A DNA stretch of 62,708 nt, the filler included, from Diploschistes diacapsis (lineage: Eukaryota), in assembly GCA_023645945.1 (NCBI GenBank). It is 9 parts of 9 records of this genome, joined end to end, with 100 filler letters (N's around TTAATTAATTAA, not from the genome) between each part and the next. Parts side by side here need not be neighbours in the genome. Positions count along the whole stretch, not along the records: positions 1 to 24,110 come from JALAIB010000247.1; 8 more parts are not named here. One strand, written 5' to 3'. The notes beneath the pieces were generated by a model, which was given only the letters and a program-made list of their open reading frames with translations, did not search any database and was not told the origin of the DNA. Position numbers and translations under genes: made by a program. Shown here one piece after another: positions 1 through 62,708 of the stretch. The stretch's first letter is position 1, and each line of letters opens with the position of its first letter.

Positions 1-341
1 AGGGAGAGGGAGAGAGGTGTGTGCGGTGCGATGTCCGAGCTCGCGAGCTGATATTATTATGTGTAAGTATTTTTGTAGTATTCTATTCTGCTGGTGAAGA
101 TCCCTTCCAGGCTGTGACGGAGCCCCTTACAAATAATACCAGCGGAGGCTGGTTCCAGATCGGCATGCTCGAGAAGCCCGCCGACATGAGGAGCGTCGTC
201 TAGGACGGCTACTCAGAACCGCACATCCATGGGGGTACAATCTACAGGGGGATATTGATGGAAGACAGCCGCAACGGCTGCATTCCAAAGTAAAATAAAA
301 TAAAAGCTCTACAAACACAGAACAACCCAACATCATTTCGA

Positions 342-1631
342 TTAGGGGATATTGATGTTCTCGTCCGGCCACTGGTTGTTGAGATAGGTCTCCGTGAAGT
401 AGGGAGCGATGTAGGAGCAGTTCCACTTGCCCGGCTCCTGCGTCGAATTGCGGCATTCGATGCCCTTCTGGTACCTCTCGATCGTGTCCCTATGAAAGGG
501 CTGCCATAGCTTCTTCATTTCCAGCAAATTGCTCATCACGTGCGCCGCCCCTACTTTTTCCAGCCCGAATACGTCCCTGCCAGCCTTCGGCAGCCGCGAC
601 ACGTAGTAGACCTTGATGTCCCCATCGCCCGCCATGCTGTCCATGAGCGACAGCGCCTCGTACAGCTCTGGGAGGCCGCCCACGTAGGGATTATGGAACT
701 TCTCCGGCACGTCCGGCATGCCTGCGAGCATGGCGTGCTTGGTGCTCCGGTAGCCTAGCTCGCGCCAGCGCTCCTTGTCCCAGTCGATGACGCAGTCCGT
801 CTGCATCTTGCGCTTCAGACCCTTTCTGCAATACTTCAGTGGCGGTTTGCCCATGACGACGCCCATGCCGCACGACGGCCGGTGGTTCCAGACCTGGTCC
901 GTTGGCATGTACGGTTCGTAGGACCAGAAGAAGACTCGCCGGCATATCGCCTGCTCGGCGCCGTACTCGGCCATCGCATCAAAACATGTCTCGCATCCGG
1001 CGCGGCAGTGCTCCGGGTCCTCCCAGCCGCCGTCGAGGCCCATGTAAACGGTGTAGTTGGAGTAATGCTTGACGCTGCTGTTTTGGTAGATATCGGATAC
1101 CTGGGAGCCGCAGGAGATGAGCTGGGGGTCGCCGTAGGTCCAGGGTTTGTGCAGTAGGTCCGTACAGTTTTTTGGAAGGGGCGAAGAGGGAGGGCTGGCT
1201 TCGTATGCAAGGGGGGGAAAGTGCTGGCGGGTATTGGGCTTGACGTGGATGCAGTAGCGGAGGAAATCATCGTGTTTGTCCAGATCTGGGTGGGGATCTT
1301 TGAGGTTTTGGAGACCGGCGCGCCAACTTTGTTTGTTGGTGCGTGGGACATCGTGGACAAAGTTCCACGGGTATTGGGATGCGAGAATGCCTTCGTAGCC
1401 TTTTGGTGGGTTGTATGTGCCTGGTGGCAAAGCTCTCATCCCGTTGTCGTCGATGGGGCCTGCATGGAACGTATCGTTCGGACCCGGATCATACTCCCAA
1501 TCTACAGGATCTTGAGGGAAGGGTCCTTTGGGGTTGTCCTTCGGAGGCAGGGTTGGACCTGTTTTATTCGCATGCTTAAGAGGCGCCCAAATGATCCCCT
1601 CTAAGAGAAAAAGAGCGAGAACTATGCGCAT
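342..1631 (-). CDS. Hypothetical secreted Cys-containing protein (~430 aa)
   Basis: Long uninterrupted ORF. ATG at 1631 gives a signal-peptide-like start (MRIVLALFLLEGIIWAPL), then a Pro-rich N-terminus and a Cys cluster (HCRAGCETC...ICRR...SCG). Strong GC3 bias supports coding. Family not recognised. Confidence 0.7.
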   Translation of the reverse strand: MRIVLALFLLEGIIWAPLKHANKTGPTLPPKDNPKGPFPQDPVDWEYDPGPNDTFHAGPIDDNGMRALPPGTYNPPKGYEGILASQYPWNFVHDVPRTNKQSWRAGLQNLKDPHPDLDKHDDFLRYCIHVKPNTRQHFPPLAYEASPPSSPLPKNCTDLLHKPWTYGDPQLISCGSQVSDIYQNSSVKHYSNYTVYMGLDGGWEDPEHCRAGCETCFDAMAEYGAEQAICRRVFFWSYEPYMPTDQVWNHRPSCGMGVVMGKPPLKYCRKGLKRKMQTDCVIDWDKERWRELGYRSTKHAMLAGMPDVPEKFHNPYVGGLPELYEALSLMDSMAGDGDIKVYYVSRLPKAGRDVFGLEKVGAAHVMSNLLEMKKLWQPFHRDTIERYQKGIECRNSTQEPGKWNCSYIAPYFTETYLNNQWPDENINIP

Positions 1632-2269
1632 TTTGATTAGAAAGAAACACAAGCAGGAACACAGGGTATCATAAAATTTCGGGACTGCCTGAAGTGAGAC
1701 CACTGTAGGAGATAGGAATCAAAGTTATGGGGACAGCATCGACTTCTCGTCAAGCCATTCAGGCATGTAACACCTACATTTAGGCCTACAGGTTTTTCAG
1801 TGCTTTGACCACTTTTGGTAGAAGATAGGACCAATGTCATTGCACCGTCCAAACACGCGAGCAATAAACCATGGAACATCAATCTGTATTGCTAGAAAGG
1901 CGCAAGATGATGAAGAAGTCGAATAAATCGTGAAGGTTTGATGAAGCAGAGTATGCATCGAAAAACCAAGTAGTGGCCTGCGGCTCTTATGACCGTTAAA
2001 TCCGCAGCCACTGGTAGAGACATCCAGGCGGAATTAAAACTGACTGCTTTTCATAGATTACAGTACGCTACGTGAAGATCAAAAAGAAAGTTACAGATGC
2101 GAATGTAAAAGAAATCGAACAAAATCATAAGATACTGGTTTAAAGTATTTCGTGCTCACTTTTGAAGGTGTGGTGTAGCTAGAAAACCCGCTTAAATCTG
2201 TTCAAATTCTCCGCACAGTCAACTTTTGTGAATCGCATACAATTTTATCAAGTTGTCTCGACAGGCGAT

Positions 2270-3366
2270 ATGAGACCAATATTACTCCAAGGGCACGAAC
2301 GTGCTCTCACTCAAATCAAGTACACTCGCGATGGTGATATTATCTTCTCTACAGCAAAAGATCAGATAATCTGTGCTTGGTTTTCAGCAAACGGTGAGCG
2401 ACTTGGTACCTATGGCGGCCACCAAGGTGCGCTATGGTCAGTCGATGTCGACCCCTCCACCACCCTGCTCGCCTCCGGCGCCGCTGACAACACGATGAAA
2501 CTTTGGGAAGTTCGAACTGGCAAATGTTTGATGACTTGGGAGTTTCCCACGGCTGTGAAGAGAGTCGAGTTCTCCGAGGATGGAAAAAAACTATTAGGAG
2601 TTACGGAGAAGCGAATGGGACATCTCGCCACTATTGTCGTATTTGATATCGATGTCGACGTCAATGCCGAACAGACGACCGAGCCGGTATTGACTATCAC
2701 ATGTGAGGATGCGAAGGCGACCGTGGCGGGTTGGAGCTTCCTAAGCAAATACATAATCGCAGGACACGAAGACGGGAGTGTTTCACAATATGATGGGGAG
2801 GTCAGTATTTGTCTACGACTTATGACTATACCGTGTGCCTTGCTAACCGTATGCAGACCGGCGAACTGCTCTTTTCAGAACCCATCCACTCTGGCTGGAT
2901 CATGGATCTTCAGTGGAACCCTGACCGTACATATTTCATCACCGCATCCAAGGACAAGACTGCAAAGATTATATCCGCCCGCAATCTGTCCCTTATGAAA
3001 ACCTATCCAGCGGACACACCATTGAATACGGCAGTAATTACACCTAAGAAGGATTTCGTTATCCTTGGTGGAGGCCAGGCGGCTATGGATGTAACCACGA
3101 CTTCTTCACGACAAGGCAAGTTTGAAGCTAGGTTTTACCACAAAATATTTGAGGACGAAATCGGGCGTGTCAAGGGTCACTTTGGACCGCTTAATACCAT
3201 CGCCGTGGACCCTCAAGGTCGTGGCTATGCAAGTGGGGGTGAAGATGGATATGTGAGAGTGCATCATTTCGACAAAAGCTACTTTGACTTCTTGTACGAG
3301 GTGGAGAGGGAGGCGCAACGCAAGGCCCAACAGGAGGGTTATCGCGAAATTCCAGCTGCAGCCTGA
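2270..3366 (+). CDS. TIF34: Translation initiation factor eIF3 subunit i (WD40)
   Basis: [18 protein letters not shown] start and [25 protein letters not shown] end. One GT-AG intron at 2801-2856 joins the two ORF-track pieces. Confidence 0.96.
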
Positions 3367-3642
3367 TTCCCAAGCTATCTTTCATTTCTGTCGGAGACTG
3401 CTAGGTATTATCATGGATTGAGGCATATAGCACTGGCGTTTCTGCATCATGTTTAATTTATTTGAGGGAGAGGGCAGGAGTGATCTTTGGGGATGAGCGC
3501 AATACCCTATCAACATGACAATTGGCATCTGCTCTGTTCACACATTTATGCTACTCGCTGTTACTAGCCCTTCGTATTACTTTTGTTGCTGTAATAGTCT
3601 AATCGGTACATCAAATCAGTGTCTTGTAGTGATTTGTTCCCA

Positions 3643-3699
3643 TGAGTCAGGGTTTAGCCGCTAAGCGAGCTCACAGATAATCTAAATCCGCTTAGCGGC
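3643..3699. promoter_or_regulatory. RPL28 upstream element: TGAGTCA plus a perfect 11-bp inverted repeat
   Basis: TGAGTCA (Gcn4/CpcA/AP-1-type consensus) at 3643-3649. GCCGCTAAGCG (3657-3667) and CGCTTAGCGGC (3689-3699) lie 90-150 bp upstream of the ATG. Function is inferred. Confidence 0.4.
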
Positions 3700-3788
3700 G
3701 AAGTTCCACACCACGGCATCATATGCTTAAAGAATTGTGAGCCCTCTTTCGACATAGCAACACCCAACTCAACGCGTCGTCAGATACC

Positions 3789-4963
3789 ATGCCTACCCGC
3801 TTCTCGAAGACGAGGAAGCAGTAAGTGATGCCGATATTTGTAATTGGCCTGGCTAATCTTACGAATAGTCGAGGTCATGTCTCAGCAGGACAGTAAGCGC
3901 ACATCCCATGAGGGCATCAGTCTCTAGTCTTCGACCGGCTGTCGGATTCCTACTTCGTTTCAACAATACTGTCGAATACTACGGGAGCTCTCGCTGGTTG
4001 TTCCAAAGATTTACGACAACGAAATCGCCTATACTTCTGGACGTTAGGACTCAAAGCGAAAGCCCTCAAAATGCGACATTGTATGGGATATTCGCCTTAC
4101 CTAATTCAATGATCAGCCCACAAAGACTATCAGGGACTCTAGAGCTGCCGGATTAACGGCCAGCTCTGGCATAATTAGGAAGTATTTCATGGTACAACAC
4201 TATTGCTGGTGGTAGCCCGGAGTTCTTAACGCTTGGAAGGCGCATCTTGAACTTAGGCAATTCCTGCTAGCAATAGAAAACGTGGTTACTTTGCCGTGGC
4301 CGTGGCAGTCGGAGACTAGAAACTGATGCCTCTCCACACCGCTATCGTTGATGATCGCTGACGTTATCTACAGTGGCCGAGTGGGTAAACATAGGAAACA
4401 TCCAGGAGGTACTTCTTGCTCATCCTTATATAACACACCGAGAACCAAAGACTGACTATCTGGAAGGTGTCGGAATGGCCGGAGGCCAACACCACCATCG
4501 TACAAACTTGGACAAATACCACCCTGGTACGGACAGTGCTTCTGGTTCTCTCGAAGCTGCAAGGCTCATCATGGATTAGGTTACTTCGGAAAGGTCGGTA
4601 TGCGGTTCTTCCACAGACAAAAGAACCCTTTCTGGATGCCGGCGGTAAACCTGGACAAGGTATGTCCTTTGCGAAGTCGCTGCTAGAGAGATAGTCTGGA
4701 GGAGAGGGTAAAGCAGGCGCTAACATTTTATTTGCCGCTCACAGCTCTGGTCCCTCGTTCCCAGCGAAAAGCGTGAGGCCTATCTCTCCGACAAAAAGAG
4801 TGACACCGCACCCGTTCTCGACCTCGTCCCACTTGGATATGCAAAGGTTCTTGGCAAGGGCAGGATCCCTGAGGTTCCCATTGTCGTAAGGGCGCGGTAC
4901 TTCAGCAAGGAGGCGGAGAGGAAAATCAAGGAGGCTGGAGGAGTTGTCGAGCTGGTACCGTGA
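3789..4963 (+). CDS. RPL28: 60S ribosomal protein uL15 (L27a/L28), 6 exons
   Basis: Spliced translation [62 protein letters not shown]...LWSLVP...[39 protein letters not shown]. Five GT-AG introns; the second (~3893-4372) is ~480 nt. Confidence 0.95.
4100..4283 (+). ncRNA. Candidate intronic H/ACA-like snoRNA or structured RNA in RPL28 intron 2
   Basis: Hairpin 1: CCTAATT 4100-4106 / AATTAGG 4173-4179, with inner AGAGCTG-CCG / CGG-CAGCTCT. ANANNA box ACAACA at 4194-4199. Hairpin 2: CTATTGCTGG 4200-4209 / CTAGCAATAG 4267-4276, followed by AAA (ACA-box variant). No rRNA target identified. Confidence 0.45.
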
Positions 4964-5350
4964 GTGACTGGAAGGATCATAAGATTATCTTGCGTGGAGA
5001 CTGTTGTTTGCCTCAGGGAGTTACTTTATTTGGTAGCTAGGGAGAACGACGGATTTCGACAATTCCATGTTCATTGCTAGGTGAAAAAACTCAATTAGGT
5101 GGCACGAGATCTAATGAGCACATCCTGCTGGAATAATGCAAGTTTCTATGTGGCTGTTGCAGACGAGTGGATGGAGGGAAAGCTTCAGTTTTTTGCTCGA
5201 GGCCATGAGTAATGCTACCTAAAAATGCTAAGTACCTGACTGACCGATATTTTCACCCACCATAACCAACGCCAACGCTTGAACATGTCCTCAAGAAACT
5301 TGCCCAAACCAAAGAGGCAAATGCAGCCGTCATAGGTAATATGGAACCCC

Positions 5351-6788
5351 CTATACCTCCAACCCATCGTCCTCAAGATCCACCTTCAAGAAATCATGCT
5401 GCAGCGCCTCGCCTGCCGAGATCCTCCTCTTGGGATCCAAATCCAGACACCTCTCCAAGAACTTAATCGCCAGCATCTCGCCATACTCTAGCTTCTCTGA
5501 CCTCTCCTGCCCCTCGTCCCCGTTCCCCGTCCGGCACGTCGACCACAGGATCAGCTTCTCGAACGGAAACCCCTTCTCGCCCACCGTCGGGATCGTGCAG
5601 TCGAAGACGCTCCCGTGCAGCAGCGCGCACGCGCTCATCCGCCGCTTGCCGAAGATGGAGGTGATCTCGATCATGGCGTCGATGTCGTCGCTCGAGTTGA
5701 AAAAGGGGAAGCGCTGCGACAGCATGGTCAGCAGGATCACGCCCACGGACCAGACGTCGATCTTGGTCGTCTGCGACGTGCATTTGAGCAGGACTTCGGG
5801 CGCGCGGAAGCCGCGGGTGCCGGCGCGGTTGGCGCGGCGCGAGGGCCGCGTGTCGTTCTTGGGGAAGGCGGCGACGGCGGGGGGGTGCTTTGCGGCGTAG
5901 GAGTTTTCGATCTTGGTGCGGCGCCGCGTCGAGGTCTCGGTGCAGACGCAGTAGGACGTGTCGGTGCCCTCGCGCTCGGCGAGGCCGAAGTCGACGAGCA
6001 CGCCCTGCTCGCGGTGGACGTCGTAGAGGAAGTTGGTGGGCTTGATGTCGCGGTGGATGATGCCGGCTTTGTGCACGGCTTCGAGGGCGGTGAAGAGCGA
6101 GGTCAGGTAGGCTTGCATGTCGCGCGGGTCCATGCGGCGGAAGTACTCACGGAAGTCTTGGTGCTTGTAGTAGGGAAGGACGGCGACGACTTGGTCTTGG
6201 TAGCGGAAGGCGGTGATGAGGGGGCATATTGAGCTGGAGTCTCGCAGATCGTGGAGGAGCTCGAGTTCGTTGAGGATTCGGGATGGGCTGCTGGTCACGT
6301 AGATTTTCTTGATTGCGACGAAGCGGCTCTTGCTTCGTTGTGGTGCCTGGGTTCTGTCCACTGGTGAGGAAACCCAAGGCTTGGTATCCTCAAATTCTGG
6401 GTCCCAGTCGTTCTGGTGCTGCTGGTACAGGAGGTCTTCTGCTTTGTATACTGTTGAGAAAGTCCCTGGATGGCAACGTGTCAGAGAAGAATCACAGATC
6501 TGAGGGCAGCGCGTTACCTTCTCCGATCCTGTCAATCAAGCGATACTGCTTAGTAAGGTCGTTGAAAGATTCTTCGAACCTAGCAATATCGTCTAGAACC
6601 GACCGCGGAACAAGTGTATGATGTGTTTCCGATGAATCATCGCTAATCTGTTCGTCGACGCTCATAGCATCATCATCTTGCACGACTTCCTGGTGGTTCG
6701 CTCGTGTAACGTTCTGCGGAACATCTTCTAGCACGTTGAAGGGACTAGGTTCGCCAGTGGGAACCTTCATGGCTCTTGCTCTAGCCAT
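5351..6788 (-). CDS. CDC7: Cdc7/Hsk1 DDK serine/threonine kinase
   Basis: IGEG/TFSTVYKA, VAIKKIYVTSSPSRI, HRDIKPTNFLY, LVDFGLA, and the Cdc7-diagnostic RANRAGTRGFRAPEVLLKC. Intron at 6466-6517. Confidence 0.95.
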
Positions 6789-7743
6789 AGGGGTGGGGAA
6801 TACCTAGAGCGAGCTATGCGCCTACAAATAAATACCTTCTGCTAGGCGAGGCGCGTCACCTTAGCGCTGGTGATTTCCTTCATGGGGTCTAGCGACCTCG
6901 ATTCGGTTTAGCCTTCCACTTGCTGCTTCTAAAAAACGATGTCACCCACCATCTGCCTTCTGCCACCAGAGGCATCCAAATGATCATCTTACTGCTTCTT
7001 TTCTTTTTACGACTTGCTTGCAATGAATCTTTCACGTCTTTGAGATCGTTTGTCGGGCGCATCACGACTAGAGACTAGAAACATACTATTATTGTCTGTA
7101 TCAGCTTGTGTCTTGCTGCCTATTGCTCTTTCCCAAGCCCCTTGCTGTTGCCTTCTCGCCATCCCGCGTTGCTTTACATTCCGCGACTTCCTTGCCTTTT
7201 CTTTTCTTTCCTTTCTCTTTTCCCTCTCTCTTGTCTTTGCCGGTGCCTTGACTACTATGTCCCTCTTTGGCGGGTGTTGCATTTATCCTATCTTGGTAAA
7301 CGAGATAAAACCCATACCAAGAGAAAGCCGTCGTCTCGTTTTATTTTTGTTACTAGTATTCAAAAGCTTGAAGTGAGATCAGTCACTTTGGGAGGATGGA
7401 GCCCGCCTGCCTTGACATCATATACCCTGCCTACCTAGCTTCAAGGCGTTGATTGTTCCTCCTTACGAAACAATCTAGTCGTACCACTAACCAATAATTC
7501 ACGAATAGCCGCGACTAATTGTATCATCGCACTTACGGGAAAAATGGCTTGTGGAATTAATGTAGCTACCCCCACCTACAAATTTGTATGACCGGCTGAT
7601 GTAAGCCTTCCAGCCGCGCGTTCCACAATCCTCCTTGGTGACGTCGCGCTTATTTGAATGGCACACTAACCCCACATCACAGCACCGAATCTAAAATTTA
7701 TACACATTTTCGATCTTCAACTGTCAGCGCAAAGTCGCCAATA

Positions 7744-9810
7744 ATGGCAACCATTATACTTGGTTCGCAATGGGGTAGGTCTAGTTCATAACACTATTAT
7801 CAGCTTCTGCTAAGCATGCGCCCCTATCCTCTGGGCTTTAAATATGCTTCAACGTTTCAACAACTAAATTCCTATCGCATTTTATAGGTATTTTGAATTT
7901 GAGTTAACTTTTGTTTAGGAGACGAAGGGGTACGTGTGCGGTCCCAACTGACTTCCCAGTCCGATCTCTAGCGACTTGCTTGCTGTACATCGTACTGACT
8001 AAGTATCCTACCAACATAGAAGGGCAAGTTGACAGACCATCTTCTTTCAACGAACTCTTTCGACATCTGCGCACGGGCAACAGGTGGACATAATGCTGGT
8101 CACTCAGTTAAGTGAGATATTGCCTAGAGAACCTACAGAATAGTGGCTTAGACTTCTTCTGGAAGGGTCGGCACAGAATCATATTCTTTTCATCTGCTGC
8201 CATCCGGCCTTGCCTCGCCTAGCATAGACAACCTGATAGGCTCGGGCGTCGTTTTCAACATAGACGCCTTTTTCAAAGAATTGACCCAGCTTGAGTCCAA
8301 AGGTGTACCTCGCGTTCACGAGCGCATTCACGTTAGTTCACGGTGTCATTTGAACTTCGCATTACACGCTGCAGTGGATGCGACTTCAGAGCGACAATTA
8401 GGCAAAGGCCAGATCGGGACGACGAAACGTGGTATTGGCCCGTCCCAAAGTAGCAAAGCTGCACGAGATGGCTTGAGGGTCATTGACTTATACCACGAGT
8501 CCTTTGAGGAGAAACTTGCCTTACTCCATGAAGGATACCTCAAGCGATACGGCGAGCTCCTTGAATACTCGTTCGAGGATGAAGTTGAAAAGCTGAGAGC
8601 ATACAAGGAACAGTTACGTCCATATATCGTCGATGCCGTGGATTATATGAAAACAGTACAGGACAAGAAGCGCTCTTTGCTGGTTGAAAGTTCTCAAGCC
8701 CTAAGTATACTGACCTGACTGGCAAGCGTATTAAAGAATTGACTAATCAAGCTAGTGCTCGATTTGGACTATGGTAGCTACCCATACGTGACCTCGTCTT
8801 TTTGTGGAATCGGGGGTGCAATACAAGGGCTTGCGCTTAATCCTTTTGACATTAAGTAAGTGTGTCTTTGTTTGGCATCTGTGAAAGGGCAAAAATTGAT
8901 GTTGTAATCTGATCCATGTATCTCTGAGACGACTTACTCATGTGAAACTCTGTAGGGATGTTATTGGTGTTGTAAAAGCATATGTGAGCCTCGACCTTCT
9001 TCTAATGGGATGAAAATCCAAACCGGGTGCCAGTTTGCTGACGTGGTCTTTTCAAAGACAACTCGAGTCGGTGGTGGACCCTTTCCCTCGGAGCAGGAGG
9101 GAGATATTGGGAAGAAATTGCAAGAGATAGGGGGAGAAATCGTAAGCAGCTATTGGCATTCTTTCTGCGTTCTAGAATGATGGCTGATTTCCCCAGGGAG
9201 TTTCAACGGGAAGGAGGAGAAGATGTGGCTGGCTCGATCTTGTTGCCCTCAAATATTCGGCTGCCGTAAACCGTGAGGCCAACTGTCATTCCTTTAACTA
9301 CCCCCAGAATGATTCTGATCGAATACTATACAGACTATACCTCGATAAATTTGACCAAACGTCAGTATTATGAAGTCTCTCTTTGGCGTACTCGATAAAC
9401 TCACTTCAACCTTTTAGTCGACGTTCTGGACTCGTTTGAAACCATTCGAGTGGCAGTAGCGTATATTACATCAAGTGGAGAACGGCTTACGAGCTTTCCT
9501 GCAGACCTGAGCCTTGTACGTGACACTTCCATACGTTCTGCAATGCGCTACTTATCTAGCTCCTAGCTCGAGCATTGTAACGTTGAATATGTTGACTTTT
9601 CCGGCTGGAAATCCTCGTGCAGGGTAAAGAGTTGGCTTGATCTCCCTCCACAAGCAAGAAAGTACGTCGAGTTTATCGAGTGCTCGATCGGTGTCAAGGT
9701 ACGCATCAGCATGGCCTATACACAAATATTTTTGCGATTTTACTAACCTTAAGGAGGTCTCGTCAGTTGGCACTGGCCCCGACCGTCACGACATGGTTGT
9801 CCGAGATTAG
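7744..9810 (+). CDS. ADE12: Adenylosuccinate synthetase, ~12 exons
   Basis: Spliced motifs [89 protein letters not shown]. About 11 GT-AG introns, including an 11-nt exon at 7919-7929. Confidence 0.93.
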
Positions 9811-10059
9811 CATAAAGAATTCTGATTGGACATTGGGCTCAGAATTCATCAGCCGCAAGACGATTCGCCCAACAGTTTGCTTTCAAATACAATGTGTAAT
9901 TAGAGTCGAATTTGAGCATGAATTCATACACCAGTAAATATGGTAATAGAAGGGTATTCTTTGAAGTGTCTTCATAAAAGCTATTGAGTACTCGAGCAAG
10001 CGTAACATTCTCCCCGTAGGTACCTATCGATTATCTTCAAAACCAAATTAGGGTCCATG

Positions 10060-11709
10060 AAATCTACTGTCGTAGTATCTCGACTGCTACTCGTCTATCT
10101 CCTCCACCTCCATCTTATCCTCCTCATCCTCCTCATCCTCCTCATCCGTTTCGTCCATTTTGCCCCGTTTCATTCAACTCCTTCTCCTCGTCTGTCTCCT
10201 CCATCTCCTCTGTGCTATCTCCAGTCGAGGTCTCCTCCGTCATAGCAGTTCGAACGCATTTCTCTCTCGCTTCCACACAGCAAAGGCAATCCGTACTTCC
10301 GCTTGGATTAGAATCTAGAGAACCATGGGAATGAAAAAAAAATTCGCCAACGCAAATTGTGTTCCTTTGCACGATCGCACCGTCCGATGCACTCATCCTC
10401 TTCGTGGCCTACTTCTCGTGTCCTGCCACATGAACTCAGGGATGTACCGCCATAAACATTGGCTGCATTGCCACAATCCAAATCGTCCTCTCGAATATTT
10501 TATGGGAGATGAATTGCAAAGTGCTCCCCGGAAGTTATGCAACTTGAACATGAACCAGTTGACCGGGTCAAGTTGCAGGGAGTTCCTCATGTAGGACAGC
10601 GCTCGCACGTTACCTTGACAGCAGGAGAAACTAGCCTTTACGTGTAAACCGAGGGCACGCTCATCAGGCAACGCAGAATCCCATCTTGGGTGGCTTATCA
10701 ACGACTTGTCAGTAGGATCGGATTGTTCGCTTTGTGGTGTGCGAGCTTGTCGAGCAAAATCCGCGATCCAACTTCTCTAGTCTCAACCCCCCCTTTTGGT
10801 CCTTGGATCTAGCTTCTCCAAGGTGTTATTTCTCGCCATATGTAATCAGGAGAGATAGGCCAGTTGATTCCACGAAGACCGCTTTCAGTCATCATGCGTT
10901 CGTGAACTCTTTTGCGAGTCTTTCATGGATCTCACTCCTGTAATCTTTGCTGCCGGTAATCCATGGTCAGTGAGATGAGCTTGCCGGTCTCTTGACCCAT
11001 GCTGATGGCTAGCGACTGTCGGAATATTTTGTAGGGAGGCCTGCGTAAATGACCACAAAGGCTATAGGATTGTGAAATACCATGTGCACACGAACCTGGG
11101 GCAGTAAAATCAAGGGACGTCCGCAAGCCGCTCGCAATAAATCTGATAATGACCTTTTTGCCCTCGTCTAAGGTTACCCCCCGCAAATACCTTGAAACAA
11201 CGTTGCTTGCTTTTATTTTTGTATTTCTTGGCAAAGGATGCTAACTCCACGGAGTTCCCATCAAATCCTGAAGAAAGGCTGCATCTTTTCTGCCTCCATT
11301 TGCACAGGGCAAAGAAGAATCTTTTCGTCGCGCGAGCCTAGGTCAAAACCATTAGACGCGTGTTGAGCGAAATGGGCACAATACTTACTATCGCCTTCGT
11401 AATCCCCACTGCTCTTAGACTCCGTGCTAGGCACGGCTGCTCGGATAAATTCTTCAACTGTTTGTCCTTCCATAGTTGCTATGACTTATTCAGGATTCAA
11501 GACAGCACCACTTTGCTTCTCTGGTCCCGATATCTTATCATTTGCTAAGAAACCAGGTCTATCAGCTGCTCTTATGATATGTTTGTCTTTCGCTGATACA
11601 TTCCCGTCAAGGGGACGAGACGGATGTTGGTTTTGCTGCCGTTCCCACGCTTCGTGGTGTTTTATGGGGCACTAGACTCTTGACTTACTTTGAGGGTTTG
11701 CTCATCCAT
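10060..11709 (-). pseudogene. Degraded orphan gene with remnant Zn(II)2Cys6-like clusters and an acidic tail
   Basis: Minus-strand frames broken by stops and frameshifts. CERC-PT*GTP-C-NLTRSTGS-CSSC-ITSGEH(F) at 10607-10518, further CSQC, CDR(C) and CLCC-VEAREK-C remnants, then an E/D-rich tail (10250-10070). Boundaries are approximate. Confidence 0.55.
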
Positions 11710-12019
11710 CGTAATGAGGGCGAAAGTTTGACTGTTGGAGGTAGAATATGAGGTTTTCTTTTATCTCAATGTCTTGCGACGCTCCTCCAATCCGAAAGCG
11801 AAAATTTTCGCAACGCTAGAACATCTTCCTCCACATGATCTGTACCATGAAGATCTTCGGGATTGCCAGTGGCAACAACGGGCATGAAATGGGGACAATG
11901 GGACGACTTTAAAGACTCTGGTAATCAAAGACTAGTGTTAATTGCGTCGTAGTTGTTGCTGTTTATAATTGGATCATAAGGGGGCAAGCCTCCGCGTAAA
12001 ATTTTCCGCAACAATTCAG

Positions 12020-15000
12020 CTCAGAATGGGAGCCCACGACTACCCATCTCTTCGGCACTCTGCTTCCCAGAATTCGACGAGGCTATTTGCTTGATAAGTC
12101 TCTCGCCGCTTTCGTTAGACAAGATCCGTATTGGTAGTTGTTATGTCAGCCAGGAAAAGGTTGTGCCCAATCAATAAAGCTCAGTTTGGGAGAGGTTGTT
12201 TGAGCTCCTGTAGGGTGAAGACGACACACCGCATGTGATCTGCTCACGGGTGTTTCTTAAAATGTAGTCTTTCAAGTTTCTTAAACAGTTCCTGGAGTTC
12301 TTCCTTCGTGCCAGGGACTAGCATGTTCACGACTTCAATACCTTTGACAGTAATGATGTCAAAATTGCTTCCAAGGAAGTTGAGGCAAAAAGACCGCATC
12401 ACTTCCCTTGCGCGTTTAAGATATGGAAACGGGGGGTGGCGTTGTCGGTGGAAGACCTTCGGCATTTCGAGATTTCTAGAGATAGTTAGAAGATTACTGG
12501 CTTGGTTGTACCACGCTAGAGTTGTCTAAGGTAAACCATGCAACCTACTAGACATAGCGTCGAGGTTCGGCTTATAGGCAAGTTGCCTTTGAAATATGAA
12601 ATCATGATGATATCGGGTGTCTCTATTAGAGCAGAAACCAGGCGTATAAAGTCTCCTTTCACCACCTAGCACTATCTTTTGTGTAGTTGAGCCACGCGGA
12701 TAATCCACACCAGTCCATTGTAAATCATGTTGGGAATCCCGCTTCAGTGAAGTGACGGGGGAGTGCTCAAAGCAACGGGAACAGTATTCCAAGCGTTCGT
12801 TTGGTTCGGTTTTTCATATTTTAAGCCGCACTCATTAAGTATATCGCTGTAGCGCTTTCTGATTGACCTGCTAATGTCTTTCGGCATATTGGTTTTTGTG
12901 AGGAGACGAAATCTTTGTGCTCACCCAGGACCGTTTCAATATCTAATTCATTTAGGTGCAGCTTGTCAGTCTTCTCACAAGACCCTAGCAAGGTTTCGTA
13001 GATCCCTGGTATCGTCATTGATCCTTCGGAGGAGAATAGTTGTGGAATTTGTGTTGAAGCTAACACCCGATCTAGGCCGATCCACGGCGGCCTTGCCCAT
13101 GACGACGGTCATACCATCTCGATGCAGCGTTGCGATATCCTTTTGAGCCAAACTTGTCTGCCCGCCGGCTGCTCCATTGATAGAGATCCTAGGAGAATTA
13201 TCTGGTCGTCTTCTAATTGTTGGATGACTTGTCTAATTTTGGTCTGAAAAGATGATGGTGTGTGGATTATTGGAAAGGAAGCAGTCGAATAACCTTCGCC
13301 TTACCTTCTGCGGCATCCGAACATGCGGACATACAGAGCATTTGTATCAGGCACTTATTTAAGTGTCTCGAGATATTCTGGTCTCATTTGGAACATTGGC
13401 TCATGTCCCAAAGTTAGACGAGATATCTTCCCAATTAACCTTGTGCCATTCAAGTGCAGACCTTGAGACTACCTCCATAGGCAGCTTTTGCAATTCATCG
13501 AGCTGCAGAGCTTCTAAGTTTTGCCGAACTTCATTGTTTTCTTCAGGAAGATATTCGATTACTATCAGATATGCTGACCACTTCGTTTCGGCTCTTTCTG
13601 GAGAATCCACGTCTGTAGTAGGTAACAGGGTTCACATCTGTGTGCTCCACGATGACGAACCGAGGACAGCTTGCATATCTAACGGTCGAGTGCGCGGATC
13701 TGTGAATAGCTTCATAAGACGATCACACGCTTTGCGCGTACTGTTGACCACGCTGAATTACCACGACTTTGTGCTCAGGGCGATGGCTTTATAAAACACG
13801 TAAGGATTTGGAAAAGAGAGTGCAGTTGTTGTGGTGCCTTGGATCAAGCATTCGTGCATCTCTCCGTACCTTTCTACATTGCGCTTATATGATTCTGAAC
13901 GGGTTAGCCGGGAATCTCCAACTAGGATTGGGAATCTTTTACCGGACGATATTATTGGGTCAGTTGCGGGGCCAATGGATTGCAAATAAGACTCGACTCA
14001 TTCGAGAATTAGGCGGCTCTCGTCGATCTCATTGGGGGCCAGAAGCCTCGGAATCCGCGCCGCTATCCCATCGTCGGACAGCTCAACAATTTTGTATTTG
14101 ATCGGTCCAACATCCTCAACTTGGTCAAGGCGCTCAGAGTATATCTCGACGGTGTTGTTGCTAAATTGATGTTCTTCAAAGGACGTAAAAAGCTCTGCCT
14201 CGTTATCTATTTCGTCGTCAATGCCCTCAGGTTGATTGCTGAGAAAGCCTAAGCTATCCTTTACTTCATCTGATACTGAATCAGGACCAGTGGAAACCTT
14301 ATATCTTTCAACCCTCTTACCTTCGCTCTCTGTACTCTCATTCTCCTCGCTAGGCTTTTCCGGGTCTTCAGAGTCATCAAACTTTTAGACACCAAAACGC
14401 ATCTCATCGTCCGTGCCATCTTGAGACCATGGTGCTGATCTAACGAAACCGAATTGCTTGCAGGCAAGTATCGCGGTATAACGACATCGACTCCAAGCTT
14501 TCTGGATTTGTTTGGGAAGCGCGAGAGGCCAGTCGCCCCAATATTCTGGGTTCGTTGTCAATATGTTTTCTGACGCAGTGATGCCTCTCTTAGCTGGTAC
14601 TCTTGAACAATAGCAAGTGCTAAACTAGAGACTTGGAATGCGGAAAGCTTGATATCTTCTCCGATAGAAATGTTTTGATTTGAACTCATTCGGGGTTTCA
14701 TAACGCACGCTATGGCAGTACGGATGCTGACACTTCTTTTCTTGAAGATGTGGAGAACCATCGAAGTCAATATTGTCATTGATCGCTTCCTTTTTTCCAT
14801 CTCCGATACAACGGTGGAAGATGCAGAGGAGACTGCAACAATCGTGCCCCCAGGTTATCAGCGCTGGTGATGTATAAGATGAAGAATCTCTGACAAAAGC
14901 AATCAGCACCTTAGGTAGCGTTGCTTCAATCGATTTAGGCACTACCTGCCCATCTCTGAGCTCAAAGCTTGGTTCCTCTAGTAGAAATAGACGGAAATGG

Positions 15001-15631
15001 AGCTCTTCCAGAATGTCGGGCCTTTAGTAGTCAATCAATAGACTGTAAGGCAGCAGTACAACTAGCTGAGTACCCTACTTGGAATGCTCACGGACAATTT
15101 GACCTTCCAGATGAAGCTCCAGCATCTTAAGTGCGGTCGGCTGTCCATGGAAGCGGTATGGAAGAATAGAAATTGGGTCTTCAAATGTCATCGTTCTCGT
15201 GCGAGCGTCAATTTCATTGTGTATTCTCAAGCTGTTAATACAGGCAAGAGCAGCTGGAGCCAACATTTTGCCGTTCGACAGTTGTGCCTATAGCTGACCA
15301 ATAATCAGGAAGTCCAGGAAAATTTCGCTGGTCCCCGAGTTTCTTGATTGACTTAATGCTTTCATTCTCGACATGTTTGCTCGTTAATCTCCTGTACTAG
15401 GTACGGAACTTCTTATTGAGAAAGCTTAGTAAAGTACCATCAGTAAGGGCTAAATGCTTACAAGCCATCAAGTTGGAGCTGGCTCGATCACCCATTAGAC
15501 TTATACAAGGGATCTGCATCTTCACCTGGATCTTTCCCACTATAGTCAGCAGCTTCACTTTATCTTCTTTAAATTTAGATTTAGTTGCGTGGTGGTAATC
15601 TGGGCAACTCTTTGTCGTCTGAGCCTTCCAT
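12020..15631 (-). pseudogene. Large degraded orphan gene (>1000 codons), family not recognised
   Basis: ORF-track pieces 15075-15266, 14625-14942, 13758-13985 and 13401-13610 share one frame, separated by isolated stops. 12526-12792 and 12244-12465 share another. Intron-like segments occur near 15450 and 15050. Boundaries are approximate. Confidence 0.55.
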
Positions 15632-15815
15632 ACTGCTCGTTATTCTGAAAATGAGCTGATGTAGAAGGTGTGGTGTTTTCTTAGTCTAACCCGTGGCTGC
15701 TTCCGACCTCATCCGGGATTGACGGTGTATTTTGAAGAGGACTAGGGTTGCTGGCTACATCAGAACTGTCCTTGATTCCGTCTACGATTGGCTTATCTCC
15801 GACGGCCCGGACCCG

Positions 15816-15850
15816 CCAAAGTAAACACGCCAAGACCACCAAAGTAAACA
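15816..15850 (+). promoter_or_regulatory. Tandem forkhead-type GTAAACA sites upstream of YCS4
   Basis: Direct repeat CCAAAGTAAACA at 15816-15827 and 15839-15850, 110-140 bp upstream of the ATG. Confidence 0.5.
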
Positions 15851-15959
15851 GCCAAAGAACTTCTTAACGGTATCTATCTACCACTCACACAACTGCTCGC
15901 AGCAGCATCTCTTGCGCCAGTATTGCGCAGTCTTTCGTCAGTACGAGGATTTATTCAAG

Positions 15960-18900
15960 ATGGATCATACGGTCGAATTTGATATCAATGAGGCACTGAA
16001 ACTCTACCTTAGCGACCCATCCACCATACCCACTCCCGAAGCGGACAGCCAACTTCAGGATTGTGAAAATGATCCCGAATCGCTGAATGCCGGCCTCATC
16101 AACGGCGTGCTCAACCCTATCGTCGAAGCGATTGCAGAGAACTCCGAGTCGTTGAGCAAAAGCTCCATTTTTGACTCTCTGCAATTCTTATTAAAGTGTG
16201 CACCAATCTCCCTTAATCCCCTTCAGCGCTTCCCGAACGAGCCTGATTCTGAACTCTTCAAACTTTCCAGGTCTTCGTCCTTCCTACCCAACCTTGCGCT
16301 CGGCAAGATACTCGATGTTCTCACTTCCGGTCTCTCCGCGGAGGCGGACATAGTGAACAACGATCTCGAATCAGATGAGCAAGATGCAGTCAAACACCAC
16401 AAGCAATTGCTGGAGATGTATGGATTCTTGTTGCAATGGACCATCTCCGTGGTGGAAACAAAGGCGGCAGAGAAGTCAGCAACATCGGCACCAGTAAGAG
16501 GTCGAGGTGCAGGGAAGGGAGCAAAGTCAAAAGGAAGTGGACAGGAGGGAGCGTGGAATTCCGCCGACCAGCTCATCGCAGCTCTTGATGTGATGTGCAA
16601 GGTTATGAAGGTGAACTTCACCAGATTGTTCCTTACCACTTCAGACCGAGATACTTTCGTGGGCTTATTCACCAGATCCGTTTATCTCATCTTCGAGAGC
16701 GAGCAAAGGACCAAGAATACTACGATAAAGATGCATACTTTCAAGGTCCTGTGTATAGCAGTCAAACACCATGGCCATGCTTTTGGTATGCCGGTACGGA
16801 CAGCTTTTGGCAGGCGTACTAACATGTGGCAGGTGCTCAAACTTCAATCATCCAAAATCTTTCATATTTCGAACATCTGTCAGAACCCATGGCAGAATTC
16901 CTGGACATTCTCGCCGAGCAATATGATTATCCACAGCTTGCAGATGAAGTTCTTCGGTGGGTCATCTTTCTGAAATTGAGAAAGATAACCTGTTAACAAT
17001 TTCCTTCAGTGAGATAAGTACAAGAGAGTTCAATAGCAACGACACCAAAGGGCCAAAATCTGTTTCAAGCTTCATTATCAAGCTCTCGGAACTTGCTCCA
17101 CGAATAGTCATTAAGCAGATGACTTTGCTCGCGAAACAGCTCGATAGCGAATCATATACACTGCGATGCGCCGTGATTGAGGTCAGTGGAAACTTGATTG
17201 CGGACCTTAGCAAGCAAGGAGAACGAAGCGAAACCTCCAAAACGCAGATCAATGTTTTCTTCGACGTACTCGAGGAGCGCTTCCTGGACGTCAATCCCTA
17301 CTGCAGGTGCAGGGCCATGCAGGTGCTGATGAAAGTATGTGATCTTGAACAGAAGTTCCCCAAGCGACGACAGACCATAACGACTCTCGCGGCACGTAGC
17401 TTAGGGGACAAGAGTAGCAACGTAAGGCGGAATGCCATCAAGTTGCTTGGTAAGCTGGTCTCAACGCATCCCTTTGGCGCTATGCATGGTGGCCAGTTGT
17501 CTCAGAAAGACTGGGAGGAGCGATTGAATGCCGTGCAATCGGAGTTGAACGCTCTAAAGCCTCCAGCCGATACACCAGGACTTGGAGAGAAGAAGCAATC
17601 CGCCGATGAGACGGTCGACGAGGAACTGCTGGACGAGGCAACAGTCCTTCAGGAATCGCCAAAGAAAAGTGTAATGACAGAGGAGGAGCAGCAAGCCGCT
17701 GTAAAAGAGGCAGCGGAGCAAGCTGCTACTTCAGAGATGATGACCAGGCTGCAACTCACAAGAAAGTATTATATGGAGGCTCTTCGTTTCATCGAAGTCC
17801 TCCAAGACGCCACGCCGATTGTCTGCCAGCTTTTGTCATCGAAGAACAAAAGTGAAGTTGTGGAAGCCATGGATTTCTTCGTTGTTCTGGATGCGTACAA
17901 GGTCGAGTCCGCGAGGACTGGTATTCGAAGAATGCTCCGTCTGATTTGGACTAAAGGCAACAGTGACGAAGGCAAAGGTGTCCAAGCTCACCTTATTGAC
18001 TGCTACAAAGGCCTATTTTTCGATGCGCCAGACAACTTTAGCCCCAACGACGCCGCTAATTACATCGCTCGCAACATGATTAGCTTGACCTTTGGCGCAA
18101 CACCAGCGGAATTGACCTCTTTGGAACAGTTGTTAAGTACTATGATGAAGGCCGGGCACGTGTCGGACTTGGTCATCGCCAAGCTCTGGCAGGTCTATGG
18201 CATCCAAAAGAAGGAAATATCACGCAATCAAAGAAGAGGAGCAATCATGGTTCTCGGTATGCTAGCTATTGCCGACCCCGAGATCGTTATAAGAGAAATG
18301 GAGACGATGCTGAGAATTGGCCTTGGCTCACTTGGCCGCGGAGATCTTGGCCTAGCGAGATACAGCTGCGTTGCTTTGCGACGCATCAGTCCAAGCGGGC
18401 GGCAGGCCAAGGAATCTACCACGAAAGTCCCAAAGCTTCCAAATGACCACGTGGCACTTGTACGATTAGCAGCGATGGCTGAGCTGGTCTCCGACAGTAG
18501 GGAGTGGTATGGTGTAGCGGAGCAAGCTATTGGGGCAATATATGTTCTTGCAAAACACCCTGACACTCTCTGCTCGGAAATTCTTCGGAGGAAAACCAAG
18601 TTCGTTTTTGCTCCGCAAACAGGCAGTACCGTGCCGCCAGCAGACGCTCAAGGCCTAGACCCAATGGACATCGATGATGCATCGAAGGGTGGAACAACCC
18701 CAACGCCCAAAGAGAAGACCGAAATCGACAACCAAGGACGCGACGCTTCTCTTGGGCTTTCGCAGCTTTTGTTTCTTGTTGGCCACATTGCAATCAAGCA
18801 GATTGTGCATCTCGAAATATGCGAACAAGAATTCAAGCGACGAAAGGCTGATAAAGAAAAGGAGAAGCCCGCAAACGTTTCGCCTCAGAAGGGTGATGCT

Positions 18901-19789
18901 AGCGGCCAAGACGAACTAGATATGATTGGTGCGACAACGGAGGATGACTTCACCGAGGCAATGGCTCATATTCGGGAAAAGGAACTGTTGTATGGCGAGA
19001 AGTCTCTCCTTGCGAACTTTGGGCCCCTTGTTACCGAGCTGTGTGCGAACAACACTGCGTACCAAGATCCTAACCTTCAGGCGGCGGCCACTCTATGTAT
19101 GGCCAAGCTCATGTGTGTTTCTTCAGAGTACTGTGAAAAGAACCTTCCACTCCTCCTCACTATCCTGGAACGCTCGCAAGATCCAATAACTAGGAGCAAT
19201 GTTGTTATTGCGTTAGGCGACATGGCCGTGTGTTTCAACCATCTCATTGACGAAAACACGGACTTCCTATACCGACGCCTCAACGACAACGACGCCTCAG
19301 TAAAGCGGACCTGTCTGATGACGCTGACGTTCCTCATCCTTGCCGGTCAAGTCAAAGTGAAAGGACAGCTTGGAGAAATGGCTAAGTGCCTTGAAGACTC
19401 CGACAAGAGGATAGCCGATCTTTCAAGGATGTTTTTCACGGAGCTTTCGACCAAGGACAATGCAGTGTATAACCAGTTTGTGGACATGTTCTCGGTGCTC
19501 AGTGCCGAGAAGGAGCTAGAAGAGGATGCATTCAAGCGGATCATCAAATTTCTTGCTTCGTTTATCGAGAAGGTGAGCTTGAAAGCCCAACTTCTCTTGC
19601 AGCACTAATCTCCGTTAGGATAAACATGCCAAGCAGCTTGCAGACAAGTTGGCCGCCAGACTTGCCAGGTGCCAGACAGAACGGCAGTGGAAGGATGTTG
19701 CTTATGCCCTGTCGTTACTGCAGCACAAAAATGAGGATATCCAGAAGATGGTTAGTTCTGGCTTTAGGGTTGTCCAAGCAAGCGCCTAA
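15960..19789 (+). CDS. YCS4: Condensin complex HEAT subunit Ycs4/Cnd1 (CAP-D2)
   Basis: Cnd1 motifs LEERFLDVNPYCR, RSNVVIALGDMAVCFNHLIDENTDFLYRRL and LILAGQVKVKGQLGEMAKCL. Introns at ~16196-16270 (in frame), ~16786-16832, ~16957-17009 and ~19573-19618; stop TAA at 19787-19789. Confidence 0.95.
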
Positions 19790-19898
19790 CGTGGAATTTT
19801 TGGCTTTTACGTCTGTAATCGATACATAGCGTTTCGGGAGGATATGTCTTTTCCAGGATCCATGCGTCATGTTGTTAATGTTAGATACCCCACCTGAA

Positions 19899-20580
19899 TC
19901 AACCATACTCTACGCCTGATATATCTTCATCGTCCCACATAGGTTGGTTAGCTAGTGCTGCGTTTTCCTTGATATATAATAAGAACCTAAACGCCGCATT
20001 GCCGTTAAGATAGTATCGATGAAGACGCTTACTACGTAGAAAACCTAATCTCTCGTAAAGCTTCATGGCTGGCGTGTTTGTAACCTCGGTTTCAAGTGCG
20101 ATCTTGAACCCACAATCAGATGTTCTCGGACTGTAAACATATTAACATGACAAGACTTACCTCATCCGCGTCCTGTTCGATCATGGCGTCGATCGTCATC
20201 CGCGCCAACTTCGTTGCGATCCCCTTGCTCCGATACTCTTCCCGCACGGCCAGCATGGCGATGTATCCGCGCAACTGCGCACCTCGATGCGGCTCCAACT
20301 TGGAGACAACAACCCCAACAAGCTTGTTCTCCGCATCCAGTGCCTACAAGTCGTTAGCACGCACGGGCCTGTTGATCCAGGAGAACAAATAAATTGCCAT
20401 GAAACAGAGTTCGCCCCACTGGTGGAGGAAATAGCGATAAACGTAGATGCTATATGGCTCGGAAAGGTCTTTGGAGATGAGCTGGCGGATAGATGGCAGG
20501 TAGGTAGGCTCTTTGGAAGCTTCGTATTGGACATAGTGCAGATCCTCTTCATCCGGTGCAGAGAATTTAGCCATGACCAT
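19899..20580 (-). CDS. MAK3: N-terminal acetyltransferase NatC catalytic subunit (Naa30)
   Basis: LISKDLSEPYSIYVYRYFLHQWGELCFM / RGYIAMLAVREEYRSKGIATKL / IALETEVTN...RLHRYYLNGNAAFR. Intron 1 (20344-20397) has a GC donor; intron 2 is ~20104-20160. Confidence 0.93.
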
Positions 20581-21075
20581 TACCCTCGCGCGTATTGGCG
20601 TTTTCTAGCCAGAAGCGCTTCCACCCTCGGAGGTATATGATATATTCCGCTGCACCCTGCGAGCCTTGACCTTGCGTCGCCTGCTGCTCTCGATCTTTGT
20701 AGAGCTGTCACAGCGTTGTTCAGTGCATACTATATCGAAATAGCAAGGCTAGCGTCATCGGAAGTGGCCGGTAAAATAGGGTTATATTTGCAGTGACTGC
20801 TCAGTTGAGAAAAAAAAATTCATTTCTGACTTCCCATGTTGGATTGGTGTTTATCGCTCCATAACTGATGAAAATTACCCACACAATGGACTATGGACAT
20901 TAGGTTTCTTCTTGCGTTTCCTACTTCATGTCCTCATCGCCAGCTCGAACAGTGGCCGGTGCTTCTGTGACTTCCGCTGTAATGGCATAGGATACTCCGG
21001 ACGCGGCTACTACAGGCTTTAATACCCCAAGGCAGTCGGAAGAGAGCAACACCTCGGCCGCATCATTGACACCCA

Positions 21076-22332
21076 ATGGCTCAAGGAGCTATGGCCTGGG
21101 TTTGCGACAGGAGACAACCGGGTCTGACTCTTCGCCGGAAGGAAGAGCCCAATAAGACAAAGTCGAAACTGAAGGCTGCCGCCGTGGCCATACTCAAATA
21201 TTTCCAAGAGCAATACTTCCTCGTTGGGCTAGGCATAGTCATAGCCATTGCATCGCAGCATCAGGTTCCTTATGATCAGCAAGACTTCAAAGAGACCGTA
21301 GTCACCTATCTTTGCGTTTCGCTCATTTTCTTGATTACGGGTTGCACACTGCCGACCAAGGTGCTACTGCAGAACTACTCTCGTTGGAAAATCCACCTTT
21401 ATGTCCAAGTCCAATGCTTCCTTATGACCTCGGCAATCGTCTTTGGGGTCGTATCTGCAGCCTCTACAAATCGGAACTTCATGGACCCTGGTCTTCTCGT
21501 TGGCATGGTTTTCATGGGAGTAGTGCCTACAACAATATCATCAAATGTCGTCCTTACCAGGCAAGCTGGTGGTAATACCGCGCTGACGGTCGCTCAAAGC
21601 ACACTTGGGAACCTGCTAGCTCCCTTCATCACTCCTCTGTTGATCACGATGTATACGAGTACAGGAGCCTGGTACACGGATTTTCTACCTCGCAATGGTG
21701 GCAACTATGGTGCTATCTACGCCCATGTATTCAAACAACTAGGACTTTCTATATTTCTACCTATTGCAAGTCATCTCACGCATAAAGTTTCACAGGCCAC
21801 ACGACTGACTCCATCCTAGGTTGTTGGACAAGCGCTTCAGAATCTCTTTCCTGACGCCACCAAGACCGTCATGGCCAAATGGAAACTATCCAAACTTTCT
21901 TCACTGGCGCTTATCGTCATCATCTGGTCGACTTACGACCAAGCCTTTGCATCTGGTGCTTTCGATTCGGTTCCCGCCTCGAACCTCGTCTTCATCGTCT
22001 TCATGTCCATTGCTTTTTTCCTGCTTTGGCTAGTCATAGCATTTGTTACAGCAACTATCTGGCTTCCACCCAAGGATGTCGTTGCCGCTTGTTATTGCAT
22101 CCCTGCTAAAACGCCAGCAATGGGAGTGCCACTGGTGCAGACAATCTATGTCGGCATCTCACCGCTGGAGTCGAGTAAGCTGCAGGTACCGATGGTGTTC
22201 TTCCAAGGGTTACAGATTGCAAGTGGGAGCCTACTCTTGGGGACCTTCCGTTGGTGGGCGGATCGGGAAGAGAAGAAGACGGAGGCCGGGGAAGGTCATA
22301 TGCCAAATGGTGTCGCTAAGCAACCCGTATAA
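21076..22332 (+). CDS. Sodium/bile-acid symporter family (SLC10A7/Rch1-like) membrane protein
   Basis: IFLITGCTL, PTTISSNVVLTRQAGGN, STLGNLLAPFITP and AKTPAMGVPL motifs. A GC-AG intron at 21766-21819 joins LPI to VVGQALQ. Start codon is uncertain. Confidence 0.88.
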
Positions 22333-22367
22333 AGTATCGGATGCATAGCTCAGACTATCAGTCACAG

Positions 22368-23774
22368 TCAAGGCCTGGTAAGATGGAAGGCTCTATCGAG
22401 CTCCTCGTTGGCGGCCTGAATGCAATCATGCCCGTATACAAGGCTCTGAGTATTTGCGTCCATCCACTTGTCTGGCGATTCGCCCTTCTTCCCCTTCATA
22501 TTTGCTAGCATCTTATCGCGTTCCTCTTTGGCGGCGCCCTCTCCAAGGTGAATGGTCACACCTGATATGGCTGCAAGATTGACGAGAATTTCTGCACGGC
22601 TTTTCCGGACGCGTTCGTACACGCGCAACGCTTTGCTAATCGCGTCTGAAGATGAGTCGGGCATGCGTGATAGAGCTATACCCAAGACTGCAGCATCTTC
22701 GATGGCTTGTGCAGCGCCCTGCGCCAGATGAGGAAGCGTCGGATGGCATGCATCGCCCACTAGTGCAGTGGAACGATAACACCACGCTGGTAAAGGCTGG
22801 TGGACGCGCAGCTTCCACTCAGAGACATCGCCCTCGGGCACGAGCTTCAGTAATCTCTGGACCTTTGGGCAGAACTTCGAATACACAGAGAGCATGGCAG
22901 ATTTGGTGCCTTTCGTTGTGTAAGTGGCTGATGACGCCGCGGCAAAGTTCGTGTCCGGTTGAGTGGTGGACATGTTGAAGATACTCTTGCTCGCAACGGG
23001 ATAACCGATGATCATCCGGTTTTCACCAACCCAGCGGACTGCGTGGTTTCCGTCAATGAGCTCAAGGAGCTCAGGGTCATGCGCCATGTCCTTCCGCTTG
23101 ATCATGATCCTGTACGAAGCCTGTCCTGTATCCACTACCTCGGCTTTTGCTTCCAGTTGCTGAAGCAAGGCAACTCTGGTCTTGCTCTTGATTCCGTCAG
23201 CAGCGAGCAGGACGTCACACCCAACGCGGCGTAGATCCCCCCCCCTTGGAACAGCAACAAACGATGGAGTTGTCGGCGACACATCTACTCGATCCACCGT
23301 GGTAGAGAAGAAGAACGTGATGGCTTCTTCGCGCTTACACCCGTCAAAGATGGCATTCGCAAGTTCAGACCGATGCGCAACCATGTGCGGATAGCCAAAG
23401 TCCGCTCGTAGGTAATCCAGTTTCAGATTACCCAGCTCCCGGTCCGTGGACCCTTCTGCAACAAGAGCGTAGGTAGTTAGCAACCTAATAGATGAAACTT
23501 GAATGGCCGAAGTCCGTTGCTACATACCTTTGATACTTATCTCCGCCAAGTCCGTGGCATTCCGCGCAACATCTTCCCATACTCCTAGTCTGCTCAGTAT
23601 CCTGGCCATGTTGGGCGCGAGTTGGATGCCAGCCCCAACGAATCCGAGGCCGGCGGCTGATTCGTAGACTTGGATGTTCTTGAATCCACCCTTCGCCAGT
23701 GCCAGGGCCGTGGAGAGGCCGCCCATTCCGGCGCCGACGATGCATATCCGTAGATTTGCCACTTTGGGATGCAT
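22368..23774 (-). CDS. FAD-dependent monooxygenase (salicylate hydroxylase-like)
   Basis: GAGMGG Rossmann motif, AADGIKS, and LVGDACHPTLPHLAQGAAQAIEDA. Intron at 23456-23527. Confidence 0.92.
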
Positions 23775-24084
23775 TGTCGTGACGGCTTTGTCAGGCGCCC
23801 GGAAAGAACCACTGAATCCAGGACGACAGGGGTGATAGCGGTTGCTATTCGGTAGGAACGGAGCGCAATGGTCCAGTTACTTAGGTAGTCAATTTCGAAA
23901 GAGCAAGGGCGGCAAAACGCTCATCCTATCAACAACTGCATGTAAAAACCAAAGAACCAAAGGGGCAAAATATGTAGTCTACCTTCGAAGCTCGACAAAT
24001 ATATTCCCCTGTCCCATTACCTTCAACGCTGCATGGTAAAACGGAACCAACACGAAGCGCTTACTTGCTGGCTGCAGCATGATG

Positions 24085-24110
24085 ATCCCATCCCATCCCA
24101 TCCCATCCCA
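24085..24110 (+). repeat. (ATCCC)n microsatellite at a contig end
   Basis: Five ATCCC units running into the gap. Confidence 0.8.
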
Positions 24111-24210
24111 NNNNNNNNNNNNNNNNNNNNNNNNNNNNNNNNNNNNNNNNNNNNTTAATTAATTAANNNNNNNNNNNNNNNNNNNNNNNNNNNNNNNNNN
24201 NNNNNNNNNN
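24111..24210. other. Artificial assembly gap spacer N44-TTAATTAATTAA-N44
   Basis: The same spacer recurs near 26173, 28234, 30294, 32353, 34411, 58597 and 60653. It is a stop-in-all-frames linker. Confidence 0.95.
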
Positions 24211-24359
24211 TTTATATATTAATATATATACAAGAAACCCGTTATTTTTATAGGAACAACGAACTCCTTTATGATTATTAACAAAAATATTATCAATAAT
24301 ACTCTTTCTCGTATGGAATATATAATATTCGAAATGATCGATGCAGTTACGTCGGAGCT

Positions 24360-25800
24360 GGCGGAAATATAGAAGCAAAAACAGGCCATATTCGAAACTT
24401 AAGGAAACATAGCCGACAGTTTGTATTTTATTATTATACTAATATAATATAAACACAAGGCGCGCTGTCTAGGGAGACTTCCCTTGCTGTAGTAGGTAGG
24501 TAGTCGTAGATGGTGTAGTAGAGGTGTGCAGGGTGATCTCGTAGTCAAAAACATAGCTAGGTATGCCATTTATGAAATGTAGGATGCATGAATTCTCTAG
24601 AACTACCTAGCAGGCCTCTTTAAATGGAACTGCCCTATAAGGACCATTTTCATCAAGTCTGCCGCCTACTTTTATGTTTATATACGACCCCCCCCCTCAA
24701 TAGTTCGCTGTCCCATAATAAATTTTATATAAATCTCATTAATAAGAAATCTCCATCTCGCTATTTTTATACCTTAATATAGTCCTATACCTCTCCGATA
24801 ATTAAAATACCCAAAAACTCATCATCTTTAATATTCCTTTCTCGACGTAATCGTGCTTTTAAACTTATTCCTCTATATTTTATTTTTCTAAATACAACTA
24901 AACAGAAAAACGGTACCTATTTAAAGACATTTTTATCTCCGACCGTATTTATATTATCCGTAAATACTCCGCCAAATAAATACAACTAATAACACGTCCT
25001 ATAGCCTTCTTTCTCTTCTTTCATCGTCCTTCCTCTCGTCACGATTAGCAAGAAATCAACCGTAGATAAACAAATAAAAAGATAGGTAAGCAAACAAATT
25101 ATATAAAAACAATAAACAAATTAAACAGAAAAGCAAGAATACTATAAAGCTAATAAACAAAATAAATAACCGCGTAAGCAACAGACAGTACCTTATTATA
25201 AACCCTTAGAATCTTATAATATCTATTATATCCTATTCCCCTAATTATATTATCCATTACTCCCCGCTCTCTTCCTCCTCATCTTACCTAGATTCTATCT
25301 CTTCTAAGCTGAAGTTTAGATCATCCTCCTCCTTCTCGTCCTCCTCGTCCTCATCTTCCTCTTCCTCCTCGTCGGGAAAAGGCGTAAATTTCTTCATTTC
25401 TTAATAATCCATTCCTTCTCTTATTAATGTTTCAAAGAAGCTCTTTTTAATAGGATTATATAGTTCCTATTCGGCTAATTTAGTGGTAAAGAAATGCTAT
25501 TTTAACGCTAAGGTTACCCTTCTCGATCCATTTTTAGAAATAAACATCCCTAATTTCTAATCGGAAAATCTTCATTTATTTCTTTATAATAATAAGATCC
25601 GTCCACCTTCTCTTTCCTATTAACGCGTCCGAGATTATTTTAAACCAGATAACCTGAATTATTACTTTAAATAAATACGGTACGCTTCCATACATGTTAT
25701 AAAATCCAAATAACGACGAGAATTGTAAAGGATAAAATGCAGTAGTGTGGTAGTAATGGTCATAGTATTCATGAACTAATTTCTAGAGAAGAAAGTAGGA
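24360..25800 (-). mobile_element. RIP-degraded element, probably the 3' end of an LTR retrotransposon (acidic ORF remnant, PPT, LTR)
   Basis: Minus-strand purine tract GAGGGGGGGG near 24700, followed by LTR-like sequence. Upstream is a stop-riddled frame with a poly-E/D tract (25320-25380). TpA-rich. Confidence 0.35.
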
Positions 25801-26363
25801 GATTTCTTATTGAAAACTCCTTTTATGTGGGCCCGCGGCCTTGGCGCGATGTTAGAACTAAGGTTTTCCGTTCGCCCGAAAAACTGTTATAAATATCTAT
25901 TATAATTATCTTTTTCTTTCTTAATTCTAGATTTTTAGAACCGTTGTTTACGTTTATTTAAAGATTCCCGTAGAGGTCCCGATATATTCCCGTTAATTCC
26001 GCGGAAGCGTAACGGATATAAATCCGTTATTAAACGGGAAACTTGCCGGCACGGCCTCGATCAATTGATATACGGGTCGATGTCGGTTTCTAAATATACG
26101 GGACGCGGGTGTGAATCACGTATATCTATAGGTTATAATATATAGCAGTTTTATAAAATAAATATGCTAATANNNNNNNNNNNNNNNNNNNNNNNNNNNN
26201 NNNNNNNNNNNNNNNNTTAATTAATTAANNNNNNNNNNNNNNNNNNNNNNNNNNNNNNNNNNNNNNNNNNNNCCCGCGTTCGTGTCCGTACTAATTACCG
26301 GGAAACGTAATTTCAATAAACGATTAAACGTAATAAAGCAAGTATAAATCCGGGTTTATAACC

Positions 26364-26578
26364 TGTTTAATAACGTAATAAAGATATTAAAGTCTAAAGA
26401 TCTTATTTAAAAAGTTATTTTACTTTATAGACTTTTATCCTCGTGGGATACATTAAGCCCTACTACTTATATTATTCCTTATTCGGTCTAGTTGGAATTC
26501 TAGAAGGTTCAGCTGAACTGAACCTTCTTCTGGAAATCAGTTTTACTCCCAGCCATGCCTTCTGCCTGTCTGCTCAAC
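26364..26578. mobile_element. LTR copy of the copia family (solo or truncated)
   Basis: Aligns by eye to the LTRs at 31601-31839 and 32541-32780 (AGACTTTTATCCTCGTGGGAT..CGGTCTAGTTGGAATTCTA), with mainly transition differences. Confidence 0.75.
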
Positions 26579-27465
26579 TGATAAAACAAAATACTTTCGA
26601 CGAAAAACTATTATTATTAACGACCGGAAATATCCAGACCACACGATTTTTAAGGAATATAAAGATTATACATACGAATTCACGAAATACGAAATTATAA
26701 TCTATATTTTTTACGGACGAATCGCCATAAACGTTATCTTTTAGACATATTACGAAAACCTTTTAATAAACGAATAATATAAGAATCACCGCTTTCTATA
26801 CGACTGCAATAATCGAAATTATTATATTCACTATTACAGCTTAAAACGAAAATAGAATAAAAGAAACCTACCAACCTAGAATAAAAACAATCGTTATCAG
26901 AGATTTATTTCGCTTTCGAGACGTGTCGAATTAAGAAACACGACTATCCTAATTATGTGACAACGTGCCTATTAAATTATTATCGTAATAAATATTATAT
27001 GATTCCAATTTATTACGATTAGAAATTATAAGCTGATATGACCCGAAAACTTAACTTATTCGACGAAAAACTTATACATCTAAAATATACACGATAAAAC
27101 TATCGATTCTATAAAACAGCGAATTATAAATATTACGATAAAAGCTTTTACCTTATTAATAAATTTATTATAGAAAAAGCTAGAACTTATTAATTATAAA
27201 TTAAATTAAAAAACTATATACCATAGATATAAGCGCTAGCATAACGACTTTAAAACGATAAAAAATTTAAATTACCTTCGAAATTAAACCGGGTCGATAT
27301 ACCGTACAGGCATTAATCGATCCAGATATTATAATAAACGCCATCTCAACTTTTTATGTATAACGGTTAAAAATAAAGAATTACGAAGTGAAACAGAAAT
27401 ATATACTCGAAACCGTAACGACACGTAATACTTTATAAATCATTAAACGTACGTTACCGCTAATA

Positions 27466-27570
27466 ACGTATATGCATAGCGAGCGGATACTCATAGCGAG
27501 CGGACACCCTTCTCGATTCATACGAGTCGCAACTACATTTGCGCAATCAATTCTTACGATAATTCATTAT
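27466..27570 (+). mobile_element. Fot1/pogo-like transposon end
   Basis: TA followed by ACGT and an internal direct repeat CATAGCGAGCGGA x2, the usual layout of fungal pogo-type termini. The other end is not seen. Confidence 0.45.
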
Positions 27571-27598
27571 ATTAATTATCAGTATCTTCTTTAGAAGC

Positions 27599-27978
27599 TG
27601 TCAGAATACTAACCTAAATAGGTTAGTCAGATTGCTTATTAAGCTTCTAGCATGTTCGAATATTCTAGGACATAATAGAATATCATCGAAGATTATGGAA
27701 TATTATAGAATATTCGGCTTACTAATGCATGGAATAGTTTAGAAGGATAAGGAACATTCTAGATTAAGTTATTACTAATCACACTAGCGTGAAATGTGCC
27801 TATAAAGGCCTCTCACCCTCCATCATTCTTAGTTATAACTTTCAACCTCTTCATTATAATCATTGAACAATAGTCAGCTACCAGGCTAGGCAAGCTAGGA
27901 GTATTTCCTAGTTAGGACTAGCTGCAGAATACACTCTTAGTCATCAGTTACCTATTAGGACTTCTACCACTTTCAATA
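27599..27978 (+). mobile_element. Probable solo LTR
   Basis: Begins TGTCAG, contains TATAAAA, ends ..TTTCAATA (possibly RIP of CAACA), and differs in composition from its flanks. Confidence 0.4.
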
Positions 27979-28594
27979 ATTTTCGAAATCGTTTTTTTAA
28001 TTTTCGCGATATTCATTATAATTATATCGAATTTCGATATTATTTAAAATAATATAAACTTAACCGTCGATAACGATCGTTCGATTATATTATTTAAAAT
28101 ATTTATTTTAAAAAAATATTTAAACACTACAAGTTTTATTTTTATAAAATAGACACGAGATATTAATTAAAATAAATTTAATCTCGTATAAAAGAAGAGT
28201 GTAAATATTAAAAAATTAATTATAAGTTTATACNNNNNNNNNNNNNNNNNNNNNNNNNNNNNNNNNNNNNNNNNNNNTTAATTAATTAANNNNNNNNNNN
28301 NNNNNNNNNNNNNNNNNNNNNNNNNNNNNNNNNTTTATAAATATTTCTAATTATTATTCGGGATTAATCTATATTCGTTATTTTTATTATTAAAGAACTT
28401 TCTTTCTAAAGATAGTTTAAGACCTATAACTACTCTATCTTCTTTTCCTGCCACATTCTTCTTCTAATAGAGACCAAACCTACCTCGATCCTACTCGTGT
28501 ATACCTTGTATAGATAGAGATCATAACAGGATACCGCAGCTAAAAAATCTAAAACACGGACACGGCCGTGTCAGTGTCAGTGACGGCCAGCCTA

Positions 28595-29411
28595 GTTCAA
28601 ATCTAGACTATATAATGAATAATCGATAACCCAGACGCCGAAATTTTCTAAAAACGTTTTAACAGCGTTTACAGTATAAATAAAAATATTATTTTGTATA
28701 AATCCTTATCCAGGCTCGTAGATTTAAGGCAGAATATCCCTTAATAAAACATAATAAGCTTCGGCGGTAATATTTCGTTCATTTATATAATAATCTTCGA
28801 AGAAATACCACACGACGCGTTTATCGGCCCTTATACCAGCCCAAAACATAATACTTTCCTTATTTTTAATCGTTTTTGCTAAGTGATCGGGAAGCTATTG
28901 TTCTTTTATATATCTTTATGCCCATTTTCGTACTTCATTACTTCCTATTATTGTAGAGCACTCGTCTATAAACCAAATATTAATAAAATCCTCGGCGCGT
29001 TAAGTTTAATATATTCGGGAATGTTTCAGACGTTTTTCCGCATCTTTAAATTTTAAATATGGCTTCTACCGCATTCTATATTTTTTAAAAAAGGGGTCAA
29101 TATCGCGGAATCTTCGACGCATTATATTTTTGCTAATAAACGAGATATCGAGCTATTTAAACTATTTAAATTTTAAATGGCGTCTGGCCGTTCGATAAAG
29201 TTTATTTTTTTAATTTTCGGACGTTATTCGAGGTCTTCCGGAGCGCTTTAGATTACTTTAATCTTCGTTAAGTTTTAAAACCTTTGCTATTGTCTTTTTA
29301 ATTATAGAATAAAGAATATTTAGTCTATTAACTATATTTTTAAGAATAATATCTGATCTATATACGTCTATAAGCTCAAAGCGCTCCCAGAGCTTTAAAC
29401 GACGATATGAT
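28595..29411 (-). mobile_element. RIP-degraded Tc1/mariner transposase fragment
   Basis: Minus frame IMFWAGI...GFIQNNIFIYTVNAVKTFLENFGVWVIDYSLYSLDLN matches RIP-mutated FMQDNAPIH...WVIDxPPYSPDLN. It is cut at DLN by a foldback-element end and at the other side by an LTR. Confidence 0.7.
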
Positions 29412-30293
29412 TGTTACGATCCAAGTACCAGACTTGGCACGTCCCAGCTTTCTATATATAGCCAACCACGGTGACAGGGGTTACGTGACTAATAGATACC
29501 CTTTAATATATGTCTGTTAGAAATAGATCTACTCGAATATTTATTTATCAATAATAACGCTGTTACGACAGCTTGCTATCGGCAACTAGCTATCAGCTTA
29601 AATTATATAAAAACGTTACCGTAGCTTTCATAAATTTAAGACGTGTTTACTTTTATAGACATCCTTAATTATTACTCGGGATTAATTTATATTTATTTTA
29701 TAAAGATAAAGATTATAACACTTAAATACCCTTAAGAATGAATGTCATAGATAGCATAACCGGGCGATCGTTATCGATGACTAGATCCGTATTATTTCGA
29801 GTATTCAGGGCAGTAACGTTATTAGATAAAACCGATATCCCGATAACGGATATAACGGAAGTTAGAAACGACGACCCTAAAAGTAATAATAAATTTAACG
29901 AAGATAAACCGTATAAAGAACCTACTATAAAAGTTATAAAATTAATAACGTTCTATAAAGATCGAAAGAAATTAAAGTATTAAATATTTTAATTTTTAAT
30001 ATACTTCTATTGGAATCCGTATATCATAAACGATTAAAGAAAATGAATAGTTTTCGTCGTAGGATTTATGCGTGACCGCGTATTAATATAAATGAAACCT
30101 TATCTCGACGTATATTTAAGAAGTCAGGAAGATAATTACGGAATATTTAAAAATTTCGCGGGGTTTAAAAAATAGGTTCGACTGGCCTTCGAAATAATTA
30201 ACGATAGAGAATATGCGATTCGAGTTATTAAGATAATTAATTAAAGAAGCTCGGTTTTAGAATACACGGCGAAATTTTAAGAATACGTTAGAT
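29412..30293 (+). mobile_element. Ty3/gypsy retrotransposon 5' end (LTR 29412-29720 plus gag), RIP-mutated
   Basis: LTR TGTTACGA..TATAACA. The gag-like frame from 29738 reads TFYKDRKKL...FVVGFMRDRVLI*MKPYL...SVLEYTAKF. A second copy lies at ~33836-34410. Confidence 0.75.
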
Positions 30294-30416
30294 NNNNNNN
30301 NNNNNNNNNNNNNNNNNNNNNNNNNNNNNNNNNNNNNTTAATTAATTAANNNNNNNNNNNNNNNNNNNNNNNNNNNNNNNNNNNNNNNNNNNNCAAGCTC
30401 GCCAAATGGTTCAAAA

Positions 30417-31264
30417 TAGGCTGGCCGTTTCGTGCCACGGTCACTGACACGGACACTGCAGCAAAAATTTTCAAAACACGGACACTGACACGGACACGAC
30501 AGCTAAAATTTTAAAACACGGACACTAACACGGATACTACATTACAGTAAAAGCACGGACACGGATACTATAATTAAAAATTTTAAAACATTAATATTAA
30601 TAAGGACACTGCACTTCCGTAAATCCACGGACACGGAAACCGCAGCTAAAAAATCTAAAACACGGACACTAACACTGTCAATATCCGTGTCACTAACACG
30701 GCCGTGTCAGTGATACGGACACTGATAATATCAGTGTCCGTGTTTTAGATTTTTTAGCTTCGGTGTCCGTGTCCGTGGATTCACGGAAATGTAATGTTCG
30801 TATTAGTATTAATATTTTAAAATTTTTAATTATAATATCCGTGTTCGTGTTTTTATTATAATATAGTATCCGTGTTAGTGTCCGTATCGAAAAAATTTTT
30901 ATTACGGTGTTCGTGTCCGTGCATTTATCGAAACATTTTAAATTATTTTTTTAATTTTAATAATTCTAGAATTATCACGTTTATTTCTTACGCTTTTATT
31001 TTTTTAAAAAAATTTTATTACGGTGTTTCGGTAGATTTATTATAATGTTTCGGTGGATTTACGGAAATGTAGTGTCCGTGTTAATATTAATGTTTTAAAA
31101 TTTTTAATTATAATATCCGTGTCCGTGCTTTTATTGCAGTGTAGTGTCCGTGTCAGTATCCGTGTTTTAAAATTTTAGCTGTCGTGTCCGTGTCAGTGTC
31201 CGTGTTTTGAAAATTTTTGCTGTAGTGTCCGTGTCAGTGACCGTGGCACGAAACGGCCAGCCTA
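30417..31264. mobile_element. hAT-like non-autonomous foldback element with ~210-bp inverted arms
   Basis: TAGGCTGGCCGTTTCGTGCCACGGTCACTGACAC... at 30417 is the reverse complement of the sequence ending at 31264. Internal ACACGG/ACACTG hexamer arrays. Related ends at 28529-28594 and 58349-58596. Confidence 0.8.
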
Positions 31265-31600
31265 TTTTAAACTAAACGAAAACTAGCCGTCACCTACCAA
31301 AATTCTTTAAATCTACTGATTTCAAAGAATATGACCACATAACGCCTATATAACGTCGAAAAAACGTTTTTTTAATATTTTTACTGAAGTCTACGCATGA
31401 AACCGCTTATAATGATATATTTAAAAAACATATTTTTTACTGCGTTATAACCGAATTTGAAAGATAAAATAATACGTGTTTTCGAGTCATTATTTTTAAT
31501 TCGCTTTTAAAAAATAACTGCTGACATAATCAATGTGCACTTTCCGGGTATAATAGAAAATAGAATTGATAGTAATGTTTCGAAACAAAATCAAAATAAC

Positions 31601-32352
31601 TGTTTGGCAACGTAATGGATATATTGAAGTCTAGAGGTCTTCTCCAGGAGGTTATCCTACTTTACAGACTTTTATCCTCGTGGGATATGTTAAGCCTTAT
31701 TACCTATACTATTCCTTAATCGGTCTAGTTGGAATTCTAAGAGGTTTAACTAAACTGAACCTCGGAGTTCAGCTAAACTAGATTTTTTTCTAGAATTTAG
31801 TCGAACTTCTAGCCATGCTTTCTGCTTATCTATTTAATATTTCCCCACAGGCGGAATCGTTCGGTATATTTATATAATCTAACTAAATATCTTTTAAACT
31901 AAACCGAGTTTCTTAATAAAAACGTCGTGTTTCGAGTAGTTCAATAGCTTCGTAAGTTTATTAACAACCATTTTATCGGTAAGGACATAAGATACCCTAA
32001 TACGTCCTTGCTTAACAAGATCTCGTACGTAATAATAAGCAATATCGACGTGTTTTGAACGATCGTTGATTCTTACGTATTTCACTAGGTTTAAAGAACT
32101 AATATTATTATCGAGTAAATTAACAATATATAAAAATAATCCTATAAGATCAAGATAACTAATCTTTTTTAAAAATTATAAACATTATAAGACCTATTTA
32201 ACGACGTAAGATAAATCAATATATTTAATTTCTATAATTAACGTTAAAATTGAATTCTATTTCTTACTTATTTAAGATATTGGTTCACCGTATAGTTGGA
32301 AGATATATCCATACGTAAACTTTCGATCTAACTTGTTTCCCCTATAATCTAT
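31601..32352 (-). mobile_element. Ty1/copia retrotransposon 3' end (RNase H plus LTR 31601-31839), RIP-mutated
   Basis: RSKHVDIAYYYVRD...DKMVVNKLTK corresponds to the copia RNase H motif KHIDIxYHFVR..DMxADxLTK. A short PPT-like tract adjoins the LTR. Confidence 0.85.
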
Positions 32353-32540
32353 NNNNNNNNNNNNNNNNNNNNNNNNNNNNNNNNNNNNNNNNNNNNTTAA
32401 TTAATTAANNNNNNNNNNNNNNNNNNNNNNNNNNNNNNNNNNNNNNNNNNNNGTAGATAATAAAAGTAAAGATTGCTTATATATTAATTAAACTTCTTAG
32501 TTACGAAAATAATATCTGGTTTAATATAAATTATTATATA

Positions 32541-33835
32541 TGTTTGGCAACGTAATGGATATATTGAAGTCTAGAGGTCTTATCCTATGAAGATATTTTA
32601 TTACGTAGACTTTTATATCCTACGGGATCCGCTAAACCTTATTACCAATATTACTCCCAATCGGTCTAGTCAGAATTCTAAGAGATTCAGCTAAACTGAA
32701 CCTTAAAGTTCAATTGAACTGAATTTCCGATTAAAATTTAGTCGAACTCCCAGCCATACCTTTTATCTATCTATTTAACATTCTTTCACAGGCGGAATCG
32801 TTTAGTATATTTATATAATTTAATTAGATATCTTTTAGATTAAATCGAGTTCTTTAATAAAAACGTCGTATTTCGAGTAATTTAGTAGTTTTATAAGCTC
32901 GTCAGCAACCATTTTATCGATAGAAATATAAGATATTTTAATGCGTTCTTACTTGACAAGATCTCGTACGTGATAATAAGTAATATTAACGTGTTTTGAA
33001 CGATCGTTGATCTTCGCGTGTTTTATTAAATCTAAAGAACCAATATTATTATCGAATAGATTAATAATATATAGAAATGGTTCTATAAGGTCAGCATAAT
33101 TAATATTTTTTAAAAATTATAAACATTATAAAGCTTATTTAGCGACGTTAGATAAACCAATATATTTAGCTTTTATAATTAATGTTGAAACTGAACTCTA
33201 TTTCTTATTTATTTAAGATATTGGTCCACCGTATAGTTAAAAGATATATTTATATATAAACTTTCGATCTAATTTATTTCTTTTATAATTGTTACGATCC
33301 AAGGGACTAGGTGGTAGCCACTTGGCACTTCACAGCTGATCGGGCCTAACCCAACCACTCCTTATATATAGTCCAATCATGATGACACCGGTCACGTGAT
33401 GAATAAAAAGCCTTAAAGGTTATTCTACCCTCTATAGGTAGAACGAGAGAACGGTAATTCTACCTATCTATTGATCTACTCCGCTAAAGGAGCAGTTGGC
33501 TATATAAGAACTTCCATCATGGCTCCTTTAAGTCCTGGTATGTTTACTTTTATAGACATCCCTAGTCATTGCTCGGGATCAATTTATATTCGTTATTTCT
33601 ATTACTAGAGAACCTTCTTTCTAGAGACAGTCTAAGACCTATAACTACTCTATCTTCTTCTCCTGCTTATACTCCTCTTCTAACAGAGACCAAACCCACC
33701 TTGATCAATACCTCGTGTCTACCTTGTAGAGATAAAGATCATAACAATAATCTGTATTAAAATATTCCCGTAATTTCGAAAATTTAGATTTAGTATTAAA
33801 TTAAACTTTAATATCCTTTATCTTTCGAATATAAC
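32541..33835 (-). mobile_element. Second copia 3' end (LTR 32541-32780), interrupted by a solo LTR
   Basis: Near-duplicate of 31601-32352. Frame EYFNTDY..DRK..YIF*LYGGPIS*..KK*SSVST is consistent with RIP of GYSDADY..DRKS..GGPISW.SKKQ. Confidence 0.85.
33290..33746 (+). mobile_element. Solo gypsy LTR with a 5-bp target-site duplication
   Basis: TGTTACGA...CATAACA flanked by ATAAT at 33285-33289 and 33747-33751. Confidence 0.9.
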
Positions 33836-34410
33836 GAAGTAGTTTCTTTAAGTTCTGATATGTTTATTTTCATAAACATCCTTAACGATTGCTCGGGATC
33901 AATTTATATTCGTTATTTCTATTATTAAAAAGCCTTCTTTCTAAAAATAGTTTAAGACTTATAACTATTCTATCTTTTTTTCTTATTTATACTTCTTTTC
34001 TAAACGAGATCAAATTTACCTTAATTAATACCTCGTGTCTATTTTATAGAAATAAAGATTATAACACTTAAACATCCTTAAAAATGAATGTCTCAAATAG
34101 TATAACCGGGCGATCGTTATCGATAATTAGATCCGCATTATTTTACGTATTTAGGGTAATAACGCCATTAAATGAAACCGATGTCCCGATAACGGACATT
34201 ACGAAAGCTAAAAGCGACGATCTCGGAAGTAACGATGAATTTAACGAAGATAAATTGTATAGAAAACTTATTATAAAAGCTATAAAATCAATAACGTTCT
34301 ATAAAAATCGAAAGAAATTAAAATATTAGATATTTTAATTCTTAATATATTTCTATTAGAACTCGTATATCATAAACGATTAAAGGAAACGGATTATTTT
34401 CGTCGTAGGA
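33836..34410 (+). mobile_element. Partial gypsy LTR plus gag start (second copy)
   Basis: ORF 34084-34329 is paralogous to 29738-29983, differing mainly by transitions. Confidence 0.75.
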
Positions 34411-34672
34411 NNNNNNNNNNNNNNNNNNNNNNNNNNNNNNNNNNNNNNNNNNNNTTAATTAATTAANNNNNNNNNNNNNNNNNNNNNNNNNNNNNNNNNN
34501 NNNNNNNNNNTTCCTCCACAGTCCATCCGCAACCCCCCCCGAAATGTCTAGGCCCCCAGCGCACATCTCTTCCAAAGCGGCCCTTCCCGTTCCCGTTCCC
34601 CATTTCGCCTCCGCTCCCTTTCCTATTCGCTGTCCCTCTTCCTACACGCTAAAGAACAACTCTGCCACATAC

Positions 34673-34904
34673 CGTTCTCCCAGTTCTGCCTCCACCACGC
34701 AGCGTCCGACCCGACATTATTCGGGCGCTGTTGTGATTGATGTTGTTGTTGCTGTTGCTGGAATGGATTCCCGCCACCGCCGCCGCCGCCGCCGCCGCCG
34801 AACATTTGCTCGAAGATGTTGAATTGGGCGTGCGCTAAAGGAAGGAGGGTTGTGAGGAGAAGAATGAGGGAGAGGAGGAGGGTGGAAAAAAGAAGGGGGG
34901 CCAT
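34673..34904 (-). CDS. LCL2: Long chronological lifespan protein 2, first exon (remainder not found before the gap)
   Basis: Signal peptide, then AQFNIFEQMFGGGG..QQQQ..NVGSDAAWWRQNWEN, then a GTATGT donor at 34672. Confidence 0.8.
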
Positions 34905-35034
34905 GATGGCGGAGAGGGCAGGAGGAGGAAGTATGTGGCAGTTATGGGATTCCCTATGGGTTTGAATGAAAGCGAGAGATGGCCAAAGTTCTGTGGTGGA
35001 TGTGGATGATTAGTAAGCCATTCAATCTAAGTTA

Positions 35035-35234
35035 ACGTGTTTCACCACACAACGGAACACACCACAAAGCGGAACACTACATTATAATGCAATCAAAAAA
35101 AGGCCGAAGAACGGGGTAGTGTAGTTGAGAGCAGATTTAGCTTCGTACAAATATGGAAGCGCTCGATCTAGCGCAATTACATTATAATGTAGTGTTCCGC
35201 TTGGTGGTGTGTTCCGTTGTGTGGTGGAACACGT
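35035..35234. mobile_element. 200-bp Tc1/pogo-type MITE with TA target duplication
   Basis: TA|ACGTGTTTCACCACACAACGGAACAC...GTGTTCCGTTGTGTGGTGGAACACGT|TA, with ~58-bp imperfect TIRs. Confidence 0.88.
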
Positions 35235-35564
35235 TATATTCTCTGATGTCCCCAAAGCTACCAGTTTTCCCAGGTTGCAGTTTCTTTTTACTTTACCAGT
35301 ACGGTCGCCATCAAATCTTGTTCTGGCTGTCTCTATTTGTGCTAAATTATATGGCTACTAACACACGGCATGGCTCTGTCATATCATATCATGATCTCGG
35401 CTCTATTTAAAACGTTTCCGCCTCGTCGAAAGAGCGCGGAACATGTGCGAATTTATGGCCATCTCTTGATCTAACTGGTTGACTTCTGTTTTCTTACAAA
35501 AACAACGCAGGAGTTAGTAAAGTATATAGCAGCATCTTCTTCCGCAACCTGAAGGCCGACCACC

Positions 35565-37736
35565 ATGTTGGTCTTTCATTCTTCAGCAGCGTTACAATGG
35601 TGCCGCCTATTTTGGTAACAACACTGTTACCAGCCGGAGCCTAATGGATGGGGCGCGTCGAACTTATTGTAAACTTGCGTCTTTACCATTGGATTGTGTT
35701 TTTATAGCGCTGTACATCTAATTAGATGTGCCGGACCATAAAAGGAAGGACTGACACAAAGTGGGAGATAAAGCTGCTTTTTCAGTGGCCGGTCTTCCGG
35801 CTCCTGGAATAGTAGCTATCTTGCTTGGATCCAGAGAAGGGACGTGCAGGCTATTACCGATGCTCAGAACCGGGCACGAGGTTGGCCAGTACCGGAACCA
35901 TGGTATCGAAGTGTCTGGCACTGATTCGTGGGTCTCTCAGGCGTAAGCCAGGAAAGGATTCAAAGGAAGTTGCAACGCGGCAGCAGGAGAGACCAGCCTG
36001 TCATAACTTGACCCTGGGAGGGGCTCGAAGTTTGCCGGAGCACAAGGTGCACACATTCAAATTCGGACCCCAGCAAGAAGCAAGGTCAACCTTCTTATCG
36101 GCTGGAACACAGCCTTTTCTACCTGATGGGTAGGCTTGCCTTTGATGTGATAGACGACCCGGTGAGGATATAGCCTGATGATCTTGAACGCATGACCGTC
36201 GACCCAAACCTGGTCATATGGTGCAAGGGGAACCGAGACAGGCATGTCCTGCCTTTAATAAACAGAGACGATATCAAGGACAAGAGCAAGGCCGGTAGAT
36301 TCGCGAAAACTCATGTCTGTGTCCAGCCAGGCTATTTGGTTCTACCTGCAGCTCATTGCACGTTTAGCACAGCGTTAGGCGATATTAAGAATAATTTGCA
36401 CACCCAACACCTTTCCCGTTATTTTAGGCATATGTGAAAGCTCGAAAAATGCTTCAGATAGATGGATCATATTTGGTTTGAAGCATCCTTTAAAGCTCTT
36501 GTGTGGGTCTAAGGGTTGAATAATACCGCCTGAGCGTCCACCAATCAGCTTGTTGGAGCTCACTACTTTCGCGCATGCGCTCTGTGCGTTTTTGATCTAT
36601 CTCTTCTGGTGGCCGAGAGTCTCTTGATAATGACGAGCCGATTACAATTTGCACGAAAGGGACAAAAACAACAGAATCTTTTGCGCGAAAGTTTCGCTCG
36701 AGTCTGATCTGGGCCCATGTAGCACAGCTCTTCACCAAAGTACAATCCGTAAACATAGGGATCTGCTGCAAAGCAAGAGCATGTCTCTTGCTTCACGTTT
36801 CCCACGTCGCTATCAACTTACGCTGGGGTCACCGAGCTTTTACGAGACTTTGGAACGATGCGGTCGACAACGGCAATACTGATTGGTTCCCATATCATCC
36901 CAGGGATGAGCCGCATGACCGAGGATCGTGAATTGACCCAAGCACGTTCTGATCCAAGGGCTCGATACGACCAGCAGAGAATTTGAGACAACTTCGTCGG
37001 AAACATGGCGATTCTGTTCCTGGGACGCCCCTCAGGCTGACGTGTAACGGTTGCTGTGAGATAGATCGTGACTCTATACGGCATCTTCAATTGGCATCGA
37101 AATTCCGATTCAAGAACCATGACTAGTTTCTGAGCGGTTACGTGCTGATCAAGCGTGCCAATTTTAGCTGGTAGGTCAGGTTCCGCGAAGTATCTCCATC
37201 GGGACGAGATCGGCCGGTTGAAGAGAACCATGAGCTCATATCACAAGTTTCTAGGCTTTTGGGAGATGCATAATGAAGCTTGAGCTTTTACTTCCTTGTG
37301 AAAGCCAATGTTGCGCTTGTGCTCGCAGGATTTTCCTACGGAGGTCTCCAGGCCCTCGGGATCGACTTTCCGCTGCGCACGCGGGCTGAAACCACGCTTT
37401 TGGCGATATCGATTCTGTTCGTCGCAAGTTTGGCTATCACTTTGGTTGCCCTGGTGGCCTTCGGGCCCATCTTTCTTAGAAATCTTTTCTGGGATCGAGG
37501 TCGTCAAACAGAGTCTCCTGATTGGGATGGACGATGCTGCTCCAGTGCTCCATTCTGCGGGCTTTCATCTGGCCTATAATCACCGCCAGTACTTTACTTA
37601 TTCCCATTACCGCTACCTTGTACCCTTTTTTTGCAGGGTTTTCATCATTTTTGAGATATTCCTGGAGTTACCAAATGTTGATCCTGGAGTTTGTGATACG
37701 CCCAACTGGTCCGTTTGCTGGCCGCACATTGGATAG
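35565..37736 (+). pseudogene. Pseudogene of an uncharacterised fungal multi-pass membrane protein family
   Basis: Ordered remnants EPNGWGASNLL*TCVFTIGLCFYSAVHL, HSLFYLMG, DIKDKSKAGRFAK..VCVQ, YGGLQAL..FPLRTRAE and FIIFEIFLELP..PGV..TPNWS..WPHIG*. I recognise these as a common fungal hypothetical family. Many stops and frameshifts. Confidence 0.7.
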
Positions 37737-38495
37737 GATCCCAAGCGGGTGCCATGCCAGATACAAATAGCGGAACTCGTACTCTCGCCTCTAGTCGTCC
37801 CCACCAATAACTCGCTACATTGCGTACAGGGAGTGCCGAGAGCCTGCGCCTGCTTATCGTGACCTTCGCATAGACGCCGTCGGCGTGATCTATAGGACGA
37901 CGAGCACGTTGGACGTTGTAGTGGCTTAAGAACCATATGGGGCACAGCCTATAGATGCCGGCGAAACTCGGCTCCATGATCGGGTCTCTATGAACAATCA
38001 CTGTCGTCGGGCGCAGTGCTTGCAAAGGTGGATCGTTATCCTATTACTTTCTTCATTGGTGACATCCAGGATTCTTGAGCTGACGAGGAGGTGGAGATCT
38101 CCGAAGAGTCATGCATAGACCCGGCGCGAGAGGTAAGTGGGAGTTGCTCAGGAATGCGGGATCACCGATAAATTGGAAGCGTGATGCACTGCAACAAGCT
38201 GCTGGAGGAACCTGTTTGAGAAAGTAAAGAGTGACCACTTTGTGGCCAAGACTGTAAGCTTTTGGCGAAAGTCGAGAATGGGGTTCCTTGATACATTCTC
38301 GTAGTCTGCGGTCAGGCGTGAAGAAAGAAAAGCTATACACTAGAAATGAAAGTGTGCCCCAGGGTCGCAGCAACGCGCGAGTTGCTCTACGCCGCAATCG
38401 TACAAATGAATAACACCGATGAATTGGAATCGCATCCCATCCCCCCCCCCAAATTCCCGAACCCGTGACCTTCTTCAGCCACGCCGAGCAGAAAG

Positions 38496-39928
38496 TCACT
38501 TCCGCGAGCTTGCCCCACTCTCGCTGTAAGACCCCGTGATGGCATTGAAGTTGATCTGCCCACCCGCGGCAGAGCAATCCCCACTGATGGTCGCCCCCGT
38601 AAAACTCATAATGGCATCCCCGTTCCTCGTAACCGTGTACGCCACCGCGCCCGTCGCGCCGTTCGTGGGCACAGAGAAGTAGTTGACGCCCGCCACGTTC
38701 GCGGTGCCCACGGGCTGCGCGGCGCCGCCGCCAATGGAGACGCTCAGGTCCGCGGGCGAGTTGACAAGAAGATAAACGTCGATGGCGTCGGTGGAAACCG
38801 CGGCCGCCGAGACGGGTGCCTGGTACGGCGCGTTGCCGACGACGTCGCCGGCGGAGCAGTCGCCCTGGTTGGCGGCCGGGTTGATCTTGTGCGCGTAGAC
38901 GAGATCCTCGGCGTAGTGGGTCGAGGAGCCGTTGGTGCCCTTGTAGGCGGCGATGTAGGCGGGCAGCAGGAGCCGGTAGGCGTCGTGCGGCATGCCGTCG
39001 ACCCACGCGCTCGAGCCCGGGTATTCCTCGGCGGCGTTGAGCGGGCCGATGTAGTGGCTCTCGCCGAAGTCGTTCCAGGTTATGATCTCGACGAGCTGGG
39101 GCTGGAGCTGCTGGGCGGCTTGCCAGCGCTCGTTGAAGAGCTCCTTGCCGCGCCAGGTCCAGGTCTTGCCGAGCGAGGGCAGGTTGGAGTAGAACCAGGG
39201 GGAGATGCCCATCATGTAGGGCTTGCTACCCAGGAAGGATTGCCAGGCGGTGTCGATGGAGTCGGTCATGTCTGTTGAGCAGGTCAGTACAGAGATTGAT
39301 GGTTCGAAGGATTGCGTTGGAGCGGCCGTACCATTTGCGCCGACGGGCCAGACGTCCCATGACAGAGCACAGTCTGCGTTGGCGAAGTAACTGGCCTGGC
39401 CCTTCTCCGAGGTGTAGTCGGGGCAGAAGAAGGCGCCGGTGTTGGACTTGATGGTTGACCAGTCGCCAGCATTGCCAGGGCCTTCAAAGGTAGAGGCCAT
39501 GGGCCGCGTGCCGTAGTCGTACTGGGCATCCTTGCCCTTGTATGTATTGATCAGGCCGGAGACGGTGGGGATGTCGAACGAAGGATTGGCCGCGTAATCA
39601 AAGGAGATGAAGAGCTTGAAGCCCGTGCCTTGCGCTGCGTTGTACGCGTTGTCGAGCTGAGGCTGGGTGTATGTCGAGGTATCGATGTTCTCGCCGCCGA
39701 TGTTCAGAGCGAAACCGTCGATGCCCGCCTGCTGAGCTAGCTGAATGTTTTGCGCCCAGTCGCTCTCCTGGAAGCTTTGCACGTTCCCGACCTGAGGCTG
39801 TTGGCGAGGGTCAATAAGCACCGTCGGATACATACAATGAAGTGTGCAAAGACGGCTTTATCTTGCGCATAGACGCCAGAAGTGCGCAGCGCGAAGGCCA
39901 GAGCTATGGCTGCCTTGAGGAATTGCAT
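38496..39928 (-). CDS. Secreted GH71 alpha-1,3-glucanase (mutanase)
   Basis: Signal peptide, KAVFAHFI/VGN, AGIDGFALNIG, FKLFISFDY, STFEG, YMMGISPWFY, EIITWNDFGESHYIGP. Introns at 39792-39835 and 39272-39331. Confidence 0.94.
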
Positions 39929-40999
39929 TCCGAGACGCTATGGCGAGTCACCAGCTTCGTACTCGTGCTCAATGAGGAAAGGTACAGGAAAGTTTCAGGG
40001 ATAGAGAGAACAGCGAAAAGAGAGTGACTAGGAAGAATCAAACAAGGACGATGGCCTTCTATAGGCACCACTATCGTACAACAACGAGCACTCCAGAGTC
40101 AAGGAAAACATTTATCTGACAGCAACCCCTCAGAACAAGGGTAGGGGTAGGATAGGTTTTTCATTGTTTCATAGAGAGTTTCATGCTTTGTGAAAGGGGC
40201 GAGGTCGGTAATGACGGCCGTTTACAATCTACCTACATTCTCGCTCAGCCACAGTGTATAAAGAGTACTGCTGTCTGCCCCCCCTTTTTGTGAATAACGC
40301 ACACGTACGGGTTGAACGAACGCCGGCATCTGCAACCTTACCTGCTGCTGTTGCATAGGGGTGCCCCTATACCCATCTGCGGAAATGGAGATGCCAGTCT
40401 CCGGCCCCCCCTCCTCCCCCCAGAAATGCAAGCTCTCTTATGTGAATGGCGCTGTTGCCCCTTCGATTTGTTACGTTGGTGTGCCGTTGTGCAACGTTGC
40501 GCACATACGTACTACGTATCAATGTAGTATTGGGGGGCACTGGCTTGGAAATCGGCTCAGACCATTCAGAACAATCAAAAAAGACGTTGCGCCATCAAGG
40601 CTACATTTAGTACTACAGCAAAAAGGTAGTCTTTGTAACAGAGTCGCAGATCGCTTTGCTTAGTGGGAGAGCTTGAATGGCCTGCAGCGGGAAACAATTT
40701 GCACGAATCATGTAGGAACGTGGCTTTGCTATATCCGGGCCGAATAGGCAAGAAAGTAAATTCTCGAAATTGCTAACAGCAGGCGCAGCAACCGCACCCC
40801 CATAATGATCCCGATATCAGCAAATATCAGCAGATATTTCCCAGACTCCTCCCTCATACCTCCAAGAATATCATCCGACCAGCTTCCCGTTGACGACATG
40901 AACCGTCCCCATGAAGCCCCCATAATTCTGCTTCCTTCCGCAGCCAAACCCCCCTCTCATCCTATTTGACTAACTAGAAAGCTTCATCCCCTCCTTCGC

Positions 41000-42352
41000 T
41001 CACTCCCCAAACTTCTTCGCAAGCATACCCTCGGGCGGACTCGTCTCCACCGGCCCCTTCTTTACCTCCCCCCAATTCGTGCTCAGCGCCGTCCCGTTGC
41101 TCTCCGTGTAGCTCTTCATCATCGCCCGCCTCGTATCCGGATCGGCGTTCTTGTACAGCTTCTTGAAGAACCCGTTCACGGGATCGCCCTCGTCGTCGGA
41201 CAGGTAGGGCTCCTCTTCCTCCTTTGCTTCCGCGTCGCTGTCTTGGTCCGCGTCTTTGCCGTCGCCCTCTTCTGCCTTTGCTTTGCCCTTCCCCTTGTCC
41301 TTGGGCTTGGCTTTCTTCTTGGTAAGGTCTGTGGCGAGTTTGTCCCAATTCTTTGGGCCGGACTTGGAGGAAGTAGGGTATGCGGGTGCGGAGGCCTTTG
41401 TAGTCGGTTGGTGGAGGACTGCTTGGCGGACCGCGTCGTCTTGGTTGCCAGAGCTAGAGTCTTCGCTTGGTATGGCCTCGGTTCCTTCGAGGCTGTGCCA
41501 TTTACGACCGGGCTCGGCTTTTTGGAGGGTTAGCTCGATCTTCGTAGATAATATCTTGTAGCTCGAGCTCGAAGGATCGATGCGCGCGAAGAGTGGGTCG
41601 AGCGAGAAGTCGTAGTCGGATCCCGTCGGGAGAGGGAAGGAGATGGCGATGGAGCCGGGTTGGATGTCTATGGCGGCCTTGTCGTTTGGTACGCCTTTTA
41701 CCATGAGCGATATGGTGACGGTTTGAGCGCTTTGATACCAATCGTGACGGATCTTGCTTAGCGGCGTTTGCACAACGCCCGGCTCTTGAGCTTGAGAAGG
41801 GGCTTGTGGTTCCAGAGCTGTCCCGCGTGCAGTCGTCGCTTCCGAGGCAGAACCGTGGCCTGCGCTTCCATTGACGGTCTCATTGCTCTGTGCAGAAGCG
41901 CCCTCAACAACCTCCTCAGCCGTCAGCTGTGGCACCTCCCTAACCTTCACGACCGCTCTCTCATCTCCTCCCTCCAGGCCCGTCAGCTTCCCTTCCACCT
42001 TTGTCTCCCATATACCGATAGTGTTATCTTTAGGCAGGATTGCCTTCGCCCACTCAAAGCACTTCTGCGAGTCTCCGAACCTATCCAACGAGAACAAAGC
42101 GATAGCCCTTCTAAGCTGCGCCTGCCCGATCAACTCCCGCTTGCCCCGCTCCCTAGCCAGCACCAAGGCGCGCTCTGCATCTTGCAGAGAGCTAGACGGG
42201 TCAGACGGGCTCTGACGGTGGAAGGCGATTGAACGCTGGATATAGTATGGAACGCCCCTCGGATTCTGGCCAATAGCGGTCGTGTACTCGGTGATGGCAG
42301 TGGTGAAGTCTTTCCTTCCAGCTGCGGCGGCGCCACGGCTGGCTGCTTCCAT
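41000..42352 (-). CDS. SGT1: Hsp90 co-chaperone Sgt1 (TPR-CS-SGS)
   Basis: KIRHDWYQS CS domain; YPTSSKSGPKNWDKL and AMMKSYTESNGTALSTNW SGS domain. Single exon. Confidence 0.96.
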   Translation of the reverse strand: MEAASRGAAAAGRKDFTTAITEYTTAIGQNPRGVPYYIQRSIAFHRQSPSDPSSSLQDAERALVLARERGKRELIGQAQLRRAIALFSLDRFGDSQKCFEWAKAILPKDNTIGIWETKVEGKLTGLEGGDERAVVKVREVPQLTAEEVVEGASAQSNETVNGSAGHGSASEATTARGTALEPQAPSQAQEPGVVQTPLSKIRHDWYQSAQTVTISLMVKGVPNDKAAIDIQPGSIAISFPLPTGSDYDFSLDPLFARIDPSSSSYKILSTKIELTLQKAEPGRKWHSLEGTEAIPSEDSSSGNQDDAVRQAVLHQPTTKASAPAYPTSSKSGPKNWDKLATDLTKKKAKPKDKGKGKAKAEEGDGKDADQDSDAEAKEEEEPYLSDDEGDPVNGFFKKLYKNADPDTRRAMMKSYTESNGTALSTNWGEVKKGPVETSPPEGMLAKKFGE

Positions 42353-43207
42353 ACTTTGCGAATGTATCTAGTTACTTTTGTTCGTGGTGAAATGAGTAAT
42401 ATTTAAATGGAGAAGCAGGGTAGTCTGATTCCAAAACGGACAAGTAAGGAAGAAGAAGTAGGATGACTTTGTTACCGTATGAGATGATACTGGAGCAGGT
42501 GTAGAAATGAGCGCTAGATCTTACTCCTGTAGATGTCAACCCCTTTTATAGTGTCTACTACTAAGCTTCTAGATCTGCACTTTTCTTCATCTGGAGGGCT
42601 CTCTATAGATGTTCGGAGTTGACGTGTTTGTGAAATGTTTTGCGCACGGACCAATGACCTCCACCAGCTTCAGAGCCGCTCATTTTTGTACATCCTAATC
42701 CCCAATTCTGACATCTCAAATGTTCTTCATGCAAAGTAAGTTTGATACCACACAGTATATACCTTTATTTATCAGTGCAGTTTACAATTTCAAAAGCCCT
42801 ACAAACTTCGTTGGTTTCATGTCCTGAAAAGTCGTGTTGGCCATCTTTCGTTTTACTCCCTAATAGCTACCTCAGCGACCGTTGCAGTCATCGCCCAGAA
42901 TCTTCTCGAGCACCCATGTGGTTTTACGCAAAAGAATCAGAGAACCACCCAGCCAGTGCAGAGCCCAAGTCAACCAGAAACCCCGAAACAGAGAAAAGGG
43001 ATGAAGAAAAGTCGTTTCCTTTCCATGAATGAACATTTCATCACATCACATTCCATTCCATCCATAGCTTCTTTTCGAACGCCAGAGTCCCTCGAGAACC
43101 CGAGGGCCTCGTCCTCGATGGTTGCATGCTGAAAGTTTGTCTAGGTACACACGAGCAGAGCTCAGAATCGAAGTATGTACAATGCATAGGGCTTCAAAGA
43201 TGATCAT

Positions 43208-46200
43208 CTAGAAGTGGGGGTCCTGCATCATCGGCAGCATCTCGGTGCCTGCGGCTCTCATGCCACGTCTTAGGGGGCTGCCGCTGGTACCATCGCCTCC
43301 AGGTCCGTCAATTATCATGTCCTGACTCGGATGCCCGTGAGGAAGCATCCCATTTCCAGAAGTCAAATCACGAACGAACGCACGGTAGCTATTCTTCTCA
43401 TGGGTCAGCAGAGGGGGTTTTGATGCTTGAACTTCAGCTTCACGCTGCATTTGAAGCTGGAAATCTTGCGGGGAAGAGAACTGTAATCCATGAGCATGAT
43501 TATTGAACGCCGAATACGCAATCGGGTCGTGCGAATGAAGCTGGCCATAAGGGTTGGTGTTTGGGTAGGAGGGCCCAAAATCAGGAATACCGGGTGAATT
43601 GGAAAACGATCGAAAGTTAAACCCATCAGTAAAGGCGGAACTCTGCAGCAAGGAAGGTGACATGGGCGGGCCCATCTTGTTGCTTCGGAATCGCTGCTGG
43701 TGCTCGCGCTGTCTCCGCTCCGCTTCCTGTTGCTGAAGCATGGCCTTTTCGGTGCTGATGGTGCGGACATGGCCCTTTACAGCTTCGCGCTGGCTGGCCG
43801 TCCGTCGGTTCAAATAGTCCTGAGCCAAACTCCCAGAGCGCGGTCTCAGGGTCTTGGCGGGTTGCGGGTTCGGTAACCATGCTTCAGTGATGCCGAAGCC
43901 TGCAGCATAAGGCGATTGGTAGACAGCAGGGCGTTGGGATGCAGCTTCCTGGAGGTAGGGATATTTGGCTATCGCCTTCATGGAGTCACTCCGAGACCTG
44001 GAGCCGCTGCATGAGTGAGCGCTCGAGGGGGGCGTCTGGTGACTTGTGGAAGGGCGACTGAACGGTGACTGCGTAGTCGGGGATGTACTGGACATCATGT
44101 TGGCAACTGGAGCAGCCTGGTGAGCCTGCGACTGTACAGGGGCCTGCGGTTGGCTTGCGCTCTTCTGCTGTAGAGCGGCTTGAAGCTGTAGACTTTCAGT
44201 ACAAGACCAACCTAAAAGAAGTCGAGAAACTTTACCCGTCGAATTTCTTCCAAGCTTTGCTGCGGATTCTTTGCAGCTTCCATGACCTTCGACATGGGTA
44301 TCATGCCAGACCCCATGCTTGCCATCGGGGCTTTTGGGGTCCGCGGAGCCTGAAGAGTCTTGGCGTCTGATGAGACAGAGGTATTGATTGGTGGTGCTTT
44401 GAACGTGTTCGGCTTCGGCTTGGGTGCAACCGGAGCAGTGTGCGAGGCCGATGTGGTGACTCTCGTCGCGGCCGGTCTTTGCCTCGCGGTAGATCCTGCG
44501 ACTGCGCTCTTCTCCCGCTGGATGCTCTTGAAGAGATCGCTGTAGAAATTAGGAGACTGCTTATTAAGCCCTTGAAGGCCACTGAAACTGCTGGGTTTGG
44601 ATTGCGGTTGTGTGGGATAAGAGGCGGGATAGGATTGGCGCGGAGTTGGCGGCAGTGGTGCAAGCACAGGTCGGACGCTGTCGAGAAAGTTGGCAGCCGG
44701 ATCGTTGAGCGCAATGGCTAGATCACCAGTGTACTGGGCTTTGGCCTCGGTGGAAGTCTTGCCCAGGTAGTGCCACAAGGTCTTTTGTTTTGAAAGGTCG
44801 ACTCTGAGAGAAATTGGATTGGAGGGTCGGGCAGTGTGGAATTCGGACCAGACGTGATGGACGTTGGGATCGTTGAAAGGATCGTCCTGTTTTGGAACTT
44901 CGTTGGTTGGATGTTCGGTCGAGGTAGATTTGTGATGGAGAAGGTGCGCAGGCAGAGGCTTGGCGTGCTCCGAGGGAGGTGTGAGGTGCGAAAGCCCTTT
45001 ATCCAGGATAAGGACCCACTTGTGGTCCACCTCGATCCGGGCGCTAAAAAAAATTCAGCAACGATTGGCATCTACCAAAAACAAGGGCCCGTGAGGTTTT
45101 TTCCAGAGCCCATCCTCTAAGCCTTTAAACTAACAAACTTTGAAGAGAAGAAGCTGAAGACTCGAAGAGGTACGGGGGAATACGGAGTGGGCGGAGTACG
45201 AAAAAAAAAAAAGGACTACACTTACCCTTGCGGCATACTTTCTACCAGGAGCGTCTTTTCGCTCACTCGATTCTCCAACACTAGTCCTGCGAAAATGTCG
45301 CCTAGGTAGTACTGGTACTGGACCATGTCGCCCCTGTTCAATTTCGCGGTAGCTTTGCGTATAAGGCTGTTGTCTTCGAGCGCCTGCGTGCAAGCCTGCC
45401 GGTCGAGATACTTCGGACGACGGGTGCGATGGAACCGACAACGGAAATCGTAGGCCTCTTGCGCATACTCTGTGCCGTCTTCGTCGTAGACAGAAATGAG
45501 GCCTTGGTCAATTTGGACGCCTGCAGCATATGCGCACGTTGCGTGGTAGGCTCTGGCACACTTCTTCTGTGAGCACTGAAATACGGCACCCCGCTTGTTG
45601 CGGCAGTAATAGCACTTCAACTCCAGACGAGCCTTTTCGATCTGATCAATGCCTCGCACAATCTCGAGATCTTTGCCCTTGGATATCCAAGTCTCGGGGG
45701 TGTACTCGGCGCACCGTCTATGAGCTTGACCTTTCCCGGTATCGGTTGCCAAAAGCTCTTCGAAGGGTTGATCGTTCGGACACAGGAGACAAGGCTCGAC
45801 AACAGCAGGCGCACGAAGCTTGATGCGGAGCTTCTTCGTCTTGCCCTTCGCTTCTTTGTTTTGGTCACGCTTCTTCCTCTGGACCCGTGACTTGGCTTTG
45901 CCATTCTCACTGCCTGGTGGAGTGGGAAGGTCAACAGGCTCCTCAAGATCCTCATCCTCCTCCTCGTCGGTTTCTTCGTAGTACTCGGGTGTTGGTTCAC
46001 CACGCAGCTTGCGCTCAATGTCCCAAACGTCAACCCAGACGCTATCCGCTTCGCAGTTACACTTTCTCGCAATCTTGCCGTAATCAAGCCATGCCTCTGT
46101 AGCAAAATTGACTGACTCGGCGCAATTGTAACCTAGGTTATACCCCGAATGGTAGCCGTAAGGGAACGTAATGACGAACTCTCCCTCATTGTGCACCAGC

Positions 46201-47669
46201 CGGTTCACCTCAATGTTGTACTGAGCCTTTAGGATTTGCGGCGATATCAGATAGGTCTTGTGGCGCAGGAATTGGTCGCAGTTCTTGGCATCCTGTGGCC
46301 AAAGATTACGCATCGCTGCCTCAAAACGTCGCGCATCCGCTTGAGAAATACTGTACCACTGCTTTGGGGCCCCGAAATGGATGTAGTTGATGCTGTAGAG
46401 ATCGACGTCTTCCAAATGCCATGCAAAGGTCGCTTTCCACATCCCCAAGTACAAATAGGCCGTGTTAACACCCGGAACTTTCTGCCCAAGAACATCCAGG
46501 AGGTTTTCGAGGTGCGCAACGTTCCAGCTTGTGGTCGAGTCGTCGAACAATGAACCCGGCATGTCCGCACCGTACATGGGATTGTTGAACGTCAGGCTCT
46601 TCCAATAGGCTGTTTCAAGCTCGTGGCACCTTTCTGGGGTCCATTCCTCTTGATTGTGGACACGGTAGTCAAAGCTCCTGAAAGCCTCTTCGTCGATGAC
46701 GTCTGCCTGTTCGCCTCTGTTGTTCTTCCTTCTCGATGTAACAGATTTTGGTTGGCGGCCGCGTGATTTTGATGGAGTTTCTTCCTCTTCACTGTCACTG
46801 TTCGGTTCCCGCTTCAGCCTTTTGGTTCGTTGAGGCGGCGAGGTCGGGGTTGGCGGAACCTGAAGGGTCTCCTCCGAACCGTTCCTGTGGGTCGTTGTAG
46901 GCAGCGGCCTAACTCGCGGACGTCCTGGACCACGTTTCTTCCTCTCAGACTGTTGGACAGGAGAATTCTTGGCGGCACGAGACGAAGCTCCAGCTCTTGT
47001 GACCTTCTCTTGATTCCGCCTCCTCTCCCCGCGTCTTGCGGGTGGCTGGTGGTTGCTCTCTTCACATAGGGACTTCCACTGAGGGAGGTTATAAGAGCGT
47101 TGCTTCTCCATGTTCGCTTGCGTATAGGTCCCGTGCGTGCCATGAAATTCTTGTGTGATTGGATTCTTGACTTTGACCGTCTTGACGGCTTCGTCGAGTT
47201 GCGGAAGAGAGTGGCGCCTTGAGTCGTTTGATTAATATATTGCGCATTAATTTAAGGATTCGGAGGTACCCACCATTCTTTTGGTGGGATGACTTTCACG
47301 ATACCAGACTTCATGCCGTACTTGTCGATCTTGCCGATGAACTTCTTGAAGCTTTCGAACTGCTTCATCGTCTGTCGATACATTAGGACCAACTCGAATT
47401 CTTTTGAGGTGTCGCAGATGTCCTTGAATAGACCAGGGCCATCTTGGATTCACGTGACTTACCGGCGTGAAGACTGGCACCTTCCCCCCTTCGTAGTAGT
47501 ATGCTGGCTCTATTTCTCCAATATCATCTTGATCAATGTCCATGTCCGAGAGATCAGAGCTCGAATCTCCGTTCTTCGCTTCTTCACTTGCAGGTGGTGT
47601 GAGTGTGGGCTTCGCTTCCTCCTCCTTTATCATGACAGGCTCTGTCGTGGGTGGAACGACTTCAGCCAT
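43208..47669 (-). CDS. RPH1: JmjN/JmjC histone demethylase KDM4 family (Rph1/KdmA) with PHD-like zinc finger
   Basis: JmjN VPVFTP/TMKQF..GIVKVIPPKEW; JmjC YLYLGMWKATFAWHLEDVDLYSINY and YGYHSGYNLGYNCAES; ePHD CYYC..CARAYHATC. Four introns (~47372-47462, ~47218-47273, ~45046-45225, ~44182-44235). Confidence 0.93.
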
Positions 47670-48934
47670 AACTGCTGAGTCTTTTATAGGGTTATGTTAT
47701 CAACCACGTCGATCGTGTTGGTCTTCGTGAGCTTCAGTGAATGCTAATCGAGCGTCGCAAAAAGCTCCATGGACTGGTGAGCTCCAGGGCTGAAGCTCGG
47801 GGTCCGGGGTAATTGCTCTGTTCAGCGCCAGTCATGGAAGGTTAATCGAGGGTGAACCGGCTATATGAAATGAACAATTTACAGCCAGATTTTGGGTACG
47901 CCGAGGCTGGATGGGACGAGCAGAGTACAAGCACTGGGATGTGGACTTATCGGGTGTTGAGTAATAGTCACCCGCATTCACCACCAGAAATGGTGGTCCG
48001 ACTGGGCACAAGGCTGACTGACTGTGGCCCTCGATCTTCTTCGGATTAACCTTTCCCCTTTCCCTTTTCCCCCGGTTTTTAGACAATTTTATTTGTGGCA
48101 GTTTACAGAGAACTTGCGCGATCTATATGTTAGCTTGCAGCATAGAGTCTCGTATCTTGCTCTTTCGCTCTCCTACAAGTTACTACAACTTGCCTAAACA
48201 TCAACCACTCTTTCCTGATGATGTCATCGGGAGCGGGTTGGCGGTTATCCCACGTCCTATGCACAATTGCGTACTGCATTTGCTCGAGAAGAAGCTCTGC
48301 ATGTTGCGCATCCCCCCCAACCACTGAAAGGGATAGGCACCGCTGATGGAACGTGAAGAAGATTTCGATTCTGCGGTGGAACGCCAGTAAGAACTAAGCC
48401 AAGCTAGAGCTGCGTCAGGTACAGATACCTTGTTCGGCAGCTGATTGCAAGGATGATAGATCCACAAAGGGAAAAACAAGAGGGGCATAAGCTTTCTTAT
48501 CGGTTGATTACTACTACTTGGTAGGCATGCCCCTCGCTCTGCAACAACGCAAAACCGGTATGTAGTGAACAGGGACCGCTTTGTTAAGAGCCTCCCCCTA
48601 TAAGAAGATCGCATGGAAAGGCAACGTTCACTTGCAAAAGGTAGATACTTTCGGGATTTGATGGTTGTTTGATTTCTTTGCACTGTAATCTGTTCCAGAT
48701 CGCATGCTCATGCTGATTGTTCATCGCTAAGCAGCCTCAGCACAAGACGGCCTTCCATCATATGGTTTCTGACGCCGTGAATGTGTGCCATGCTAGATCT
48801 TCGCTGCCGCTTAAAAACCACAAGGTCCGAGCCCTAAATTCCATGGAAACTTGCTAGCTGCTGGACTGTAAGCAAACTGGTAATTCATGTGCATAAGGAC
48901 AAAACATCGTATCCACGATTCGACCGACCCCAGG

Positions 48935-50608
48935 TCATGACTGTGCAGCTTCCGCCCCGCCGCTCCAGCCACTGCTGCCACTGCCCATACCGCCAGAGCT
49001 GTCACCAGCGCCACCAGCGCCGGCGCGACCACGTCCTCCTCTGGGTCCCCGACCGCGCCCACCACGATCACCACGGTTCCCACCTCGTCCCCGATATCCG
49101 TCTCCACGACCGCGACCGTCTCCGCGACCACGTCCACGTCCACGTCCGCCCTGGAACTCACCATGACCGGCCCCACGACCGCGTCCTCGTCCGTGGTGCA
49201 CCACTTCATGGAATCCGTCGTTGACCGGTGCAGCAGACACTGGCGCCGGCGCAGGCTCGGTTGGTACATCCTCGGCCCAGCTCTGCGTTCCTGAAGGTTC
49301 AGCGGGCGTTGCATCCAGGCCTGTCTCGGTCTCCGCAGGATCGCGTGGTACTTCAACCAGTTCGAAACCATCGGGGCCCGAAGTTACTGATTGAGACATT
49401 TTGACGTCCCAATTTGCCTCAGCGGCTGCGTTTGCAGCTCCAGCATCGATGCTGCTTGCTTCTGGAACCGCTTGAGTCTCAATCTGCATGTTTTCGCCAT
49501 TGACTTGCACATCCCCGCTTGCGTTGATTTCTGTAAGCCCAGCATTCGCGACAGTCGGATCAGTGTCAATAGCGATCGTGCTCTCCTCAGTAGGGGCGTC
49601 CGTGGCTTCAGGCACGGTAGCCTCTTCAACATCGGTCTTCTGTGCTGGATGATACGGTGGTGCACTTTCCACAGCAACATCACGTATGTGCTTGACTGTT
49701 ATCTAACTTAGCTTGGTCTTTAATATTATGCGCGCTGCTCTTACACGGGAAGTTTGAAGGCTGCCCTTCTACAGTTGGTACAATCTCATCGCTGCCGTCG
49801 ATGAGGTTCTGCATAGCTTGGACCGCGGTGTAATCGCCCCCATAGATAAGTAGAAGGGCACCTTCGAAGGCGAGGTTCTCCTCTGCCGTGTCGTCTCCAT
49901 CCGAACGCTTTGCAGCGGCAGCTCGCAAGAACCTGCTCAAGATCAAGAGCTTCTCTTCAACTAGCTTGTCGGCCGTCTCTTTTGCCTCCGCACGCGCCGC
50001 CTCTGTGGCTCTCTCAAGCTCTTGGCGGTGAGTTTGCTCCAGGGACGCTTTCTCAGTTGCAAGCCGCTTCTGTGATTCCTCATCAAACTTCCTGTAGTGC
50101 TCTAACTGATATTCGAGTTGCTCTAGGGATGCTTGTAACCCTGGCTTTTTCTCAGCTTGCGCTTTTTGATCAGCATTGAGCTTTCGCTCGGCAAGAAGCT
50201 GATCAATTGTCTTGCCTGGATTTTCGGCGATGATGCTGTCGGTCTTTTGCGTAGCTCCCTAATCTCGCTTCTCAATATTTGGCCCATGCTAGTGAAACTA
50301 GGCTAAGATATCTAGGACCTACCAACTTCTTCTTCACATTGCGGATATGTCTGGAATAACATGGTAAATGAATGCTATGGACACGCCGAGACGGAGAAAT
50401 CTTACTTGCTCAGCTCTCTGAGATAGGGACTTTCGGTCGAGCCTTCAGCTCCATTGATGGACAGTGGATCGACATCTTTATGTTCTTCGCTTGCTGGTGT
50501 TGCAATGTCCGATGATGCACTTCCAACAGTGTCTGCCTTACTCTTCTTCTTTCTAGCTGCTCTAGCCACGTTTTGAGGCGGGACACTTGAAGCTGGTGCG
50601 GCAGACAT
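48935..50608 (-). CDS. Caprin-like protein (N-terminal helical dimerisation region, C-terminal RGG box)
   Basis: PYLRELSK/HIRNVKKKL/..LNADQKAQAEKKP, an acidic linker, DGFHEV motif and an RGG-rich tail. Three introns. Confidence 0.8.
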
Positions 50609-51149
50609 GACGAAAAGCGGACAATGTTGTCACGGACAGGCTGTTGAGCGAATTGCGATTAATTCTCGTCCTATTTGCTCCCAATGTCTCTGGAAGAATG
50701 GTTGCTTGCCAAAGTTGCTCCACAGAACGCGTCTGCGCTCAGGGTAATCAGATAATCAGTAACTTGAGCTTATGAGAAGGGTAGCCGGCTATTTTATTCT
50801 TCTTTGCAAGCTTCGAAAAACCTATATTTGGGAGAAAAAAGGGTGCCTGAGCTTGGCACTAAAAGCTTACAAAAATCGGCGTTATACTTAACTTGCCTTC
50901 ACTTAAAGTTTACCACCCTAGCGCGCGATTTCGGGTAAAAAATAAGTCCGTTTTTTATTTTAACACGCGACGTTAGACCATTTTATTTCGATTTCAATTT
51001 TAATTACGACAACTTTTATTTATCTTAAAACCTTAATGCTATTAGTTTTTTATCTTTCTTATACAGCTTAAATAGCCTTAATAATAAGGTATAAAAAATC
51101 AATGGCATGTTATCCATGAGGATGGATTTTGTTTTATGTCTATCATTCA

Positions 51150-51712
51150 TAGTCTATTGTATCTTTCATGTATGTTGATTATAACTGCCGGGGTTAAGAA
51201 GATCGAACTCTTTCGGGAATCATATCGCGACGTCTATCATAGGCCTTGGTCACTCATTTCGTATATAGTGCGCCTGGCGGTAGACCTATTAGTTCACGAG
51301 CTGAAGCTTTTGCCACAGCTTCATAAGCTCTTGCCGCAAATCTGAGGTAGCAGCTTTTCCCCTTGTGTCGCGCCGAGCGATCTGAAAGGGTTAAGAAACC
51401 TGGGGGAGATCGTGCAATGGAGAACCCGAATCACCATCTTTCCAGAAAGAAAGTTTCGAGAGCTTCCAGGCTACTGTGACGGTACGTTAACGATCGAGAA
51501 TTTACTACTGGAAATATTTCAAGCAACCGCGATGAAGTGTTCATGTCGGTCAATAAGACTTGAACTTGAACTTTGCTCTGTGAATTCGGCGCCGACCACG
51601 ACTCCGAGGCTAGTCCCGAAGGCGGTAGTCCAGAGAAACCCAGTGGGCCGCTCTGCCAGAAAAAGGGGTCATCGTTCAATCGATCCGTAATGCCCATCCA
51701 GCCATGCCCTCC
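51150..51712 (-). pseudogene. Degraded ORF remnant in an AT-flanked accessory segment
   Basis: Frame 51431-51697 continues past isolated stops to ~51190. AT-rich flank at 50860-51150. No family recognised. Confidence 0.25.
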
Positions 51713-51799
51713 AAGCCTGTTCTAAAAAAGCTTAGTACTTTTCACCGCGCTCATAGCGCTGCTGAGGCTTTTAGGGGTGAGTCTTAAGGGAGAGAGACT

Positions 51800-52818
51800 G
51801 GCTTGTCTTATTCTGCCTACTGTAAAATTGTGTAATATATTTGGTGGCGCCCTAGTGATGCATTCTATCTAGTTAATGATGCATTCTGCCTAGTTCGCTA
51901 TGGCTCTGCCAGGTACTTAGATTTCTGTATAATTTGCATACAAATGTATGTCACTTACAGAAATACGCGGAACTATAAGTTATAGAAGAAATAAAATTTG
52001 ATTATTATTATGGCTATAGAGACTATATCGCAATAAAATATAAATACTAAAGCATCAAAAAATACTTAAAATATTTTAAAAGCAGCTTAAAAGCGTACTC
52101 TTAAACCTCCCATAATCTTTTTCATGTCGTGTTCCTCCTCCGCCCATTATGTTTCTTTTCGTTCTTCCTCCATCTCCGCGTCCGGTCGTAATAATAGATA
52201 ACCATAGAGCTCACCCGCAGCGCAGGGTCAAAACGCGTTAAAATCCGCCACAATCATCCGAAGGATGTCCGCGACGGCAAAGAAACGCGCCCTCCACGTC
52301 GGGAGGTCCGCAGGGAAGCTGTAAAACCTCCCCGCAGCAAGCAGCGGCGGCAAGGGTGTCCGGGCCCGCGCAGGCTCGGCGCGAGCGGCGAGGGCAGACG
52401 AGCCAGGGAGCGGGCGAGGCAACAGGCGTCGGGGCGGGCGAGGAAGCAACACCACGAGCCAGAGCGGCGGAGATGGCGTCGTAAAGCATAAAGTCTTCAA
52501 GACCTAGCTCATCGTTGTCGGCGACCACATCGAACGTGGCCGCGGCGGCGGCAGGGAGGGCGGCAGGGCGCGCAGGGCGAGCAGGGCGAGCAGACAACGA
52601 GGTCTCCATGGTATCTAAAAAAAAAATTAGAATGGTAAGATCAAAAACAAGAAAAAGAGCATGTAAGCGATCGTTAAGTAAACAAATGTGGCTGGAGAGA
52701 GCGCTAGTTCCATAGATACTTATGGCTGCATACAAATTAGTATGACTGAGAAAGTATCTTGAGAACCATGGTACTTATCATGTAATTTATGTGTACAGTA
52801 GGCAGAATAAGACTTGCC
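51800..52818. mobile_element. Non-autonomous TIR element (~1 kb) carrying a GC-rich Cys/Ala/Pro ORF
   Basis: TIRs GGCTTGTCTTATTCTGCCTACTGTA (51800-51824) and TACAGTAGGCAGAATAAGACTTGCC (52794-52818) match at 23/25. The left 150 bp recur at 58198-58348. Internal minus ORF at 52238-52609. Confidence 0.78.
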
Positions 52819-53100
52819 GTAATGCTCGGGTAAGCCCCAAGCAACCCAATAACAACACCATCAAATAAAAACCACGACGAGAAAATCGAAGAAAATAACT
52901 ACTGCGCCGATAACGGAAGTGTTGGCGGCTACGGGGTGTACAGTTGTATTTTGTTTCGAAGACATTGATAGTCGGCAAGTCCTCATTAAAAGTTTTTTGG
53001 TTGACGTCGCGAGATAATCCCTCTGCAAAGATGAGTAGATGCTAGGTCATAGGCGATAGTTACACCTGTGAGGCAAAAAAACTTCTTGCCAAACATAGCT

Positions 53101-54555
53101 ATGCAGAGATTGGCGGTCGTTTCTCACCACAAGCCCTGGCGAACTCCTTCGCCAACCGGCCCGGCCAGTCTCCTTCCGAGGCATCGGCCGCGATACGATG
53201 TTTCCCAAGCGCGGATCCGCGGGATTGCAACTGCCGAGGCAGGAGCGCTGCGCAAGACCGGCCTGTACGACGTGCATGTCGCCAACGGGGGCAAGATGGT
53301 GTCCTTTGCCGGGTATTCGATGCCGGTGCAGTACGCCGACCAGACGGTGAGCGAGAGCCACCACTGGACCCGCGCCAAGGCGAGCCTGTTCGACGTGGGC
53401 CACATGTAAGCAAGCAAAAGCAACCAAGCACCAAGCACCAAGCTCCCTCTCGACCCCCTTTTCCCCCCCTCATTCACCACGTACCAAGCATCTGACTTCG
53501 GGTGTTTGTCGGGTCCCAGGGTGCAGCACGAGCTTTCCGGCCCGGCAGCGGTCGATCTTCTGGAAACCGTCACCCCGGCCTCCCTACGCGGCCTGAGGCC
53601 TTTCTCCTCTACGCTCGCGTGCCTGCTCCACCCGCAGACGGGCGGGATCGTAGACGACGCCATCGTCGCCGCCCTGGGCTCGGATGCCTTCTACCTCGTT
53701 ACCAACGCGGCTTGCCGGGCCAAGGACCTGGGGTACATGTCCGAACAAATCGACCGTCTCGATACGCCGCACGGCCGGCCGCGCTGGGAGGTCCTCGACG
53801 GCCAAGGCCTTCTCGCGCTGCAGGGGCCCCTCAGCGCCGAGATATTGGAACGGATCCTCGTCGACCGGGAGAAGGTGGACCTGAAGCACATGTACTTCGG
53901 CCAGTGCCGTCGGGTGCAATTGCAGTTGGCTTCCGGGCGAGTTTCGCCTCCGTTGCTTATCAGTAGAGGTGGCTACACCGGGGAGGATGGGTTCGAGATT
54001 TCCATAGCACCCGACGTCGTCGTTGACGTAGCGAATGCTCTCTTGCGGTCCGCAGGACCTGAAAAGCTTCGGCTGGCTGGCCTGGGTGCACGGGATAGTC
54101 TACGTCTTGAAGCAGGAATGTGCCTGTATGGCCACGATCTCGACGACCGGACAACACCTGTCGAAGCTGGGCTGTCCTGGATAATCGGAAAGGACAGGAG
54201 AATAGCTGGGGGGTTCCACGGTGCAAGTATTATCTTGAACCAACTCAAGCCCAAGAAGGAGGGAGGGGGTGTTGCAAGGCGTAGAATAGGCATGGTGGTT
54301 GAAGATGCTCCAGGAAGGGAAGGAGCCGAGATCCTTGGGCCGGACGATGAAATTCAAGGTAAGGTCACGAGTGGCTCTCCCAGCCCAACGCTGGGTAAGA
54401 ATATTGCAATGGGTTACGTGAAGAGCGAATTCAGTAAAGTAGGAACAGAGCTTTGGGTTCGAGTAAGGGGCAAAAAGCGAAGGGCTAAGGTTGTAAAGAT
54501 GCCGTTCGTGCCAAGTAAATACTGGAAGCAGGCATCGGGCACGGCACCAGCATGA
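53101..54555 (+). CDS. GCV1: Glycine cleavage system T protein (aminomethyltransferase), mitochondrial
   Basis: Arg-rich presequence, [61 protein letters not shown]. Intron at ~53406-53519. Confidence 0.96.
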
Positions 54556-54711
54556 AGAAGAGCAAAATATTAGATTTTGACAATCGCGTCAGATGAAGGT
54601 TCTTTGAGTCGCTGGAGATATGTAGGATCCACGGTTTAGACCCAGAACGCATCATGCCACCTTGGCACGTCGAATACTTGTCGAACATCCCTTTGCCCTA
54701 GAGGCTGCTCT

Positions 54712-55522
54712 CTAATCATCGGTGATGTTGCTCTTCTCCGAGACATATAAGCCGTCTAAGAACTAGTGGACATGAGTTTGGACGAAGTCGATAGCGCATC
54801 TAAAATACTTACTTTGCGGATATCCTTGTTTCGCACCCGACATATCTGCTGTATGTCTGCCGCGCTTTGAGAAACGTCCTCCAAGGAGTTTCCGAAGAGG
54901 TGTAGCTCATCCTTCTGAGTCTTTGAGGCTTCAACATTGACACCTGGTCGCATAACAACTTTGCGAACAATTTTTTCCCCCAAGAAGTTTCTAATAGCGA
55001 TGAGTAGGATGCGTGCACATATTAAGTAACATAACCGTACCGAATCTCAACCTCATAGAGCCCCGTCTCGTTGTTTGTGTCAATGTTGACGTTGATAGGA
55101 AAATGAGCGTACACGTAGCGCATCTTGTACTTGAAGCCCTTTGTCACGCCGGTTATGAGATTCTTGATGAGCGTCTTTACGGTGCGTAGAGTTGCGACAT
55201 TCTTTCGGGAGCCATGATGCATCTCAATGATGATGGTATTTCGGTTCGGGTGGGAGAAACCCACAGCCAGATGCTGCAGGTTCTTGACTAGCTTCCCTGT
55301 ATTGCGGAGGTCAGGTCTCTCAGGCAAGTAGCTTTAAAGGGTCATAAGAGCTTACCTCGCGGTCCCTCTACAGTAACGATTCGTGACCTGATATGAACCT
55401 TTACTGCAAGAAACTTAGCAAATCTTCCAGCATGAGTGGTCCTGGCTCGCTAAGTGTAAGTCGAACAGAGACCTACCTTTATCTGGGACGTCTAGCGTCT
55501 CCTGTGAATGAATGTATTTCAT
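54712..55522 (-). CDS. RPL9: 60S ribosomal protein uL6 (L9), 5 exons
   Basis: [10 protein letters not shown]../VTVEGPRG/..[21 protein letters not shown]../[22 protein letters not shown]. Confidence 0.95.
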
Positions 55523-56105
55523 CTTGGCCTTTGTATGAGAAATACAACCACCACGGTCTGTGGACAAATGTCGATGTTGAATATCATCAGTAGCGTCTGG
55601 AGGATAAACTCGCGTGTGGGGTTTATGGAGCTTTAGGAGATGTAATTGATTGGCTCGCTTCCGGTTTTGTGATATTTGTACCCTAAAATGGCTGAGAGTG
55701 GGATAATAAGATAACGAGCATTGTTACTATATGGGGAGACAGGGGGGTTTTGAATCTATGTGCTTGCCCTCATAGCCACTAATTGATAGCATGATTGGAA
55801 TTAAAAGTTGCGTAGAGAGAGGCCTGGACCATCGGTGTGTCAAGTCCACTGTTGAGGTGATCTAATGCCGCACGGTAAGGGAAGCTCCTTTCATATTCAA
55901 GCACGTGCGTAGAACTCGCTGTCGCACTTTCGATTTGTTGCATTTGAATCTTTCTATTCCTTAAGTTAAACTCAAGCAAAATGATGCCTCTACAGGGGTA
56001 TCTTAAACCGTTGATTGCGTCGATTGCGCCGACAGTCCTACGAACCGTATGCTTTTGATACGGTCCGGTGGGCAAGACATATTAGTCTAGGAAAGAAAAG
56101 AACAG

Positions 56106-57971
56106 TCACCGGGCATGTAAATCTTTCATCCACGGCGGTAATCGCTTGTCTCGCTCGTAGAGAAGTCCGCAATTATGGCAGAGTGTCTTGCTGGATTAGT
56201 ATACCGTGCTGTGTGGTAAGACGATAGGACTTACCCCTTGTCCTGCAGGTCCGTCTCTGATGGCCCAAACTACGGACCCTGCAATCTTGCAATAAGAACA
56301 GCGCCAAGTAGCTCGGTCCCTATGAATTATTAACGTCACCTCGACGCTATCAGGAGCAACGAACCTATCCGACAAGAGACCGCCACCGCCGCCATATCCT
56401 GCGGATTCCGAAGTTCCTGCTGGTGTGCTTCCTCTGCCTAGAGGACTGAGACTCCGAAATCTTCTCTTGCGCTTACTCCTCTCGCCTCTGCCCATTGGCG
56501 TTTCTGAAGTATCGAGCGGATCTGCGTATCCAAGAGGCGCACCTGCGGCCATGTTTGTTGTCGAAGAGAACCTGGCAGTCTCGCGTCTCAATCTACGAAT
56601 CTGCCGTTCGCGATCGCCCTCCCTCTTCTCTATCTCTTCCTTGGACAGCATTTCGATCTTTGGCTCCCACTCATCTGCCAAATGTTCGGGATCATATCTC
56701 CATCCGGCCTCATGGCCGTTTGCTGCGGCGTTGTCAATCTCTCCACCATAACCACCACCGCCGACAAGTCCTCCACTTTCGCAAGCATCCTTTTTGAGCC
56801 GCAAAACAGCCTCATAGATTGCATGAGCCATTGCTGGTATCCATTCACCCGGTAGTCCTATATCGGCACAAGTTTGTTTTGCAAACGCCTCGGCGGCACC
56901 TGGTGGATGCAGAAGTGACCACTCGAACTTATCAGTATAAAGCTTGTTGAGCAAGTTGATATTCAGCGTGATTATGCAGCGATAAGTATCGTCCGGGTTG
57001 TTGATATCATAAGATTCAGCGGGTAACGTTACAGCGGTAGCAGACACACCACCCTCATCCTCTTGTACAATGGGTCGATGACCGGAAACCCTAGTTCCAC
57101 TGATGCCAATAGCAACAGGAGTTGAGGGAGCTGCAGGTGTTTGCGATAGGTCCCTTGACCGTGGCGGTTGAGCAGCCACAACAGTAGTCTCGCCAGACAA
57201 ACCTGCATTGACGGTGTGAAAAAGGGGATGTAGAGCTACGCCAGCGTACTCTTCGAGCTGCGTCCGAATCTGATTGCTGATCTCATCTGCGAACACTATC
57301 GGGTTTGGAAGGTCGAGCTCATTGGCAAGGATCATTGCGAACTGCTTTGGAGTGATGAGCGACTCGTGGAGATTCCAAAGGAAGAAATCCTTGAGTTTGT
57401 AACTTGGTGTGGGCTCGCCAGCTTTGAATTGAGAGTATTTACTAGCATCTTGTCCAGCATCTTGTGGGATGGGAAGGGCGGGACGCGGTTGGAAAGAAGC
57501 GATGTTGAGATCGATACGGATGGGAACCAGCGTCAATGGTAACAGCGATTGCGCGTGTACTTGCTTGTCCGTTCTGATCTCTTTTCAGCGTGTTAGACGC
57601 GGCAAAATCAGGCAAGTAACTAACTTGCCAAAATTTGGCTTTCCCATCCATTCCCTCCATATTCCTTGCGTCTCGATAGGCTCCAGAAGCTCTCTATTCA
57701 GCCTCTCTACGAGCGCGTCGCGTGACTGATCTGTACCTTGATCGCGTCTAGCTCGCAGGTTACCATGTCTTCTGGGGCCCTCGCTATCTTCGAATTCATC
57801 ATCATGCAACAAGTCTTCTGAATAATTTATAACAGTCGTTCCTCGCTTCGTGACGCGCGAGCTGGCCTGAGCGCTTGTGGATGGTATAACAGGAGTCAGC
57901 AACGAGTTGAGGTTGCTTCGTAGCCTAGGAGCAAATTCGCTCAAGAACGATTGTGGCTGTTGCTGTTGCAT
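56106..57971 (-). CDS. SFH1: RSC chromatin-remodelling subunit Sfh1 (SNF5 family) with C-terminal GATA-type finger
   Basis: TKRGTTVINYSED, LVPIRIDL, LKDFFLWNLHE, YTDKFEWSL, IEKREGDRERQIRRLRRE; then WRCSYC..IRDGPAG/TLCHNCG. Three introns. Confidence 0.92.
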
Positions 57972-58197
57972 CGCACTTTGTCTGCTAAGGGCAATTTGAG
58001 CGGTAACGTGAAAACGTCCACAGGGGGGGCAAATACAGAGGTCTCAACCTTCAAGCGAAACCCATCGCAGTAAATCAATAACTCGGGCCGGGCGTTGATG
58101 CAAAAACATTACATCCGCTTCGGCAGCTTTGAGCCTACTGAAAATATCTCACTTTCAAGCTTGAACCCGGGTGCAGAGATCTTGGGCAGCCTGAATA

Positions 58198-58596
58198 GGC
58201 TTGTCTTATTCTGCCTACTGTAAAATTGTGTAGTATATTTGGTGGCGCCACTAGTGATACATTCTGCCTAATTAATAAGGCATTCTGCTTAATTCGCTAT
58301 GGCTCTACCAGGTACTTAGATCTTTATATAATTTGTATATAAATATATTAGGCTGGCCGTTCCGTGCCACTGACACTGACACTGACACTGACACTGCACT
58401 GCAGTGAAAGCACGGACACGGACACTACAGCTAAAAAATCTAAAACACTAACACTAACACTAACACTGCACTGCAGTAAAAGCACGGACACGAACACCGC
58501 AACTAAAAAATCTAAAACACTAACACTAACACTAATACTACATTTCCGTGAATTCACTAACACTAACACTAATACTACAGTGAATTCACCGAAACA
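58198..58596 (+). mobile_element. Left end of the 51800-type TIR element interrupted by a hAT-like foldback end
   Basis: 58198-58348 matches 51800-51950. TAGGCTGGCCGTT.. and ACACTG/ACACTA arrays start at 58349. Confidence 0.8.
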
Positions 58597-58696
58597 NNNN
58601 NNNNNNNNNNNNNNNNNNNNNNNNNNNNNNNNNNNNNNNNTTAATTAATTAANNNNNNNNNNNNNNNNNNNNNNNNNNNNNNNNNNNNNNNNNNNN

Positions 58697-60356
58697 ATAT
58701 ATAATATTCGGTTAAAGAATCTATAACTATTAAGCTTGTTTAAGGATCTAACTGATCGGTTATTCTTTCTAAATAGTAGATAAATGTCTTTATCGGTTTT
58801 AAATTCTTTGAGCTTTCCTTCATTATCGCATATTAAGGCCAGTCTTTCTAGTAAAGTTATTTTATTTCTATTATGATTCTTTAGTCTAAGAATTCCGTAT
58901 AACATACGCAGATATAAGAAGCATATATTTTTATCATATTTAATAAATAAAAATCTATTCTAGAAAGTAAAGATCGAGAAGAAAGATAGGTCCTTTATAA
59001 TGATGATTTTATATAATTTATTTTCTATCCGACATCCATAATTCTGTATCTTTTTAATAATTAGGGTCAATTTTTTTACTTTTATTATTATAAGTCCTAT
59101 AGGCATAATAGGGGGCGAAGGATTGCCAAAAATAGATCCGAGGTTGTCCTGATTACAGGACCTTAGAATCCTTTGTTTAGTATCGATATTTATACAGTTA
59201 GACCCGGCGCGTTTAATAACCGTTGGTGAATTTTTAGTTTCTGATAGAGTGAGTTGTCTGTTTATAATTGATCTTTGTTCCTTTTTTGCTTTTATTATTA
59301 AGGCGAGGTCGACAGGAATAACCGAATTTGATATAATTGTTAATCGCGCACGTCGTAAGTTTATACTAGTATACGTTAATTTATTTATTATAAGTATAGC
59401 TTTTTTCGAGATTAATATAGTGGTTTTATTTAAAGATTTTAAGATGTTTTTAATATATTTAATTATTTTTTGAATATTTAAAGTTAATAACATCCGAGTC
59501 TTATGTATCCCGATAGTGGTTCCTGCGAAACGAGCGGCCATTATATTAGCTAGAAGTTTTTATATTAATTCCACGTTTTTATTTATCAGCGTAATTAAAA
59601 CATTTATTGACTTTATATAGACTTCTAGAGAGCCGTGTACCTCACCCAGGTACGCTAATAGCGCAAGCTGTTTCCCCTATAGTTTATTGGTTCTATTAAT
59701 GGTATTGCTGGTTCGCAATAACTTTTATTTGTAGTTTCTCGTGAGTTCCTTTGCAGACTCTTATTTTTTCTTATAGTTTACTTCTGATACATTTGCCGTA
59801 ATGTATGAACTCTTTCTTTTAACCTCTTTAACAAGCTGTCATAAGTAATCTATCGCAAGGTAAACTGCTGCCTCGATCTTGATTCTAGCTTTATAAATCA
59901 AAGAATATCTATCTTCTAGCGACTGCTTTTTCATATAATTAAAAAAACTTTTTATAATATTAAAACTACTACTATTTATTAATACTATTAATATTTAATA
60001 GTTTTCAACTTAAACATAACTCTTTAATAAAACTAAAGCTTAAGGGGTAAATAAACTCGATATTGTAATAAATACGCTAACAGATGTAAAAAATATGATT
60101 CCGGCCATTATCGAAGGTGATTAATATAACTGTCAAGCAGGATCTTAAAACGCAACGAACAAAATCTTAAAATAAAAATCTTAAAGTACAAACAAAATCT
60201 CAATACAACTAAATTCTTAAAATATATCAAATAAGATTTTAGGACATAATAGACAATAATTTAAACTAAATAATATAAAAACCAATATACAAAATCATAA
60301 AGTGTTCGACGCGGAAATAAAAAAAATATTATAAAAAAAATTTTCTAATACCCCCC
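58697..60356 (-). mobile_element. RIP-degraded repeat with a long ORF remnant, class unknown
   Basis: TpA-rich, with I/K/N-biased frames (58960-59541), bounded by a G6 tract at 60351-60356 and an LTR insertion. Confidence 0.4.
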
Positions 60357-60652
60357 TGTTACGATCCAAGTACCAGACTTGGCACGTCCCAGCTTTGTAT
60401 ATAGGTCAGTCACGGGACCAGGGGTTACGTGATGCGCTTACTGCTCGCGTTTATTCTCGTGAGCGGTAAGCAAGCTTTCGCCACCGTTTAACGGTCGCGT
60501 TTATTTTTATAAACGGCGAACCTCGAAAATATTATTCGTTAAATTTATAATAAACGGCGAGCGAGTTAATTATATATAAACACGACTTTACTTTCGTGAA
60601 AGAAAACGTATTCATTTTTATAAATATCTTAAGTTATTATTCGGGATTAATT
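60357..60652 (+). mobile_element. Gypsy LTR fragment (TGTTACGA family)
   Basis: TGTTACGATCCAAGTACCAGACTTGGCACGTCCCAGCTTT is identical to the start of the LTR at 29412. Confidence 0.8.
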
Positions 60653-60734
60653 NNNNNNNNNNNNNNNNNNNNNNNNNNNNNNNNNNNNNNNNNNNNTTAA
60701 TTAATTAANNNNNNNNNNNNNNNNNNNNNNNNNN

Positions 60735-60963
60735 NNNNNNNNNNNNNNNNNNTAACGTCTTTCCCCAGGAAACGGAACACCCCACGAAGCGGAACACTAC
60801 ATTATAATGTAATTACGCTAGATAGTTTTAAGCGAGCTTTTGAGCTCCATAACCACACATAAAATTATATGTACGAAACTAAATCTATTTTCAATTACAT
60901 TATAACAAGGTGTAGGGTTTGTGTTCCGTCCCGTGTGGTATTCCGTTTCCTGGGGAAAGACGT
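60735..60963. mobile_element. MITE related to 35035-35234, in inverted orientation
   Basis: TA|ACGTCTTTCCCCAGGAAACGGAA...TTCCGTTTCCTGGGGAAAGACGT|TA. Shares GCGGAACACTACATTATAATGTAATT and the internal GTACGAA.CTAAATCT. Confidence 0.85.
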
Positions 60964-61469
60964 TATTTTAAAAGGTTCTAGAAGGTTCTAAAAGGTTCTA
61001 CATCGTTAGCCCGAAAAACGGATCAGGAGCTTGTGGTTTTCTGACTCTTGTTCTAGTATTGGCCCTTAGACTCACACAAGAGATCAGGGCGGATCATCAT
61101 TGCGCGCTGTTGAAGAGCCCGCTTCAAGCCCTTAGAGCTGTAGGTAGCTGCTCTTCTTTGGCGTTGGCATTGATACAATATCGGTTTAGCGCGCCGATAC
61201 GAGCATTTGAGAATCGGGGGTATAGGTTACCAAGAACACTCCTTCCAAGCTTCAGGTACTATAACTTCATTCTACCCCAAAGCCGAATGCTTATTGACAA
61301 TGCGAGCGCTCTGGTGCGCCTCTCGAAAGCTATGGTCTGCCCTGTCTAGCATCCAGCATATCCGGTAGCAGGTCATCGTGAAGCAAGTCATCGATGCTCG
61401 AAGAGGTATCGCCGCTTGGACAGATAATATGTATGTCATTCATGGTGATATCGGACCCTTTGCAATGTT

Positions 61470-61895
61470 GCGTGAATCCAAAGTGCCGACCTGACATCAC
61501 TTTAGCAGAGAAAAGACGTCACAACGCAGGATCCCATAAAAACAGTGACTGATACCATTCCATATTATGATCTAGCCAGCATAGCCATTTCTTTTGTGAA
61601 CACTTTCCAGGACCTCAGCTATCATATTTTTCGTAGTCACGACTCTTTGAATTTTCGCCTTTTTTATTGGCAACCACAAAGGCTCTCGGTATCGCTGTTC
61701 CATGTAAAAGTCTTCCGGAGGTAGTTTCTTCGACTAAAGTCTTTCTGGGAGGAGAGTCACAAAGAAGAGCCCGTCAGCCACTCGATCATCATTGCCTTCC
61801 GGCGACTTACTCGATGTCTTCTGCACATGCTGCCGGAAAGCAGTCTTCGTGCCGACACTAAACGCCTCTGGTTCACCCGCAGAAATATCAGTCAT
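61470..61895 (-). pseudogene. Pseudogene of a stand-alone integrase-type H2C2 zinc-binding domain protein
   Basis: Three frames in order: MTDISAGEPEAFSVGTKTAFRQHVQ / MMIEWLT..SSQKDFSRRNYLRKTFTW / RVVTTKNMIAEVLESVHKRNGYAG*...ISHCFYGILRCDVFSLLK*CQV. Confidence 0.65.
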
Positions 61896-62708
61896 GTCGC
61901 AACTTTGTGACTCGCTTGGAAAAGGGTTGTGTTCGCGCGACCAGAGTCCTGCGCCTACAATTGAGGCTAAACTTCAAGGTCCCGCACTTAAATTCACGAT
62001 AGCGCGAATTTGGTCTTTTAGTTGCGCGGTCCATTCGAAGCTGTTGGATCGGGAACTAACTGTGTCGTTGGTATATTCTCAGTGCTATAGCGTGCACTAG
62101 GCTTCTCCTGTCATTGCATTGATTATCATTTTGGAACTTCAGGTCATGTTCGAACTCTTCAAAGATGACAGCTGCTCAATCACTATTCCAAGCAAGTGTT
62201 GATGCCAGTACGGACATAGGCAGCATTAGGGAACTGGCAGTCAACAATTTCCAGGCAGCCGCTGGGCCCAAGACCGCAGAAGTGATTGTCTAAGAGATGC
62301 GGAGCAAGAAGACAGACTTTGGAAGGTATTGTCACGATCGCTCCAAAATGAATAGACTCAGAACCTTCATCAAAAGGTGTTTTGAGCACGTGGAGAAGTT
62401 AGGCACTACAGTGACAGCAGCGATCAAGGCGGTGGGACGTAAGATGGGGGGCAGTTATTCTGACCGAAATAAACGCTATTACATAAGTAAATTATCGGAG
62501 TTGACACTTCCGATCTTTCTATGTCTTCCCACTACATCTCAATATACGTGCACGGTTTATTTGAAGCAAAGAATATCGAAGGTAACGGTGACTAGACTAA
62601 ACTAATGACTCTGATTCGAATGGTGATATTTGTTTTAAAGGAGCGTGGGTGTAAAAAAACTTATAATAAACATCACTTGAAAGACCCGCAAAAAGGGCGT
62701 AAAGGCTA

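Follow-up and report, generated by a model that had tools for sequence, protein, structure and literature searches.

A predicted zipper stem may close the 481-nt second intron of a uL15 (RPL28) gene in Diploschistes diacapsis

Results

The locus lies in a 62.7-kb window (the whole stretch of Diploschistes diacapsis DNA that was analysed) and carries the coding region of the ribosomal protein uL15 (RPL28/L27a), divided into six exons by five introns (Table 1). Splicing of the exons yielded a 149-aa protein. When this product was compared with seven chosen fungal uL15 proteins, each of 149 aa, all seven alignments ran end to end with no internal gaps, and 119 to 125 of the 149 residues were identical. 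Exon 6 matched the Pfam family Ribosomal_L27A (PF00828, E=4e-14), and over this exon the nearest named uL15 proteins, from Lecanoromycetes and Chaetothyriales, were 83-87% identical. Judged by its sequence, the six-exon gene model is sound.

The introns measure 48, 481, 58, 53 and 85 nt, from first to fifth. Intron 2 is a length outlier within the uL15 gene, since the other four span only 48-85 nt; it has about six to ten times the usual length. An earlier note on this DNA had put the intron at ~480 nt, far above what is typical, and within the uL15 gene this holds. Intron 2 interrupts codon 19 past the second base (CDS nt 56/57), and its retention would give CAG TAA, an immediate in-frame stop.

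Table 1. Coordinates of the uL15 gene and of the features of its second intron, as positions in the window
Feature	Coordinates	Strand	Basis or remark
uL15 (RPL28/L27a) coding region, six exons and five introns	3789-4963	+	Spliced product, protein alignment, Pfam
uL15 gene exons	3789-3820, 3869-3892, 4374-4408, 4467-4526, 4580-4659, 4745-4963	+	
Intron 2, 481 nt, GTAAGC...CTACAG	3893-4373	+	Spliced product, protein alignment
5' splice site GTAAGC and 17-nt linker to stem	3893-3909	+	Mostly unpaired when the fold includes exons
5' arm of predicted core zipper stem	3910-3945	+	Inverted repeat, fold, cofold
Inner extension of 5' arm, predicted helices 3952-3954 and 3956-3960	3946-3960	+	Pair probabilities 0.83-0.85
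Variable, weakly structured interior arm	3961-4096	+	z=-0.99 for 3962-4090; 13 of 24 interior variable sites
Y-shaped interior arm with near-perfect hairpin 4139-4169 (hairpin 1)	4097-4183	+	z=-3.61 (arm), z=-6.03 (hairpin)
ACAACA, H-box candidate of the earlier note	4194-4199	+	Fits ANANNA
77-nt interior hairpin (hairpin 2) with 11-bp base helix	4200-4276	+	z=-3.43 for 4198-4280
Inner extension of 3' arm	4278-4293	+	Fold
3' arm of predicted core zipper stem, with buried branch-like CTGAT at 4323-4327	4294-4334	+	
26-nt linker and branch-point motif CTGAC (4358-4362, A at 4361)	4335-4362	+	Motif scan
3' splice site CAG of intron 2	4371-4373	+	Spliced product, protein alignment

The two ends of intron 2 are complementary over a long range. 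The earlier note had paired 3910-3935 (26 nt) with 4308-4334 (27 nt); both stretches were found at these positions, and the stem is predicted to be longer than it had described. The MFE structure contained 40 bp (3912-3960/4278-4331), comprising 35 Watson-Crick and 5 G-U pairs in six helices; 32 bp are predicted for the core and 40 bp with the inner extension. The cofold energy of the core stem was -52.4 kcal/mol. In an RNAfold-type check, which the same note had proposed, the predicted fold kept the stem, with a mean pair probability for the core of 0.93-0.95 in four contexts, namely the intron alone or together with 100-330 nt of the flanking exons and introns.

An inverted-repeat search recovered the arms as 23 nt of 91% complementarity. 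They rank first among the 11 long-range inverted pairs of the 24-kb contig, the others being 72-88% complementary. The duplex energy of the first 80 nt of intron 2 against its last 110 nt was -68.2 kcal/mol, compared with -34.9 +/- 6.1 for shuffled sequence, and none of 1000 dinucleotide shuffles reached the observed value. Folding of the whole intron gave z=-4.26 on the sense strand. In a seeded scan of the window by raw duplex energy, the stem came 16th among the 30 pairs listed. Raw energy is an unfair yardstick, however, because the pairs above the stem included some in GC-rich coding sequence (such as 5792/5985, inside a kinase-like ORF) and in repeat-rich pieces, and the significance of the stem rests on the shuffles and the inverted-repeat search instead. 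The stem exceeds chance.

The antisense strand of intron 2 folded nearly as well as the sense strand (z=-3.82 against -4.26), and the symmetry of the arms could therefore be a legacy of events at the DNA level. The stem also contains five G-U pairs as against a single C-A mismatch, and both transitions observed in the arm region of relatives yield G-U on the sense strand, which fits pairing at the RNA level on the plus strand.

The position of the stem relative to the splicing signals was compared with that in the other introns of the gene. The branch point of intron 2 was assigned solely by the motif CTGAC, which the earlier note had located at ~4358 and which begins at that position. The stem leaves 17 nt past the donor (3893-3909) and 26 nt ahead of the branch A (4335-4360), a total of 43 nt; a conservative register of the stem gives linkers of 19 and 29 nt, 48 nt in all. 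These predicted linkers agree with the earlier proposal that the stem brings the donor next to the branch point. In the other four introns, branch-like motifs occur at intron positions 36, 47, 42 and 64, and the effective donor-to-branch distance of intron 2, if measured across the modelled stem, would lie within their range. Once exons were included in the fold, positions 4358-4361 of the motif were unpaired (P 0.95-1.0). [quoted passage not shown] It was rejected, as its probability was at most 0.02 with exons and it was matched by 226 of 2000 shuffles, which is not beyond chance.

Zipper stems have been defined in introns of Saccharomyces cerevisiae, including those of RPS17B, RPL7A/B, RPS11A and others (PMC12350175). 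In that work, a zipper stem is a high-confidence stem of at least 6 bp that links sequence downstream of the 5' splice site with sequence upstream of the branch point, with linkers of at least 10 and at least 20 nt, respectively, totalling 42-85 nt. The predicted stem of intron 2 has 32-40 bp at the pair probabilities given above in all four contexts, and its linkers, in either register, fall within these ranges, their total lying near the lower bound. On the strength of this modelling and of the analogy with yeast, we propose that a zipper stem closes the long intron 2 and would act as a structural splicing enhancer or a tolerance device (probability roughly 0.55).

Three close relatives, X2, X3 and X4, which are 95-99% alike, all carry intron 2, and no joint skipping the intron was found among them. 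The 5' core arm (3910-3945) was unchanged in X2 and X3, the relatives that cover it. The 3' core arm differs only at 4330, where C>T in X4 turns G-C into G-U and so retains the pair. In total, the core arms held one change, pair-preserving, in 161 covered run-nucleotides, compared with 32 in 819 for the interior (Fisher p=0.03, the runs sharing ancestry). This comparison, in which the arms have changed less than the interior, is only suggestive. Closer to the interior, 3959 T>G, present in all three relatives, breaks one pair in the inner extension of the 5' arm, and in X2 a single extra C follows 4292, where the inner 3' extension is unpaired.

The interior itself contained 24 variable sites across the relatives, with fewer in 4097-4280 than in 3961-4096. 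Hairpin 1 loses one G-C pair near its loop to 4150 G>A in X2 and another to 4158 G>A in X3. The sole change in hairpin 2, 4252 C>T, converts G-C to G-U. Changes in the relatives disrupt interior helices with no compensation; of 16 changes at MFE-paired positions, 10 break the pair. Covariation was absent, as no pair of intron 2 was changed on both sides among X2-X4, at their divergence of only 1-7%. A scan of metagenomes for orthologous introns with a degenerate pattern of exon 2 and donor returned 63 loci, none of which had uL15 motifs downstream or elsewhere; these loci look like chance matches and lie mostly on GC-rich contigs.

The complementary arms might alternatively have arisen as the inverted ends of an element of ~425 nt (MITE-like, foldback-like or introner-like) that landed in an ordinary 56-nt intron and was tolerated because it is zipped out of the way, with no selected role. 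This would be an account of origin, compatible with the zipper mechanism, and we consider it rather unlikely. When 3910-4334 is removed, what remains is a normal intron of 56 nt that still has its donor, CTGAC and CAG, as expected for the insertion of a foreign element. A MITE/TIR test found terminal inverted repeats, namely the 23-nt, 91% complementary arms, which become longer when bulges are allowed. The nearly equal folding of the two strands, the presence of further near-perfect palindromes in the interior, such as hairpin 1, and the uncompensated loss of pairs in the interior helices also speak for such an element. However, no target-site duplication was seen at the flanks (...CCCAT / element / CACAC...) in three registers inspected by eye, and no second copy was found in the window: the arm pattern, with up to three mismatches allowed, matched only the two arms, and sensitive blastn returned the intron itself, the arms and two short, weak matches. 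In the likely source run, only one contig lay on the stretch at a likeness of at least 80%, and therefore no family of similar copies is visible in that run. The presence of the intron in X2-X4, with no empty-site joint, and the lower number of changes in the arms likewise weigh against an insertion. Among prokaryote genome contigs the arm pattern occurred at 25 loci, with one match each and at none with both arms, and there were no matches in viral contigs. By our own estimate for a 17-mer in 596 billion bases, 25 loci is about as many as chance would give, or fewer.

Long, structured and proliferating introns are known in filamentous fungi from two studies, one of introner-like elements (PMC3609843) and one of symmetrical stwintrons with terminal inverted repeats of 45-55 nt (PMC8469720). 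These elements of Pezizomycotina share with intron 2 the combination of a long fungal intron and an unusually stable predicted structure. In the Hypoxylaceae introns, terminal inverted repeats could make the intron double-stranded, and flanking duplications are reported to be lacking (PMC8469720). The elements described in both studies occur in scores to hundreds of near-identical copies and have their repeats at the very ends of the intron (PMC3609843; PMC8469720), whereas intron 2 had no second copy in the sequences searched and its arms are inset by 17 and 39 nt from the intron ends, unlike those of the Hypoxylaceae introns.

The interior of intron 2 had more structure than expected by chance as a whole (z=-3.23). 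The layout that the earlier note had described there, with two hairpins (4139-4169 and 4200-4276), ACAACA between them and an A-run behind the second (4277-4281), was present. The note had taken this layout for an H/ACA-like module, and its main reading was an unannotated intronic snoRNA freed by way of the closing stem. Such a snoRNA, of the H/ACA or the C/D class, would be specific to the lineage and would mature from the spliced-out intron. In fungi, snoRNAs are often encoded in introns of ribosomal-protein genes, intron 2 is far longer than its neighbours, and 4097-4280 comprises two well-folded modules (z=-3.6 and -3.4) with an ANANNA word between them, within the less variable part of the interior. 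H/ACA snoRNAs consist of two hairpins, each with an internal pseudouridylation pocket set ~14-16 nt before its H or ACA box; the H box (ANANNA) occupies the hinge, and the ACA box lies 3 nt from the 3' end, immediately behind the 3' hairpin. Behind hairpin 2, AAAA and not ACA follows (4277-4281); the nearest downstream ACA, at 4336-4338, sits behind the stem arm and is AGA in X4. Hairpin 1 is a plain 12-bp stem with no internal loop or pocket, ends 25 nt before the H-box candidate, and in X2 and X3 its top pairs are disrupted. In hairpin 2, the internal loops, whose flanking helices mostly had pair probabilities of 0.96-0.99, are unsuited as pockets, one being 28 nt from the box and the other measuring only 2+4 nt. 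The H-box candidate fits ANANNA, but 4199 A>G in X3, known from one contig at a depth of 2.4, removes its last A.

An alternative H/ACA layout (hairpin 4200-4276, AGAAAA, hairpin 4281-4335, ACA at 4336) was rejected: its second hairpin is weak (-15 kcal/mol) and competes with the -52 kcal/mol stem, and its ACA is changed in X4. A C/D snoRNA has a C box (RUGAUGA) and a D box (CUGA) that a terminal stem brings together. For these boxes, a scan of the sense strand found two C-like words, with one mismatch each, and two CTGA words. The possible pairs of these were 218-253 nt apart, and the two possible pairings had terminal stems of only 1-2 bp. A search with 4227 Rfam families on both strands, a check that the note had also proposed, gave no match at the gathering score in the window, including none to rRNA; at E<=10 on 3780-4480 nothing relevant was found, the only match being a chance one to Antizyme_FSE (E=1.5). 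An intronic H/ACA snoRNA such as yeast snR44, located in RPS22B (PMC4937481), resembles intron 2 in its ribosomal-protein host intron and in having two hairpins separated by an ANANNA word. Intron 2 differs from it in lacking an ACA box, correctly spaced pockets and an Rfam match, and in that the candidate boxes are changed in relatives. Collectively, sequence and fold models gave no sign of a snoRNA in intron 2; the H/ACA proposal is not supported, and a snoRNA of either class appears highly improbable.

The earlier note had also raised feedback on splicing, and intron 2 may have an autoregulatory role in which excess uL15 binds a site in the intron, possibly together with exon sequence, and inhibits splicing. 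The retained intron, with its immediate in-frame stop, would then lead to decay, and the zipper stem would be either an enhancer countered by the protein or a scaffold presenting its binding site. We judge this reading unlikely on present evidence, although it gains plausibility from outside because yeast RPL28 is reported to be autoregulated through its intron (PMC13232506). There, the intron with part of the coding region conferred about 6-fold repression on induction of Rpl28. In another study, the yeast RPL28 intron, 511 nt in length, combines a zipper stem with a further stem downstream and a three-way junction (PMC12350175). For RPL7B, a preprint reports regulation through a protein-bound structure that cannot form together with the zipper stem (bioRxiv 10.1101/2025.03.14.643126).

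Within the uL15 gene, the stop at the start of a retained intron 2, the above-chance structure of the interior and two potential alternative partners of the 5' arm would fit feedback. One of these partners lies in exon 1 (3804-3814 with 3924-3934; 11 nt, 91%) and the other in intron 3 (4439-4455; 17 nt, 76%). However, pairings of this size are expected somewhere in 700 nt, and the exon change 3806 G>C in X3 would break one of them. The yeast RPL28 intron lies at CDS nt 49/50 (PMC13232506), 7 nt from the position of intron 2. Sequence similarity between the two introns is not expected, and they share the uL15 gene family, a similar intron length and an architecture, predicted for intron 2, of zipper stem, long stems and multi-way junction. 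The S. cerevisiae intron mediates feedback repression by Rpl28 (PMC13232506), whereas such a role for intron 2 is drawn from analogy; on that footing, a uL15 feedback role as in yeast RPL28 is possible.

Discussion

We favour the reading of intron 2 as a long intron closed by a zipper stem. Under this model, a very stable helix in the pre-mRNA would loop out about 370-420 nt of the intron and place the donor near the branch point, with a spacing like that of the 48-85-nt introns of the uL15 gene. With the interior looped out, the spliceosome would therefore meet the donor-to-branch spacing of a short intron, and the helix could serve the splicing of an over-long intron as an enhancer or as a tolerance device. 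By analogy with the zipper stems of budding yeast, we infer that the stem forms in the living cell and that the efficiency of splicing depends on the stem.

The likeness to those stems is positional: in both cases the host is a long ribosomal-protein intron (400-500 nt), in which a helix runs from just past the 5' splice site to just before the branch point, the same positional rules hold, and the expected effect is a shorter effective donor-to-branch distance. The differences lie in the host, here a filamentous-type ascomycete from a lichen metagenome, and in the setting, in that the long intron is an exception in this uL15 gene while the ribosomal-protein genes of yeast commonly contain long ones. 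With 32-40 bp and about -52 kcal/mol, the predicted stem is also of great length and stability. In S. cerevisiae RPL28 itself, mutants of the zipper stem had a lower fraction of retained intron (PMC12350175), which counts against an enhancer function of the stem here. A literature search met no described zipper stem in a filamentous or lichen-associated ascomycete, which we do not take as a claim of absence from print.

Yeast and filamentous ascomycetes might even share a scheme in which the zipper stem makes splicing efficient, excess uL15 binds intron-exon RNA to undo or bypass the stem, and the unspliced RNA, which meets a stop two codons into the intron, decays. This extrapolation by analogy seems to us distinctly unlikely. 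If it were true, the autoregulation of ribosomal proteins at the level of splicing, so far shown in Saccharomyces, would extend to Pezizomycotina.

Introns elsewhere in Pezizomycotina are short and lack structure. It is in budding yeast that zipper stems were defined and tested, and intron 2 would represent a predicted case among introns of 48-85 nt. A 481-nt intron with the geometry of a short one would offer a clean natural test of whether, in fungi whose introns are short, splicing is limited by the distance from donor to branch point. For annotation, the locus suggests that great length does not by itself mark a ribosomal-protein intron as a snoRNA host. Further, its membership in the same gene family as a yeast gene recently reported to be autoregulated via its intron (PMC13232506) provides a hypothesis that is concrete and cheap to test.

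The uL15 gene and its long second intron

The uL15 (RPL28/L27a) gene lies downstream of an ORF that forms the end of an eIF3i gene, and comprises six exons on the + strand with a spliced product of 149 amino acids. This product aligned end to end, with no internal gaps, to all seven of seven chosen 149-amino-acid fungal uL15 proteins, with 119-125 of 149 residues identical; across the intron 2 junction, 36-42 of the first 45 alignment columns were identical in these seven. Exon 6 by itself matched Pfam Ribosomal_L27A (E=4e-14), and the closest named uL15 proteins, with 83-87% identity over exon 6, were those of lichen-forming Lecanoromycetes and of Chaetothyriales. Intron 2 falls between CDS nt 56 and 57 and, if retained, is read as CAG TAA immediately. 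The remaining four introns are 48, 58, 53 and 85 nt long, and the short introns of the gene carry CTRAY branch motifs. Together with the protein matches and the lichen-metagenome label of the sequencing run that contains the entire stretch, these introns suggest that the host is a member of the Pezizomycotina.

Among the matches listed, 42 uL15 relatives under 200 amino acids were 127-148 amino acids long and 13 had the full 149; tiny 5' exons missed by gene prediction may account for the shortened records. In several Aspergillus, Trichophyton and Onygenales records uL15 is fused to the CHL1 helicase, which probably reflects the merging of neighbouring genes.

A predicted long-range stem joins the ends of intron 2

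The pairing between the two ends of intron 2 proposed in the earlier note proved, by repeat search, folds and shuffles, to be real and larger than first described, and every sequence feature listed there was found in place. The repeat search returned a 23-nt inverted repeat (3913-3935 versus 4308-4330, 91% complementarity), the best among 11 long-range inverted pairs in the 24-kb contig, the others being 72-88% complementary. In the minimum-energy fold of the intron, the pairing took the form of six helices over 3912-3960 and 4278-4331, a predicted stem of 40 bp, 35 of them Watson-Crick and 5 of them G-U, with a single C-A mismatch (3922/4321); the register first proposed permits three extra outer pairs, GAG/CUC. 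The core arms cofolded at -52.4 kcal/mol. The first 80 nt and last 110 nt of the intron formed a duplex of -68.2 kcal/mol, compared with -34.9 +/- 6.1 for dinucleotide shuffles of the same ends, 0 of 1000 of which were as low. The entire intron had a folding z of -4.26, and mean pair probability in the core stem was 0.93-0.95 in four folds (the intron alone, with flanking exons, and in two larger contexts).

A branch-point-like CTGAT (4323-4327) is buried within the 3' arm of the stem. The 5' arm is also complementary to exon 1 (3804-3814 with 3924-3934; 11 nt, 91%) and to intron 3 (3917-3933 with 4439-4455; 17 nt, 76%), the latter partner taking in the CTGAC branch motif of that intron. These complementarities are weak, of a size that chance expects in 700 nt, and could be alternative pairings or chance.

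Features of the uL15 intron 2 and of the rest of the window. Changes and variable sites are from three relatives' sequencing runs (X2-X4).
Feature	Position	Strand	Description	Changes/covered run-nucleotides	Variable sites
Intron 2	3893-4373	+	481 nt, GTAAGC...CTGAC...CAG
Core arms	3910-3945, 4294-4334			1/161	1/77
Whole rod	3893-3960, 4278-4362			5/313	3/153
Interior	3961-4277			32/819	24/317
Long ORF	5351-6535	-	protein-kinase-like motifs
GC-rich stretch of this ORF	5790-5990		very low duplex energies from composition alone
Joints	24111-24210, 26173-26272, 28234-28333, 30294-30393		N runs + linker
Joints	32353-32452, 34411-34510, 58597-58696, 60653-60752		N runs + linker
Dense nest of long inverted repeats	30409-31272		AT-rich, CACGGACAC-like words, on a short piece; e.g. 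226-nt arms (93% complementarity), 197-nt arms (85%)
Strong inverted repeat	35033-35236		61-nt arms, 95% complementarity, 82 nt apart
Strong inverted repeat	60753-60965		45-nt arms, 89% complementarity, 123 nt apart

The window is a composite of nine pieces joined by N runs around a TTAATTAATTAA-type linker, an arrangement that implies no genomic neighbourhood; the intron 2 finding sits in piece one (1-24110), which corresponds to a 24,105-base contig in run X1. The nest of inverted repeats looks like a repeat/foldback element or a satellite-like region.

Variation among relatives

Contigs from X2, X3 and X4, 95-99% like the stretch, each covered parts of intron 2 and together held 28 substitution sites. 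Core arms appeared to have changed less than the interior (Fisher p=0.03; whole rod versus interior, p=0.06), a contrast that is suggestive, not proof, because the runs share ancestry and their coverage is uneven. The lone core-arm change, 4330 C>T in X4, turns a G-C pair into G-U, and 3959 T>G, shared by X2, X3 and X4, costs one pair of the innermost helix. At paired positions of the interior minimum-energy fold, 10 of 16 changes disrupted a pair; the six that kept it were all transitions to G-U. No pair was altered on both sides among these 95-99% alike runs, and no joint skipping intron 2 or its 425-nt looped part occurred in them. The interior as a whole folded better than chance (z=-3.23), an effect that comes from the modules at 4097-4183 (z=-3.6) and at 4198-4280 (z=-3.4); 3962-4090, the most variable region, was unremarkable (z=-1.0). 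A degenerate-pattern metagenome scan for orthologous introns gave 63 loci, none of them a uL15 gene, and all 25 matches of the arm pattern in prokaryote genomes were judged to be chance.

Splicing geometry

In the predicted stem, 17 nt separate the donor G from the first pair and 26 nt separate the last pair from the A of CTGAC, which agrees with the earlier proposal that the stem would bring the donor next to the branch point. The total linker is 43 nt (19+29=48 in a conservative register), and branch-like motifs occur at positions 36, 47, 42 and 64 of the four remaining introns. Thus, the 481-nt intron would present the donor-to-branch spacing typical of the gene. Rangan et al. define zipper stems, helices joining the post-donor and pre-branch-point regions of yeast introns, by three rules (PMC12350175), and the predicted structure of intron 2 conforms to all three. 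With the exons in the fold, the branch motif was predicted to be free of pairing (P 0.95-1.0), as was most of the donor. An extra helix pairing donor with branch motif was rejected; it was seen only for the isolated intron and did not exceed chance (226 of 2000 shuffles).

The best reading of this predicted geometry, to which we assign a probability of about 0.55, is that a zipper stem would render the exceptionally long intron 2 spliceable. Rangan et al. report that zipper mutants of yeast RPL28 showed decreased intron retention (PMC12350175), which cautions against assuming that the stem simply aids splicing.

Alternative readings of intron 2

The succession of hairpin, ACAACA and hairpin within the stem had been taken for an H/ACA-like module, and defining features of that class, the ACA box and usable pockets, were absent. 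Hairpin 1 is a simple 12-bp stem that lacks a pocket and ends 25 nt before ACAACA, whose last A is G in X3 (a single low-depth contig). In hairpin 2, an internal loop either lies 28 nt from the box or measures only 2+4 nt; AAAA, not ACA, follows this hairpin, and the sole downstream ACA (4336-4338) is AGA in X4. Intron 2 held no C box/D box pair with a terminal stem. No Rfam family reached gathering score anywhere in the window, and at E<=10 the sole match in 3780-4480 was Antizyme_FSE (E=1.5), by chance. That intron 2 hosts a snoRNA is highly improbable; the earlier observation stands, and of its interpretation the stem geometry is supported and the snoRNA module is not.

The intron that remains once 3910-4334 is excised is 56 nt long and retains every signal, the antisense strand folds nearly as well (z=-3.82), and the interior contains near-perfect palindromes. 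These properties make an inserted element with inverted ends a fair guess for the origin of the looped part. Introner-like elements (PMC3609843) and symmetrical stwintrons (PMC8469720) are described as long, structured, proliferating introns of filamentous fungi. However, no direct repeat flanks the looped part in the three registers inspected, the window holds no second copy, a single contig of the likely source run matches the stretch at >=80% likeness, and no empty site was seen in the parts that X2-X4 cover. The arms are also inset from the intron ends, and G-U outnumbers C-A by 5:1, a bias that speaks for pairing in the sense RNA. A relic of an inserted element is an unlikely account of the stem. 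Where the stem came from and what it does now are distinct matters, and a relic, too, would work as a zipper.

In yeast, the RPL28 intron (511 nt) follows CDS nt 49 (PMC12350175; PMC13232506) and is described as folding into a zipper stem with another stem downstream and a three-way junction (PMC12350175). Granas et al. report that Rpl28 induction led to ~6-fold repression through the intron and some coding sequence (PMC13232506), and for RPL7B the fold bound by the regulating protein is reported to exclude its own zipper stem (bioRxiv 10.1101/2025.03.14.643126). Intron 2, at nt 56/57, lies 7 nt further on than the yeast RPL28 intron, so orthology is not established. By analogy with these systems, uL15 might feed back on its own expression through intron 2, which we regard as quite improbable; if true, it would give intron 2 greater interest.
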